Assembly: GCA_963763775.1 (NCBI GenBank)
Contig: CAVXPZ010000001.1
Coordinates: 1,344,001 to 1,408,000, forward strand
DNA from: an uncultured Chloroflexia bacterium
Lineage (GTDB): Bacteria; Chloroflexota; Limnocylindria; Limnocylindrales; CSP1-4
Direction of reading: 5' to 3'
Length of the DNA stretch: 64,000 nt
Shown here: positions 1 through 64,000 of the stretch, in pieces
Numbering within the stretch: position 1 is the first letter of the stretch
How the letters are laid out: every line of letters begins with the position of its first letter
Translations under genes and position numbers: made by a program
Notes under the pieces: generated by a model
Told to the model about the DNA's origin: nothing
The model's input: the letters and a program-made list of their open reading frames with translations, nothing else
The model's database searches: none

Positions 1-573
1 GTCGACGAGGGCGCCGCCATCGCGAACGAGCACGATCCCGATCACCGCGGCCAGACCGGCCGTCGAGACCCAGGTCGACAGCCGGGAGAGCGCTGGAGCG
101 GATCGCGGGGCCAGCCCACCGATGGCGAAGCCGAGGCCCAGGGGCACGAGGATCCCGAGGACGAGGGTCCGCGCGATCTCGCCGATGGGGAGGGCGCTGA
201 CGCCGGGGGTCAGGATCGCGGCCCACACTGGCATCGCGACGACGTTCGCGAGCTCGAGCACGATCACCAGTCCGATGGCCAGGGGCAGGTCGCCGCGCGC
301 GAGCTGGGTCGCCTTCAGGCCGAGCGGGCCGGCCGACGCGGTCCCGACGATGACGAGGCCGATCGCCTCCTCGGTCGGGACGGCGAACAACCGCGTGAAG
401 GCGATGACCACGAGTGGGACGAGTAGGACATCGAGCGCGACCAGCCGCGCGAAGCGGCCACGGCGGCCGGCGGCGGCGCGCACCGCGCGGAGGTCATGCG
501 AGGCTCCGAGCGCGATGGCCGTGGCCCACAGGGTCACGATGATCGCGAGGCCGTACGCCAAGTCCAGGTCCAC
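1..573 (-). CDS. Bile acid:sodium symporter (BASS) family transporter, 3' end outside window
   Basis: Manual translation from GTG 573: VDLDLAYGLAIIVTLWATAIALG...LLVPLVVIAF...GTASAGPLGLKATQLARGDLPLAIGLVIVLELANVVAMP; multi-TM, BASS-like; not in ORF track. Confidence 0.7.
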   Translation of the reverse strand, partial: MDLDLAYGLAIIVTLWATAIALGASHDLRAVRAAAGRRGRFARLVALDVLLVPLVVIAFTRLFAVPTEEAIGLVIVGTASAGPLGLKATQLARGDLPLAIGLVIVLELANVVAMPVWAAILTPGVSALPIGEIARTLVLGILVPLGLGFAIGGLAPRSAPALSRLSTWVSTAGLAAVIGIVLVRDGGALVD

Positions 574-642
574 GGACGATCGAGCCGCCTCTGTGATGCC
601 TCGCGCGGGCCGCGCGAGCGGCCGACACGATAGCAGGCGGCC

Positions 643-3600
643 TCAGGCGGGCGTGCCCTCCAGCGGCGCGGGCGGCGGCGTGGCCGATGACGCGGGCGTC
701 GGCGTCGTCGAGCGCTGGACGCGCCGCTTGAGCCCGTCCACCAGCGAGTAGAGCACGGGGATCACGAGGAGCGTCAGGAACGTCGAGCTGAAGAGGCCGC
801 CGATGACCACCGTGCCGAGCTCGGCCGCGATGATGCTCCCCTGGTTGAACCCCGCGGCGAGCGGGATCAGGGCGAGGATCGTCGCGATGGCCGTCATCAG
901 GATCGGCCGGACGCGGGTACGGCCACCCTCGATGAGGGCCTCGTGGGTGGATCGGCCCTCGCGCCGCAGACGCTCCACGAGGTCCAGCAGGACGATCGCG
1001 TTCGTCACGACGATCCCGATGAGCATCAGGAACCCGATCAGGGCGCTGACGCCGATCGGCCGGCCGGTGATGAACAGGGCCGGGAAGGCGCCGATGAGGG
1101 CCAGCGGCAGGCTGAACAGGATGATGAACGGCGTCACGAGCGAGTTGAACGTGAGGACCATCATCACGTAGACCAGCAGGATGGCCACGCCCATCGAGGC
1201 GAACAGGCCGCCGAACGCCTCGTTCTGCTGGGCGGTCACGCCCGCGAGCTCGACGGTGGCACCCGCCGGGATCTCGCCCGAGGCCTTCATCGCGTCGATC
1301 TGCTTCGACACGGACTGCGAGACCGCGCCCGTGTTGTCGCTGGTGATCTCGGCGGTGATCGAGGAGGCCGGCGACTGGTCGATGCGGGTGATGCTGCCCT
1401 GCACGTCGGCCTGCGCCACGTCGGCGACCTGGCCGAGCGGCACCTTCGCGACCGTGCCCACGGGCAGCGTCTTGAGCGAGTCGACCGAGGTGACCTTCGC
1501 CGGGTCGAGCTGGACGAGCAGGTCGACGGTCTTCCCGTCCTCGAGCGTCACCTGGGTCGCGTTGGTCGGCACCAGCGCCGTGCGGACCTCGTTGGCGACC
1601 TGCGCGGCGGTCAGGCCGACCGCGATCGCCTTGGCCGGGTCCACGGTGACCTGGATCTCGGCTGTGGCCTTGACGAGGTCGCTCTGGAGGTTGGCGAGAT
1701 CCGGCTCGTCCTTGAGGGCCGTGACGACCGACTCGGTCGTCGAGGCCACGAGAGCCGGATCCTCGGCGCTCACGATGATGTTCAGGCCGTTCGACGTGAA
1801 GCCGGCCGCCTCGGAGACCTGGACGTCGTACCCGTCGGTCTTGAGCGGCGCCATCGAACTGGCGATCGATGTGGTCTTGTCGCCGAGGTCGACCTTCGGG
1901 TCCAACCGGACGGTGATCGTCGCACTGTTCGCCGGTCGACCGCTGCGGGCCGCGACCAGCGTCTGGAAGCTGGTATCGCCCTCACCGGGGATCGTCGTCT
2001 GGATGAGCTGGACGTCCGGATCCGCGTCGAGGATCGCCTCTGCCTTGATGGCGGTCGCGAGCACGGCCTCGGACGACGTCCCCGATGGCGGCGCGATGCT
2101 GACCTGGAGGATCTTCTCCGAGCCGGCGTTGATGAACTGCGTCGGCAGGCGCGGGACCAGGGACACGGCGAGCACGAAGAGGATGCCCGCGACGGCCAGG
2201 ACGCCGAACTTCGTGGCCCGCGACCGCAGGGCGAACGTGATCGCCGGCGTGTAGCTCCGGACCCAGATCGACCGGACCGGCTCGCCGTCCTCGTCGACGT
2301 CGACCTTGACCTTATCGATCAGGAAGTACGCCAGGACCGGCACGACCGTCAGCGCGCAGATCAGCGACGCGAGGAGGGCGAACGTGACCGTGAGCGCGAA
2401 CGGCAGGAAGAACTGGCTCACCAGTCCGCCGACGAACCCGAGCGGCAAGAAGACCGCCACGGTCGTCAGGGTGCTCGCGGTGATCGCCCCGGCGACCTCC
2501 TTCGGGCCGTTGAGGGACGCGGTCATGCGGTCCTCGCCGAGCGCCCGGTGCCGGTAGATGTTCTCGAGGACGACGATCGCGTCGTCCACCACGCGTCCGA
2601 CCGCGACCGCCAGACCGCCGAGGGTCATGATGTTCAGGCTGATGCCCGTGATCTGCATGACCACGAGTGCCGTCAGGATCGAGAGCGGGATGCTGACGGC
2701 CGCCACGAGTGTCGCGCGCAGGCTGAACAGGAACAGGAAGATCGTGATGATCGCGAAGAGCGCGCCGAGGCCGCCCTCGCGGATCAGGCCGTCCGTCGAC
2801 TCCGTGATGAAGTCCGACAGGTCCGAGACGATGGTCACGGTCAGGACGTCGGCGTGTCGCTGCGAGATCTCGTCGAGTTTGGCCGTGACCGCCGCCGCCA
2901 CGTCGACCGTGTTCGCGTCCGAGGTCTTCGTGACCGACAGGCTGAGCGACGGGTTGCCGTTCGTGCGGCCGAAGCCGGTGGTCGCGACGGCATCGGTCGC
3001 CACGGTCCCGAGGTCGCCGATCGTGATCGGCGACGGCGCCGGCGGCTGGACGGCCGGCTGCGCCGATGCGCCCGGCACCGGCGATGCGGGCGGGAGCGGC
3101 GCGGCCTTGTAGCCGACGACGAGGTCCGAGATCCCGGCCGGGTCGATGGTCCCGATGGTCGACACCGGGATCCGCGTCCCGCCGTCGACGAGCTGACCGG
3201 ACGGGAGCGTCAGGTTGTTCGCCTGGAGGACGCCCACGACCTGCTGGGCCGAGACCCCGTTCGCCGCGAGCTTGTCCGGGTCGAGCGTGACCACGAGACG
3301 CGTCTCGAGACCGCCGGTGATGTCGGCGCTGGCGACGCCCTCGATCCCCTGGATCTCCGGGACGATCTCGGTCCGGGCGATGTCGGCGGCCTTCGGCAGC
3401 CCGTCCTGGGTCGTGGACGCGATCGACGCGATGATGACCGGCGAGGCGTTGATGTTGAGGGCCGACACGTTCGGGGTCACGGTCGACGGCAGCCCGGCCT
3501 TGGCGATCCCCTCCTGGACGGCGGCGGTCGCCTCTTTCACGTTCGTCCCGTACGAGAACTGGGCGATCACGAGGGCGATCGAGTTCGCCGAAGTGGACTG

Positions 3601-3843
3601 GACCGTCTCCAGCCGCGGGATCCCGGCGATGACCTGCTCGATCGGCTTGGCGACCTGGTCGGCGACGTCCGACGAGCCGGCGCCGGGATACGGCGCGATG
3701 ACCGTGATGACCGGGAACTCGATGTCCGGGAGCAGCTCCTGCTTGAGGCTGCCCCACGCGGACAAGCCGGCGATGAAGAGCCCGAAGGCCAGGAGGAGCG
3801 TGACGCTCCGCTTGTTGACGGCCAGTCGGCTGAGTCGGCTCAC
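643..3843 (-). CDS. RND (AcrB/AcrD/AcrF family) efflux permease
   Basis: LPDIEFPVITV, GRVVDDAIVVLENI, GIVVTNAIVLLD, RVRPILMT motifs; GGGGAG RBS before GTG 3843. Confidence 0.92.
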   Translation of the reverse strand: MSRLSRLAVNKRSVTLLLAFGLFIAGLSAWGSLKQELLPDIEFPVITVIAPYPGAGSSDVADQVAKPIEQVIAGIPRLETVQSTSANSIALVIAQFSYGTNVKEATAAVQEGIAKAGLPSTVTPNVSALNINASPVIIASIASTTQDGLPKAADIARTEIVPEIQGIEGVASADITGGLETRLVVTLDPDKLAANGVSAQQVVGVLQANNLTLPSGQLVDGGTRIPVSTIGTIDPAGISDLVVGYKAAPLPPASPVPGASAQPAVQPPAPSPITIGDLGTVATDAVATTGFGRTNGNPSLSLSVTKTSDANTVDVAAAVTAKLDEISQRHADVLTVTIVSDLSDFITESTDGLIREGGLGALFAIITIFLFLFSLRATLVAAVSIPLSILTALVVMQITGISLNIMTLGGLAVAVGRVVDDAIVVLENIYRHRALGEDRMTASLNGPKEVAGAITASTLTTVAVFLPLGFVGGLVSQFFLPFALTVTFALLASLICALTVVPVLAYFLIDKVKVDVDEDGEPVRSIWVRSYTPAITFALRSRATKFGVLAVAGILFVLAVSLVPRLPTQFINAGSEKILQVSIAPPSGTSSEAVLATAIKAEAILDADPDVQLIQTTIPGEGDTSFQTLVAARSGRPANSATITVRLDPKVDLGDKTTSIASSMAPLKTDGYDVQVSEAAGFTSNGLNIIVSAEDPALVASTTESVVTALKDEPDLANLQSDLVKATAEIQVTVDPAKAIAVGLTAAQVANEVRTALVPTNATQVTLEDGKTVDLLVQLDPAKVTSVDSLKTLPVGTVAKVPLGQVADVAQADVQGSITRIDQSPASSITAEITSDNTGAVSQSVSKQIDAMKASGEIPAGATVELAGVTAQQNEAFGGLFASMGVAILLVYVMMVLTFNSLVTPFIILFSLPLALIGAFPALFITGRPIGVSALIGFLMLIGIVVTNAIVLLDLVERLRREGRSTHEALIEGGRTRVRPILMTAIATILALIPLAAGFNQGSIIAAELGTVVIGGLFSSTFLTLLVIPVLYSLVDGLKRRVQRSTTPTPASSATPPPAPLEGTPA

Positions 3844-4359
3844 GAGTGCTCCCCTCGGTGGTGATCGGCGTCGGCGGTGGTGGGTTCGGCGGTGGTGGCT
3901 TCGGCGGTCGGCGGCCCGATCCGACGCGGCGAGCATCAGATCGATGGCCCGCTCGATGACGGGCAGGTCGGCGTCGTCGATGTGGCGAAGGAGGAGGCGG
4001 ATCTGGGCGGCATTGAGCTCGCGAAAACGCTCGAGGATGGATCGCCCGGCCGGCGTCGCACTGATGACGACCTGGCGCCGATCGTTCGGGTCCTCGTGCC
4101 GGGCGGCGAACCCGAGCTCGACCAGCCGGTCGACGAGACCGGTGGCCGTGGACGACGTGACCCCGAGGCCGTGCGCGAGATGCGACATGCGCAGCTCACC
4201 CGCCGCGACGAGCGCATAGAGCGCCTTGACCTGCGCCATCGTGACGTCGAGCTCGTTGAGCTCGGTCGCGTGGTGGCGCATGCCGCGCTGCATCATCGCC
4301 TGGAAGGCCTCGACGATCCGCTCGGTGGCGGCGTCGTCGGCCGGATCGTTCGGCTTCAT
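3840..4359 (-). CDS. MarR family regulator (probable frameshift near 3' end)
   Basis: VTMAQVKAL...LAHGLGVTSSTATGLVDRLVELGFAARHEDPNDRRQVVISATPAG; alternative frame ends TGA overlapping the RND GTG. Confidence 0.85.
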
Positions 4360-4423
4360 CGGAAAGTTCGGCACATCCGTACTATCGGGAAGGACCGAAC
4401 CATATCAGGTCGCCGGGAATCGT

Positions 4424-4451
4424 GAAGCCGGCACCCGGAGGCGCCGGCTTC
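4424..4451 (-). terminator. Hairpin downstream of META gene
   Basis: GAAGCCGGCGCC-TCCG-GGTGCCGGCTTC stem-loop 18 nt after stop; weak U tail. Confidence 0.5.
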
Positions 4452-4468
4452 GGGGCCCGAGGGCTGAC

Positions 4469-4874
4469 CTACTTGAAGGTCATCGTGCCTTCGTTGGCCT
4501 GCGTCAGCACCAGCTGGCTATCGGTGATCGCGTAGCTCACGGTCGTGAAGATCTGCGTCGTGAACAGCTGGTCCATCGACTCAGGAGCGCACGCGACGAG
4601 CGTGCCGGCACCCGGCTGGATGCGTGAGCGAGTTGCCGCTGGTCGTGTAGGCCCCGCTGATCGAGTTGCAGTCCGCCTTCATGGCGTAGGTGCCATCCGA
4701 CTTGAACTCGATCGTGTAGTTCTGCGGGTCCGGCACGACGGACTGGCTCGCCGGGACCTTCTCCGTGGAGGCGGTCCACTGCCAGGAATGGCCGGTCAGG
4801 CTCGACGAGCTGCCGCCACAGGCGGCGACCGCGAACATCGCGGCGACGGCCATCAGCAAGAGGGCTTTGCGCAT
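4469..4874 (-). CDS. META-domain (HslJ-like) lipoprotein, frameshifted
   Basis: Lipobox AVAAC; YTIEFKSDGT..KADCNSISGAY; after shift GTLVACAPESMDQLF...TMTFK*. Confidence 0.75.
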
Positions 4875-4994
4875 CAGGACTCCTTCATCAGTGCGTGGTC
4901 TCCCGATGGTGAAGCATCGCGAACGGATCCGCTCTCGGCATCATCCCGTGCGGATGACCGCCCGTCGGCGGGCGACTCCCGTACCATCGACCGG

Positions 4995-6277
4995 GTGACC
5001 CCGACGACCACCCTCGACCGCGAGACCGCGCGCCGCTTCCTCGTCCTGCGCCACATGCTCGCCCCGCCCAGGTCCCTGCCGCCGGATCCGGCCAGCGTCC
5101 TCAGCGGTCGTCGACCGGCTCGGGTCGCTCCAGTTCGACCCGCTCGACATCGCGGGACGCAATCACGACCTCGTCCTCCTGGCACGGATCGCCGGCTACC
5201 GGCGTCCATGGACCGACGGCCAGCTCTACGAGGCCCGGACCCTGTACGAGACATACAACAAGGGCCTGTCGCTGGTCCCGACCGCGGAGATGCCCTGGTA
5301 CCGGATCACGTGGGACCTGTTCCGCGAGGGTCACGGCGCGGCCACCTTCGAGGCGCATCCGGACCTGGTGGACGAGCTGCTCGGCCGGATCCGGCGGGAC
5401 GGACCGATGTCGGCCACCGATCTCGAGCCCCGGGCGGCGATCGACTGGTACTGGCGGCCGACGAACCCGGTCCGGGCGATCCTCGAAGCGCTCGCCGAAG
5501 CGGGGATCCTGGGGTTGTCGCGGCGCGACGGGAACCGCCGCATCTACGACCTGGTGGAACGGCTCTTCCCCGCCGACCTCCTCGCGGCCACGCGACCGCA
5601 CGACGAGCAGCGCCGGCACAAGGTGCTGTCGCGGTACCGCGCCCACGGCCTGCTCGGGACCAGCGGCCAGGCGGAGATCTTCCTCGGGCTCGGGAAGGCG
5701 CCCGAACGGCGGGCACGCCACGCGGAGCTCGTGGAGGCGGGGACGCTGATCCCGGTCGACGTCGAAGGCGTCAAAGGCCCGCGGTACATCGTCGCCGAGG
5801 ACCTCGACCGCCTCGCGGCCGCACGAGCGGAACTCGCCGACGGCCGGAGCCCAGGAGGTGCCACGCCCGGCGTCTCGTTCCTCGCGCCGCTCGACCCGTT
5901 GGCGTGGGATCGGGAGCTGCTTCGCCGGCTCTGGGACTTCGACTACATCTGGGAGGTCTACGTTCCCGAGGCCAAGCGCCGGTGGGGGTACTACGTCCTG
6001 CCGATCCTGTTCGGCGACCGGTTCATCGGACGGATCGAACCGCGGTTCGATCGCAAGGCGAAGACCCTGCGGATCCTCGCCGTCTGGTGGCAGGACGGCA
6101 TCGATCCGATGGCCGAGCCAGGGCTCGCCGACGCGTTCGCGGACGCCGTCGCCGCGCTCGCGGCGTTCGGCGGAGCGACGCGCGTGGTCTGGCCGAGGAC
6201 GGTCCGCGACCGAGCCGTTCGTGGCGGATGTGCGAGCGGCGATGGACAGGCGCCCGGTGGTCGCCGCCGCCCGATGA
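4995..6277 (+). CDS. YcaQ/AlkZ-like (HTH_42) crosslink-repair DNA glycosylase, frameshifted
   Basis: LGSLQFDPLDIAGRNHDLVL (QxD motif); LAPLDPLAWDR, YIWEVYVPEAKRRWGYYVLPIL; shifts near 5100 and 6210. Confidence 0.85.
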
Positions 6278-6798
6278 CCGGGCGTCCTGATCCGTCCCCG
6301 GGTCCGCCCGTCGGGAGGGCGCTGGATCGCGCTCGCCGCGTCGAGACCTTCGTCTACGGGACCATCGCGACGCTCATCGCACTCGCCGGTTTCGAGAGCC
6401 TCGGCCTCCGTCAGCCGATCGCCGCCGGCGCGATCATCGCGGTCAGCGCGGTCGCGACCTGGTTCGCCCACGCCTACTCGACCGTGCTCGGGGAGCGCGC
6501 CGCGAGCGATCGACCGCTGGACCGGTCGCAGGTGGTACAGGCGCTGCGCGAGGCGTTCCCCATCGTGGTGGCGGCGGTCCCGGCCACCATCCTCGCGGTG
6601 GGCGCGTCGCAGGGGCTCTGGCCACTCGAGACCGCCATCGTCGTGGCCAACATCGCCGGCATCGCCGTCATGGCCGGCGCCGGTCTCGCGGCAGCGAGGG
6701 CGACCCACGCAAGCCCGCGGGGCACCATCGTCTGGGTGGTCGCGTCTGCCGCCATCGGGGCCGCGATCGTGATCGTCGAGCTGGCCGTCCACCACTGA
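6274..6798 (+). CDS. Integral membrane protein
   Basis: ATGA overlap with upstream stop; about 5 TM, VYGTIATLIALAG, WFAHAYS. Confidence 0.7.
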   Translation: MTGRPDPSPGPPVGRALDRARRVETFVYGTIATLIALAGFESLGLRQPIAAGAIIAVSAVATWFAHAYSTVLGERAASDRPLDRSQVVQALREAFPIVVAAVPATILAVGASQGLWPLETAIVVANIAGIAVMAGAGLAAARATHASPRGTIVWVVASAAIGAAIVIVELAVHH

Positions 6799-6824
6799 CC
6801 GACGCGCGATGGACCGGCAGCCGA

Positions 6825-7640
6825 TCAGGTCCGGACCGTCACGACCTTCCAGCTGCCGGGGTTGCCGGCCTTGTCCACGGCGCGGATGCGGAACTGATAG
6901 ACGTGGTGGCGTGCCCACCACTTCGTGGTCGACCGCGTCCCGGTGACCGTCGTCGCGCTCCATGCGCCGCCGTCCACGCGGCGCTGGGTCTCGTACCGGG
7001 CCAGGCCGGACGTCAGGACCTGGAGCCGCGTGTCCGCACCGGTCCAGCGGATCACGACCTTGGCGGTCTTCGCGCTCGCCACCGACTTGGCGACGGAGGT
7101 GATCTTCACCCAGGCTCCGGTGCGATCCGGCCCCTTCATGAAGACACCTGCCCAGTACCGGCGACCGGTCGTCGGCGAGACGGCCACGCCCATGCCGATG
7201 TAGTTGTACTGGGTCGACAGCATGATGGCCTTGTGCGGCGCGGAGCCCAGCCAGCTCTTGACCGCCGTCGCTGCCGACGAGGTCAGGGCCGAGGTCGAGT
7301 TCAGCGCGATGATCTCCCCGGCGCCGTACCACGCGATGCCCTGGGCGCTCATGAGGTCCCACACGGCCTGTCCGCCGGCGTGGGTGTGACTGAGGAGGTC
7401 GTTCTCCGCCATGTACACGGCGCGCTCGCGAGCGAGGGCCGCCAGGCGGCTGTCAAGGCGCAGCCTGACGAGACCACGCGACGCGCGCTGATCGTTGATC
7501 CGGGTCAGCGCGCTCGTCTCCGCGGCCGAGACCGAGGCCTCGGACGGCATCGCGACGGACGCCGACGCGACGGGCGCCAGCGACACGGCGAGGAGCATCA
7601 CGAGGCCCAGCGGACCGAGGCGGCGGGCAAGCGATCGCAT
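6825..7640 (-). CDS. Secreted CAP (SCP) domain protein with C-terminal FN3-like domain
   Basis: Signal peptide; INDQRASRG, LSHT, GEIIA, WLGSAPHKAIML; YQFRIRAVDKAGN. Confidence 0.85.
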   Translation of the reverse strand: MRSLARRLGPLGLVMLLAVSLAPVASASVAMPSEASVSAAETSALTRINDQRASRGLVRLRLDSRLAALARERAVYMAENDLLSHTHAGGQAVWDLMSAQGIAWYGAGEIIALNSTSALTSSAATAVKSWLGSAPHKAIMLSTQYNYIGMGVAVSPTTGRRYWAGVFMKGPDRTGAWVKITSVAKSVASAKTAKVVIRWTGADTRLQVLTSGLARYETQRRVDGGAWSATTVTGTRSTTKWWARHHVYQFRIRAVDKAGNPGSWKVVTVRT

Positions 7641-7677
7641 GCCCCGATCCTATGGACGCCGACCCCTGACGACACCC

Positions 7678-7691
7678 GGGACGATGGTCAC
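7678..7691. promoter_or_regulatory. DosR/DevR-box-like site
   Basis: GGGACGATGGTCAC; 7676-7691 is 15/16 identical to 32219-32234; centred about -44.5 from CAP ATG. Confidence 0.45.
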
Positions 7692-7852
7692 ATCCCCGGA
7701 CCGCACCGCCTGCGAGCAGACCTCCGCCGACGGCCTCACGAGAGGGCGCCGGACGACGTGCACGCTCGACGGATCGGTGCGTGCGGGCCACGCTTCCTCG
7801 GCCTGTGGGACCATGACCGGGTCAGAACCCATGCGAGCCCAAGGAGTCGCCC

Positions 7853-8296
7853 GTGGCCATCGTCAGTCGCGCAGAAGCCACCTGGTCCGGAACACTCGCC
7901 GAGGGGACCGGGTCCGTGAGTGCCGTGTCCAGCGGGCTCTTCACCTCCCTCCCGATCGACTGGTCGGCCCGGACGGAGGCCCACGGCGGACGGACCAGCC
8001 CCGAGGAGCTCCTCGCCTCCGCGCACGCCTCGTGCTACGCGATGGCGCTGTCCGGCCGGCTCGGACGAGCCGGCACGCCGGCCGAGCGACTCGACGTGAC
8101 CGCCGACGTCACCTTCGAGAAGCTCGAGGCGGGCTGGCGCGTGGTCTCGAGCGCCCTCACCGTCCGCGGGATCGTGCCCGGCAGTTCGGCGGATGCGTTC
8201 GCGGCGGACGCCGAAGCGGCCAAGGACGGCTGCCCGATCAGCCAGGCGCTCACGGGCAACGTGGCGCTGAGCGTGACCGCCACCCTCGAGGGCTGA
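7853..8296 (+). CDS. osmC: OsmC family peroxiredoxin
   Basis: TSPEELLASAHASCYAMALS and AKDGCPISQAL, two catalytic Cys; AGGAG RBS. Confidence 0.92.
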   Translation: MAIVSRAEATWSGTLAEGTGSVSAVSSGLFTSLPIDWSARTEAHGGRTSPEELLASAHASCYAMALSGRLGRAGTPAERLDVTADVTFEKLEAGWRVVSSALTVRGIVPGSSADAFAADAEAAKDGCPISQALTGNVALSVTATLEG

Positions 8297-8304
8297 ACGC
8301 CCCG

Positions 8305-8330
8305 GTCCCTGTGACGAACGGGTCAGGGAC
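8305..8330 (+). terminator. Hairpin after osmC
   Basis: GTCCCTG...CAGGGAC inverted repeat 9 nt after stop. Confidence 0.35.
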
Positions 8331-8359
8331 ACGCCCGGCTCGCTGACTAGCATCGGCCC

Positions 8360-9622
8360 GTGACTGCTGTCGACCGCTCGGTCGATCGCCGCGATCGAGC
8401 CATCCTCGGACGGCTCCTCGCCGCCCTCGCCGAGCTCCGTACCGTCCCGGCCCGGTTGCGTGCCACCGACTATCTCGCGGTGGGCGGCAGCCGCCGTTTC
8501 CGGGCCGTCCAGCGACGTCGGACGCGCATCGCCAGCCGGGCGGGGTTCCTCGTGGTCGCGGCGGCGGTCGGGTTCGATGCCATCGCGCTCGTCGGGCTCG
8601 GCGGCGGTCTCGAGACCGGGGTGGCGGTCGCGCTCGATGTCGCGGTCATGGTCATGGCGGTCGCCGGATGGTGGCTCCTGGCGCGGTCGCTGCGGCATGT
8701 CCCCGAGGCCGCGGCCTGGGTCGTGTCGATGGCGGTCGCGCTCTCGACGGTGGTCACCGGCCTCGCGGCGCCCGACCTGACCGTGCAGACGGTCGGCTAC
8801 CTGCTCCTGTTGCCGGGTCTCGTCGCGCTCGTGCTGCCGTGGCGGACGAGCGTCCACCTCCGGTGGCTGCTCGCGTTCACGGTCGTGGCCGTCGGCTATC
8901 TCGCCGTCGGCGTCACCGGCCGCTTCTCCGCCGACGAGCGCGGGGACCTCGTGACCGTGCTGTTCGTGGCGCTCGGGGCGAGCCTCGCGGGCCACGTCCT
9001 GCTCCAGCGCGCGCAGATCCGCAGCTTCGCCCAGATCGAGAGCATCCGGGCGCTGCGGCGGCGCGCGGATGCCGACATGGTCGAGCTCGAGCGGGTCCAT
9101 CACGCCCTCGAGCTCACGGCCCGCATCGACGCCCTGACCGGCGCCGGGAACCGCCGTCGACTCGACGAGGACCTCCGGGCGGTCCGCGCCCACATCGACC
9201 GGTCGTCCATGACGTACGGCCTCCTCGAGATCGACCTCGACCACTTCAAGGGCGTCAACGACCATTTCGGCCACCTCGCGGGCGACGATGTCCTGCGCCG
9301 GGTCGTCGAGAGCATCCAGGGCACGCTGCGGGCGACCGACGCGGTCTACCGATACGGCGGCGAGGAGTTCGTCGTGATCCTGCCCGTGCCGACCCCCGAG
9401 GCGCTGACCGCCGCCGCCGAGCGGCTGCGGGCCGTCGTGGAGGCGCTCGCCATCGAGCACCCGGAGAACGTCGGGCACGGCGTCGTGACCGTGAGCGTCG
9501 GCGCGACGCTCATCGACGCCGGGAGCCTGGCGCTGAACGACGAGGACTGGTTCGCCCGGACGGACCGCGCGCTCTACGAGGCCAAGGCGACCGGCCGAAA
9601 TCGAGTGTGCGCCGCGTTGTGA
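8360..9622 (+). CDS. Membrane-bound diguanylate cyclase (GGDEF)
   Basis: Multi-TM N-terminus; DALTGAGNRR, DLDHFKGVND, RATD I-site, RYGGEEF. Confidence 0.92.
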   Translation: MTAVDRSVDRRDRAILGRLLAALAELRTVPARLRATDYLAVGGSRRFRAVQRRRTRIASRAGFLVVAAAVGFDAIALVGLGGGLETGVAVALDVAVMVMAVAGWWLLARSLRHVPEAAAWVVSMAVALSTVVTGLAAPDLTVQTVGYLLLLPGLVALVLPWRTSVHLRWLLAFTVVAVGYLAVGVTGRFSADERGDLVTVLFVALGASLAGHVLLQRAQIRSFAQIESIRALRRRADADMVELERVHHALELTARIDALTGAGNRRRLDEDLRAVRAHIDRSSMTYGLLEIDLDHFKGVNDHFGHLAGDDVLRRVVESIQGTLRATDAVYRYGGEEFVVILPVPTPEALTAAAERLRAVVEALAIEHPENVGHGVVTVSVGATLIDAGSLALNDEDWFARTDRALYEAKATGRNRVCAAL

Positions 9623-9627
9623 CGCGC

Positions 9628-10566
9628 CTAGCCGAGGGTCAGGAGTCGCCGCGGGTTGGCGACGGTCATGGTCTCGATCTCGGCCTCGGATACGCCGGCG
9701 GCGCGGAGCCGTGGCAGGAACGTCTGCGCCAGGTACGCATAGCCGTTGCCCCCGTACCGGACGAGCTGGGCGTCGTGGCAGACGTCCTGGCTCAGCAGGA
9801 CCCGCTCGACGTGCCCCTTGGCGAGCAGCTCGCAGAGGCGCTCGATGACCCGGTCCTCGCCATGGCGCTCCTGCGGCGTGAACGACATCCCGAGGAAGTC
9901 GAACTCGACGCTCGCCCCGCGTTCCACGATCGCGAGGTAGTGCGCCAGCACCGGGTAGGAATCGGCGTGGCCGATGACGATGCGGGTGGGGTCCGCGCCC
10001 TCGGCCTCGAACAGGTCGAGCTGATCCAGCCCGACCGGTGACAGGACCGCGTGCGTCGTGATGGCCAGACCCGTCCGCCGGGCGGCGCGACCCACGGCGC
10101 GGTGGACTCGTTCCTCGCGGGCGGACACCCATGGCTTGTCGGTCCCGATCTCGCCGAGGATGCCGGGCTTGACGCCGGTCTGCCCCACGCCCTCGGTCGC
10201 CTCCCGGACGAGGTCGTCGGCGAGCGCGTCGACGGATCGCCGGTCGATGAGGGCCTCGGCCGGGTAGTAGGCCTCGCGATACCACCCGCAGCCCATGACG
10301 ACATGGAGGCCGCTCGCGGTGGCGATGGCGCGGAGCCAATCCGGGTCACGCCCCACGCCGGTCGGCGTCAGGTCGACGATCGCGCCGCCGCCGGCGTCGC
10401 GGAACCGCGCCAGCTCCTCGAGGATGAGCGGCTCGTCGCGGGTCAGCTGCCAGTAGTCCCAGCGGTCCGGCACGTGCCACAGGGCGATCTGCGTGTGCTC
10501 GTGCGGCAGCGTGACCCCGAGCGTGGCGGGGTCGATCGGCCCGAGGACGGTCTGGACGTGCGGCAT
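9628..10566 (-). CDS. Phosphotriesterase-family amidohydrolase (PTE/Php)
   Basis: VQTVLGPI..LGVTLPHEH, GEIG, ITTH, IGHAD, LLSQDVC. Confidence 0.9.
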   Translation of the reverse strand: MPHVQTVLGPIDPATLGVTLPHEHTQIALWHVPDRWDYWQLTRDEPLILEELARFRDAGGGAIVDLTPTGVGRDPDWLRAIATASGLHVVMGCGWYREAYYPAEALIDRRSVDALADDLVREATEGVGQTGVKPGILGEIGTDKPWVSAREERVHRAVGRAARRTGLAITTHAVLSPVGLDQLDLFEAEGADPTRIVIGHADSYPVLAHYLAIVERGASVEFDFLGMSFTPQERHGEDRVIERLCELLAKGHVERVLLSQDVCHDAQLVRYGGNGYAYLAQTFLPRLRAAGVSEAEIETMTVANPRRLLTLG

Positions 10567-10577
10567 CGAGCGCGATG

Positions 10578-12342
10578 CTACGCCCTGCCGGGCCGGGCGC
10601 ATCCGCGGGGCCGCGACGACCTTGCCCGGCTGCCTCCAGTCGACCCAGTCGACCCCCGTCTCCTCGACGTACGCGTCGACCGCGGACCCGACCGTGGGGA
10701 AGAACGCGTGGGCGCCGAGGCGCTCGAAGAGGCCGTACGTCTTCAGTCGATCCTTCGCCGGGTCCTTGAGCTCGGCGAAGCGAAGGCTCACGCCCGACGC
10801 ATCAAGGCTCGCGATCAGTTCCCCGAGGACGTCCCCGGCGGTCATGTCCACGTCGGTGACGGGCTCGGCGGCGACCACGACCCACCGCGTGGGCGTGGGC
10901 GCGTCGGCGACGGCGGCCTCGATCTCCTCGCGGAAGACCTCGGCGTTCGCGAAGAACAGCGGCGCATCCCAGCGGAACATGACCAGCCCGTCGACGCGCC
11001 GGGCCTCGGGATACCGCGTGACGTCGTGATACCCCTTGACGCCGTCGACGCGGCCGAGGATCGCCGAGTACGGTCGCCACGCCCGCCAGACGAACGCGCC
11101 CAACGAGAGCGCCACGGCGATGAAGATGCCGGCGACGACCCCGAACCCGGCGACGCCGAGGAAGCAGATCATCGAGAGCGCGAACTCCGATCGACGGAGA
11201 CGCCAGAGCCGCACCAGCCCGGTGACTTCGACGAGGGACAGGCAGGCCGTCATCACGATCGCGGCGAGGACCGACTGCGGCAGGTTGGTCGTCAGGCCCG
11301 GGAAGAACAGGAGGAGCGCAGCGATCGAGAGGGCCCCGACGACGCCCGTCAGCTGGGTCTTGGCCCCGGCCTGCTGGGCGACCGGGGTCCGTGACGCGCT
11401 CGCGCTGATCGCGAACCCCGAGAACAGGCCGGCGCCGATGTTCGCGGCGCCGAGCGCGCGGAGCTCCTGGTCCTGGTCCACGCGATAGCCCGACCGGCCG
11501 GCGAAGGTCCGCGACAGCACGCTCGTGTCGGCCATGGAGACCACCGCGATCGCGAGGCCACCGGCCACCATGGAGGCCATCTCCTGGAGGGTCACCTGCG
11601 GGATCCCGAACGACGGCAGGCCCTGCGGCAGCGGCCCGACCACCGGGACGCCAGCGGAGGCGGCGAGGCCGAGCACGCCGGTCACGATCGTGGCGCCGAC
11701 GGCCGCGATGAGCACGCCCGGCACGGCCGGCCACAGGCGCCGGCACACGACGATGACCCCGATCGACACCAGGCCGATGGCGAGAGCGGTCGTGTTCGTC
11801 TCGCCGTCGAGGACGCCCTGGACGAACGCCTGGATCTCGCCGACGACCCCGTCGGCATCCACCGTGAAGCCGAAGAGCTTGGGCAGCTGCCCGACGAAGA
11901 CCGTCAGGGCGATGCCGTTGAGGTAGCCGAACCGGATCGGCTTCGAGAGCAGGTCCGTGAGCAGGCCGAGCCGGAGGACCCCGAAGGCGATACAGAACGC
12001 GCCGGAGATGAGGGCCAGACCGGCGGCGAGGTCCGTCGCGTGGGCGCTGTCGCCGAGGACGAGCGGCGCGATCGTGGCCGCGATGATCGCGGCGAGCGAC
12101 GAGTCCGGGCCGAGCACCAGGACCGGGCTCGGGCCGAAGAGCGCGTAGAGGAGGAGCGGGACGATCGTCGCGTAGAGACCCGCGATCGCGGGCAGGCCGG
12201 CGGCCTCGGCGTACCCCATGCCGACGGGCACCAGGATCGCCGTGAGCACGAGACCGGCGACCAGGTCCTTCGTGAGCCAGGCGCGCTGGTAGGTGCGCGC
12301 GACCTGCAGCCCCGGAACCAGGCCCAAGACACCGTCCGACAT
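10578..12342 (-). CDS. SulP family anion permease with STAS domain (stop probably lost by frameshift)
   Basis: DLVAGL, GLYATIVP, QELRALGAANI, SASRTPVA, FRWDAPLFFANAE, FFPTVGSAV; AGGAGG RBS before ATG 12342. Confidence 0.88.
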
Positions 12343-12395
12343 CGTCCCTCCTCGTGTCATCCTAGTCCGCGAGACAGCAGCAGGAGACGACCGCG

Positions 12396-12968
12396 ATGGA
12401 CGACCAAGCCGAGCCCGTCACGAACCTCGGCCCGGACAGCGGCGGCCGGGCGCCCGGCGAAGGCGAACCGAAGGTCTACCACTGGGAGTGGGGGCCCGAC
12501 GACGCCCGGCGACCCGGCCTGCCGTGGATCGGGATCTTCCTGCTCGTGTTCGGGGGCCTGCTGCTCATCCAGCAGTCGTACCCGGAGGGACGATCGGCGG
12601 GATCGGTCATCGTCCTCGCGGTCGGTCTTGCGTTCCTGATCAAGTGGGCCTTCGACCGCGGCACGGGCTCGCTCTACGCGGGTGCGATCATCACCGCCCT
12701 CGCGGCGCCTGGCGTCCTCAACGCCGCCGGCATCGACGTCGACGGCCTGGGTACCTTCTGCTTCGGGATCGCCTTCCTGTTCATCGCGGTGGTTCGCGCC
12801 GCGACCGGCGGCGGCTGGGGCTGGCAGCTGTGGTTCGGCGGACTGCTGGCCCTCCTCGGCGGCGTGAACATGACGAGCCCGACGCTCGGCGGCCTCGTCG
12901 TGCCGATCCTCCTCATCGCCCTCGGGGTCCTGCTCCTGGCCCGCGGCGCCGCGCGCGGGCGGGTGTGA
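12396..12968 (+). CDS. Hypothetical membrane protein
   Basis: AGGAG RBS; about 6 hydrophobic segments. Confidence 0.7.
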   Translation: MDDQAEPVTNLGPDSGGRAPGEGEPKVYHWEWGPDDARRPGLPWIGIFLLVFGGLLLIQQSYPEGRSAGSVIVLAVGLAFLIKWAFDRGTGSLYAGAIITALAAPGVLNAAGIDVDGLGTFCFGIAFLFIAVVRAATGGGWGWQLWFGGLLALLGGVNMTSPTLGGLVVPILLIALGVLLLARGAARGRV

Positions 12969-12969
12969 C

Positions 12970-13998
12970 GTGTCGGGCTGGGTGACCCCGCCACAGGCGG
13001 GTGGGCCGGCGGGTCCGGGTCCGATCGTCGGATGGGTCGCCCCGACCGAACCCGAGGGCCTCGGCATCGGAGAGATCCGCCGGGAAGGCTGGCGGCTGAC
13101 CCGGGACCACCTCGGAGCGTTCGCCGGCATCACCCTGGTCCCGGTCGTCCTCCTGGACCTGATGGTCGTCCCGATCTGGCTCTCGGCCGGCCGGTCGATC
13201 GAAGGGATGGTCACGTTCTGGACGACGATCGATATGGCCCGGTATCGCAACGACCCGGAGGCACTCCAGCGCGACCTGCGAGCGGTCATGCAGCCATCGA
13301 CCGATCTGGCGGTCCTCGGGACGGTCGGGACCGGCCTTGCGTTCATCGTGATGATGCTCGGGGTGGCGGCGCTGTCGGCCGCGGCGCTCGAGGCATCCGC
13401 TGGACGGCGACCTTCCATCGGCGCCGCGTTCTCGGCCATCGGGGAGCACTTGAGTGCGCTCGTGCTGCCGGCCCTCTTGCTCGGGATCGGCTACATCCTC
13501 GTCCTGACGCCCCTCACCCTGAACCAGGCGGGGTTCACCTCCGTCGGGTTCACACCGGGGGGCGCCGCCTTGAGCGCCGGGCTCTCCTTCCTCGTGCTCA
13601 TCCTCGAGGTCGCGGCGGTCTACCTGGCCGTGCGCTGGTCCGTGTACTTCCAGGCGGTCGTGGGCGAAGGACTCGGGTTCCGGGCGTCACTCGCCAGGAG
13701 TTCGGCCCTGACCGCCGGGGTCCGGATCAAGATCGGCCTGATCCTGATCGTCTGGACGATCGTCATCGGCATCGTCGTCGGGCTGGTCGGACTGCTTGTG
13801 GGGCTCGTGGTCGGCGTGGCGACCGGGTCGATGATCGTCGGACTCGTCGCCTACTCCGTGGCGCTCTCGATCTGCGGGCTCGTCTATCTGCCGTTCTACG
13901 TCGCGATGCTCACGGTCATCTATCGACGCCGGATCGAGCAGACGAGCCCGGCGGAACCGACCGGCGAGGCGGCGCAGGAGCCGACCGGACCCGCCTGA
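12970..13998 (+). CDS. Hypothetical membrane protein (GDPD membrane-anchor-like)
   Basis: Pro/Gly N-terminus, LGIGEI..EGW, YLAVRWS, SLARSSALTAG; adjacent to upstream gene. Confidence 0.65.
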   Translation: MSGWVTPPQAGGPAGPGPIVGWVAPTEPEGLGIGEIRREGWRLTRDHLGAFAGITLVPVVLLDLMVVPIWLSAGRSIEGMVTFWTTIDMARYRNDPEALQRDLRAVMQPSTDLAVLGTVGTGLAFIVMMLGVAALSAAALEASAGRRPSIGAAFSAIGEHLSALVLPALLLGIGYILVLTPLTLNQAGFTSVGFTPGGAALSAGLSFLVLILEVAAVYLAVRWSVYFQAVVGEGLGFRASLARSSALTAGVRIKIGLILIVWTIVIGIVVGLVGLLVGLVVGVATGSMIVGLVAYSVALSICGLVYLPFYVAMLTVIYRRRIEQTSPAEPTGEAAQEPTGPA

Positions 13999-14007
13999 GA
14001 CCGACGA

Positions 14008-15377
14008 TCAGGCGCGGAGCGCCGACCTCGACGACCGCCGCGTCGATCGCGTCGGCCAGGGTCGAGGCGATCCGCTCGAGCTCCGCGTCGGTGATGACGA
14101 ACGGTGGCCCGAGGAGGATCGTGTCGCCGTTCGCGCCGTCGGCGTTACCGGTGCCGGAATAGACCATGACGCCCCGCTCGCGCGCGCCGCGGACGACGGC
14201 CTCGGTCAGCCTGGCCGCGCGCGGGTACGGCGCCCGAGTGGTCCGGTCCGCGACCAGCTCCACGCCGACCATGAGCCCACGCCCGCGGATGTCGCCGACG
14301 TTCGGCTGTTCGTCGAGATACCCGTGAAGCAACGCCTGGAGGCGGTCGCCCTTGGTGGCGCTCGCGGTCACGAGGTCTTCCGACTCCAACGTGCGAAGGA
14401 CCTCGCGGGCGACCGCCGCCCCGACCGGCGAGTGCGAGAACGTGAAACCGTGGATGAAGCCGCCGGCCCCCGTGACGGTGGCATGGATGTCACCCGACGC
14501 GGCGACGAAGCCGAACGGCCAGTAGCCCGACGTCGCGCCCTTCGCCGCGACGAGCAGGTCCGGTCGGAGCCCCCAGTGGTCGGAGCCGAACCAACGGCCC
14601 GTCCGTCCGAACCCCGTCATCACCTCATCGGCGATGACGAGCACGCCGTGGCGTCGGCAGACGTCCGCGACGGCCGGCCAGTAGTCATCGGGTGGCACGG
14701 CGGCGGCAAGGGTCGCGCCGACGATCGGCTCCGCGACGAACGCCGCGACGCGTCCCGGGCCTGCGGCGACGATCGCCGCCTCCAGCTCCGCGGCGAGGGC
14801 CGAGCCATCGGCAAGCGCATGCGAGCCGGGGCGCGCCGCCCCGTACGGATACGCCGCGGACACGTGCGAGAAGCGGCCCGAGCCACGGCTCGTACGGCCG
14901 GCGGAGTGGCGGCCGCCCGGACAGGTCCAGCGCGCCGAGGGTGTTGCCGTGGTAGCTCCCCCACCGCGCGATGACGATGTCGCGACCGGCCTCGCCGCGC
15001 GCCAGGTGGTAGGCCCGGGCGAGCTTGAGGGCCGTCTCGATCGCCTCGGACCCACCGGACACCGGGTAGATCGCGGGCTCGTCGACCGGCAGGTGCCGCG
15101 CGACCTCGATCGCGTACGCCTCGAGCGGCTCGGTGGTGAACGCGCTGCCGTGGGCGTAGGAGAGACGGGCCGCCTGCTCGGCCATCGCCGCCGCGACCCG
15201 GTCGCGGCCGTGGCCGATGTTGACGACGATCGCCCCGCCCGCGGCGTCCAGGTAGTCGCGGCCGGTCGCGTCCCAGATCGTGGATCCCTCCGCGCGGACG
15301 GCCACCGGCGGCTCGGCGACGGTCGAGCGGCGGAAGACGCGCCCGGGCGCGGCCGGGTCGGTTCGGGGATCGCTCAT
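14008..15377 (-). CDS. Class III PLP aminotransferase, frameshifted (3' end uncertain, 14008 or 13916)
   Basis: YLDAAGG..NIGHG, SGGSEAIE, SYHGNT, AEPIVG, ADEVMTGFGRTG, AAKG; shift near 14880. Confidence 0.88.
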
Positions 15378-15445
15378 CGGCCGGATTCTACGTCCCGTCG
15401 CGCCCGCGACGCCGCTGTCGACACGGAGGCGGCACAATGCCTGCC

Positions 15446-18400
15446 ATGGCGGAGGCGACGCTCGAGCTCCAGCGCGACAACCCGGAGGCGTACATCCCGC
15501 GCGACCGCCGCCGCGCCCTCGCCGCCGGGACGACGATGCCCGACCGGGTCCACGGGGCCGGCCTGTTCGCCGACATCTCCGGGTTCACCCCGCTCACGGA
15601 GGCGCTGGCCGCGGAGCTCGGGCCGCAGCGAGGCGCCGAGGAGCTGACCGCGGCGCTGGGCCGCGTGTTCCATGAGGTGATCGGCGAACTCGACGGGTTC
15701 GGCGGCGACGTCATCTATTTCTCGGGCGATGCGATCACGTGCTGGCTCGACGGCGACGACGGGACCCGGGCGACGGCCTGTGGGCTCGCGATGCAGGACG
15801 CGATCGCCCGCGTGGGCCAGATCGCGACACCGGGCGGGAACACGGTGACGCTCGCGATGAAGGTGGCGATCGCGGTGGGTCCGGCGCGTCGCTTCGTCGT
15901 CGGGGTGCCGCGCGTCCAGCTCATCGACGTCCTCGCGGGCCATCTCGTCGACGACCTCGCCGAGGCCGAGCATCACGCGGGCAAGGGCGATGTCGTGCTC
16001 GACGCGTCGGCCATGGCGTCCCTGGGCGACCGCGTCGAGCTCGCCGAGGAGCGAGTCGACGACGCGACCGGTCATCGCTTCGGGGTCGTGCGGCGGCTGA
16101 CGGTGGACGTCCCGCGCGCGACCGTCGAGGAGCCGCCCCTGCTGCCCGAATCGATCGTCCGCCAGTGGCTGCTCCCGGCCGTCTACGAGCGGATGCGGAC
16201 CGGTCGCGGCGAGTTCCTCGCGGAGCTGCGCGCCGCCTACCCGCTCTTCCTCCGATTCGGCGGCATCGACTACGACGACGACGACGAGGCCGACGTCAAG
16301 CTCGACGCCTTCGTCATCAAGGCCCAGGAGATCCTCGACGGGTACGGCGGCAACGTCCTCCAGCTGACCCTCGGCGACAAGGGGGCCTACCTGTACGGGG
16401 TCTTCGGATCGCCACTCGCCCACGAGGACGACGCCGCACGCGCCGCCGCCGCGGCCCTCGAGCTGCTGGATCTGGGGTCCACGACAGCGGCCACGGACAT
16501 CCAGATCGGGATCACCCACGGCCGACTCCGGAGCGGCACGTACGGGCACGCGATGCGTCGGACGTTCGTGTGTCTCGGGGACGCGGTCAACCTGTCGGCA
16601 CGGCTCATGTCGGCGGCCCCTCCAGGTCGCATCTACGTCTCGCGGCCGGTCCACGATGCGGCCGGGGACGCGTTCCGCTGGGAGTCGCTGGCGGACCTGA
16701 CGGTCAAGGGCAAGAGCGAGCCCGTCGAGGTGTTCGCGCTGAGCGGCGCGGTCGCGCGGACGTCGCGACGCCAGACGCGATACGAGCTCCCGCTGGTCGG
16801 CCGGCGAGCCGAGCTTCGACGACTCGACGATCGGCTCGATCTCGCGCGGTCCGGCCGCGGGCACGTCATCTCGATCGCCGCTGAGGCGGGCATGGGCAAG
16901 TCCCGGCTCGTCGCCGAGTTCGTCCGGAACGCCCGGCGATCGGGCCTCCAGGTGGCCTTCGGCGAGTGCCAGGCCTTCGGGACGACGACGAGCTACCTGG
17001 CATGGCGCGAGGTGTGGCGGACCCTGCTGGGCGTCCAGGACGGCGCCGACCCGGAGCGGCAGCGCGACGCCATCGAGCGGGCGTTGACCTCGATCGATCC
17101 GGCCCTGCTGGCCCGCGCACCACTGCTGGAATCGGTGGTCGGCGTCCCGATCCCGGACAACGACCTGACCGCGGCCTTCGACCCGAAGCTGCGCAAGGCG
17201 TCGCTCGAGGACCTGCTCTCGAGGTGCCTCGCGAGCCTGGCGACCCGACCGCTGGTGATCGTCCTCGAGGACTGCCACTGGATCGACGAGCTGTCGCGCG
17301 ACCTGCTCGAGGCGCTCGTTCGAGCGTCGCCGGCGCTCCCGGTCTGCTTCGTCCTCGCCTACCGCCCGGCGTCGGCCCCCGGCGGCGACCTCGGGCTGGA
17401 GCGGTTGCCGCAGTTCGATGAGATCGTCCTCAGCGAGCTCGATGCCGACGAGACCCGTCAGGTCATCCGCTCCAAGCTCACGCAGCTGATCGGCGGCGAT
17501 CGCGCGACCCCCGAGTCGCTCGTGGAGCTCATCACGGCCCGCTCCCAGGGCAACCCGTTCTACGTCGAGGAGTTGCTCAACTACCTCGTCACGCGCGGCG
17601 TCGACCCAGGCGACCCGGGAGCGCTCGCCGACCTCGAGCTGCCGGACAGCCTCCAGAGCCTGATCCTCGGCCGCATCGACCAGCTCGACGAGGCGCCGCG
17701 ACGGACGATCAAGGTGGCCAGCGTGCTCGGGCGAGTCTTCAACGCGCCGGTCCTGCCACGCGTGTACCCGGAGATCGGGTCGCTGGACGCCGTCACGCAG
17801 CAGCTCGACCAATTGCGCAGCCTCGACCTCATCGCGCTCGACCGTGAGGCGGAGCAGGCCTACCTCTTCCGGCACATCCTCACGCAGACCGTCGCGTACG
17901 AGAGCATGCCGTTCGCCCTGCGCTCGACGCTCCATCGACGGGTCGGCGAGGACCTCGAGGCCGGTGGCGAGGACGCGATCGAGCGGTCCCTCGACCTGCT
18001 CGCCTACCACTACTGGCACAGCGACGACGACACGAAGAAGCGGTTCTACCTGACCGCCGCGGCGGCCGCCGCCCAGGCCGGCTACGCGAACGCGGCCGCG
18101 ATCGACTACTACGAGCGCCTGACGCCCGCTCCTCGACGGGCGCGAGCGCATCGACGCGTTGCTCAACCTCGGCAAGGTGCTCGAGCTGATCGGCGAATGG
18201 CCGCGCGCCGAGACCGCGGCGAACGAGGCGCTGACGGCGACCGAGACGATCGGCGACGTCGACGCGGAAGGTTGGGCGCACGCCGCGCTGGCCGAGCTCG
18301 CCCGCAAGCAGGGGCAGTTCGAGTCGGCGACCGCGCACCTCGACGCCGCGACCCGACGCTTCGAGGCCGCCGACGACGAAGCCGGTCTCGGACAGGCCCT

Positions 18401-19152
18401 CCACGTCGCCGGCACGGTCGCGGCGCAGATGGGCCGCTTCGACGATGCGCGCCAGCGGTACGAACGGAGCCTGGAGATCCGCCGACGGCTCGGCGACCTC
18501 GCCAAGGTCGGCGCGCTGTACTCGAACCTCGCGATCATCGCGGAGTACGAGGACGCAGCCGGACGAGGCTCGACGACTGAACGAGATGGCGCTGGCGGCG
18601 CGCATCGAGGCCGGGGACCAGATGGGGCATCGGTGTCACGCGGATGAACCTCGGCGCGCTCGCGATGCGACACGGCCAGCTCGAGGAGGGTCGCGCCTCG
18701 GTCGAGGAGGCGCTGCGACTCATGATCGAGGTCGGCGACGCGCTGTTCGCGGCCACGACGCGCGTGCTGGTCGGGAACGCCGCTCGCGACCTCGGCGACT
18801 ACCCGAGGCGCGCGCGTGCAGTACCGAGCGAGCCTGGAAGCCCTGGCCGTCATCGACGACCCGGTGTCCACCGCCGAGGCCCTCGAGGACATCGCGCTGC
18901 TCGCGACCGCGACGGGCGACCACCGGCGCGCGGTCGAGCTCGTCGGGGCCGCTGACGCGATGCGATCCGACGTCGGGTCCGTCGCGTCGGAGTCGCTCGA
19001 GGAGGAGTACGGCGAGAAGCTCGCCCCCAGCGTGGAGGCCCTCGGTCCGGAGGCGGCGCACGAGGCGTCGGAGCGCGGCCGGTCCCTCGACGAGGCCGCC
19101 GCGATCACCCTGGCCGCTGGAGGTCTGTTCGAGCCGGCGCCGACGCGCCTAA
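15446..19152 (+). CDS. Twin class III nucleotidyl cyclase + STAND NTPase + TPR protein, frameshifted
   Basis: FADISGFT, FSGDAI; GDKG, HEDDAARA, GDAVNLSARLM; Walker A AEAGMGKS, Walker B VIVLEDCHW, GNPFY; TPR tail split over frames from ~18130. Confidence 0.88.
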
Positions 19153-19362
19153 GGACGTCTGGGCTCCGCGGTGCCTGTCGGCACCGCATTCGTTGCCGTT
19201 CCGTGCTTGCGACGGCAACCACACGCCAGTACTCTACCCTGCACTCCACAGCTCCCGTCTGCCCCATCTCCACTGCCTTCGTGCCCGAGGTTTGGAACGT
19301 GAAGATCCGGCGTGTTTCGATGCCCCTTGGCCGTCCAGCACGCCCTCGCGGCGGATCCGTCG

Positions 19363-22300
19363 ATGACGCCGCCCCGGAGCCGCGTCAGCCGCTCGCTGGT
19401 CGCGTTCCTGCCAGTCCTGTTCGTCTTCGGCGCGACCTTCGCGCCCGTCTCGATCAAGGGCGCGCCCGTGGGCGCGGCGCCGGTCTCGGCGGACCCGTTG
19501 CCGGGGTCTGGACCGGCGAGCGGCGACCGGCGGGACCGATCACGGTACGTCACACAGCCGGTACCGGCGGCCTCGCGGAGTTCCACTACAACGCGACCTT
19601 GCGCCGGCACGAGCTCCGCCCGGGTGCCGGTCGGACCTGGACGTTCAACACCCTGGCCGGATCCGGCAGGGCGACGTCCGTCTCGACTGGGCGCTACTCC
19701 GGGTTCCACGCGTACTTCCAGGTCACCGTCGGGCTGACCGTGTTCATCACACGAGCCGGCAACCCGGTCGCGGTCCCGGATCTACGTTGGTCGACAGCGG
19801 CGGCCCGCGACTGCGATCCGCTGCCACCAGCCATCGCGGCGGATTCGCGTACGCCGGCACGACCTACCTCGACGTCCAGGCGGGCGACGACGTACGGCTT
19901 CGCCATGCGCGGGAACAACTGACGACTACGAACCCGATCCTTCAGGGCACCCTCGAGGTCGGCACGAACATCGTCTCGAACGGCAGCTTCGAGCTCGGGC
20001 ACGATGACACCGACCGCCGAGGACGACGCTCACCTCCGCGGTCGACCGCACTGCACCGGCTGGACCGTCGAGCCCGGCGGCGGGCTAGCGACGGGTCAGT
20101 CGACTGGACCGGGACTCGGTGGGAGGCCGCGGATGGCGCGCGCTCGCTCGAGTTGGCTGGCGTCCACCGTCGACGGGCGTCGTGCCATCCAAGACCTCGC
20201 CGACGGTCGCCGGCAGGTCGTATCGGGTCACGTTCAAGTACTCCGCGAACCCGGACCGGCTGATCTCGACCGGCCGACGTGCGGAGTGCGGCACATCCTG
20301 CCGAGGCACGAACCCGGGGTCGCGACGTGATCTTCGGCGGCCAGCTCAGGTTGGCGGCGGCGGACGTCCTTCAGCCGCGACCAACAGCAACGTCCGCGAT
20401 GGAGTGGCGATCGCGCGTCCTACGTCGTCACGGCCTCCAGCGACCACGACGCGCTCACTTCGCCAACACCGACTCTCCGCCCACGGCTGCGGCATCGTCA
20501 TCGACGACGTGTCGTGATGCCGGTCCTGCGGCTCGACTCGGCACCGCCCGAGCCCGACTTCTCCATCGGCGCGGACCCGACGTCCGTCTCGACTCGCCCC
20601 GGGCGAAAGCACGCACCACGACGGTCACAGCGACTGCCGATCAATGGATCGCAGGACATCCGGCGCCTGGACCGTCGCGAACCCCGCGGATAGCGGCGTG
20701 ACCGGCGACTTTCCTCGAGGACGCGCGCACCGAGCGGCACCAACGCCTCCGGCATCTGACGATCTCGGCGACCAGCCCGACGACGGCTCCGGCCCCTACA
20801 CCGTGACCGTCACCGCGACCGAAGGGACGCCACACCCACCACGTCGACATCCACGTGACCGTGGCCGTCGACGGACCCGCGCGCAGGACCCGGCCAGCCT
20901 CACGGTCAACACGACCGCGGATCACGAGGACGACACCGGCTGCACCCAGGGCGACTGCACGCTGCGTGAGGCCATCGACGCTGCCAATGCGTCCTCTGGC
21001 GACAGCACGCGCAACATCTCGTTCGATCTCGGCGACGGGTTCGCACGACGATCCAGCTCTCGGGTGCGCTGCCGTCCATCACCGTCCCGGTCTTCATCGA
21101 TGGCGGGGCGTCGGTCGAAGGCGGCTGCGCGATCCCGACCAGCCCGATCGTGCTGGATGGCTCAGGCAACGAAGGCCACCCGAACGGCCTCACGTTCGTC
21201 GCCGGCTCCGAAGGGAGCACGATCCAGGGCCTGCGCGTCACCGGCTGGGCCGGAGCCGCCATCGCGGCGACCTACGTGCCCACCGTGCTCAGCAATCTCG
21301 TCGTCCAGTGCGACGTCCTCGACCACAACGGATACGGCGTCGACCTGGTGGACACGAGCGGCGCGTCGATCGGCGGGACCGGTAACGGCGGCAACCAGAT
21401 CCACGACAACGGTCAGGGCGGGATCCAGCTCCGCAAGAGCAACGTCGAAGCGGCCGACACGTTCGGCGACCAGTTCGACGGCAACCTCATCTACGACAAC
21501 GACGGCCTCGGCATCGACCTCGGCGGCGACGGCGCCGACGGCCAACGACCCGGGCGACACGGACACCGGCGCCAACGGCCTCTCGAACCATCCGCTCATC
21601 TACAACGCCGAACGTCGCCCGGACGGCACCGGGGTCGTCAACGGGACCCTCGACACGAAGCCGGGCCCGCAGCGGATCACGCTCTACTGGAGCGAGGTCT
21701 GCGACCCGTCGAACCAGGGCGATGGCGCGACCATCCTCGGCACGCTCGACGTCACGTCCAACACCACCGGCACGGTCGACTTCACGGCGAACTTCACGCC
21801 GGGGCCGTCGGATCCGGCGTTCCCGGACCATGGCTACGTCTCCGCGATCGCCACGCCGACCGGCGGCGGCATCGCCCCGGACGGCACGTCCGAGTTCTCG
21901 ACGTGTGTCGCCCTGGGGTCGGGCAACGACTCCTGGCCGAGCGCGGCGGACATCAACGACGGATCCGCGGACGGCGCCATCACGTATGACGGCCAGACCC
22001 GCTGGTACAAGTTCACGGTCGTCCCGAACCAGCAGGTGACGATCGACCTCTCGGCCCTTCCGGCCGACTACGACCTGCTCCTCTTCACCGACATCGCGAG
22101 CGCCTACGACGACCTCACGTCGTCGAACCTGACCAAGGTCTCGGCCGAGTCGTCCGGCAAGGGCGGGAACCTGTCCTTCTCGGGCCGCGGCGGGAACCTG
22201 GCGTTCTCCGGCAAGGGCGGGAACCTCGGCTTCTCCGGCAAGGGCGGGAACCTCGCGTTCTCCGGCAAGGGCGGGAACCTGTCCTTCTCGGGCGACGTGT

Positions 22301-25300
22301 TCTCCGGCAAGGGCGGGAACCTCGTGTTCTCCGGCAAGGGCGGGAACTTGTCCTTCTCCGGGACCGGCACCCAGCCGAAGTACTCGGCGGAGGCGTACTC
22401 GAGCGCGCAGCTGAGCTCGCTGATCGCCTTCTCCGCGGCGGACGGGACGCGCTCCAGAGCAGCTCGTCGGCAACACGTTCAACGACACGGGCGAGCTTCT
22501 ACATCCGGATCTCCGGGCGCGAACGGCGCCTTCGACCCGTCGAGCCTGTTCCACCTGACCGTCGCCGAGTCGCCGACGGCGTGCGACAACGCGACGAACG
22601 ACTTCCACCTCGAGGCGCTGCCGGCCGTGGACACGTCGCGGCAGTTCAGCACGATCATCCTCAGCAATCCCGACGACGGCCTTCCTCAACGGGTACAGCG
22701 CGACGACCTTCCCGACCAAGCTCACCTCGCTGGCGGCCCGGCCCGAGGTCGCCGGCAAGGTCGTGGACATCAGCCGCGAGCCCGCGGATCCAGGACCTCA
22801 TCGCCCAGGCCGACGCCCATCCGAACTGCACGTATGCCAAGAACCTCCTGGCCGACGGCATCAAGGCGATCGTCGATTCGCTACCGGCCAGGCAACCCGA
22901 ACCTGAAGTACGTCGTGCTGGTCGGCGGCGACAACACGATCCCGTTCTTCCGCTACCCGGACACGGCCGACCTCGGCGCGGAGTCGACGTTCTTCCCGCC
23001 GGTCGAGCCGGCCAGCCCGTCCGAGGCCAGCCTCCGCCTGAACAACGTCCTGAGCCAGGACGCGTACGGGGCGGCGACGCAGGTCGTGCACGGCGTGGCC
23101 AGCTTCCCGGTGCCGAACCTGGCGGTCGGGCGCCTTGTCGAGACCGCCTCGGATGCCGCCACCGTGATCGATGCCTATCTGAACGGCACGACCAGCGGCA
23201 CCGGTGCGGTCCCCACCCCGACCCGATCCCTGACGACCGGCTATGACTTCATGACCGATGGCGGCGACGTACGTCGCGGGCAGCTTCGCGAGCGGACTCG
23301 CCACGACCGCCACCAAGGACACCCTGATCAACAACACGTGGACCGCGTCGGACCTCAACACGAAGCTCCTTGGCTCGCGCCACGACCTCGTGTTCCTGGC
23401 CGGCCACTTCAGCGCCGACGCGGCGCTGGCCGCTGACTTCAGCACGGTCCTGACCACGGCGCAGCTCAAGGCCTCGACGACCAGCTTCACGAACACGATC
23501 GTCTTCAGCCAGGGCTGCCACTCCGGCTACAACACCGTCGACGGCGACGCCATCCCGAACGTCACCGCCCAGCTCGACTGGGCGCAGGCGTTCGCCCAGA
23601 AGGGCGCGACCCTGATCGGCGGCACCGGCTTCCAGTACGGGGACACCGACCTCGTCGCCTACAGCGAGCAGATCTACGCGAACTTCGCCGACGAGCTGCG
23701 GACGGGCACCGGGGCGATCTCCGTCGGCCAGGCGCTCATCCGGGCGAAGCAGGACTACCTGCGGCAGACGCCCGACATCGGCGGGACCGACACCAAGGCC
23801 CTGCTCGAATCGACCCTCTTCGGCCTGCCGATGATCAGCGTCAACATGCCGGGGACCCGACTCCCGGTGACGACCACCACCTCGCAGGTCGTCGCGCCGA
23901 CGATCGTCCCGTCCGGGCCGGGCGTGGCCCTGGGCCTCCGGACGTCCCCATTCACCGTGACGCCGACCGGCGCCGATGCGCTCACGTCGAAGACCGGCTC
24001 CGGCGGCACCACGTACCTTGTCGGGCCGAAGGGCGGGGTCAACACCAAGCCCAACGAGCCCGTCCTCCCGTTGATCTCGAAGGACGTGTCGGTCACCGGC
24101 CTGACGCTCCGCGGCGTCGGGTTCATGGGCGGCGCGTATCACGACCAGAGCCCCGTCAACCCGCTCGTCAGCTCGCCGGCGACGGAACTGGGTGGCGCGC
24201 CGACCAGCTTCTCGAGTCCGTACCTCTACCCGACCCGGGTGGCCACGGCCAACTACTACGACGCGCTCGGCAACGGGGCGACGCGACTGCAGGTCACGCC
24301 GGTCCAGCACCAGTCGAGTGGCAACGCCTTCACGCGGCGGATCTTCGACGGACTGGACCTCCAGCTCTTCTACAGCTCGACGAACCCCAGCTGTCACGGT
24401 CGGCAACTTCCGGCCCGCGCTCGCGGCCGCGCCGTCCATCCTCGACACCACCGCGACCGACAACGGCGCCGGGGGGATCCGGTTCGATGCGCATGTCGCG
24501 GTCGACCCGGCGGCCGGCATCCAGGACGTCTGGATCGCCTACACCTTCGGGACGCGATGGGACTCGATCCACCTCACCCTCGACCCCGCCGATCCGACGC
24601 ATTGGAGCGGCGTGCTGACGCATTCGTCGGCTGGCCTGAAGTACGTCATCCAGTCGGTCAACGGCGTCGGCATGGTGTCGCTCGACGCCAACGGCGGTGC
24701 CTTCTACGGCATCGCGCAGCCGACCGCCGTCACGCATCCCACGACGCTGGCCGTCCACGCGGCGGCCACCCATGGCGTCTTCGGCTCGACGGTCAGCGTG
24801 ACCGCCGACCTCAGCGGGACCGGGAACATGAGCGGCAAGGCCATCCAGTTCGGCCTCGGCGGCGCGTCAGCGACCGGCACGACCGACAGCAGCGGGCACG
24901 CGTCGGCGACGCTCGCGCTCAACTCCACGCCGGGGGCCTACTCGGTCACGGGCGTCTTCCAGGGTGACACCGCCAACGACCCGTCGTCCGATGTCACGCC
25001 GTTCACGATCGACAAGCTCGGCACGACCATCGCCTTCACCGGCAGCGCGACCAGCGGGCCGGTGAGCACGGACAGCGGCGTCGTGGCGACCCTCAAGGAC
25101 GCCAACAACAAGGCGATCGCCGGGCGGACCGTGTGGTTCGTCGTGACCGACGGCGGCGGCAACGCCGTCTCGCGATCCGTGCTGACGAGCAGCCTGGGCC
25201 AGGCGAAGCTCGGCGTCATCGGGCTCCCCGCCGGGTCGTACACGATCGCCGCCTCCTTCGGCGGCCCGGTGACCCTCCAGCCCGGTTCGGTCCATATCGA

Positions 25301-26159
25301 CCTGACCGACACCACGTATGGAACGTCCACGGCGACCCTCACGCCCTACGCGATCACGAAGAAGGCCGCGACGATCGGCTACACCGGGAACCGCTTCTGG
25401 TCCGCGGGCACCGGCACGACGGCCAGCGTCCTGTTCACCGGCCAGGTCACGCCCGCCGTCGGCGGGACGCTCCCGGCCAGCAACGTCGTCGACTTCCAGT
25501 ACTTCAGCTCGGCGACGCCGACCGTCAAGGCCGGCGACTGCGTCGGCACCATCGACGACACCGGTCTCGCGACCTGCACCAAGGCACTCGGCCTCGACGA
25601 CTGGATCGTCGTGATGACCATCCCGGCCACGAACGGCTACTACACGGCCCCGGACGCCGACTCCGTCGTCGTCACCGTGTACCAGACCACGGCCGCGAAG
25701 TACGCGACCGGTGCCGGCCACGTGATCGACCCGAGCACGAACAACATCCCGGTCAAGGTCTCTCCGACCAAGAACAAGGGCACGTTCGGGTTCGCCGTCA
25801 GCTACAAGACCGGCACGACGCCGCAGGGCATCGCGATCTACTCGTTCCGCGGCAACGACGGCTACGACTACATCTTCACCACCACGAGCTGGACTGGCGG
25901 CGGCCTCTCCTTCGGGACGAGCGCCACCACCGCGTCGTTCAGCAGCAAGTGCGCGGTGACGGTCATCAATCCGGCCACACGCAAGGTGGTGTCCGGATTG
26001 GGCGGCACGAACTTCACGTGCCGGTATGACGTGACCGACGGTTCCACCGACAAGTTCGCGATGAGCGCCTATACATCGACCGGCGTCCTGTACCACCAGG
26101 TCGGCACCGCGTCGAGCCAGATCGCGATCGGCTCCGGCGGGATCGTCGTCAAGAAGTAA
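19363..26159 (+). CDS. Giant secreted multidomain protein: DUF642/choice-of-anchor C, CSLREA, beta-helix, PPC-like, 9-aa repeat, C25 gingipain-like peptidase, Ig-like; many frameshifts
   Basis: Signal peptide; NIVSNGSFE/GSVDW/WEAADG; VNTTADHEDD..CTLREAI; NDPGDTDTGANG; ADYDLLLF; LKYVVLVGGD, AVGRL, FLAGHFS, FSQGCHSG; ends VVKK*. Confidence 0.75.
22153..22356 (+). repeat. In-frame 27-bp tandem repeat, 7 copies of SG(K/R)GGNLxF plus a 15-bp SGDVF insert
   Basis: tccggcaagggcgggaacctNNNNttc-like units at 22153, 22180, 22207, 22234, 22261, 22303, 22330. Confidence 0.95.
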
Positions 26160-26211
26160 CGGCGGCCCGGACCGGGCATGAAGGGGGACGGGTCCGCCCC
26201 GGAAGGGTAGG

Positions 26212-27369
26212 TCAGACCCGTCCCCGCGGCACCGTGTGCCAGTACGTCTTGTTGAAGACGATCTTGCCCAGGTGCCAGAGCTGATTCGGCTTCGGCGGCC
26301 GCGGCGGGTGGTCGTAGTCGAACTGGAGCAACGTGCCCTTGCCGTCGCCGATCTCGAAGAAGCACATGACCTTGCCCGCGTAGTCGGCGTGCTTGCCTGA
26401 GGGCGCTCGGCCCTCCACCAGCGCGACGATCCGCTCGGCGACCACGGGCGCCTCGAAGTGCGCGGTCGAGCCCGCCTTCGAGAGCGGCAGGTCGGTCGCG
26501 TCGCCGAGGGCGAAGACGTTCGGGCGACCCCCGACCTGGAGCGTGTGCCGGTCCGTCGGGAGCCAGCCGCCCGGCGCGGGCGCCAGCCCGGCGTCCATCA
26601 GGAACTGCTGGCCCTTGTGCGGCGGCACGAGGATGAGCAGGTCGTACGGCAGCTCCTCGCCCTCGAGGCTCTGGACGAGCTTGTGCTCGGGATCGATGGC
26701 CTCGACGTTGAAGAACGTGTGCAGCTCGATGCCTTTGCTCTCGAGGATGGGCGTCGCCATCTCGCTGACGGATTCGATCGTGAACGCGCGACCGATCGGC
26801 GAGCAGAAGTCGATCGTCGTCCGGTCGCGAAGCCCTCGCTCGCGCATCTCGGACTCGATGAGGAACGCGACCTCCAGTGGCGCCGGAGGGCACTTGTACG
26901 GCATCCCGGCGATCCCGATGACGATGCGCCCGCCGTCGAAGCGATCGAGCGCGGTCCGGAGCTCCTGGGCGGCCCGGGCGGTGTAGAAGTGGTTGGCCTC
27001 GGTCTCGAAGTGCTCGATCGCCTCCGGGACGATCCGCGACCCGGTCGCGAGCACGAGGAACTCGTAACCGATCTGGAGCCCGTCCTCGAGGGTCACCCGG
27101 TGCTGGTCCTCCTCGACCGACGCGACGGCCCCCACGACGAGCGTCACCCGCTTGTCCAGCAGCGACAGCTCGGGTCGAGTGAGGTTCGCGGCTCGCTCGC
27201 CGCCCATCGCGATGTACATGAAGCCGGGCTGGTAGACGTGGTTCCCGGTCGCGTCCACGACCATGACCTCGACGTCGCCGGCATCGATCCGGTGCTTGAG
27301 CTTGCGCGAGAGCAGGTTCGCGGTCAGGGTGCCGCCGACACCGCCGCCCAGGATGAGGATCCGTTGCAT
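26212..27369 (-). CDS. sqr: Sulfide:quinone oxidoreductase-like FAD/NAD(P) oxidoreductase
   Basis: ILILGGGVGG, YQPG, LATGS, YKCPPAPLE, GDATDLPLSKAG, VMCFFE; in tusA/dsrE operon. Confidence 0.8.
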   Translation of the reverse strand: MQRILILGGGVGGTLTANLLSRKLKHRIDAGDVEVMVVDATGNHVYQPGFMYIAMGGERAANLTRPELSLLDKRVTLVVGAVASVEEDQHRVTLEDGLQIGYEFLVLATGSRIVPEAIEHFETEANHFYTARAAQELRTALDRFDGGRIVIGIAGMPYKCPPAPLEVAFLIESEMRERGLRDRTTIDFCSPIGRAFTIESVSEMATPILESKGIELHTFFNVEAIDPEHKLVQSLEGEELPYDLLILVPPHKGQQFLMDAGLAPAPGGWLPTDRHTLQVGGRPNVFALGDATDLPLSKAGSTAHFEAPVVAERIVALVEGRAPSGKHADYAGKVMCFFEIGDGKGTLLQFDYDHPPRPPKPNQLWHLGKIVFNKTYWHTVPRGRV

Positions 27370-27375
27370 GACGAC

Positions 27376-27630
27376 CTACCGCAGCTTCTCGACGATGATC
27401 TCGTCGTAGCCCTCGCGCGCCTCGAGCGCGACCAGGCGATGGCCGGCCTTCTCGACCCACTTGGGGATGTCGGTCTTCGAGCCTTGGTCGGAGGAGTAGA
27501 CGCTGATCACGTCTCCGACGGCACCCTCGCGGATCGCCCGGATGAGCTCCATCAGCGGACCCGGGCAGAAGCTGCCGCGGGCGTCGACGACACGAGTGGG
27601 GGCCGGGGCAGTGGCGATGGTCTCGGTCAT
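27376..27630 (-). CDS. tusA: TusA family sulfur carrier
   Basis: VDARGSFCPGPL, SDQGSKTDIPKW. Confidence 0.88.
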   Translation of the reverse strand: MTETIATAPAPTRVVDARGSFCPGPLMELIRAIREGAVGDVISVYSSDQGSKTDIPKWVEKAGHRLVALEAREGYDEIIVEKLR

Positions 27631-27645
27631 GGCGTTCACGCCTTC

Positions 27646-28203
27646 CTAGATGAACAGTGGGACGGAGTTCTCGGTCATCATCCCGATGACCGTGGCGGCG
27701 CCGACCGGCTCGCCCATGCCCTCGATCATGTCCTCCGGCTTGAGGCCGAACATGTCCATGGTCATCTGGCACGGGATGAACTCGACACCGAGCTCCTGGG
27801 CTGCCTCGAGGAGCTCCTTGGGGCTCGCGACGTGGTACTCCTTGGCGAGCTTGCGCATCATCCAGGGACCCATCCCGAGGAAGTTCATCTTCGAGAGCTT
27901 CCGGTGGCTGATGCCCGGGCGCTGCATGGCGGACAGCATCTTCTGCATCCAGTTCTCGCCGGTGATCCGGACGTCGTCGCGGACGAAGACCTGGAGGCCC
28001 CAGAACGTGACGAAGACGCGCGTCTTCACGCCCATGGCGGCGCTCGTGGAGGCGAGGATCATCGTGGCCCAGACCTTCTCGAGGTCGCCGCTGTAGTCGA
28101 TGATGAGGATGTCCTTGGGGGGTGCCTGCACCTCGGCCTCGAAGGCCGCGGCAGGGATCGTCGCGGGCACCCCGGTCGGGATGTCCAACGTGGCGGTGGT
28201 CAT
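27646..28203 (-). CDS. DsrE2/DrsH-like sulfurtransferase
   Basis: SGDLEK, FVTFWGL, LSKMNFLGMG, FIPCQMTMDMFG, GAAT. Confidence 0.88.
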   Translation of the reverse strand: MTTATLDIPTGVPATIPAAAFEAEVQAPPKDILIIDYSGDLEKVWATMILASTSAAMGVKTRVFVTFWGLQVFVRDDVRITGENWMQKMLSAMQRPGISHRKLSKMNFLGMGPWMMRKLAKEYHVASPKELLEAAQELGVEFIPCQMTMDMFGLKPEDMIEGMGEPVGAATVIGMMTENSVPLFI

Positions 28204-28213
28204 CGCGATCGCC

Positions 28214-28450
28214 TCAATTCCGACGGATGACGAAGCGGTACACGGCTCCGTCCGATGTCTGCTCGATGAGGTCGTTCCCCGTGGATCGGCACCACGCGGC
28301 GACATCCTTGATGGAACCCGGGTCGGTCGCGAGCAGCTCGACGACGCTTCCGGCGGTCAGGCCCTTGACGGCCTGCGCGGTCTTGACGATCGGCATCGGG
28401 CACGAGAGGCCTCGGGCGTCGATCAGCTGATCGATCTCGACGACACCCAT
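28214..28450 (-). CDS. tusA: TusA family sulfur carrier
   Basis: IDARGLSCPMPIV, ATDPGSIKDVAAWC; AGGAG RBS. Confidence 0.9.
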   Translation of the reverse strand: MGVVEIDQLIDARGLSCPMPIVKTAQAVKGLTAGSVVELLATDPGSIKDVAAWCRSTGNDLIEQTSDGAVYRFVIRRN

Positions 28451-28470
28451 GACGGACTCCTTCCTGCGGA

Positions 28471-28884
28471 CTAGATGAAGACGACCTGGCCGTCGCCGGC
28501 ATTCAGGTAGAAGGCCGTGACACCCTCGACCCCGTCCACGAGTGGGTCGAGGTCGCCGGCATCGAGATGGAGCAGGTCCATCGAGAGCGAGCACGCCTCG
28601 ATGTCGACGCCGCCGAGGTCCTTGGCCTGCCGCAGCGTCTCGGCCCAGCTCGCCTGGCCGGCGCGCGCGAGCGCGTCGACGGCCGCGCGACCCGCCGGAC
28701 CCGCCTCGGGCGCCAGGCCGTGGTCACCACCGATCCGGTCGGCGCGGAACGCATCGAGCGCCCAGTACTGCAGGAAGATGTTCACCGGCTTGCCGAGTGC
28801 GGCGGCGCCGGCGGTCAGCACCGCGGCGGCCTGCAGCTTGTCATCGGTTCCGGAGAAGAGGACCAGGTTGAGGGGTTCGTCCAC
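28471..28884 (-). CDS. DsrE/DsrF/DrsH family protein
   Basis: LFSGTDDKL, IFLQYWAL, IEACSLSMDL, GVTAF...VFI. Confidence 0.85.
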   Translation of the reverse strand: MDEPLNLVLFSGTDDKLQAAAVLTAGAAALGKPVNIFLQYWALDAFRADRIGGDHGLAPEAGPAGRAAVDALARAGQASWAETLRQAKDLGGVDIEACSLSMDLLHLDAGDLDPLVDGVEGVTAFYLNAGDGQVVFI

Positions 28885-28888
28885 GGGG

Positions 28889-29254
28889 TCACCTCGGGAA
28901 GGGGGCTGCCAGAGCCGCAGGCAGCGGGCTCGGGGCCGTCGGGGACGCGGCCGAAAGGGCGGCCAGCCTCGTGAGGCGTCGCTCGAGGACCGCGCGCATG
29001 ATCCCGCACGCGACCATCACGTCCGGGTCGGACAACCGATAGCGGACCTCCCGGCCGTCGCGCTCGGCCTCCACCATGCCGGCGGTCCGGAGCACCGCGA
29101 GGTGCTGCGACACGTTGGGCTGGCTGAGGCCGAGTTCGCCGGCCAGGCGGCCCACCTCGCTCGGGCCGCTCGAGAGTCGGTGCAGGATCTCGAGGCGACG
29201 CGGGCTGGCGAGGGTCTTGAGGACCTCGGCCTGGAGGATCGTGATCTCGTCCAT
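28889..29254 (-). CDS. ArsR/SmtB family regulator
   Basis: LKTLASPRRLEIL, SQPNVSQHLAVLR, RDGREVRYRL, single C-terminal Cys (VACG). Confidence 0.9.
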   Translation of the reverse strand: MDEITILQAEVLKTLASPRRLEILHRLSSGPSEVGRLAGELGLSQPNVSQHLAVLRTAGMVEAERDGREVRYRLSDPDVMVACGIMRAVLERRLTRLAALSAASPTAPSPLPAALAAPFPR

Positions 29255-29271
29255 GACCAGAGCATCGGCCC

Positions 29272-29287
29272 ATGCGCATGTGCGCAT
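29272..29287. promoter_or_regulatory. Palindromic candidate ArsR operator
   Basis: ATGCGCA-TG-TGCGCAT perfect 7-2-7 inverted repeat 18-33 nt upstream of arsR ATG. Confidence 0.55.
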
Positions 29288-29334
29288 CAGTGCCGTGGGT
29301 CATGCCGCCGCGGGTCCCGGACCGGGCCATCCGC

Positions 29335-29348
29335 GGGCCCTTCGGCCC
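29335..29348. promoter_or_regulatory. DosR/DevR-box-like site
   Basis: GGGCCCTTCGGCCC matches GGGnCnnnnGnCCC in arsR-yceI divergent region. Confidence 0.4.
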
Positions 29349-29476
29349 CCACCCTTGCCGTTCGGTGTCGGGCCTCTGGGAGCGGGCCGCTCTCAGCCGG
29401 CTCTCAGGGATCCGTGCGACCCTTGGGACATCGTGAGGACCCGCGGCCGGTGCCGCATCGCCCTGGAGATCGCCCG

Positions 29477-30265
29477 ATGACCCGCAATCGAACCATCGCC
29501 ATCGTCGGCGCCGTCGTCCTGCTCGGTGCGGTCGGCCTGTATGTCGCGTACGACCAGGTCCTGCGCGGTGACTCGGTCGCTCCGCTGGCCCTGCCGTCCA
29601 CCGCGGCCGGAGCGACGGCCACGGCCGCGGCGACCGATGTCGCCGCCGGGGCCTCCGCCGATCCGATAGCTAGCGACGCGGCGGCCCCCTCGGCGAGCTC
29701 GGGCACCGTCACGGATGGCTCGGTCGCCGGCACCTGGAACGTCACGGCGGGTAGCGAGGCCGGGTACCGCGTCCGCGAGCAGCTCGCCAACCTGCCGGCG
29801 GAATCGGATGCGGTGGGACGGACCAGCGACGTGTCCGGGTCGATCACCCTGGCCGCCGCCGGCGACGGCGCGCAACTCACTGGCGGCACCATCACGGTCA
29901 ACACGACGACCATCGCCTCCGATGAGAGCCGGCGGGACAACCGGATGCGGTCCGAGGGGCTCCAGACGGACCAGTTCCCGACCGCCACGTTCACGATCAC
30001 CCAGCCCGTCGACATCCCTGCCGCGGCCCTGGCCGGAACGGCGACCGACATCACGCTGACCGGCGACCTCACGTTGCACGGCGTCACGAAGTCGGTCCAG
30101 ATCCCGGCCAAGGCGCAGCTCCAGGACGGGCAGATCCAGGTCGCCGGCGCGATCACCTTCCCGCTGGCGGACTACTCGATCACGGCCCCGAACATCGGCG
30201 GGTTCATCGTCTCGATCGCCGACCAGGGGGCCCTCGAGTTCCTCGTGGCGTTCGCGCCGGCCTGA
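29477..30265 (+). CDS. YceI family protein, membrane-anchored/secreted
   Basis: AGYRVREQL, AVGRT, SDESRRDNR, FPTATF, GDLTLHGVTK. Confidence 0.9.
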   Translation: MTRNRTIAIVGAVVLLGAVGLYVAYDQVLRGDSVAPLALPSTAAGATATAAATDVAAGASADPIASDAAAPSASSGTVTDGSVAGTWNVTAGSEAGYRVREQLANLPAESDAVGRTSDVSGSITLAAAGDGAQLTGGTITVNTTTIASDESRRDNRMRSEGLQTDQFPTATFTITQPVDIPAAALAGTATDITLTGDLTLHGVTKSVQIPAKAQLQDGQIQVAGAITFPLADYSITAPNIGGFIVSIADQGALEFLVAFAPA

Positions 30266-30320
30266 GGCCGGGCGCGACGCGCGGCCGAGGGCAGTCCCGC
30301 CGGCCCGACCCCGGCGTTGC

Positions 30321-30998
30321 CTAGCTCGAGCGGCCGCTGTCCAGGCGGTGCTTGGCGACGAAGGCCGCCGCCTGGGCCCGGCGCTCGAGGTTCAGCTTCG
30401 AGAGGATCGAGCTGACGTAGTTCTTGACCGTCTTGTCGGACAGGAAGATCTCCGCGGCGATCTCCTTGTTGGTCTTGCCCTCGGCGACGAGCAGCAGGAT
30501 CCGCTGCTCCTGCGCGGTCAGCGCCGCCATCTCGTCGACTTCCGAACCGGTCGCGATCCGCCGGATCCGCTCGAGCACCTTCGTCGTGACCGCGGGGTCC
30601 AGCAGGGACTCGCCGCGGCCGACGGCTTCCAGGGCGGTGACGAGGTCACGGGCCCGGATCTGCTTGAGCAGGTAGCCCGACGCCCCGGCCACGATCGCCG
30701 AGAGCACGGCCTCCTCGTCCGGGTACGAGGTGAGCATCACGACGCGCGTGTCCTCGAATTCGGCCCGGATCTCGCGGCACGCCTCCACGCCCGACCCGTC
30801 CGGCAGCCGGACGTCCATGATCACGATGTCGGGTCGATGTCGTCGCGCCTGCTCGATCGATTCGGCGGCGGTGCCCGCCTCGGCGACCACCTGGAAGTTC
30901 TCGCGTCGGTCCAGGAGCGCCACCAGACCCTGCCGGACGACCTCGTGGTCGTCGACGATGAGCAGGCGATGGATCTTCGCTGGGACGCTGTCCGTCAC
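30321..30998 (-). CDS. NarL/LuxR response regulator, DevR/DosR-like
   Basis: VDDHEVVRQG, MDVRLPDGSG, LTSY, GASGYLLKQI, LSDKTVKNYVSSILSKL. Confidence 0.92.
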   Translation of the reverse strand: MTDSVPAKIHRLLIVDDHEVVRQGLVALLDRRENFQVVAEAGTAAESIEQARRHRPDIVIMDVRLPDGSGVEACREIRAEFEDTRVVMLTSYPDEEAVLSAIVAGASGYLLKQIRARDLVTALEAVGRGESLLDPAVTTKVLERIRRIATGSEVDEMAALTAQEQRILLLVAEGKTNKEIAAEIFLSDKTVKNYVSSILSKLNLERRAQAAAFVAKHRLDSGRSS

Positions 30999-32164
30999 GA
31001 TGGCGAGGCCTCCTGTCGATTCGGCACGTCCACGATGATACGGGTGCCGACCGTCGGTTCGCTCTCGATGCGCACCGTGCCACCCAGCGAGGCGGCTCGC
31101 TCGCGCATGTTCGCGATCCCCTGGTGCTCGGCCTGCCCGTCCGCCCGAGGGACGAACCCCACGCCGTTGTCGGCGACGACCAGGTGGACCTCCGTCGGAT
31201 CGACGGCCAGCTGGACCGACGCCCGTGACGCCTTCGAGTGGCGCATCACGTTGCTCAGCGCCTCACGGGAGAGGTGGATCAGCTGGACGGTCGTGGCGTC
31301 GTCGAGGCCGCGGACGGACCCGATCTCGGCCGTGGTCTCGAACTCGAGGTCGATGAGCGTCGCCAGCCGCGACGACTCGACGAGCGCCGCGAGGCTGCCG
31401 ACGAGGTCGTGGGTCCCGGCGAGGCTGGGGCGAAGACCCATGATGAAGTGCCGGATGTCGCTGATCGCGATGTGGATGGCATCGATCGCGGCATCGACCC
31501 GGGCGGCCGCCTCGGTCGGCTGGTCGACCATGAGCTGCTCGACGTCCTCCAGCGAGAGGCCGACGCCGTAGAGGCTCTGGATGATGCCGTCGTGCAGGTC
31601 CCGCCCGATGCGGTCGCGCTCCTCGACGACCGCGAGGGTGGCGACGCGCTCGTGCAGCCGGGCGTTCTCGATGGCGATGCCGGCGTGCCGCGCGAAGAGC
31701 TCCACGAGCCGTTCGTCCGCGCCGTCGAAGTCGCCGTGCTGCTTGTCGGTCAGGTAGAGGTCGCCCACCGGCCGGCCGTGGACCAGGATCGGGACGCCCA
31801 GGAGCGACCGCATCGGCGGGTGGTTGGGCGGGAACCCGACGGAGTCCGGGTGCGCGGTGATCTCCGGGATCCGCAGCGCCCGACCCTCGCGGATGATCAC
31901 CGCCAGGAGGCCGTGCCCCTCCGGCGGCGGACCGATCCGCGCGCGTTCCTCGGGCGTGATCCCCGCGGTGATGAACCGTTCCAGATGGCCCTTGGCGTCG
32001 GCGATGCCGAGCGCGGCGTAGCGGGCATCCACCAGCACCCGGACACGGTCCACGATGAGCTGGAGGACCGTCTCGATGTCGAGGACCTCGGCGATCGCCC
32101 GCGTCGCCTCGTCGAGCGCCTCGAACGTCTCGATCGCCAGGGCCGCATTCGTCTCGGAGGTCAC
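30995..32164 (-). CDS. GAF-domain HisKA_3 sensor kinase, DevS/DosS-like
   Basis: ARYAALG, HPDSVGFPPNHPPMRSLLGVPI, ERDRIGRDLHDGIIQ, EALSNVMRH, DNGVGF; 4-nt overlap with regulator. Confidence 0.92.
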   Translation of the reverse strand: MTSETNAALAIETFEALDEATRAIAEVLDIETVLQLIVDRVRVLVDARYAALGIADAKGHLERFITAGITPEERARIGPPPEGHGLLAVIIREGRALRIPEITAHPDSVGFPPNHPPMRSLLGVPILVHGRPVGDLYLTDKQHGDFDGADERLVELFARHAGIAIENARLHERVATLAVVEERDRIGRDLHDGIIQSLYGVGLSLEDVEQLMVDQPTEAAARVDAAIDAIHIAISDIRHFIMGLRPSLAGTHDLVGSLAALVESSRLATLIDLEFETTAEIGSVRGLDDATTVQLIHLSREALSNVMRHSKASRASVQLAVDPTEVHLVVADNGVGFVPRADGQAEHQGIANMRERAASLGGTVRIESEPTVGTRIIVDVPNRQEASPS

Positions 32165-32198
32165 CTGCGCAGGGTACGCCCGGGGCCGGCGTGCTCGT

Positions 32199-32234
32199 GG
32201 GACACTCGGCCCTCCGTTCCGGGCCGATGGTCAC
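32199..32234. promoter_or_regulatory. Tandem DosR/DevR-box-like sites between sensor and usp
   Basis: GGGACACTCGGCCC (32199-32212) and GGGCCGATGGTCAC (32221-32234), 22 bp apart. Confidence 0.55.
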
Positions 32235-32270
32235 TTCCTCGACCGAGGATCGCGAGACCAACCTTCCCGC

Positions 32271-32768
32271 ATGGATCCCACCGCGCCCGGCTATCCCGGG
32301 TATCCCGGCTACGCCGGCAACGGGCCGGCGTTGACGCGACCGTTCGGGGCGGTGCTGCTCGCCACGGACCTCTCGCCGACATCAGGCCCGGCCGAGGAGG
32401 AGGCCATGCGGCTCGCGGCACGTCTGCACGCCCGCCTGCTCGCGGTGAGCGTCATCGACCCCGGCACCCTCCGGCTGCCCGGCGGCCGATACGCGATCCG
32501 CGTCGACCAGGTCCGCGACGAACGCGAACAGGCCGCGCAGGTCCTCGTCGCGCGCGGCCACGACGTCGGCGTGTCGACCGAATTCCTGGTCTGGGAAGGC
32601 GATCCCGGCGAGGCGATCGTGGACGCCGCCCGGGCCGAGGGTGTCGATCTCATCGTGCTCGGCAGCCATGGTCGCCGCGGCGTGGGCCGCTCGTTCTTCG
32701 GGAGCGTGTCCGATCACGTGGTCCGGAACGCCCCGTGTCCTGTCGTGGTGGTGCGCGGCCCGTCCTGA
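32271..32768 (+). CDS. Universal stress protein
   Basis: VLLATDLS, GDPGEAIV, DLIVLGSHGRRG..FGSVSDHVVRNAPCPV. Confidence 0.92.
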   Translation: MDPTAPGYPGYPGYAGNGPALTRPFGAVLLATDLSPTSGPAEEEAMRLAARLHARLLAVSVIDPGTLRLPGGRYAIRVDQVRDEREQAAQVLVARGHDVGVSTEFLVWEGDPGEAIVDAARAEGVDLIVLGSHGRRGVGRSFFGSVSDHVVRNAPCPVVVVRGPS

Positions 32769-32782
32769 GGGCGGGATCCCGG

Positions 32783-34219
32783 TCAGGCCACCGTGTCGGC
32801 GAGGGCGTCGACGACGTCCGCGGCCAGGTGCTCGCCCGCGGTCGCGCGCATCAGCGCGAACGCCTGGTCGACCGGCATCGCGGCACGATACGGCCGGTCG
32901 GCGGTCATCGCCTCGAAGACGTCCGCGACGGCGACGATCCGCGCGCCGAGCGCCAGATCCGGCGCGGTGAGGCCCCGGAAGTAGCCGGTCCCGTCGAGGC
33001 GCTCGTGGTGGCAGGCCGCGAGCTCCGCGACGTGCGCGAAGGTGGGCACCGGCGCCAGGATCCGAAGGGTCAGTTCGGGATGGCGCCGGATCACCTCGAG
33101 CTCGGAAGCGTCGAGGCGACCCGGCTTGTCAAGGACCGTGTTGGGCACGCCAAGCTTGCCCAGGTCGTGGAGGAGCGCGGCACGTCGCACGTCGACCACC
33201 TCCGGCGCGGCGAGGCCGAGCCGGGCCGCGAGTCCCTCCGCGATGTCCGCGACCCGCTTCGAATGCGAGCCGGTGAACGGGCTCTTCGCGTCCACGATGT
33301 CGGCGAACGCCGAGGCGATGCGGTCGACGTCGGCGTCGTTCGACAGGCGGACGTCGCCGCCCGGCTCGAGCGTCATCGTCCGACCGATGAGGTCCGGCGC
33401 CGCCAGCTCGTCGAGCAGGCCGCGGGCGGACGCGTCGAGCAGGGCGTCGGCGATGTCGGGGTCGTACCAGGTGCCGAGTCGCTCCGCGAGGACCGCGAGG
33501 GCTCGCGGACGCCCCTGCGTCGAGAGGAAGACATCGAGGCCCTGGCACGCGGCGAGGATCCGCGAGAGGGGGTGGATCTCCGTCCCACGCAGGCCGCGCG
33601 GGTCGCCGCCGCCGTCCCAATGCTCGTGGAGGTCGAGGATCGCGCCGGCGACGCGATCGTCGAAGCCGGCCTTGCGGGCGATCGCCGCGCCGCGTTCGCA
33701 GCGGAGCTGCTCGATCTCACGGTGCTCGCGACGACCGCGGATCCCGAGCGCGATGAGCCGTCGCAGACGCCGCGGGAGCGGCTCCGTGGACGGGACGGTC
33801 CGGATCGAGAAGGCCGCATACGAGAGGATCGAGCGCTCGATGGTCGACTGGCGGGCCTTGGTCGCGATGTCGTCGGCGCCGAAGATCCGGGTGATCGCCG
33901 CGGCATTGGACGAGCAGCCGGCGTCCTTGAGGAAGGCCGCGAAGAACAGGGCGCCGCGATCCGCCGCATCGAGGCCGAGGTGGTCGGCGAGCCGCATCGC
34001 CAGGAAGCCGGTCCGCAGCGCGTGCCCGGGGAGTTGGCCCTCCGTCAGGTCGAGCGCGGTCGAGAGTGACGCGAGGAGGCGCGCGGTGGGGATGGCCTCG
34101 CGCTCGAGCACCCGCAGGTCCGCGCGTCGGGCGGCGACGAGCGAGCGGGCGAGCGGGGTGGCGGTGGTCGAGCCATCGAGGTACTGGATCGGCTCGACGC
34201 GAGCGGTGGCGAGGTCCAT
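32783..34219 (-). CDS. Tandem HD-GYP phosphodiesterase
   Basis: LKDAGC/HEHWDGGG first domain; HSKRV, LLHDLGK, HHERLDGTGY, ADVFEAMTADRPYR second domain. Confidence 0.88.
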   Translation of the reverse strand: MDLATARVEPIQYLDGSTTATPLARSLVAARRADLRVLEREAIPTARLLASLSTALDLTEGQLPGHALRTGFLAMRLADHLGLDAADRGALFFAAFLKDAGCSSNAAAITRIFGADDIATKARQSTIERSILSYAAFSIRTVPSTEPLPRRLRRLIALGIRGRREHREIEQLRCERGAAIARKAGFDDRVAGAILDLHEHWDGGGDPRGLRGTEIHPLSRILAACQGLDVFLSTQGRPRALAVLAERLGTWYDPDIADALLDASARGLLDELAAPDLIGRTMTLEPGGDVRLSNDADVDRIASAFADIVDAKSPFTGSHSKRVADIAEGLAARLGLAAPEVVDVRRAALLHDLGKLGVPNTVLDKPGRLDASELEVIRRHPELTLRILAPVPTFAHVAELAACHHERLDGTGYFRGLTAPDLALGARIVAVADVFEAMTADRPYRAAMPVDQAFALMRATAGEHLAADVVDALADTVA

Positions 34220-34310
34220 GGCCGGGCCATCGTCGCGACGCACCCGGGACCCGCCAAGCGGTCGGTGGTCAGGGCCTCGCGGCCCGGAGGTACCGCTCCC
34301 CCACCCCGCG

Positions 34311-35108
34311 CTACTTCGTGTAGACGCCGCCCGGGTCGAGCTCCTCGCGGATGAGGGCCAGCTCGGCGCCGGTCGGCGCCGGCGTCTCGGCGAGATCGCC
34401 GGAGACGGCCACGTCCCAGCCGATCGTCTGACGGACCTGCTCGACCGTCGCTCCAGGGTGGAGCGAGTCGAGTCGCATCTCGCCGGTGTCGCCGAAGTGG
34501 TAGATGCCGAGGTCCGTGACGACCACCGTCGGCCCGCGGCCCAGCCAGCCGCCCTCGCGCCGGATGCGTTCCGCCTGCTCGGCCCCGCCGAGGTTGCCCG
34601 GACTTGTCCGGAAGTCGATCTTCTCCACGAAGGAGCGGGATGACTGGCGCATGATCACGAAGACCTGGCGGGCGTTGATCGCGATCTCGCAGGCGCCGCC
34701 CGAACCCGGCAGTCGCGTCGTCGGGTGGTCGTACGGCCCGATGACCGTGGTGTTGATGTTGCCGAACCGGTCGATCTGCGCCGCCCCGAGGAACCCGACG
34801 TCGATGAGCCCGCGCTGGAGGTAGTACCCGAACAGCTCGAGCATGCTCACGACCGCGGTGGCCCCGGTCACGATGGTCGGATCGCCGATGGACAGCGGCA
34901 GCCGAGCCGGCCGCGCCCCGAAGACGCCAGCCTCGTAGACCAGCTCGAGGTCGGGCGCGACGGTCCGCTTCGCCAGGTTCACGGCGATGTTCGGCAGGCC
35001 CACCCCGACGAAGCAGACTCGTTGCCCGGCGAGTTCGCGCGCCGCCGCGACGATCATCATCTCGGACTTGCTGAAGGCGGCCGTGGCGGCCGCGCGCGGG
35101 TCGCTCAT
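34311..35108 (-). CDS. Family I CoA-transferase beta subunit (GctB/CatJ-like)
   Basis: FVGVGLP, YEAG, GFLGAAQIDRFGNINTT, RLPGSGGA. Confidence 0.88.
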   Translation of the reverse strand: MSDPRAAATAAFSKSEMMIVAAARELAGQRVCFVGVGLPNIAVNLAKRTVAPDLELVYEAGVFGARPARLPLSIGDPTIVTGATAVVSMLELFGYYLQRGLIDVGFLGAAQIDRFGNINTTVIGPYDHPTTRLPGSGGACEIAINARQVFVIMRQSSRSFVEKIDFRTSPGNLGGAEQAERIRREGGWLGRGPTVVVTDLGIYHFGDTGEMRLDSLHPGATVEQVRQTIGWDVAVSGDLAETPAPTGAELALIREELDPGGVYTK

Positions 35109-36032
35109 CGATAGTCGCCGTAGTCGACGATCCCCGAGGGCGCGCTGCCCGGCCGCAACGAGGCCACCCGCTCCGGCGCCGAGCTTGTCGAGGTAGGCCG
35201 TGCGGCCGTCGAGGTCGTAGACCCACTCGCGCAGCCACGACTGCGTCGCGGACTCGTCGCGCGTGATGGGATCCCAGTCGAGGTAGAAGCGGTTGTCGCG
35301 GTCGTACGCCCCCTGGACGTACGAGGGATGCGCGCCCCACGGCTCCACGACGACCGCGTCGACGATGAGCCCGGGGATGATCGTCCGGTTCGGGTCGGCT
35401 CGCACGATGGACTCGTCGACCAGCTCCTCGACGACGACGATGACGCGATCGGCCGCGAAGGCCGCCTCCTTCTGGCAGCCGAGCAGGCCCCAGACCTGCG
35501 TGTCGCCGCCCGCCGACGCCCGCTGGGCATGGACGATGGCGACGTCCGGCCGGAGCGGCGGGACCGCGTAGATGGTCTCGTCGCCGTACGGCGAGGAGAT
35601 CGGACGGATCAACGGGTTCGCGACGGGCAGGTCCGTCTCGAAGTAGCTCCGCAGCGGGAAGAACGGCAGGTTCATCGCTCCCGCCGTGTAGCGGCCGACC
35701 ATCCCGAAGTGGCTGTACTCCTCCACCTCGAGCGGCTGCTCGGGGATCTCGCCCTCGATGCGCCGCCGGATCGCGCCGAGGCCGCCGACACCCGGGTTGC
35801 CGAGCCACGAGAACACGAGCTTGCGGGCGACACCGGCCGCGATCATCTGGTCGTAGATCACGTCGGGCGTCAGCCGGGCGAGGGTCAACTCGCGCTTGCG
35901 CTGGCGGATGATCTCGTGCCCCGCAGCGAACGAGATGAGGTGCGTGAAACCCTCGATCGCGACGGTGTCGCCGTCACGCACGAGATCCGCGACGGCGTCG
36001 CGCATCGTGGCGACCTTGGAGACCGGACTCAC
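35105..36032 (-). CDS. Family I CoA-transferase alpha subunit (GctA/CatI-like), frameshift near 3' end
   Basis: DGDTVAIEGF, LPFFP, PDVAIVHAQRA, GAHPS; alternative frame ends DYGDYR* overlapping beta ATG. Confidence 0.88.
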
Positions 36033-36075
36033 AGGCCCTCCGTCGGCGATGTGGTGGCCAGGCGGGTCGCGCCGG

Positions 36076-37432
36076 CTAGCCGGCGGCCTCGACCTCGTGG
36101 AGCGCGCCGGCTTCGGCACGGACCTCCGGCTCGTGTCCGGCGACACGAGCGACGGCCTCGCCGAAGATCCGCAGCGCCGTGGTCATCTCGTCCTCGCTCA
36201 CCGTGAGGGCCGGCGACATGCGGACGCTCGTCCGACCGCATTCGAGCACGAGGAGCCCCAGCTCGAAGCAGGCCCACTGGACCTCCTCGGCATGGTCGGC
36301 CGTGTCGAACTCGATCCCGAGCATGAGGCCCTTGCCGCGCACGTCGGTGACGAGGGTCGGGAACGAGGCCGCCAGCGTCGCGAGGCCGGCCAGTGCCTGG
36401 TCGCCGCGACGCCGGGCGTTCTCGATCAACCCGCCCTCGAGCAGGTCGATCGTCGCGAGGGCGGCGGCACAGGCGACCGGGTTGCCACCGTAGGTGGAAC
36501 CGTGCGCGCCGGGGCCCCAGGTCTCGAGGAGCTCGGCTCGCGCGATCATCGCCCCGAGCGGCATGCCCGAGGCGATGCCCTTCGCCGTGAGCAGGATGTC
36601 CGGCTGGACGCCCCAGTGCTCGATGGCCCACATGCGGCCGGTCCGACCGGCGCCCGACTGGATCTCGTCGGCGATGAGGAGGATCCCGTGCTCGTCGCAG
36701 ATCCGGCGCAGGCCCTCGAGGAACCCGTCCTCCGGGACGATGTAGCCGCCCTCGCCCTGGATCGGCTCGACGATGATCGCGGCGACCTCGCTCGCCGGCG
36801 CCAGCTTCTCGAACAGGACCTCGTCGAACCAGCGCAGGTCCTCGACGCGGCCGTAGGGGGCGTGGAAGACGCCCGGGCAGCATCGGTCCGAACCCGGCGT
36901 GGTACTTGGCCTTCGACGCGGTCAGCGAGACGGCGCCGTACGTGCGGCCGTGGAACGCGCCGAGGAACGACACGACGTAGGGCCGCTTCGTGGCGAAGCG
37001 CGCCAGCTTGATCGACGCCTCCACGACCTCCGCGCCCGAGTTGCCGAGATACGCCCGGGCACGGTCGCTGAACGGCGCGAGGCGCGCGAGCTGCCGGCAG
37101 ACCTCCGGGTAGATGGGCAGGTAGAAGTCGCTCGCGCTGAAGTGGATCAGCTCGGCGGCCTGCTCCTTGATCGCGGCCACGACCTGCGGGTGCGAATGCC
37201 CGGTCGAGTTGACGGCGATGCCGGCGGCGAAGTCGAGGAAGAGGTTCCCGTCGATGTCCTCGACCGTCAGCCCGTCGCCGCGCACCGGGACGATCGGGTA
37301 GGCCCGAGGCAGGCTCGGCGAGGTCCAGGCCTCGTCGAACGCGACGTGCGCCCTGGCCTTGGGACCGGGCAGCTCCGTGACGATGTGCGGGACGGGACGG
37401 TCGCCGGCGAGCCGCGACGAGGCCGTGGCCAA
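36076..37432 (-). CDS. Class III aminotransferase, GabT/4-aminobutyrate-like, frameshifted
   Basis: LPGPKA, FLDFAAGIAVNSTGHSHP, NSGAE, FHGRT, AKGIASGMPL, HGSTYGGNP; shift near 36870. Confidence 0.88.
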
Positions 37433-37455
37433 GGGTCACCTCATGGTTGCACTGA

Positions 37456-37472
37456 TGCATAACGAGTATGCA
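37456..37472. promoter_or_regulatory. Inverted repeat, candidate operator
   Basis: TGCATA-ACGAG-TATGCA in an unusually AT-rich divergent intergenic region. Confidence 0.45.
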
Positions 37473-37585
37473 GACTGGATACGGGATGCCGAGTATATCC
37501 CACGCCTATGGACGCCGAATGGCGAGCCCTCGATAGTCCCAAGGGGTGGGTGCCGGTCCCCCTGCGCGCGCGTAGGGTGCGGGAC

Positions 37586-39682
37586 ATGTCGGCGACCGCC
37601 CAGCAGGATCTCGCGCCCGGGTCGCCCGATCGCGCCCGGCGCCGGCGGCACTCGGTGCCGCTCGCGTTCCGGCTCGGGATCGGGCTGGACCGCTCGATGT
37701 GGCCGCTCGATCGGGCGACAGCCGAGGTCCGCTGGGCCGCCCTGACGGTCGCGGTCATGTTCGCGATCGTGTTGCCCGCGTTCGTCCTCACGGGGCCGAC
37801 CGGTGGCTACGGCAACGCCATGCTCGTGACGGGGATCGCGTTCGCGATGCTCGCGGTCGTCGCCTGGCATCCGGCGGGCGCCCGGTTCGTGCAGCACTCG
37901 GCGGTCCGGCATGCCGTCGGACCCGTGGTGGTCCTCGTGGCCCTGGCGGCGGCGGGGCCATACGACCCGCAGACGATGGCCGCCCCGGTCGGTCGGCCGC
38001 TGATCATCCTCGGGCTCACCTACGCGGCCCTGACTCCGGGCTTCGCCCTGGCGGCGGGGATCGTGGCGCTGTCGTCCGTGATCCTCCTCGGCGAGCACGC
38101 CGCGGTCGCCGGCCATCCGCCGCTCGACGAGCACGCGGTCGACTTCCTCGTGCGCGTCTCGGTGACGTTCCTGACGGCCGCGGCGATGCACTACGTCGAC
38201 CGCGGACTGCGCCGCGAACGCCGCCGCGCCGAAGGGCTCGCCGCACGCAAGGTCGCCCGCGCCGACCAGCTGGAAGGCCTCCAGCGGATCGTCCGACGCT
38301 TCGACGGGTCGCGACCCGTCGCGGTCGTCATGCAGGACGTGGTCGATGACGTGTCGACGACCTTCGAGGTGCCCCTCGTCTCGGCGTACCTGCCCGACGA
38401 ATCCGGTCGGCTCTCGATGGTCGGCGTCGCGGGCTACGACAGCCCGTTCCACGTCATCCAGGTCGGCGTCGGGGTCATCGGCCGGGCCGCCGCCACGCAC
38501 GAGGCCATCTACGCCGCGGACGTGCTCGCCGACCCCGACTACCGGGCCGCGCGATCGGACGTCCGGAGCGAGTTCGCCGTCCCGGTGCTCCACGGCGATG
38601 AGTTGCTCGGGATCGTCAACCTCGAGGGCACCGACGCGAAGCCGATCACCCCGTCGCAGATCGCCGTCGCCGAGATGCTCGCCCGCTCCATGGCGGCGGC
38701 CCTGCGCTCGGCCCGTCTCGACGAGGAGCGGCGACAGCGGCTCCACGCCATCGAGCGGGTCCTCGACGTCAGTCGCGCGCTGGCCGCGGACCTCGACCGA
38801 TCGCGGATCGCCGCCGCGGTGACCGACGCGGCGCGAGACCTGCTCGATGCCGACGCCGTCGAGTTCGCGAGCCGCGGCACGGACGGCACGTTCCGGATCG
38901 AGCAGGTCGTCGGCGCGGCACCCGAGCGGATCGGGACCGAGGTCGTCGCCGGCGTCGGGCTGAGCGGGGCGGTCCTCGCCGGCAGCGAGCGCGTCGTCTG
39001 GGATGAGGGACGCGTGGGGCTGGGCCTGCCGATCCGGCTCGACGGGTCGTTGAGCGCGGTCCTGACCGCCACGCGCGACCGGCTCGACCGCCCGTTCGGC
39101 GAGCTGGAGCTCCGTATCGCCGACCTGCTGGTCACCCAGATCGAGGTGGCGATCCACAACGCCGACCTGCATGCCCGGGTCAGCGAGGCGGCCGTCCGCG
39201 ACCCGCTGACCGGCCTGCTCAACCGACGCTACTTCGACGAGGCCGTCGAGGTGGCCTTCGCGAGCGCGGGCCGCGACGCCACGGACCTGAGCCTGATCGT
39301 CCTGGACCTCGACCGCTTCAGCGAGGTCAACAACGCGCACGGTCACCCCGTCGGCGATGTCGTCCTCCGGCGCGCCGCGCGGGCCATGACCGACGCCGTG
39401 AGGACCGGCGACATCGTCGCGCGGTACGGCGGCGAGGAGTTCGTGATCATCGCCCCCGGCTCCTCGCGCGATGACGCCATGGCCCTCGCCGAGCGCGTCC
39501 GCGCGGCCGTCACAGCCGAGGCGGGCCGGCCGATCGATGGCGTCGTGATCCCGCTGACGATCTCGGCCGGCGTCGCGTCGCGACTCGGTGACGAAGCGGA
39601 CGGCCGGGCACTGTTCCGTGCGGCCGATTCCGCGCTCCTCGCGGCCAAGCGTGCCGGCCGCGACCGGGTGGTGAGCGTCTAG
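37586..39682 (+). CDS. Membrane diguanylate cyclase with two GAF domains
   Basis: TM region, GAF (GVIGRAA, RSEFAVPV), DPLTGLLNRR, RTGD I-site, RYGGEEF. Confidence 0.9.
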   Translation: MSATAQQDLAPGSPDRARRRRHSVPLAFRLGIGLDRSMWPLDRATAEVRWAALTVAVMFAIVLPAFVLTGPTGGYGNAMLVTGIAFAMLAVVAWHPAGARFVQHSAVRHAVGPVVVLVALAAAGPYDPQTMAAPVGRPLIILGLTYAALTPGFALAAGIVALSSVILLGEHAAVAGHPPLDEHAVDFLVRVSVTFLTAAAMHYVDRGLRRERRRAEGLAARKVARADQLEGLQRIVRRFDGSRPVAVVMQDVVDDVSTTFEVPLVSAYLPDESGRLSMVGVAGYDSPFHVIQVGVGVIGRAAATHEAIYAADVLADPDYRAARSDVRSEFAVPVLHGDELLGIVNLEGTDAKPITPSQIAVAEMLARSMAAALRSARLDEERRQRLHAIERVLDVSRALAADLDRSRIAAAVTDAARDLLDADAVEFASRGTDGTFRIEQVVGAAPERIGTEVVAGVGLSGAVLAGSERVVWDEGRVGLGLPIRLDGSLSAVLTATRDRLDRPFGELELRIADLLVTQIEVAIHNADLHARVSEAAVRDPLTGLLNRRYFDEAVEVAFASAGRDATDLSLIVLDLDRFSEVNNAHGHPVGDVVLRRAARAMTDAVRTGDIVARYGGEEFVIIAPGSSRDDAMALAERVRAAVTAEAGRPIDGVVIPLTISAGVASRLGDEADGRALFRAADSALLAAKRAGRDRVVSV

Positions 39683-39778
39683 CGGACCGTCCGCACGCAG
39701 GACGCCCGGGCATCGCCCAAGCCCGATCGGTCAGGAACCGAGAAGCGGCGGTCGGGGGTCCACGGGTAGAGTGGCCGC

Positions 39779-42166
<2,388 letters not shown>

Positions 42167-42250
42167 CCCGGTCGTCGTGGACGCGAGCCGAGGACGCCGC
42201 CTATGTGCCTGTACTGGCTGCGACCCGTGGTCTGTGGCACGCTGTCGCCG

Positions 42251-42700
42251 ATGACCAGCCCGGCCTCGTCCGATCAGCGGCTCCGTGACCTCGTGTGGCT
42301 GCGCCGCGTCCGTGACCGGATCGACCGCGAGTACGCCGAGCCCCTCGACGTGGAGGCGCTCGCCCGCGGCGCGCACATGTCGGCCGGCCACTTCAGCCGC
42401 GAGTTCAAGGCGGCGTACGGCGAGTCGCCGTATGGCTACCTGATGACGCGCCGCATCGAGCGCGCGATGGCGCTGCTGCGCCGTGGCGACCTCAGCGTCA
42501 CCGAGGTCTGCTTCATGGTCGGCTGCTCATCGCTTGGCACGTTCAGCACGCGCTTCACCGAGTTGGTGGGCGTGCCGCCGAGTGTCTACCGACGCGACGA
42601 GGCGCTCGCCACCGCGGGGATGCCCTCGTGCGTGGCGAAGCAGGTGACCAGACCGGTCAGGGATCGAGAAGCGCCGCTCCCTGAGCCGCAGCGAGTCTGA
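42251..42700 (+). CDS. AraC family HTH regulator
   Basis: RDRIDREYAEPL, MSAGHFSREF, SVTEVC..VG..SLGTFS. Confidence 0.9.
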   Translation: MTSPASSDQRLRDLVWLRRVRDRIDREYAEPLDVEALARGAHMSAGHFSREFKAAYGESPYGYLMTRRIERAMALLRRGDLSVTEVCFMVGCSSLGTFSTRFTELVGVPPSVYRRDEALATAGMPSCVAKQVTRPVRDREAPLPEPQRV

Positions 42701-42705
42701 CGGCC

Positions 42706-43116
42706 ATGGACATCACGATCCACATGAGCTTCCTGCCGCACGACGACCCGGACGCGTCGTTGGCCTTCTATCGCGACACCCTCGGCTTCGAGGTCCGCGA
42801 CGACGTCGGCTACGGCGGCATGCGCTGGATCACGGTCGGTCCCGCCGACCAGCCCGATACGGCCATCGTGCTGCAGCCGCCCTTCGCCGACCCCGGGATC
42901 ACCGAGGACGAGCGGCGCACGATCGCGGAGATGATGGCCAAGGGCAGCTACGCGCGCCTCGTCCTGGCCACGGCGAACGTGGACGACCTCTTCGAGCGGT
43001 TGGCGGCCAGCGGGGTCGAGATCGCCCAGGAGCCTGTCGACCAGGCGTACGGCGTCCGCGATTGTGCCGTCCGCGATCCCGCGGGCAACCTCATCCGCAT
43101 CCAGCAGCGTCGCTGA
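42706..43116 (+). CDS. VOC/glyoxalase family protein
   Basis: SLAFYRDTLGFEV, QEPVDQAYGVRDCAVRDPAGN. Confidence 0.9.
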   Translation: MDITIHMSFLPHDDPDASLAFYRDTLGFEVRDDVGYGGMRWITVGPADQPDTAIVLQPPFADPGITEDERRTIAEMMAKGSYARLVLATANVDDLFERLAASGVEIAQEPVDQAYGVRDCAVRDPAGNLIRIQQRR

Positions 43117-43159
43117 CGGATCCGGCGGCGGACGGGCACGCCGCCCGGCCCCGTCGGGG

Positions 43160-44740
43160 CTAGTCGACGACCGTGTGCGACTGCTCGCGCAGGAACTGCG
43201 CCACGTAGTACATCGACAGGCCGGCCTTGCCGGTCGAGCCGCTGCCCTTCCAGCCGCCGAACGCCTGGATGCCCGGCCACGCCCCGGTCGTCGCGCCGGC
43301 TCGGCGGTTCACGTACAGGACGCCGGCCTCGATGCGGTCGAAGAACCGCTCGATCTCCGCCTCGTTCTCCGAGTAGACGCCGGCTGTCAGGCCGTACACC
43401 GAGTCGTTGGCGAGCGAGATCGCCTCGTCGAGCGAGTCGACCGCGGCCACGGCGGTCAGCGGCGCGAACAGCTCGTCGCGGAACAGGCGGTGGTCGGCGG
43501 GCAGGCCGCCGACGACGGTCGGCTCGACGTAGAAGCCCCGAGCCAGGTCGCCGTCCGAGAGCCGCTCGCCGCCGATGAAGACCGTGCCGTCACGGCGCGC
43601 CTCGGCGACCGCGGCCTGGTGCCGCCCGACCGCGCGCTCGTCGATGATCGGTCCGAGCCAGTTCGCCCGGACGATGGGGTCGCCGATCGTGAGGGCCTCG
43701 GACTTCTCCACCAGGAGCCGGATCAGCTCATCGTGGACCGGGCGCTCGACGTAGACGCGCGAATTCGCGGAGCACTTCTGCCCGCCGAACCCGAACGCGG
43801 ACCGCATGATCCCCTCGGCGGCCTCGTCGAGATCGGCGTGCCGCGAGACGATCGCCGGGTTCTTGCCACCCATCTCGACGATGCACGGCCGTGGCCACGT
43901 CCGGCTGAACGAGTGGAAGAGCCGCATCCCGACCTCGTACGAGCCAGTGAACACGATCCCGTCGATGCCGGGGTGGTCCTGGAGCGCCTGGCCGACGGTC
44001 TCGCCGGGACCCATGACCATGTTCACGACGCCCGCCGGCACGCCGGCATCGATATAGGCCTGCATGAGGCCGACCGCCGACAACGGCGAGGCGGACGACG
44101 GCTTGAACACGACGGTATTCCCCGCGAGCATCGCCGCGCTCGAGGGTCCGGTCGACAGGGCCATCGGGAAGTTGAACGGACTGACCACCGCGAACACGCC
44201 GTGCGGCCGCAGGATCGATCGGGTATGGACGGCCGCGTCGCCGAGGTTGCCCATCGGGTGGTCGTAGAACGCGTTGTCCTCGGCCGTCTGGGCGTAGTAG
44301 CGGATGAGGTCGGCCGACTCCTCGACCTCGCCGAGGGCCTCGATGCGGTTCTTGCCGACCTCGAAGGCCATGACGGCCGACTCGTCCATCAACCGGTCGC
44401 TGATGAGCTCCGCGGCGCGGCGGAGGATCGCGACGCGCTCCGTCCACGGGGTCTTGGCCCATGCCGGCTGCGCCGCTCGCGCGGCGGCGACCGCCGCGTC
44501 GACGTCGGCGGCCGTGCCGCGGGCGAAGGTCCCGAGCACGACCGAGGTGTCGATCGGGGTGAGCACCTCGAACGTCCCGTCGCCGTCGCGCCACGCGCCG
44601 TCGACGTAGTTGCGGTGGTACGCCCCGAGACCCGCCCGGACGCGCTCCGCGGCCGCCTCGAAGCCGGCATGGAGCTCCTCGTTGTCGGCGCGCAGGGTCG
44701 CGTAGGTGATCTTGATGCGCGGGCTCGTCTCGGCGGTCAT
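43160..44740 (-). CDS. Aldehyde dehydrogenase, P5C-dehydrogenase-like
   Basis: SPFNFP, FKPSS, FTGSYEVG, EMGGKN, GQKCSA, ELFAP, FGGWKGSG. Confidence 0.88.
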   Translation of the reverse strand: MTAETSPRIKITYATLRADNEELHAGFEAAAERVRAGLGAYHRNYVDGAWRDGDGTFEVLTPIDTSVVLGTFARGTAADVDAAVAAARAAQPAWAKTPWTERVAILRRAAELISDRLMDESAVMAFEVGKNRIEALGEVEESADLIRYYAQTAEDNAFYDHPMGNLGDAAVHTRSILRPHGVFAVVSPFNFPMALSTGPSSAAMLAGNTVVFKPSSASPLSAVGLMQAYIDAGVPAGVVNMVMGPGETVGQALQDHPGIDGIVFTGSYEVGMRLFHSFSRTWPRPCIVEMGGKNPAIVSRHADLDEAAEGIMRSAFGFGGQKCSANSRVYVERPVHDELIRLLVEKSEALTIGDPIVRANWLGPIIDERAVGRHQAAVAEARRDGTVFIGGERLSDGDLARGFYVEPTVVGGLPADHRLFRDELFAPLTAVAAVDSLDEAISLANDSVYGLTAGVYSENEAEIERFFDRIEAGVLYVNRRAGATTGAWPGIQAFGGWKGSGSTGKAGLSMYYVAQFLREQSHTVVD

Positions 44741-44796
44741 CGTGCTGATCCCTCGTGTCGGCGCGCCGGGCGCGCTGGGCTGTCGGAAGGTTGCGG

Positions 44797-45672
44797 TCAG
44801 TCTAGCGCGGCGACGACGTCCGCCAGCGACGGGGCGATCGCGTCCGGCGGTCGATGGCGCCGGCCGGACGCCAGGCCCGCGAGGTCTCCCGCTCCCACTT
44901 TCCCGGTCAGGACCAGCACGCCACGCAACCCCACGCGCTGCGCGCCGCGCACGTCGGCCGACGGGTCGTCGCCGACCATCGCGACCGATCGTGCCGTCAC
45001 GCGCCGGCCGAGATCTTGCCGGATCCCCTCGAGCGCCTGGCGGAAGACGACCGGCGAGGGCTTGCCCAGGATGAGCGCCCGCCGCCCGAGGCTGTATTCG
45101 AGCCCGACGACGAAGCCGCCGGCGTCGAGGGTCACGCCGTCCGGCGTGAACCACCACGGGTTCCGATGCATCGCCAGGAAGGCGGCCCCGTCGCGCACGA
45201 GCCGGAAGGCGATCGACATGTTCCGGTACGACAGCTCGTCGCCGGCGTCGCCGATGACGACGGCCGCGACCGAGCCCGGCGCGGCGGTGGCGGCCTCCTC
45301 TGGCGTCAGGAGGTGCTGTCCGGCGAACTCTCGGCGGGCATCCGGCGCCGCCAGCACGAAGATCGGTCGACCCGGGTAGGTCGTCCCGGTGTGGACGGCC
45401 GCGGCCGAGCTCGCCGTGATGATCCGTTCCGGGTCGAGGATGAGACCGTCGGCTTCCGCGAACCGGCGGGCGAGCGTGGTCCGGTGCGCCAGCGAGAAGT
45501 TCGTCACGACGCGGAACGGGACGCCGCGCGCCTCCAGGGTGCGGAGCGCGTCGATGGCGCCCGCGATCGGCCGGCCCTTCAGGATGAGCACTCCGTCAGC
45601 GTCGAGGACGAACCCGGCGATCCCGTGCATCGCCGCACGCAGATCGGTCGCGGAGGTGACGTGGTCCGGCAT
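44797..45672 (-). CDS. HAD-IIA family hydrolase
   Basis: LDADGVL, VTN, GKPS, MVGDDPSADV, VLTGK. Confidence 0.88.
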   Translation of the reverse strand: MPDHVTSATDLRAAMHGIAGFVLDADGVLILKGRPIAGAIDALRTLEARGVPFRVVTNFSLAHRTTLARRFAEADGLILDPERIITASSAAAVHTGTTYPGRPIFVLAAPDARREFAGQHLLTPEEAATAAPGSVAAVVIGDAGDELSYRNMSIAFRLVRDGAAFLAMHRNPWWFTPDGVTLDAGGFVVGLEYSLGRRALILGKPSPVVFRQALEGIRQDLGRRVTARSVAMVGDDPSADVRGAQRVGLRGVLVLTGKVGAGDLAGLASGRRHRPPDAIAPSLADVVAALD

Positions 45673-45706
45673 GATGGCAGCGTATCGGAAGCGGAAGGAG
45701 CGAGCG

Positions 45707-46486
45707 ATGGGATTGCTGGACGGGAAGACGGCGCTGATCTTCGGCGTCGCCAACGACCACTCGATCGCCTGGGGCATCGCGCGAGCGCTGCACGCCGAGG
45801 GCGCCGAGGTCGGCTTCTCGTCGGTGGAGAGCCTCATCGAGAAGCGCGTCCGGCCCCTGGCGACCTCCATCGGGTCCACCTTCGTCGAGCCGTGCGACGT
45901 CACCGCGGACGCGGACATCGCCCGGGTGTTCGCCAAGTGGGGCGAGACGCACCCCTCGCTGGACATCCTGGTGCACGCCCTGGCGTTCGCGAAGCGCGAG
46001 GACCTCGAGGGCACCTTCGTGGACACCTCGCGGGAGGGCTTCGCCCTCGCCCTCGACGTCTCGGCGTACTCGCTGGTCGCGCTGAGCCGTGAGGCTCGGC
46101 CGTACCTGCAGCGCGGATCGTCGGTGATGACGCTGTCCTACTACGGCGCCGAGAAGGTCGTGGCGAACTACAACGTGATGGGGGTGGCCAAGGCCGCGCT
46201 CGAGGCGTCCGTGCGGTACCTCGCCGCCGACCTCGGGCCGGACGGCGTCCGGGTCAACGCCATCAGCGCGGGGCCGGTGCGCACGCTGGCGGCGGCCGGC
46301 ATCGCCGGCTTCAAGGGGATGTACCGCGGGTTCGCCGAGGTGGCGCCCCTGCGCGCGAACATCACGCCCGAGGACGTCGGCCGGACGGCCGTCTACCTCG
46401 CATCGGACCTCTCGAACGCGGTCACCGGCGAGACCCTGTACGTCGATGGCGGGTTCAACATCGTCGGCGTGCCAACGGGCGACTGA
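45707..46486 (+). CDS. fabI: Enoyl-ACP reductase
   Basis: GVANDHSIAWGIA, VSAYSL, YNVMGVAKAALE, AGPVRTLAA; AAGGAG RBS. Confidence 0.95.
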   Translation: MGLLDGKTALIFGVANDHSIAWGIARALHAEGAEVGFSSVESLIEKRVRPLATSIGSTFVEPCDVTADADIARVFAKWGETHPSLDILVHALAFAKREDLEGTFVDTSREGFALALDVSAYSLVALSREARPYLQRGSSVMTLSYYGAEKVVANYNVMGVAKAALEASVRYLAADLGPDGVRVNAISAGPVRTLAAAGIAGFKGMYRGFAEVAPLRANITPEDVGRTAVYLASDLSNAVTGETLYVDGGFNIVGVPTGD

Positions 46487-46498
46487 CGACCCGCTGGC

Positions 46499-47008
46499 CT
46501 ACCAGCCGAGGCTGCCGGGCTCGCCCTTGATCGGGCCCACGATCCGGCTGGTGACCCAGCCGCCGTAGAAGCCGCCGGGTTGCGGCGTGGCCCGCTCGTC
46601 GCCGACCCACGCTTCATCGACCCGGCTCGCATAGAACGCCAGGTAGCCGCGGATCGCCTCGTAGCCGGGCTTGGGAGCCGCATACGACCAGGCGACATCG
46701 TCGATGCGGCGGCCCGTCGGACCGACGTACGTGTGATAGCCGGCGTCGCCCTTCCACTCGCAGACGGTACGACGCGGACTCGGGACGAGGCGGTCCATCC
46801 GGACGTCCTCGGGCGGGAGGTAGTAGACGGGAGCACCGGCGGTCTCGAGGACCCGGAAGCCGCGGACCGTGTCGGCGACCACCTCGCCGCCGATCACCAC
46901 GCGCAGCCGCTCGGGCACGGGCTCGACCCGAGGCGGCCGCGGGTAGTCCCAGACCGACTCCTGACCGGGACCAGGCTCGATACGGACGGGGCGGGACGAT
47001 CCGTGCAT
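46499..47008 (-). CDS. DUF427 domain protein
   Basis: ESVWDYPRPP, VLET, YYLP, CEWKG, AWSY, FYGGW. Confidence 0.9.
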   Translation of the reverse strand: MHGSSRPVRIEPGPGQESVWDYPRPPRVEPVPERLRVVIGGEVVADTVRGFRVLETAGAPVYYLPPEDVRMDRLVPSPRRTVCEWKGDAGYHTYVGPTGRRIDDVAWSYAAPKPGYEAIRGYLAFYASRVDEAWVGDERATPQPGGFYGGWVTSRIVGPIKGEPGSLGW

Positions 47009-47048
47009 GCCTCAGGTTCGCACGGCGGGACGGAGCGGATGTCTTCGC

Positions 47049-48245
47049 TCAGGAACCGGTCACCGTGATCGTTCCCGTCATGCCGGCCTGGTCATGCCCC
47101 GCGAGCTTGCAGGCGAACGTGTACGTGCCAGGCGCCAGCGACACCGTCAAGCTCCGTGAGAGCCCAGGGACGAGGCCCTCGACCTCGTCGACCGTCGCGT
47201 CGTCCTTGAGGATCTCGAACTCGTGCTCAACGGCCCCCGCGTTCGTCACCTCGAAGGTGACCTCGCCAGCCGGCACGGTGAGGGTCGACGGGGTGAAGGC
47301 GAATTCGCGCGCCTCGACCTGCACGGCGCCCGAGGCCGGAGCGACCGCGGCCGACGCAGACGGCGAGGTCGTCCCGGACCCGGAGCACGCGACCACGGCG
47401 ATCGCGACGACGACGCCGGTCGCGACGGCGGCCGATCCCGGCAGGCGACGTCGTCCCGGGCGCACGTACAGGATCAGGACCGGGACGAGGTATGCCACGT
47501 ACGCGACCGCTTCAAGGGGCGTCGGCGTGGAGCGGTAGCCGAACAATCCGGCGAGGACCGCCCCGAGCGGGCTCGATTCGGGCAGCACCGCGCCAAGGTC
47601 GAAGGCGGTCCCCGTGTTCGCGATCAGGCCAGCCTCACCGAACTCGTGGACCGCGAAGGCGACCAGGCCGGCGGACACGAAGATCAAGACGACCCCGGTG
47701 ATCGAGAAGAAGCGCCTCAGGTCGATCCGGATGCCCGCCGCGAAGATCGCGTACCCGATGGCCACGGCGACGGCGAGGCCGGCAAGCGCGGCGAGCAACG
47801 TCGGGACCGCCGGTCCGCTGGAAGAACCGATCGCGAACAGGAACAGGACCGTCTCGAGGCCCTCGCGCGCGACGGAGACGAACGCCAGCCCGGCGAGGGC
47901 CGTCATCGAGCCCGCCACCAACGCGACGTCGACGCCGCGCTCGAGCTCACCCTTCAACGCCCGACCCTGTCGGCGCATCCAGAACAGCATCCAGGTGAGG
48001 ACGACGACCGCGAGGACCGCGGCGAACCCCTCGACGCTCTCCTGCACGACCAGCGGCAGCCGACCCACGGTCACCACCACGATCGCACCGACGGCGACCG
48101 ATAGCGCCAGCGCGACACCGACTCCGATCCACACGCCGCGCATCGCGTCGCGTCGGTCGATGTTGACGAGATACGCGCTGATGATCCCGACGATCAGGGC
48201 GGCCTCGAGGCCTTCACGGAGCGTGATGAAGAAGGCAGCGGTCAC
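47049..48245 (-). CDS. efeU: FTR1/EfeU iron permease fused to C-terminal cupredoxin
   Basis: Two REGLE motifs; C-terminal FTPSTLTVPAG..HEFEI..YTFACKLAGHDQAGM. Confidence 0.85.
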   Translation of the reverse strand: MTAAFFITLREGLEAALIVGIISAYLVNIDRRDAMRGVWIGVGVALALSVAVGAIVVVTVGRLPLVVQESVEGFAAVLAVVVLTWMLFWMRRQGRALKGELERGVDVALVAGSMTALAGLAFVSVAREGLETVLFLFAIGSSSGPAVPTLLAALAGLAVAVAIGYAIFAAGIRIDLRRFFSITGVVLIFVSAGLVAFAVHEFGEAGLIANTGTAFDLGAVLPESSPLGAVLAGLFGYRSTPTPLEAVAYVAYLVPVLILYVRPGRRRLPGSAAVATGVVVAIAVVACSGSGTTSPSASAAVAPASGAVQVEAREFAFTPSTLTVPAGEVTFEVTNAGAVEHEFEILKDDATVDEVEGLVPGLSRSLTVSLAPGTYTFACKLAGHDQAGMTGTITVTGS

Positions 48246-48360
48246 GGTCTCGGTCCCTCGTGCGACGACGGTCGACGCCGGCACGCAAGAAGCCATGACT
48301 TCACATAGCAAGGTGCCTTGTCACCCGGATGCTAGCCAACATGGCGGGACCGGTCAAGCG

Positions 48361-49084
48361 TCAGTCGCCGCCGCGGACCTCGAAGCGCGCCAGCCGCCAC
48401 GCCGTGATCGTGAGTGAGGCGAGGATCGCCGTCGTGATGACCGCGGCCGCCACACCGGCCTGGATCGGTTCCCGGTCGAACTGGCCGCCGAGCCCGGCCA
48501 CCAGCCCGAGGGTCGCCTGGCGGATCGAAAGGAAGCGCGTCCCCTCGAGCAGGCCGCCGAGGGCACCCTCCCAGATGAGGACGTAGACGAGCCCGGCGAC
48601 GAGGGCTCGGGCCGTCATCGAGCTCAAGGCGACGAAGACGGCCGCGTAGGCAGCCCCGCCCGCGGCGCACGCGATGGCGAACGCGAGCGTCGTCTTGAGT
48701 TGCGCCGGGTCGCGACCCGCCGATCAGGAGGCCGGTGATGAGCGTGATCGGGATGACGAGGACGACGGTCGCCGCCACGGCGACGGCGAGCTTGGCGAGC
48801 GCGACGATCCAGCGCTGGATCGGCTTCGTGAGGAGGAACACGACCGTCCCGTCCTCGATCTCCGAGCCGAGGGCCGCCGTGCCGAGGATGAGCGCGATCA
48901 GCGGCATGACCGTCTGGACGACCAGGACCCCGAGTACGCGATCGGCATCGGCCCGCCCGCCGCGCAGGTAGACGAGGACGCCGAGGATGACCGGGATCGC
49001 CGCGAGCAGGAGCATCAGCAGCAGGCGACGACGGCCGAGCAGGCCGCGGACGGTGACGTCCATGATCGCGACGAACGCGTTCAT
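48361..49084 (-). CDS. ABC-2 type permease, frameshifted
   Basis: LLGRRR, GSEIEDGTVVFLLTKPI, LVYVLIWEG; ATGA overlap. Confidence 0.8.
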
Positions 49085-50011
49085 CGATGCACCAGGTAGC
49101 TGAAGACGCTCTCGAGCGAGTCGTCGGTCGGGCCGACCTCGAAGAGGGTGATGGCCTGGTCGCGGGCGATCCGCGGCAGGACCCGGGTGAAGGCCGCGAA
49201 ATCGGACGTGCGGACGAACAGGCGCTCGCCCGTGAGCTCGGCGCCGAACACGGTCGGGTCGACGAGGAGCGCGGCCGCGAGCCTGCGGTCGTCCGACGAT
49301 CGCACCCGGAAGGTGTGCGGCCGGTCGGTCATGAGGCGACGGATCGACCGGTAGTCGCCCGCGGCGGCCAGCCGGCCTGCGTACACGACGAGGATCGAGT
49401 CGGCCAGTCGCTCCACCTCCTCGAGGATGTGCGAGGAGAAGAGGATCGTGCGGCCCTCCGCGGCCATCGACCGCAGCAGGCCCATCATGTGCAGCCGCTG
49501 CCGCGGGTCCATGCCGTTGAACGGCTCGTCGAGCAGGAGGATGCGCGGGTCGTGGACCAGGGCGCCGGCGAGCTTCGCGCGCTGACGCATCCCCTTCGAG
49601 TACGTCGCGATCGGGCGGCCCGCGGCCTCGGTCAGCTCGACCGTCGCGATGGCCCGATCCGCCGCCGCCATCGGGTCGGACAGACCCTGGAGCCGGGCGT
49701 TGAGCGTCGCGAACTCGTGGCCGGTCAGGAACGGGTGGACCGTCTCGCGCTCGGGCACGAGGCCGATGCGCGCGTACATCGCCGGTCGCCCCCACGCCGT
49801 CCGCCCCTCGACGAGGACCTGCCCGGCCGACGGCCGAAGGAGACCGGCCATCAGGTGCAGGAGCGTCGACTTGCCCGCCCCGTTGGGACCGAGCAGACCC
49901 GTCACGCCCGGACCGAGCGCGAACGAGATGTCGTTGATCGCCACGACGTTGCCGTACCAGCGCGACACGTGCTGGACCTCAAGGGCCGCCGTCGAGCCGT
50001 CGTGCGGTCAT
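49081..50011 (-). CDS. ABC transporter ATP-binding protein (shift near start)
   Basis: GPNGAGKST, YSKGMRQR, LLLDEP, SSH. Confidence 0.9.
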
Positions 50012-50957
50012 GCCGCGATCCGGAGGTAGCGACGGATCGTGAGGCCGATCGCCCCGCTCGCGATGACGATCGACGCGCACCGCGTACGTCGGCCCCGGGA
50101 AGCCGGACTTCACGATGACCGGATTGTCGGACAGGCCGCCGAACAGCCAGGCGTTCGCCCCGTCGAGGACGTCGCTCGGACTCAGGAAGATCACCCACCG
50201 CGCGGTATCGCTGCCGCTCAGCGAGTCGAGGAGCGCGACCACCACCGGCGGGATGATCGAGACCGCGATGATGCCGGCCGTGGCGTAGGCGCGTCGGGGG
50301 GTCCAGGCCGCGATCAGCGCGGAGATGCCGCCAAGGACCCCGGCGGTCAGCAGCGCCTGGCCGACGAACCGTGGCACCGGCGGGAAGTTCGTTCGAGAGC
50401 CCCGTGACCGGGTCGCTCGCGACGAGGACTCGTCCCGTGAACAGGATCAGCTGCGGGAGCAGGTCGACCATCAGCAGCGCCAGCATCAGTCCGCCGACGC
50501 GGGCGAGCGCGTAGTCGGTCCGGGTCAGCGCCCGCGAGAAGTACAGCGGCAGCACCCCGTATCGCTGGTCCCGCCCGAACAGCTCGGGCGCCTGCGCGGC
50601 GCAGAACAGCACGAGCAGGGTGATGGTGAGGCTGTGGTAGGTCTCGTAGCGGACCGGCGAGGCGCGCTCGAGCACGGCGCTCCCGCCGGCCTGGGCCGCC
50701 AGTCCGGCGATGCCGACCGCCAGGATCGCCGGGAGGACCGCGAGCCCGGCGAGCGTGAACGGCGCGATCTTGGCGCGGCCGCCGCGGCCGATCCCGAACG
50801 CGGACTTGACCGTGTTGCGGAGGAGGGCCAGCGCCGCTGAGCGACGTCCCAGACGCGGGCCGCCGTACCGCTGGTACCCGAGGTCGTAGATGCTCCCGCC
50901 CCGACCGGTGGCGGTCGCCGTCGCGGCGTGCGCGAGCGGCGGCATCGGGTCGGTCAT
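50008..50957 (-). CDS. ABC-2 type permease, frameshifted
   Basis: IYDLGYQRYGGPRLG, LFGRDQRYGVLPLYFSR; ATGA overlaps at both ends. Confidence 0.8.
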
Positions 50958-51917
50958 CGGGGACCCTCCGCCGGGCCGGCGGCGGGCGGCGGCGTCGACA
51001 TCGGGCCGGCGGCGGTCGGCGCGTCGCGCGAAGAGGTCTTCGAGGCCGCGGCGGCGCTGCTCGAGCCGGACGAGCGAGAGCTCGAGATCCGCCAGGACGT
51101 CCCGGACCACGTCGTACGGCCGGTCATCGCTGATCGGCACGACGACCGTGCGGCCGTCGACCGCGGGCTGGAGGCCGCGCGCCGCCAATGCGTCGGCGAG
51201 CGCCGTCTCGCCCTCCTCGACCTCCACCGCGAGGTACCCGGTCCGTTCCGTGAAGCTGCCCAGCGGGGCCGCGCGGAGCAGGTGGCCGGCGTCGATCGCG
51301 ACGAGGAAGTCGCACACTCGCTCGATCTCGCCGAGGAGGTGGCTCGCGACGATGACCGCGATGCCGAATTCGGCCCCGGTCCGTCGGACGAGCGCGAGCA
51401 TCTCGTCCCGGCCGGCGGGGTCGAGCCCGTTGGTCGGCTCGTCGAGCAGCAGCAGTCGCGGATCGTGGACGAGGGCCTGGGCGAGCTTGACCCGCTGCTT
51501 CATCCCCGTGGAGTACCCGCCGATCGCGCGGTACCGCTCCTCGTACAGGCCGACGTGGCGCAGCACCTCGGCGGTCCGCTCGCGGGCCGCCGACCCGGGC
51601 AGTCCGGACATCTGCGCCATGTGGCTCACGAAGTCCGTCGCCGAGACGTCCGGCGGAAGGCAGTCGTACTCGGGCATGTACCCGACGAACTGGCGGATCG
51701 CGGTCCCTCGGCCGCGGACGTCCATGTCCATGACCTCGGCGGTGCCGTCGGTCGGCTCCAGCAGGCCCAGCAGGATCTTGAGCATCGTGCTCTTGCCCGC
51801 GCCGTTCGCCCCGACGAGGCCGATGATCCCGGGCTCGAGGTCGAGCGTCAGGCCGTCGAGCGCGGTCACACCGCCGGGATAGCGCTTGGTGAGCCCGCGC
51901 AGGGCGATGAGGGGCAT
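50954..51917 (-). CDS. ABC transporter ATP-binding protein
   Basis: GANGAGKST, YSTGMKQR, LLLDEPTNGLDP, ASH. Confidence 0.9.
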
Positions 51918-51946
51918 GGAGACGACAGCCTACCCGGTCGGCGTGG

Positions 51947-52021
51947 TCAGGCGGCGACGATCTGATTGCGCCCGGCCCGCTTGGCCATCTGCAAGGCGAC
52001 GTCCGCGACCTGCAAGAGCGA
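51947..52021 (-). pseudogene. Remnant of GGDEF domain C-terminus
   Basis: Manual translation SLLQVADVALQMAKRAGRNQIVAA* matches the AD.AL..AK..GRN terminal motif; no upstream GGDEF core. Confidence 0.55.
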
Positions 52022-52118
52022 AGTCACTCGGTGCTTCCACACGATCGCAGCGTGGTCCGTCGGTCCTCCCGCGTCGATGGGCCGAAATCGACCACCGGTG
52101 CGCCCGGACGTCCGGTCG

Positions 52119-53808
52119 TCAGCGGAAGGTCAGGGTGCTCGCGACGACATCGGCGGTCCCGAGGACCTGGCGGAGCGTGTGGCCGGAGGCCGGCTCGATC
52201 ACCAGGACGAGCGGCCCGTCCTCCGTGTCGAGGGCGACGATGCGAGTCGTCCGACCGCCCTCGACGTAGAACGTCTTGCCCCCCGCGGTGAAGACCGCCC
52301 GTCGGCCGGACCCGATCGGGGTGACGTCGGTGGAGCGTCCCTTGTGCCCGTCGATCTTGACGCTCGCCGACTTCGTCGCCTTCAGGTCCTTGGTCCCCGC
52401 GATCCCGGCGATCACCGCCTTGGCCGTGCCGTCACCGAACGGCCGGTGGGTTGCGCCGGGCGGCGTGACGCGGCTCGCGTAGGTCATCAGACCCTCCGGC
52501 CGCGACAGCACGAGCAGGTCGGGGGTGTCGATCGCCGTCGACCAGCCGTCGCCGAGCGTGAACGCCACGGGCGTCGCGAATTCGTGCAGGGGCGTACCGG
52601 CCCGCACCGAGCGAGCACGCGACGTCCAGGATCGGACGGCAGATGTCGACCGGCGGCGGGGACGGCGTCGGCACGGGCGTCGGGACGTGCGTGACCACGG
52701 CCTCGGCGGTGGCCGTGTGGGTCGTCGGGCGAGTCGTGGCGACCGCGGCGCCACCGCGATCCGCGCCGAGCACGACCATCGAAAACGCGCCGACGACCAG
52801 CGCGATCGCCGCCACGAGGCCGACCGCACGGCCGCGACCGAGACGTCGGGCCGGCCGCCGAGCGCCGATCCCGACGGAGCGCACGGGGGTGATCCGGCGC
52901 GGGCGCGGGGTGGCCCGTGTGACGGACGGCCGCTCGGCCTCGACCGTCTCGGACGGGGCCACCAGGGGCTCCAGCGCGGTCGCGAGCGCGTTGCCGCTCG
53001 CGAAGCGCGCCGCGGGATCGGCGGCGAGCGAGCGCGTGACGATCGCGTCGAGCGCGAGCGGCACCTCCGGGCGGGCGTCGCGCGGTGATGGCGCGGCGGC
53101 GCCGACCCGTGCCAACGCGAGTTGCGCGGATGTGTCGCCGTGCCAGGGCCGCCGTCCCGTGAGGGCCTCGTAGAGGACCAGGCCGAGGCCGTACACGTCG
53201 GATGCCGGCGTCGTCGTGGTGCCCTGCGCCTGCTCCGGGCTGAAGTACTGCACGGATCCGAGCGTCGTCCCGGGGAGCGCCGCCTCGGCGTCCGCCGCGA
53301 GCCGCGCGATACCGAAGTCCGTGATCATCGCGCGGCCGTCGCGAGCGAGGAGGATGTTGCTCGGCTTCACGTCGCGATGGACGATCCCGCGAAGGTGTGC
53401 CGCCCCGAGGCCGCGGGCGACGTCGAGGCCGACTCGTGCGACGTCGCCGGGCAGCATGGCTCCGTCGCGTCGGAGGCGGGCGGCCAGGTCCTCGCCCTCG
53501 ATCAGCTCCATGACCATGAACGGGCCGGCCGCGTCGGAGCCGGTGTCGAGGCACCCGACGATGTTCCGGTGCCGCAGCACCGTGGCGGCGAGCGCCTCGC
53601 GCCGGAAGCGGTCGGCGAGGTCGCGGTCGGCGCCGATCTCCGGGCGCAGCACCTTGATCGCGACGACCCGACCGCTGCGCAGGTCCTGGGCCCGGTAGAT
53701 CGTCGCCATGCCGCCGCGGCCGACGACCTCGCCCAGACGGTACCGACCGGCGACGAGGCGGTCGCGGTCGGCGGGAGCGGCGTCGGATGGGTCCGGTCGC
53801 ACGGTCAC
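52119..53808 (-). CDS. Hanks-type Ser/Thr kinase with TM and extracellular domain, frameshifted
   Basis: GRGGMA, VAIK, HRDVKPSN, DFGIA, GSVQYFSPEQ, DVYGLG; TM; shift near 52590. Confidence 0.88.
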
Positions 53809-53997
53809 GCGGCCGACGATAGCCCACTCCCGCGGAACCGGCCTGAGCGTCACTAAGGTAGCCGCGGCCCCGCGACGGGCGAGATTGAGGACCGACCCGT
53901 GACCGCGTGCGGCGAGCGCCGGATGGCATGGATGTCGCCAGATCGCATGGTGGTCCCAACGCCGAGACGTTCTCGGTGACGGACCGGAGGCCAGACG

Positions 53998-54174
53998 ATG
54001 TTGAACCACGAGGCGATGCGACAGCTCGCCAAGGACCGATGCGCCGATTACGAACAGCAGGCGAAGCGCGAGCGCGTCTCCCGGGTGGAGACGATGGCCG
54101 TGCATCAGGAGCCGCGCGAGCGGTTCCGGATCCGCGACCTGCGATGGGTACTCTTCCGACCCCATAGCGCGTGA
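53998..54174 (+). CDS. Small hypothetical protein (58 aa)
   Basis: GGAGG RBS; MLNHEAMRQLAKDRCADYEQQAKRERVSRVETMAVHQEPRERFRIRDLRWVLFRPHSA*. Confidence 0.6.
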   Translation: MLNHEAMRQLAKDRCADYEQQAKRERVSRVETMAVHQEPRERFRIRDLRWVLFRPHSA

Positions 54175-54300
54175 TCGACCCTCCGTCGCGACTCGGGTGC
54201 ACGGGGACCGCACCCGGGTCGCGACGCTCGTCCACGGCGAGCGCGGAACAGGGGGGTGCCACGGTCACGCTCGAACGGTGCGGGCCTATCATTCGGCCGC

Positions 54301-57300
54301 ATGTCAGGTCCGCGGTCCAGCCCGGTCCTCGTCGGACGAGCCAGCGAGCTCGCCCTGCTCGACGATGCCCTGGCACGCGCCGCGGATGGCGATCCATCCA
54401 TCATCCTGATCAGCGGGGACGCGGGGGTCGGCAAGACTCGCCTCGTGGCCGAGTTCGGGGCGCGAGCTCGCGAAGCGGGGGCCCGGGTCCTCACGGGAGC
54501 CTGTCTCGACCTCGATGGCGAGGGGATCCCGTACGGCCCCTTCCTCGAGGCGCTGCGCGTCCTCGGTGAGGAGCTGGCACCACAGGAGCTTGACGAGATC
54601 CTCGGCGACACGGGACGCGAGTTGGCCCTGGTGGCGCCCGGGTTCGGTCGGTTCGTCGGCGATCCGACCCAGCTCGATCCCGCCGCGCCGCGCGACCAGG
54701 CCGCGCTTCCGCCGGGGCCGGCCGACCAGGCCAGGCTCTTCGAGCTGACGCTCGCGCTGCTGGATCGGCTCGGCCTCGACCGTCCCCTCGTCCTCGTCCT
54801 GGAGGACCTGCATTGGAGCGACCCCGCGACGGGCGACCTGCTCGCCTTCGTGGTCCGCAATCTCCGTCGCGGCCGAGTCCTGGTGATCGGCACGGTTCGT
54901 GCCGAGGATCTCGAACGAGGTCATCCCCTGCTGCTGCGGCTGGCGGAGCTCGGTCGGAACCGGAACGTGGAGCGCCTCGACCTGCCACCGCTGGGGCTCG
55001 ATGCGCAACGGGCGCAAGTGACGGCGATCCTCGGTCGTCGGCCACCTCGCGGTCTGGTCGAACGGATCCATGCCCGGGCCGAAGGCAATCCGTTCTTCGC
55101 CGAGGAGCTCCTGGCGAGCGCCGAGGGATCACCCACCGTCGAGGAGCCGGTCGCTGCCGAGGCTTCGCCCGGCGTGCCGGCATCGCTGCGAGACATCCTC
55201 GCCGGGCGCATCGCCGGTCTGTCCCCCGACGCGCAGCGGATCCTCCGCGTGGCCGCCATCGCCGGATCCCGAGCGGACGACGCCTCGATCGAGGTCCTGT
55301 CCGGCCTGCCACCGGACAGCGTCGCCGACCTCATGCGCGAGGTGGTCACGCGCCACTTCCTCGAGGTCGAACAGCGATCGGACGGCTACCGGTTCCGGCA
55401 CGCGCTGCTCGCGGAAGTGGTCATGGCCGATCTCCTTCCCGGGGAGCGCCGGCGACTGCATGAAGCGGTAGCCCGCTGGCTCGTCGACCCCGACCGCGTC
55501 GCCGACGGCGGTCTGCCGGCCACGCCGGCCGAGCTCGCGCACCACTGGTCGGCGGCCGGGAACGCCCGTGAGGCGCTCGCCGCGTCCGTCCAGGCGTCCA
55601 GGGCGGCGACGGCGCTCCACGCCTATGCCGACGCCTATCGTCAGGCGGAGCGAGCGCTCGATGCGTGGGACCGGGTGACGGACCCCGAGTCGGTCATCGG
55701 CATGGACCTGGTCGACCTGCTTCGGGAGACGGCCGACGCGGCCGACTTCGCGAATGAGCCGGCCCGTTCGGTGGAGCTCGTGACGAGGGCGCTCGGGCTG
55801 CTGGACGAGACCCGCGACCCGATCCGGGCCGGGCTCGTGCACGCGAGGCTCGGGTATTACCGCTGGCTGCTCGGGGAACGGCAGGCACTGGTCGACGAGG
55901 CTCGCCTCGCGATGGCCCTCATCCCGGAGGACCCGCCGAGCGTGGAGCGCGCCAGAGTGGTCGGCGGCCTGGCCTCGGCGCTGATGCCCACGGGGCGGTA
56001 CCGCGAGTCCCTGGACCTGTGCGAGGCGGCCATCGCGACCCTCCGAGCCACCGGATCGCACGAGGGCGAGGCCCGACTGGTCATGATCAAGGGCGTCGAC
56101 CTCGTGAGCCTCGGCGAGACGGAGGCCGGACTGGATCAGCTCCGCGCGGCGATCGCGATCGCCCGCGAGGTCGGGCCGCCCGACACGATGCTGACCTGCC
56201 AGCACAACCTCGCGTTCGTGCTGGCCCAGACCGATCGCTTCGAGGAGGGTCTCCAGGTCGACCTCGACGGTCTCGAGGCCGCTCGCCGGGTCGGGCTGGA
56301 GCTGCGCTTCGGCGCCGGACTCCGAGCGAGCGCGAGCGACATCCTGCTGCGGTGCGGACGCTGGGACGAGGCTGACCGGATCACCCGTGAAGGCCTCGAC
56401 CTCGACGTCGACGACCGATCGGGTTCGATCTACCTGCGGGCTACGCGCGCGATCCTGCTGGCGGTCCGCGGCGACCGCGACGCGCTCGGCCCGGAGCTCG
56501 AGGCGGTGACGGCCGCAGCCGCGGGTGACATCGATCCGGACGTCCGGGCCTACACGCTCCAGGCCCGCGCCGAAGCCGCCGTCCTCGACGGGCAGCCTGG
56601 CGAGGCGCTGGAGGCCGTCGAGCGAGCCCTGGAGGAGTTCGCCGGGTCCGACGAGACGTTCCTCATCGCCCCGCTGCTCCTCCTTGGCATGATGTCGGCG
56701 GCCGACCTCGCGGATGACGGGCGGGCGTTCCGCGACGAGGAACGCGTCGTGCGCGCCGTGACCGCCGGCGAGGCCTTCCTCGCCCAGGTCCGGGCGTTCA
56801 CCGGCGCCCCGACCGAGACCCCGTCGATCAAGGCCACGATCGCCACGGCCGAGGCTGAGGCCTCGCGGCTCGCGGGCGAGCCGGATGTCGCTGCCTGGGT
56901 CGCCGCGGCGGCCGCGTGGGAGGCGGTCCCGATGCCGTACCCGGCGGCGCGCGCTCGGGCACGAGCTGGCGAGGCCATCCTCCTCGTGCGGGGACCGCGC
57001 GACGCCGCGACGGACCTGCTGCGCCAGGCCCATGCCCAGGCCGTGGCGCTCGAGGCGAAACCCCTCCGGATCGAGATCGAATCGATCGCCGGTCGTGCGC
57101 GGATCGACCTGACCGATCGAGCGACGGCCGCCGCGGTGGCCCGATCAGACGACGCGAGCGAGGTCGCGGCACGCGGTCCGGCCGAGATCCTCGGCTTGTC
57201 CGCCCGGGAATGGGAGGTCCTCGAGCTCGTGGCCGCCGGGCGCTCGAACGGCGAGATCGCCGAGGCACTCTTCATCAGCCCGAAGACGGCGAGCGTCCAC

Positions 57301-57426
57301 GTGACCCACATCCTCAACAAGCTGGGGGTCAACAACCGGGTCGAGGCGGCGACGATCGCCGTCCGTGTCGGGGCGAACGAGCCGGCCGACGGGGATGACC
57401 CACCGGCCGGCGATCGGATCGCTTGA
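54301..57426 (+). CDS. Large ATP-binding LuxR regulator (AAA/STAND + TPR + LuxR HTH)
   Basis: LVGR, GDAGVGKT, VLEDLHW, GNPFF, FRHALL, LSAREWEVL..ISPKTASVHV. Confidence 0.92.
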   Translation: MSGPRSSPVLVGRASELALLDDALARAADGDPSIILISGDAGVGKTRLVAEFGARAREAGARVLTGACLDLDGEGIPYGPFLEALRVLGEELAPQELDEILGDTGRELALVAPGFGRFVGDPTQLDPAAPRDQAALPPGPADQARLFELTLALLDRLGLDRPLVLVLEDLHWSDPATGDLLAFVVRNLRRGRVLVIGTVRAEDLERGHPLLLRLAELGRNRNVERLDLPPLGLDAQRAQVTAILGRRPPRGLVERIHARAEGNPFFAEELLASAEGSPTVEEPVAAEASPGVPASLRDILAGRIAGLSPDAQRILRVAAIAGSRADDASIEVLSGLPPDSVADLMREVVTRHFLEVEQRSDGYRFRHALLAEVVMADLLPGERRRLHEAVARWLVDPDRVADGGLPATPAELAHHWSAAGNAREALAASVQASRAATALHAYADAYRQAERALDAWDRVTDPESVIGMDLVDLLRETADAADFANEPARSVELVTRALGLLDETRDPIRAGLVHARLGYYRWLLGERQALVDEARLAMALIPEDPPSVERARVVGGLASALMPTGRYRESLDLCEAAIATLRATGSHEGEARLVMIKGVDLVSLGETEAGLDQLRAAIAIAREVGPPDTMLTCQHNLAFVLAQTDRFEEGLQVDLDGLEAARRVGLELRFGAGLRASASDILLRCGRWDEADRITREGLDLDVDDRSGSIYLRATRAILLAVRGDRDALGPELEAVTAAAAGDIDPDVRAYTLQARAEAAVLDGQPGEALEAVERALEEFAGSDETFLIAPLLLLGMMSAADLADDGRAFRDEERVVRAVTAGEAFLAQVRAFTGAPTETPSIKATIATAEAEASRLAGEPDVAAWVAAAAAWEAVPMPYPAARARARAGEAILLVRGPRDAATDLLRQAHAQAVALEAKPLRIEIESIAGRARIDLTDRATAAAVARSDDASEVAARGPAEILGLSAREWEVLELVAAGRSNGEIAEALFISPKTASVHVTHILNKLGVNNRVEAATIAVRVGANEPADGDDPPAGDRIA

Positions 57427-57915
57427 TCAGCGAGGGATCGTTCCCCCGTGGTCGTGATCCTCGATCACGGTGAACCCGGCACCGACGAGCACGCCCTTGA
57501 CCACGTCGCGCTCGTCTTCGTCCTCGAAGCTGAGGCCCACGTGGGCGACGCCGTCGAACATGTCGATCAGGAGCACGCCCAGGATGTTGTGGTCTCCGCT
57601 GCCGATGAGTTCCGCGGCATCGGCGAGCTGACCCGGCATGTCCTGCAGTTCCAGCATCAGGGCGGGGTGCTCCTCGACGCTCACCGCCCGCCGGCCGCCG
57701 CCGAGTTCGACGGCACGGATCAGGTCGACGATCTGGCCGGTGTCACCGTCGTCGTCCTCGATGGCGAAGGAGATGATCCCGACCTCGCGACCGAGTGCCG
57801 GCGCCTCGCCGCCGCCGATCGCGCCGATGTTGTAGCCCGCGTCGGCGAGCGCCCGGCTGATCCGGCCCAGGTCGCCGACCGACCCGACCGTCGCCGCACT
57901 GACGATCTTGTGCAT
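57427..57915 (-). CDS. Tandem ACT-domain-like protein
   Basis: VGDLGRISRALADAGYNI; LQDMPGQLADAAELIG...NI; GGAGG RBS. Confidence 0.65.
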   Translation of the reverse strand: MHKIVSAATVGSVGDLGRISRALADAGYNIGAIGGGEAPALGREVGIISFAIEDDDGDTGQIVDLIRAVELGGGRRAVSVEEHPALMLELQDMPGQLADAAELIGSGDHNILGVLLIDMFDGVAHVGLSFEDEDERDVVKGVLVGAGFTVIEDHDHGGTIPR

Positions 57916-58038
57916 CGCGTCACCCTCCGGGTCGTCGGGCGGCGCGTCTGGGGGGCGCCTGAACTCGACGGACTCCGGATGCTACACCTCGCGCGTCAGC
58001 GTGCCGTTCGTCTCCACGCGCGCGCCACGACCCGGCCT

Positions 58039-59950
58039 TCAGGGTGCGGGGCAGGCTTCCGGGCCGAGCCGCGCGCCCGTCGCGTCCAGCCCGTAGCCGA
58101 ACGGGAAGCGGGCCCCGTCGCACGGCTCCTTGGCGGTCCGCGGGGCATCAGCGGGCGTCAGCGGCCACGTGTACGGCGTGGTCGCCGTGAACGGCTTGTC
58201 GCCGAGAAGGACATCGGCCACGCCGGCGCCTTCCGTGCCGGGCAGCCACGACGCGACCACCGCGTCCGCGGATGGCAGGATCTCGTCGAGCAGGACCGGT
58301 CGCCCGGAGAGGACGACGACGATGAGCCGGTCGACGTGGCGACGGACCCGCCCGATGACGGCGAGGTCTGCCGCCGGCAGCGCCAGCGTCGCCGAGTCCC
58401 CGACGCCCTCGGCGTAGGGCGGCTCCGCGACCACGACGATGCCGGTCTTCGCCGTGGTCCCGGCCGGGAAATGCCCACCGGCCTCGTACTCGAGGTGATC
58501 GCCGAGGCGTGCGCCGAGGGCGTCCGCGATCGTCGTCCCGGGCGTCGTCGCGCCTTCGCTCCCCTGCCAGGTGATCGTCCAGCCACCTGACTGGAGCCCG
58601 ATATCGTCGGCGCCACGGCCGGCGAGCAGCACCGGTCCCGTCCTTTGCGTCGATCGGCAGGACACCGGGCGCCGTCTTGAGCAGGACCTGGGACTTGGCG
58701 ACCGCCTCGCGCGCGATCGCGCGGTCGTCCGCCGACCCGACGGCAGCGCTCTGTCCGGCCGGCGGCATCGGGTGCTCGAACAGGCCCATCTCGAACTTGA
58801 CCCGCAGGATGCGCCGGACGGCGTCATCGACGCGGCTCTCGAGGATGTTCCCGCTCGTGAGCCCCGCACGGACCGCGTCGGCGAACCGCCGGCCGTCGTA
58901 CGGGACCATCGCCATGTCGACGCCAGCGGACACGGCCTTGGCGACGGCCGCGTCGTAGTCGGGATCGACCTGGTCGATCGCGGCCCAGTCCGAGACGACG
59001 AAGCCGGTGAACCCGAGCTCGCCCTTGAGGATCTCGCTGATCAGATGCGGGTCCGCGGTGACCTTGCCCGCTTGCGTGCTCGAGAACGACGTCATGACGA
59101 TGCGGACGCCGGCATCGAGGGCGGCCTCGTACGGGGTGAGGTGGATCGCCCGGAAGGTGGCCTCATCCAGGTCGGTGACACCCTGGTCGATGAGGTAGCC
59201 CGGGGTCGTGGACGACCCGAAGGCCGTGCCCCCGTCGCCGGCGAAGTGCTTGGCCGTGGCCATCGCCGAGTCGGTCGCGGTCGGATCGTCGCCCTGGAGG
59301 CCGCGGATGAACGCGCTCGCCATGTCGCTGACGAGCAGCGGGTCCTCGCCGTAGCCCTCGTACGTCCGGCCCCAGCGCACGTCCTGGGGCACGGCGACCA
59401 CCGGCCCGAAGTCCCATCGGATGCCGGTCGCGGCCATCTCCCGGGCGGTCGCCCGTCCGATCCGCTGCATCAGGTCCGGGTCGTTCGCGGCGCCGAGCCC
59501 CACCTGTTGCGGGAAGATCGTGGCCCCGACGACGTTGTTGTGGCCGTGGACGGCATCCACGCCGTAGAGCATCGGGATGCCGAGCCGGGTCGCGAGCGCC
59601 GCCTGCTGGAGCGCGTCGACCATCGCGTACCAGCTCGCCGGGTCGTTGGTCGGCGGCGCGCCGCCCCCGCCGCTCAGGACCGAGCCGAGCATGAGGGTCG
59701 TCACGTCGGCCGGCGTGACCGAGCCGATCTCGAGCTGGGTCATCTGGCCGATCTTCTCGTCGGTCGTCATCTGGGCGAGCAGCGCCTCGACGCGAGCCTC
59801 GATCGGCTGCGCGGCATCGTGCCAGTCGGCGGGCGCCGACGGGGCGACCTCGCTGGCGGCGGGGGTCGGCGAGGACTCGGACGAGCCGCAGGCACCCAGG
59901 ACGAGGACCATGGCGGCAAGGGCGGCGAGGGACCGGCGGGATCGCGTCAT
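58039..59950 (-). CDS. GH3 beta-glucosidase lipoprotein, frameshifted
   Basis: Lipobox LGAC; EKIGQMTQ, YGVDAVHG, RWGRTYEG, AKHF, VSDW, GGWTITWQG; shift near 58640. Confidence 0.9.
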
Positions 59951-59991
59951 GCCGCGCCAAGTATGGGTCGACGCGCGAGCGCTCGACGCGG

Positions 59992-60489
59992 TCAGTCCGG
60001 ACCGTTCCGCCGCCGGCGGTCCAGGGTGTCGCGCACGCGCTGCGCTCCGAGCGCCGGGTCGTCGTGCTCCCAGAGGCGGACCACCTGCCAACCCGCCTCC
60101 GCGAGCATGGCGTCGGTCTCCGCGTCGCGGTCCCGGTTCCGTCCGATCTTGGCGGCCCAGTAGTCGGCGTTCGTGCGGGGCGCGGCGAAGTGGACCGGGC
60201 AGCCATGCCAGAAGCACCCGTCGACGAAGACCGCGATCCGCAACGGCCGGAAGACGAGATCCGCCGTCCGACGCAGCCCGAGGATGGGTCGGGCCGCGAC
60301 GCGGTACCGCAGGCCGAGGGCGTGGACCGCGGACCGGAGGGCGACCTCAGGACGGGTGTCGCGGCTGCGGTTGCCCTGCATCGAGCGACGCGTGGCTGGT
60401 GACGACGCCCATGAGCCGCCCAGGATGCCCGCCGCCGACCCGCCGACCTGCCCCCGGTCCGCCACCGCCACCTCCCGCCCAGGGGACAT
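59992..60489 (-). CDS. vsr: Very short patch repair endonuclease
   Basis: RRSMQGNRSRDTRPE, FVDGCFWHGCP, YWAAKIGRN, VVRLWEH; start uncertain. Confidence 0.88.
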   Translation of the reverse strand: MSPGREVAVADRGQVGGSAAGILGGSWASSPATRRSMQGNRSRDTRPEVALRSAVHALGLRYRVAARPILGLRRTADLVFRPLRIAVFVDGCFWHGCPVHFAAPRTNADYWAAKIGRNRDRDAETDAMLAEAGWQVVRLWEHDDPALGAQRVRDTLDRRRRNGPD

Positions 60490-60608
60490 GCCGTCCCTAC
60501 CGAGAGGAACCCGCGGCAAGCGAGCATCGTTGCGTGGAAGGGCCGGAAGGAGACCCGAGGTTCGCACTCGTGACATGGGAACCTCGGGTCAGGCATCATC
60601 CTTGCGAC

Positions 60609-61556
60609 ATGGCTGACCAGACCTCGAGCATGTCCCTCCCCAAGGCGCCGTACCAGCGCGTGCACGTCATCGTCAACCCGGCGTCGGGCGGGGACGAGCC
60701 CATCCTCAACGTGCTCAACGACGTCTTCCGCGAGCACAAGGTGGACTGGGACGTCAGCGTGACCCACAAGTACGGGGATGCCGCCGCCCAGGCCCGGCGG
60801 GCCATCGAGGACGGCGTCGACCTCGTCGCGGCGTACGGCGGGGATGGCACCCAGCACGAGATCGCCAACGCGCTCGTGGAGGCGGCCGTCGAGACGGGAC
60901 GGCAGACGCCGCTGGGCATCCTGCCCGGCGGGACCGGCAACGGGTTCGCTCGGGAGATGGGCGTCCCCAACACCCTGCGCGAGGCGCTGGAGAACATCTG
61001 CATCAGCTCGAGGACGCGGGCCGTCGACGTGGGCCGGCTCCGGGAGCTCGGGCAGGCGACGGTCGCCGACCGCTACTTCGTCCAGCGGCTGTACGTCGGG
61101 GTCGAGCCCGAGGAGCAGACGAGTCGCGAGCTCAAGGACCGGTACGGGGTCTTCGCCTACCTCGTGAACGCCACCCGGCACACGAAGGACACGACCGTCG
61201 TCCACTACCGCGCCGAGCTCGATGGCGAGTCCATCGAATTCGATGCCACGAAGGTCTATGTCGTCAACTCCGGGATGATGGGGACGGGCCTCCGCATCAC
61301 CCATTCCTACGCGGTCGATGACGGGCTGCTCGACTGCTTCCGGATCGACCAGCATGACTACGCGACCCTCGCCGCGGCCGCGATCCGCTTCCTGGACCTG
61401 CCGATGTCGGGTCTGACGAAGTTCCATCGGCAGTGCCGCTCGCTCCGGATCGAGAGCGACCCCGACCAGCCCGTCTGGACGGACGGCGAATACGTCGGAC
61501 GCACCCCGCTGACGGTCGACGTCATGCCGGGGGCCCTCTCCGTTGTCGTCGCCTGA
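60609..61556 (+). CDS. Diacylglycerol kinase family (YegS/DgkB-like) lipid kinase
   Basis: IVNPASG, GGDGT, LPGGTGN, DDGLLD, WTDGE. Confidence 0.9.
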   Translation: MADQTSSMSLPKAPYQRVHVIVNPASGGDEPILNVLNDVFREHKVDWDVSVTHKYGDAAAQARRAIEDGVDLVAAYGGDGTQHEIANALVEAAVETGRQTPLGILPGGTGNGFAREMGVPNTLREALENICISSRTRAVDVGRLRELGQATVADRYFVQRLYVGVEPEEQTSRELKDRYGVFAYLVNATRHTKDTTVVHYRAELDGESIEFDATKVYVVNSGMMGTGLRITHSYAVDDGLLDCFRIDQHDYATLAAAAIRFLDLPMSGLTKFHRQCRSLRIESDPDQPVWTDGEYVGRTPLTVDVMPGALSVVVA

Positions 61557-62093
61557 GCCGCGACCCGGTCTGTCCCCGTTCCACCGGGCCTTCGACCGCC
61601 TGTACCCCGCGATCCGGTTCACGTACGAGCGGCTCCAGGGCCATGCCTGGTTCTCGCAGATCGAGCCCCGACTCTGGCTCGGCGGAGCGCCGACCTACCG
61701 GCGCGACTACGAGGCGCTCCTCGGGTTCGGGATCAGCGCCGTGCTGGACACCCGGGCGGAGCGACGGTCCGACGACGCCTTCTACGACGCCCACGGCATC
61801 ACGCACCGCCGGTTCCTGGTGCCGGACGTGACCGTGCCGGACGAGGCCGTCCTGACGGAGGCCGTCGCCTGGATCGACGACCAGCTCGGGGATGGCCGGA
61901 CGGTGCTGATCCACTGCGCGAAGGGACGAGGTCGCTCCGCGACGGTCGCTCGCCGCCTACCTGATGAAGACCGAAGGGATGACCTTCGACGCCGTGCGCG
62001 ACCTGTTGCGGTCGAAGCGAGACGCTGGTCAAGCTCGAGGACCGGCACCGCCGGGTGCTGGAGTCGTGGGTCTCGTCCTCGGCGGGGCGATGA
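61543..62093 (+). CDS. Dual-specificity (CX5R) phosphatase, frameshifted
   Basis: WFSQI...LWLG, VPD, LIHCAKGRGRSAT; ends by ATGA overlap with next gene. Confidence 0.8.
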
Positions 62094-63592
62094 CCGAGCA
62101 CGCCGTGGTGATCGCCGGGGGCGGCCCGACGGGGCTGATGCTGGCCGGGGAACTGGCGCTGGCGGGCGTCGACGTCGCGATCGTCGAGCGGCGCCCGGAT
62201 CAGGGCATCGCCGGCTCGCGTGCCGGGGGGCTCCACGCGCGCACCCTGGAGGTCCTCGATCAGCGGGGCATCGTCGACCGGTTCCTCGCCGAAGGGCAGA
62301 AGGCACCGGCCACCGGGTTCGCCGGGGTGTCAGCTCGATCTCAGCGGCCTTCCGACCCGCTACCCGTACCTCCTCGGACTGCGGCAGAAGCACATCGAGC
62401 GGATCCTCGCCGCGTGGGTCGAGGACCTCGGGGTGCCCGTCTATCGCGGCACCGAGGTGACGGGCTTCGCCGAGGATGACGCGGGAGTCGACGTCCGCGT
62501 CAGCGATGGCCGTTCGCTCCGTGCGATGTACCTGGTCGGATGCGACGGCGGGCGCAGCCTCGTCCGCAAGGCCGCCGGGATCGCCGTTCCCCGGGACCGA
62601 GCCCACCACCAGCAGCATCATCGCCGAGGCCGAGCTGGCGACGGATCCGCCCGAGTGGGGCGTCCGCCGCGACGCGCTCGGGGTCCATGCCCTCGGTCGC
62701 GTGGAGTACGAGATCCGCGACGGCCGGATCGTGTACGCCGATCAGGGTCCGGTCGGCGTCATGGTGACCGAACGGAACGTCGGCGCCACGACCGAACCGA
62801 CCCTCGGCGATCTCCGCGAGGCGCTCATCTCGGTCTACGGGACCGACTACGGCATCCACGACCCCACCTCGATCACGCGGTTCACCGATGCCGCACGGCA
62901 GGCGGCGGCCTACCGCAAGGGCCGGGTGCTGCTGGCCGGCGACGCGGCCCACATCCATCCGCCGGACGGCGGCCAGGGCCTCCAGACGGGTGTGCAGGAC
63001 GCGGTGAACCTCGGCTGGAAGCTGGCCCAGGTGGTCAAGGGGACGTCGCCGGATACCCTGCTCGATACCTATCACGCCGAGCGCCACCCGGTCGCCGCGC
63101 GCGTGCTTCGCCACACGTTGGCCGCCGTCTCGCTGCGCCGCGAGGACGACCACACCAAGGCCCTGCGCGACACGATCGCCGAGCTCCTCGAGCATGGACG
63201 AGCCGCGGAGGACCTTCGCCGCGACGATGGCCGGCCTCGACATCCACTACGACCTCGGCGAGGGGCATCCGCTGCTCGGCCGCCGCATGCCCGATCTCGA
63301 CCTCGAGACCGGCCACGGACCGAGACGGACCTACACGCTGCTGCATGACGCGCAGCCCGTCCTCATCGACTTCGGCGGGCCGGGCAGCTCCGACTTCGGA
63401 CCGTGGGCGGATCGCGTCAAGGTGGTCGATGCCACGTTCGCCGGCGCGTGGGAGCTTCCCGCGCTCGGGGTGATCGCGGCACCTGAGGCCGTGCTGGTGC
63501 GGCCCGACGGGTACGTGGCCTGGGCAGGCGACCGGGCACATCCGGGGCTCAAGGACGCGCTCACCACCTGGTTCGGTGCCGCTACGGGATAA
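62090..63592 (+). CDS. FAD-dependent monooxygenase (PheA/Rox-like), frameshifted
   Basis: GGGPTG, GCDGGRS, LLAGDAAHIH, GGQGL..DAVNLGWKL, LVRPDGYVAW across 3 shifts. Confidence 0.88.
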
Positions 63593-63639
63593 CGCCGAGA
63601 AGCGGAGCCTGCGGCGAGATCGAGCTCGCGACATCGAGC

Positions 63640-63906
63640 CTAGAGGGTGTCGCGCTCGAACACGTCCCCTTCGATGTCGACCAGCTTGGCCTGGATGTAG
63701 CCCGCCGCATCGCGGACGCCCTGGTTGTAGACCGGTGGGCCGAGCTCAGCGACGAAGAAGTCAAGCAGTCGCTCCGCCCGAAACTCGCTCAGCGTTTCGT
63801 CGAACTCGTCGGCGAAGTGCCGCTGGATCACGTCGACCAGCGCCGACCGGCGTTCCGGCGAGAGGCGGATCCGCATCGGGGCATGCGAGCGATCAGCGGC
63901 TGGCAT
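63640..63906 (-). CDS. DUF2164 family protein
   Basis: IQRHF..EFDE, LLDFF..ELGPPVYNQGVRDA. Confidence 0.8.
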   Translation of the reverse strand: MPAADRSHAPMRIRLSPERRSALVDVIQRHFADEFDETLSEFRAERLLDFFVAELGPPVYNQGVRDAAGYIQAKLVDIEGDVFERDTL

Positions 63907-64000
63907 GCCGGCATTCTGACGACCTGGCGCCGTTGCGTGGCATAACGCGCTGCCACGGCGTCGGCACTGAAGACAGGGGGAGTAACGTCTGCTCACCCGT

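Follow-up and report, generated by a model that had tools for sequence, protein, structure and literature searches.

A nine-residue tandem repeat beside a divergent C25-like peptidase as a putative long-unit version of a family-wide loop array, possibly for multivalent binding

Results

Organization of the locus

The window (the whole 64,000-nucleotide stretch analyzed here) carries a ~6.8-kb gene (19363..26159) that encodes a secreted protein of several domains; the gene and all features described below lie on the + strand. We delineated this gene by three-frame translation, a list of open reading frames, and tblastn with an intact homologous protein (G035). It contains several frame changes, its stop codon finishes at 26159, and a start proposed at 19363 would give a signal-peptide-like N terminus (MTPPRSRVSRSLVAFLPVLFVFGATFAP...). 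Among the variable N-terminal modules is a right-handed beta-helix segment (21150..21560), whose match to Pfam PF13229 falls just under threshold (25.0 bits vs a cut-off of 25.9; E 1.6e-5). Further downstream lie the two halves of a beta-sandwich of the pre-peptidase C-terminal (PPC)/collagen-binding type, with the tandem array between them. The N-terminal half (21907..22152) aligns to residues 1-82 of P0123, an intact relative with 88% identity, and includes RWYKF, LPADYDLLLF, and a helix running up to the array (TSSNLTKVSAES). The C-terminal half (22384..22590; SAEAYSSAQLSSLIAFSAADGT / APEQLVGNTFNDTGELL / ...ANGAFDPSSLFHLTVAESPTAC) was located by three-frame translation and by comparison with P0123; reading it requires frame changes near 22439 and 22500-22513, and the P0123 counterpart is intact.

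The array thus occupies a single loop of the sandwich, and the sandwich is followed directly by a divergent C25-like (clan CD) cysteine peptidase domain (22590..23870; Pfam PF01364 and homolog alignment), with ~70 residues between the array and the start of that domain. Frame changes occur in the domain near 22667, 22776, 22885, and 23260-23309, and the PF01364 match at 22780-23270 is below the cut-off (E 0.0011; 18.7 bits vs 23). Six of 20 homologs match this family (best E 1.1e-13); a search of G000 with PF01364 returned no match, and neither phmmer nor a 20-sequence profile reached any PDB sequence. Residues of catalytic type are present in the window, a histidine at 23405-23407 (LAGHFSA) and a cysteine at 23516-23518 (SQGCHSGY), and both (H498 and C535) are invariant in 20 sequences. 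The expected catalytic order in clan CD is His then Cys. These two residues lie ~1.1 kb downstream of the array, in keeping with the original prediction that placed the repeat upstream of a protease domain. The gene ends in C-terminal Ig-like domains that run to the stop codon (24390..26156; Big_1, PF02369, 35.8 bits vs a cut-off of 34.9; Big_3_5, PF16640, 25 bits, under its cut-off), with a frame change near 24392 just before them.

The window array and its variation

The array (22153-22356) has seven 27-bp units, which encode SGKGGNLxF, interrupted by a single 15-bp unit; a degenerate unit comes directly after the array. Five 27-bp units (SGKGGNLSF, SGRGGNLAF, SGKGGNLGF, SGKGGNLAF, and SGKGGNLSF; 22153..22287) precede the 15-bp unit SGDVF (22288..22302), and two more (SGKGGNLVF and SGKGGNLSF; 22303..22356) follow it. 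The last, degenerate unit SGTGTQPKY (22357..22383) was placed by alignment and is related to the SGTGQKF/SGTGQRF units of relatives. The units are exactly those first listed for 22153..22362, an end point that takes in the SG opening SGTGTQPKY. Tandem Repeats Finder reports a period of 27 bp (5.2 copies, score 198) and a period of 54 bp (score 227), and these scores are far above chance. The array is in frame and without stops, although the surrounding gene shifts frame many times.

Comparison of the seven full units codon by codon bore out the described pattern of synonymous changes, one K/R swap, and one variable residue. Five of nine codons are identical in DNA (GGC, GGC, GGG, AAC, and TTC). 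The others vary at codon 1 (TCC in six units, TCG in one), codon 3 (AAG in six, CGC in one, the K/R swap), codon 7 (CTG, CTC, or TTG), and codon 8 (S, A, G, or V). Taken by itself, this variation supports selection weakly, since a recent duplication or homogenization would leave the same pattern.

Relatives supply independent evidence. P0123 has the same layout as the window, with five 9-mers, SGDVF, two 9-mers, and SGTGTQPKY; the sole changes in its array are R to K in unit 2 and G to S in unit 3. In 5-mer arrays, units with the same peptide differ at synonymous sites: the 18 units of G035 comprise 12 distinct DNA versions but only 3 peptides, with serine encoded by TCG (9), AGC (6), TCC (1), and AGT (1), and the 17 units of G153 comprise 11 DNA versions of a single peptide. 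Such synonymous divergence, including serine codons of both the TCN and AGY types, argues that the peptide is under selection, as had been claimed from the window, and the presence of an array at the same site in homologs points the same way. Peptide identity this exact, over as many as 30 units, is more than passive linkers usually show. It could reflect a recognized motif: the units may be sites of modification, subsites for a protease, or an ordered repeat missed by AlphaFold2 at shallow alignment depth (17-18 sequences).

These observations bear on whether the array is a functionless low-complexity expansion that grew in a tolerant loop through replication slippage and, here, sits in a decaying pseudogene. 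Unit length and copy number are highly variable among homologs, the window units are nearly identical in DNA, and the reading frame shifts at least 7 times from 21.9 to 24.8 kb and again farther upstream; by contrast, the rpoB gene of the assembly is intact, and in this organism the array-bearing gene may be a pseudogene. Against slippage, the scrambled codons of peptide-identical units are the opposite of what recent slippage would leave and indicate purifying selection, the layout is kept between the window and P0123, and every examined homolog covering the loop has an array. The breaks themselves may be assembly errors, since one contig assembled from short reads of a related strain keeps the frame at 24392, where the window has an extra base; a neighboring regulator gene is frame-broken too. 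We therefore regard a functionless expansion as very unlikely.

A tandem array at the same loop across the family

The family is large: 1353 of 8000 scored candidate proteins have E<=1e-5, and among 50%-identity representatives 2931 have E<=1e-3 and 1248 have E<=1e-30. The relatives are giant secreted proteases from soil bacteria, over a thousand of them with a short aromatic-spaced repeat in the same surface loop. We surveyed 259 proteins for an array between two anchor motifs and detected one in 206. Of the 53 that were missed, 47 were inspected; all 15 that cover both flanks have arrays, and the remainder are N-terminally truncated or are without the end anchor motif. A tandem array was thus present at this loop in every examined homolog that covers it, for example directly after LPADYDL...LSAE in G035, G015, G081, G101, G153, G099, G113, G068, G119, and G030. 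The anatomy of the loop is constant: the chain exits the sandwich after the strand LPADYDLxxF, passes through a conserved helix (..DLTKLSAE..), runs through 3 to 30 units, and rejoins the sandwich by way of a second conserved helix (..AYSSAQ.RSL..).

The units are usually five residues long (SPSVF, SPSAF, SPDAF, APDQW, and others), and the aromatic residue in them recurs at regular intervals; units of 6, 7, 8, or 9 are rare. A period of 5 was detected in 196 of the 206 arrays and a period of 10 in 8; single proteins have periods of 9 (P0123) and 8 (P0130), and copy number ranges from 2.9 to 30 (median 17). Units counted in these arrays include SPSVF (61 arrays), SPSAF (30), SPSTF (7), and SPDAF (6). 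Arrays of 7-mers occur in G081, P0131, and P0132, and a 6-mer array of YIGNPA is found in G029 (18-bp period, 18 copies) and in G012. Each unit ends in the aromatic residue; the next residue is almost always Ser, Ala, or Thr, usually followed by Pro or Gly. A few arrays have no aromatic residues (SPGAP in P0248, MEISP in P0204, and SPSML in P0119), so aromatic stickers are not universal. Literature searches found no published account of this array.

We consider it very likely that the window 9-mer belongs to this family-wide loop array. Our best reading, from sequence comparison, is that it represents a rare, lineage-specific long-unit version of an array normally built of 5-mers. The SGDVF unit is the counterpart of a conserved SGDVF in related 7-/8-mer arrays (L013, P0130, P0131, and P0132) and probably also of the SPDAY unit in 5-mer arrays. 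SGKGGNLxF would have replaced the usual 5-mer, and its most likely source is the boundary between a 7-mer of the SGKGQQF type and a conserved 5-mer, GDLGF, as suggested by comparing ...SGKGQQF-SGDLGF-SGDVF-SGKGQAF in P0131 with ...SGKG----GNLSF-SGDVF-SGKGGNLVF in the window. The new 9-mer would then have been amplified to both sides of the retained SGDVF.

Basic residues and the peptidase

The original prediction noted one basic residue per unit and, by analogy with gingipains, which cleave after Arg or Lys, proposed an autoprocessing or bait tract or a source of released 9-mers. In a wider form, the array would be a tethered bait, pseudo-substrate, or autoprocessing tract bound or cut by the C25-like peptidase, after Lys/Arg in the window lineage or after the invariant aromatic family-wide, such that the enzyme is kept latent or short peptides are released. 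The array is only ~70 residues ahead of the peptidase domain, it is predicted to be accessible and disordered, and the strict ...F-S-P/G... over successive units resembles a repeated recognition site. A single Lys/Arg per long unit does hold in the small clade of the window (SGKGGNLxF, SGTGQKF, SGKGQQF, SPTGQRF, and SGGTNTKF) but not in the family, where most of the 206 arrays are without any basic residue, including those built of SPSVF, SPSAF, SPSTF, or SPDAF, and many bear Asp or Glu. The catalytic core is nearly invariant: in 88 sequences, conservation around His498 and Cys535 is 97% or higher, and only four columns (T351, M447, Q533, and L580) set the four K/R-clade members apart from the other 84, none of them an acidic gain. 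A Lys/Arg bait is therefore not general. Arg/Lys specificity is known for gingipains only and is not transferable to the window domain, which is a distant C25 relative, as its sub-threshold PF01364 score indicates. Moreover, a cut within a loop of a folded domain would not part the flanking pieces. We consider the bait reading unlikely.

Predicted structure of the sandwich and the array

We modeled residues 1-233 of P0123 with AlphaFold2, using 18 aligned sequences. The sandwich was predicted with a pLDDT of 90-95 and helices at 63-68, 72-83, and 161-171; sandwich residues that match the N-terminal half in the window have pLDDT >90, and those that match the C-terminal half 78-95. The array (residues 77-152) has a pLDDT of 32-40 and no secondary structure, and the 5-mer domain of G035 gave the same picture (array residues 73-155, pLDDT 38-46). 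The top Foldseek matches of the sandwich model are the collagen-binding domains of ColH and ColG and the PPC domain of the B. anthracis collagenase (target-normalized TM 0.72-0.78; E 7e-4 to 2e-3). Ten of 17 domain segments match Pfam PPC, the G035 segment at 29.1 bits vs a cut-off of 25.9; the P0123 domain matched no Pfam family.

A Gly/Asn beta-solenoid or an amyloid-like stack had also been suggested, and we weighed ordered repeats more broadly: a pentapeptide-repeat-like or RTX-roll-like solenoid, a long beta-hairpin, or a cross-beta stack, which would act as a rigid spacer off the sandwich. A perfect period that places a hydrophobic or aromatic residue at regular intervals, and exact units despite synonymous divergence, suit a structural constraint. 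The SQSIF array of P0120 exceeds the Pfam Pentapeptide and Pentapeptide_3 cut-offs (38.2 bits vs 20.2; 35.6 vs 27), Pentapeptide_4 matches 3 of 17 segments at E<=0.01, and GNLSF in the window unit resembles the A(D/N)LXX pentapeptide consensus. However, units of 5, 6, 7, 8, and 9 residues occur at the same loop in ~3 to 30 copies, which no one solenoid geometry can fit, and neither the 9-mer nor the 5-mer array was predicted to form strands. PF00805 matches just 1 of 17 segments. The pentapeptide fold needs a small residue two before the aromatic position, where many units have Asp, Glu, or Gln (SPDAF, SPEAF, and SGQAF). An ordered stack thus appears improbable, and the array probably lacks a fixed solenoid form and is disordered or flexible.

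Repeated acceptor sites for modification would also suit exact motif conservation, through enzyme recognition. Here, Ser/Thr next to Pro/Gly would be O-glycosylated, or the aromatics cross-linked, to give an extensin-like decorated or cross-linked surface loop. Nearly all units have Ser (or Thr/Ala) right after the aromatic with Pro/Gly adjoining, and 7 of 17 segments match Pfam Extensin_1 at 26-31 bits. These matches are far under the cut-off of 105 and reflect composition, and Ala replaces Ser in whole arrays (APSAFAPSAF in G101, APDAF, and APGAF), so that Ser is not an essential acceptor everywhere. We give this possibility little weight.

Discussion

Taken as a whole, we tentatively propose, with slightly less than even confidence, that the window encodes a conserved, disordered loop array of spaced aromatics beside a divergent peptidase, perhaps for multivalent binding. 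The array would form a closed, intrinsically disordered loop of ~80 residues, in which regularly spaced aromatic "stickers" are separated by small Gly/Ser/Pro/Asn "spacers." It would most likely supply a multivalent, low-affinity contact surface to the binding domain beside the peptidase; it could contact a polymeric substrate, the surface of a particle or envelope, or further copies of the protein itself. Composition and position suggest this role in binding or tethering, which on its own we hold as a possibility short of probable; being cut by the peptidase or folding into a stack is less likely than multivalent contact.

Several known systems share features with this arrangement. Like the C25 gingipains, the protein is large, secreted, and multidomain, with Ig-like domains and an invariant His then Cys (GHF ... 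GCH), but the window fragment is under the PF01364 cut-off; no comparable tandem array is known to us from gingipains, and literature searches found none either. RTX nonapeptide repeats (PF00353) likewise have Gly-rich units of nine residues, one of them large and hydrophobic, whereas the Asp that binds calcium is missing from the window unit, no beta-roll is predicted, relatives use 5- to 8-residue units at this site, and neither P0123 nor its domain matches PF00353. Pentapeptide repeat proteins (PF00805), which form a right-handed quadrilateral beta-helix, share with most family arrays a strict 5-residue period and Phe at a fixed position. They differ in that the window period is 9 and homologs also use 6, 7, and 8, in the Asp, Glu, or Gln that often stands at the second position ahead of the aromatic, and in the absence of beta structure from the AlphaFold2 models; P0123 and its domain, searched for the window lineage, gave no Pfam pentapeptide match.

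The flanks of the array are predicted to fold as one beta-sandwich whose best PDB matches are the Clostridial and Bacillus collagenase CBD/PPC domains (PF04151; PDB 3jqw, 1nqd, and 5sv5), and in both cases the domain accompanies a secreted peptidase. Here, however, it is N-terminal of the peptidase and is split in one loop by a helix-tandem array-helix insertion of ~60 to 170 residues; the listed PDB matches are 96-121 residues long with 9-12% identity, none long enough for such an insertion. FG-nucleoporin repeats, LARKS-type segments, and elastomeric Pro/Gly pentapeptides resemble the array in their spaced Phe/Tyr/Trp, their Ser/Gly/Pro/Asn/Gln spacers, predicted disorder, and variable copy number. 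They have no homology to the array, and what they might share with it is a way of working through multivalent weak contacts. Those systems are eukaryotic, intracellular or structural, and built of degenerate repeats, whereas the array is bacterial and extracellular, with exact units in a loop closed within a folded domain.

An exact-copy array at a fixed site in a large protein family

Seven of the units on the plus strand at 22153-22356 are 27 bp long and encode SGKGGNL(S/A/G/V)F, with Lys changed to Arg once, and one is 15 bp long and encodes SGDVF, in exact agreement with the unit list of the original prediction. A degenerate unit, SGTGTQPKY, follows directly. Tandem Repeats Finder scored the array at 198 for a period of 27 and at 227 for a period of 54, and the array itself is in frame despite the broken gene around it. 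An 88-aa open reading frame on the minus strand (22104-22370), with the repeat translated as PEKDRFPPLPEN..., mirrors the array and is not a gene; we rejected it because the plus-strand frame runs on into conserved flanks common to an intact relative, P0123, and to the whole family. No paralogue was found in the same genome with a 303-aa array-bearing query.

The same 303-aa query, used in a word-based search, identified P0123 (1010 aa), with 88% identity across the aligned region. In this protein, five 9-mers are followed by SGDVF, two further 9-mers, and SGTGTQPKY, after which the sequence continues uninterrupted through the second half of the flanking domain and the peptidase domain. Aligned with the window, P0123 shows the proper reading frame and an array layout conserved between the two.

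Homologues are present in 6 of 61 relatives' genomes with the array-bearing piece as query and in 27 of 131 genus genomes with P0123 as query. An intact protein from one of these relatives (P0001 of genome G035, 1760 aa) carries ~18 copies of (S/A)P(S/A)VF, broken once by SPDAY, exactly at the position of the window array. With the G035 core as query, 1353 proteins scored at E<=1e-5 among 8000 scored candidates, and a phmmer search with P0123 against 1.84 billion representatives, clustered at 50% identity, returned 2931, 2304, and 1248 matches at E<=1e-3, 1e-10, and 1e-30, respectively. The array position lies between an LPADYDLxxF strand with an LSAE helix and an AYSSAQ.RSL helix, both in an alignment containing the window and P0123 and at the loci of 10 genus relatives.

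A scripted survey detected an array between the two anchor motifs in 206 of 259 proteins. We inspected 47 of the 53 in which none had been detected: all 15 that cover both flanks carry arrays, and the others are truncated or do not have the end motif. Of the 206 arrays, 196 have a period of 5 and 8 a period of 10; P0123 alone has a period of 9, and P0130 (SGGTNTKF) alone a period of 8. Copy number ranges from 2.9 to 30 per array (median 17). The commonest units are SPSVF (61), SPSAF (30), SPSTF (7), and SPDAF (6); others include APDQW, SGAAW, SPSIY, TPEMF, and IPSAF. Nearly all consensus units end in Phe, Tyr, or Trp, followed by Ser, Ala, or Thr and usually then by Pro or Gly. The exceptions to the aromatic end are SPGAP, MEISP, SPSML, and PRARS, and the first three of these represent rare arrays without any aromatic residue. 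The window units have the family-type ending, a terminal Phe followed by Ser-Gly, and are nine residues long; SGDVF alone has five, and the majority five-residue form is not matched. Among the surveyed proteins and the window, a period of 9 is found only in the window and P0123. All members examined that cover the loop carry an array there, and these alignments identify the window repeat as one form of an array that the whole family has at a fixed position.

The cores of 62-71% identity to the G035 protein (P0026-P0083) bear NCBI names from several phyla, among them Candidatus Limnocylindrales/Limnocylindria, Burkholderiales, Casimicrobiaceae, Mycobacteriales, Gaiellaceae, and Acidobacteriota, which suggests that the core has spread horizontally or that metagenome contigs were mis-binned. 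The core of PPC domain, array, peptidase, and Ig domains is joined to varied ends: DUF642/choice-of-anchor C, CSLREA beta-helix, Kelch propellers, VWA, delta-60 repeats, and RTX repeats. The C-terminal end of the G035 protein is a PxKF domain (137 bits), and the C-terminal 589 residues of the window protein gave no NCBIfam match.

Codon drift beneath identical peptides

The original prediction had proposed selection on the peptide from the window DNA. That argument is weak on its own because five of the nine codons are identical across all seven units, variation being confined to codons 1 (TCC/TCG), 3 (AAG/CGC), 7 (CTG/CTC/TTG), and 8, but the claim itself stands on the arrays of homologues, where identical peptides are encoded by differing DNA. 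The G035 array has 18 units in 12 DNA versions that encode 3 peptides, with Ser codons TCG (9), AGC (6), TCC (1), and AGT (1). The array of G153 has 17 units, 11 DNA versions, and a single peptide, and that of G113 has 18 units, 10 DNA versions, and 3 peptides. Within one array, both TCN and AGY codons serve the same Ser position in G035 (10 TCN/7 AGY), G153, G113, and G068 (loci L008, L015, L022, and L027, respectively); units with the same peptide are therefore separated by changes at as many as two or three bases. Neutral expansion would explain the window units taken by themselves, but codon drift under identical peptides speaks against it and against recent slippage. These patterns indicate that purifying selection acts on each unit.

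Unit length and charge change between lineages

The window belongs to a small clade (the K/R clade) with long units that each carry one Lys or Arg. Its nearest relatives have 7-mers with one basic residue each, SGTGQKF in G081, SGKGQQF and SGKGQAF in P0131, and SPTGQRF in P0132, and all three arrays retain a central ...GDLGF-SGDVF.... A more distant paralogue or orthologue group (G029 locus L039, 2878-3202, and G012 locus L034) has an 18-bp period encoding YIGNPA at the same loop, with 18 copies in G029; in both assemblies, small indels within the array divide its reading among three frames. Units of five, six, seven, eight, and nine residues thus all occupy one homologous loop. The 9-mer may have originated when a deletion of 12 bp joined a 7-mer to the GDLGF unit and the product was then amplified, since P0131 reads SGKGQQF-SGDLGF-SGDVF where the window reads SGKG----GNLSF-SGDVF.

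A loop predicted to be disordered on a collagen-binding-type domain

We modelled the flanking domain on P0123 because the C-terminal half of the window gene is frame-broken. In an AlphaFold2 model of residues 1-233, built from a shallow alignment of 18 sequences, the two flanks together form a confident beta-sandwich (pLDDT 90-95) with helices at the base of the loop (63-68, 72-83, and 161-171), and array residues 77-152 have no secondary structure (pLDDT 32-40). A model of the G035 domain and its 5-mer array, likewise from a shallow alignment, gave the same pattern (array residues 73-155, pLDDT 38-46). The array is predicted to be disordered, low pLDDT from shallow alignments being a prediction and not proof. 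An ordered solenoid or amyloid-like stack, the structural alternative put forward from the repeat itself, would call for strands; neither model has any, and this reading is not supported.

The best Foldseek matches of the P0123 model in the PDB are the collagen-binding domains of ColH and ColG and the PPC domain of a B. anthracis collagenase (3jqw_C, 5iku, 5sv5, 1nqd_A, and 2o8o_A; target-normalised TM 0.72-0.78 for single domains). No Pfam match, to PF04151 or any other family, was found for window 21544-22452 or for P0123 1-233. Among homologues, PF04151 matched at E<=0.01 in 8 of 18 sequences of the P0123 alignment and in 10 of 17 segments of a second alignment, and the G035 segment scored 29.1 bits (cut-off 25.9). 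The array thus occupies a loop of a collagen-binding-type domain that adjoins a C25-like peptidase.

The peptidase domain and the bait reading

Window 22780-23270 scores 18.7 bits with PF01364 (cut-off 23). Among 20 homologues, the family is detected in six at E<=0.01 (best 1.1e-13); P0123 has no match, and a search of the window's genome for the family was empty, as were its controls. An alignment of 20 sequences shows no variation at residues H498 and C535 (numbered as in P0123), an alignment of 88 shows conservation of at least 97% at both, and the window has the two residues as well (His at 23405-23407, Cys at 23516-23518). From their motif and order, they are likely to form the catalytic dyad. 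Neither a phmmer search with P0123 nor a 20-sequence profile found a structure of the peptidase in the PDB by sequence; the sole phmmer match was an antibody chain (E 0.23).

The original prediction took the basic residue of each unit as a sign that the array is a bait or autoprocessing tract, or a source of released 9-mers. The reasoning from Lys/Arg holds for the small K/R clade only. When 88 sequences are aligned over the catalytic region, the four clade members are set apart consistently from the other 84 at four columns only (T351, M447, Q533, and L580), none of which gains an acidic residue. There is no sign of co-variation between the pocket and the charge of the repeat in this alignment, a weak test because the clade represents one lineage only. 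A bait or latency tract is not supported. Residue 533 (window ~23510-23512), just before the conserved Gly-Cys, is Gln in 4 of 4 K/R clade members and Ala in 85% of the others; no other clade-specific change lies near the presumed catalytic Cys.

The host gene is frame-broken

The array-bearing gene (plus strand, ~19363-26159, ~6.8 kb) switches among the three frames many times. Mapping intact P0123 onto the window placed frame changes near 22439, ~22513, 22667, 22776, 22885, ~23309, and 24393, at least seven within the 21.9-24.8 kb part of the gene, with more upstream. Pfam searches of the readable pieces gave a right-handed beta-helix (just under threshold), a weak Peptidase_C25, and Ig-like domains. 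The gene upstream, at 15446-18802 (plus strand), has about three frame changes; by eye it resembles cyclase/ATPase/TPR-type signal-transduction proteins, and we presume it to be regulator-like. It also lies directly upstream of the peptidase gene in G030 (locus L011, contig C1, 802-6024), with 67% identity over 900 residues, and since the same upstream gene is found in both genomes, the pair is syntenic.

The two broken genes side by side point either to poor local assembly or to a locus in decay (pseudogene). In the same assembly (4 contigs, 87% complete), rpoB is intact in one open frame of 1184 aa. A GC3 frame plot of the window has a resolution too coarse for gene-by-gene counts of frame breaks. 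Four short-read runs had 0.05-0.11 of sampled words in common and yielded contigs that are short pieces, none over 21900-22403. One of these, a 177-nt contig from a soil metagenome run (related strain, ~96% identical, depth 3.8), does not have the single extra base of the window at 24392 and keeps the P0123 frame there, a weak hint of an assembly error at that base.

Discussion

What was first seen as a single repeat is an instance of a feature conserved across a very large family of giant secreted proteins that bear a peptidase; some members have NCBI names of soil and peat bacteria from several phyla. In the portions of the literature accessible to us, we found no description of this family feature and nothing on the array units or on C25/gingipain-PPC tandem repeats. 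Three properties are unusual together: all members examined retain an array at one loop, the units stay exact copies as peptides despite codon drift, and unit length and charge change between lineages. This trio is atypical of ordinary linkers and suggests a sequence-specific role beside an uncharacterised cysteine peptidase.

We infer that the array may act through multivalent weak contacts of its evenly spaced aromatics, which would engage substrate, surface, or other copies. A competing reading takes the array units as modification sites. Carrying the multivalent-contact reading further, exact-copy aromatic arrays could be a new bacterial extracellular "sticker-spacer" module, in which a disordered loop mediates reversible multivalent assembly via Phe, Tyr, or Trp, with unit length and charge tuned by lineage; we regard this fuller proposal as rather unlikely. 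Its loop would be closed at the base by the two conserved helices on the collagen-binding-type domain. Assembly would serve to capture polymeric substrate, to attach the protein to particles or to the cell envelope, or to let giant surface peptidases associate with one another in a gel-like state, and tuning would range over unit lengths of 5 to 9 and over charge (none, Asp/Glu, or Lys/Arg as in the window). A bolder form would make the units tethered pseudo-substrates of a clan-CD peptidase with a novel aromatic P1 preference. If the role is peptidase regulation, the array would be a new latency device; if it is binding or self-assembly, aromatic sticker-spacer regions would have an extracellular equivalent in bacteria.

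Several known families bear comparison. Unlike Pentapeptide repeats (PF00805), the window array has a period of 9 and not 5. No Pfam family was found on P0123 or its domain, PF00805 matched 1 of 17 homologous segments, passing its cut-off for one unusual family array only, and the AlphaFold2 models of the 9-mer and 5-mer arrays predict no beta-helix. An extensin-like reading (PF02095) was rejected: the G035 array scores 26.3 and 31.3 bits, far below the gathering score of 105, the window lineage has no match, and the precomputed Extensin_1 tags on arrays are likewise far under threshold. The "Extensin" and "Pentapeptide" tags on these proteins are shown by these scores to be composition artefacts or borderline matches. 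The RTX nonapeptide has the Asp-containing consensus GGXGXDXUX. An RTX-like reading was also rejected, as neither P0123 nor its domain matches PF00353 and SGKGGNLxF has no Asp. NCBIfam has no model for the PPC-array-peptidase core and names the variable ends alone (choice-of-anchor C, CSLREA, and PxKF). We rate the array as of a kind already known, that of tandem low-complexity inserts in secreted multidomain proteins; what is unusual here is the pattern of constraint, and the 9-mer of the window is a rare member.
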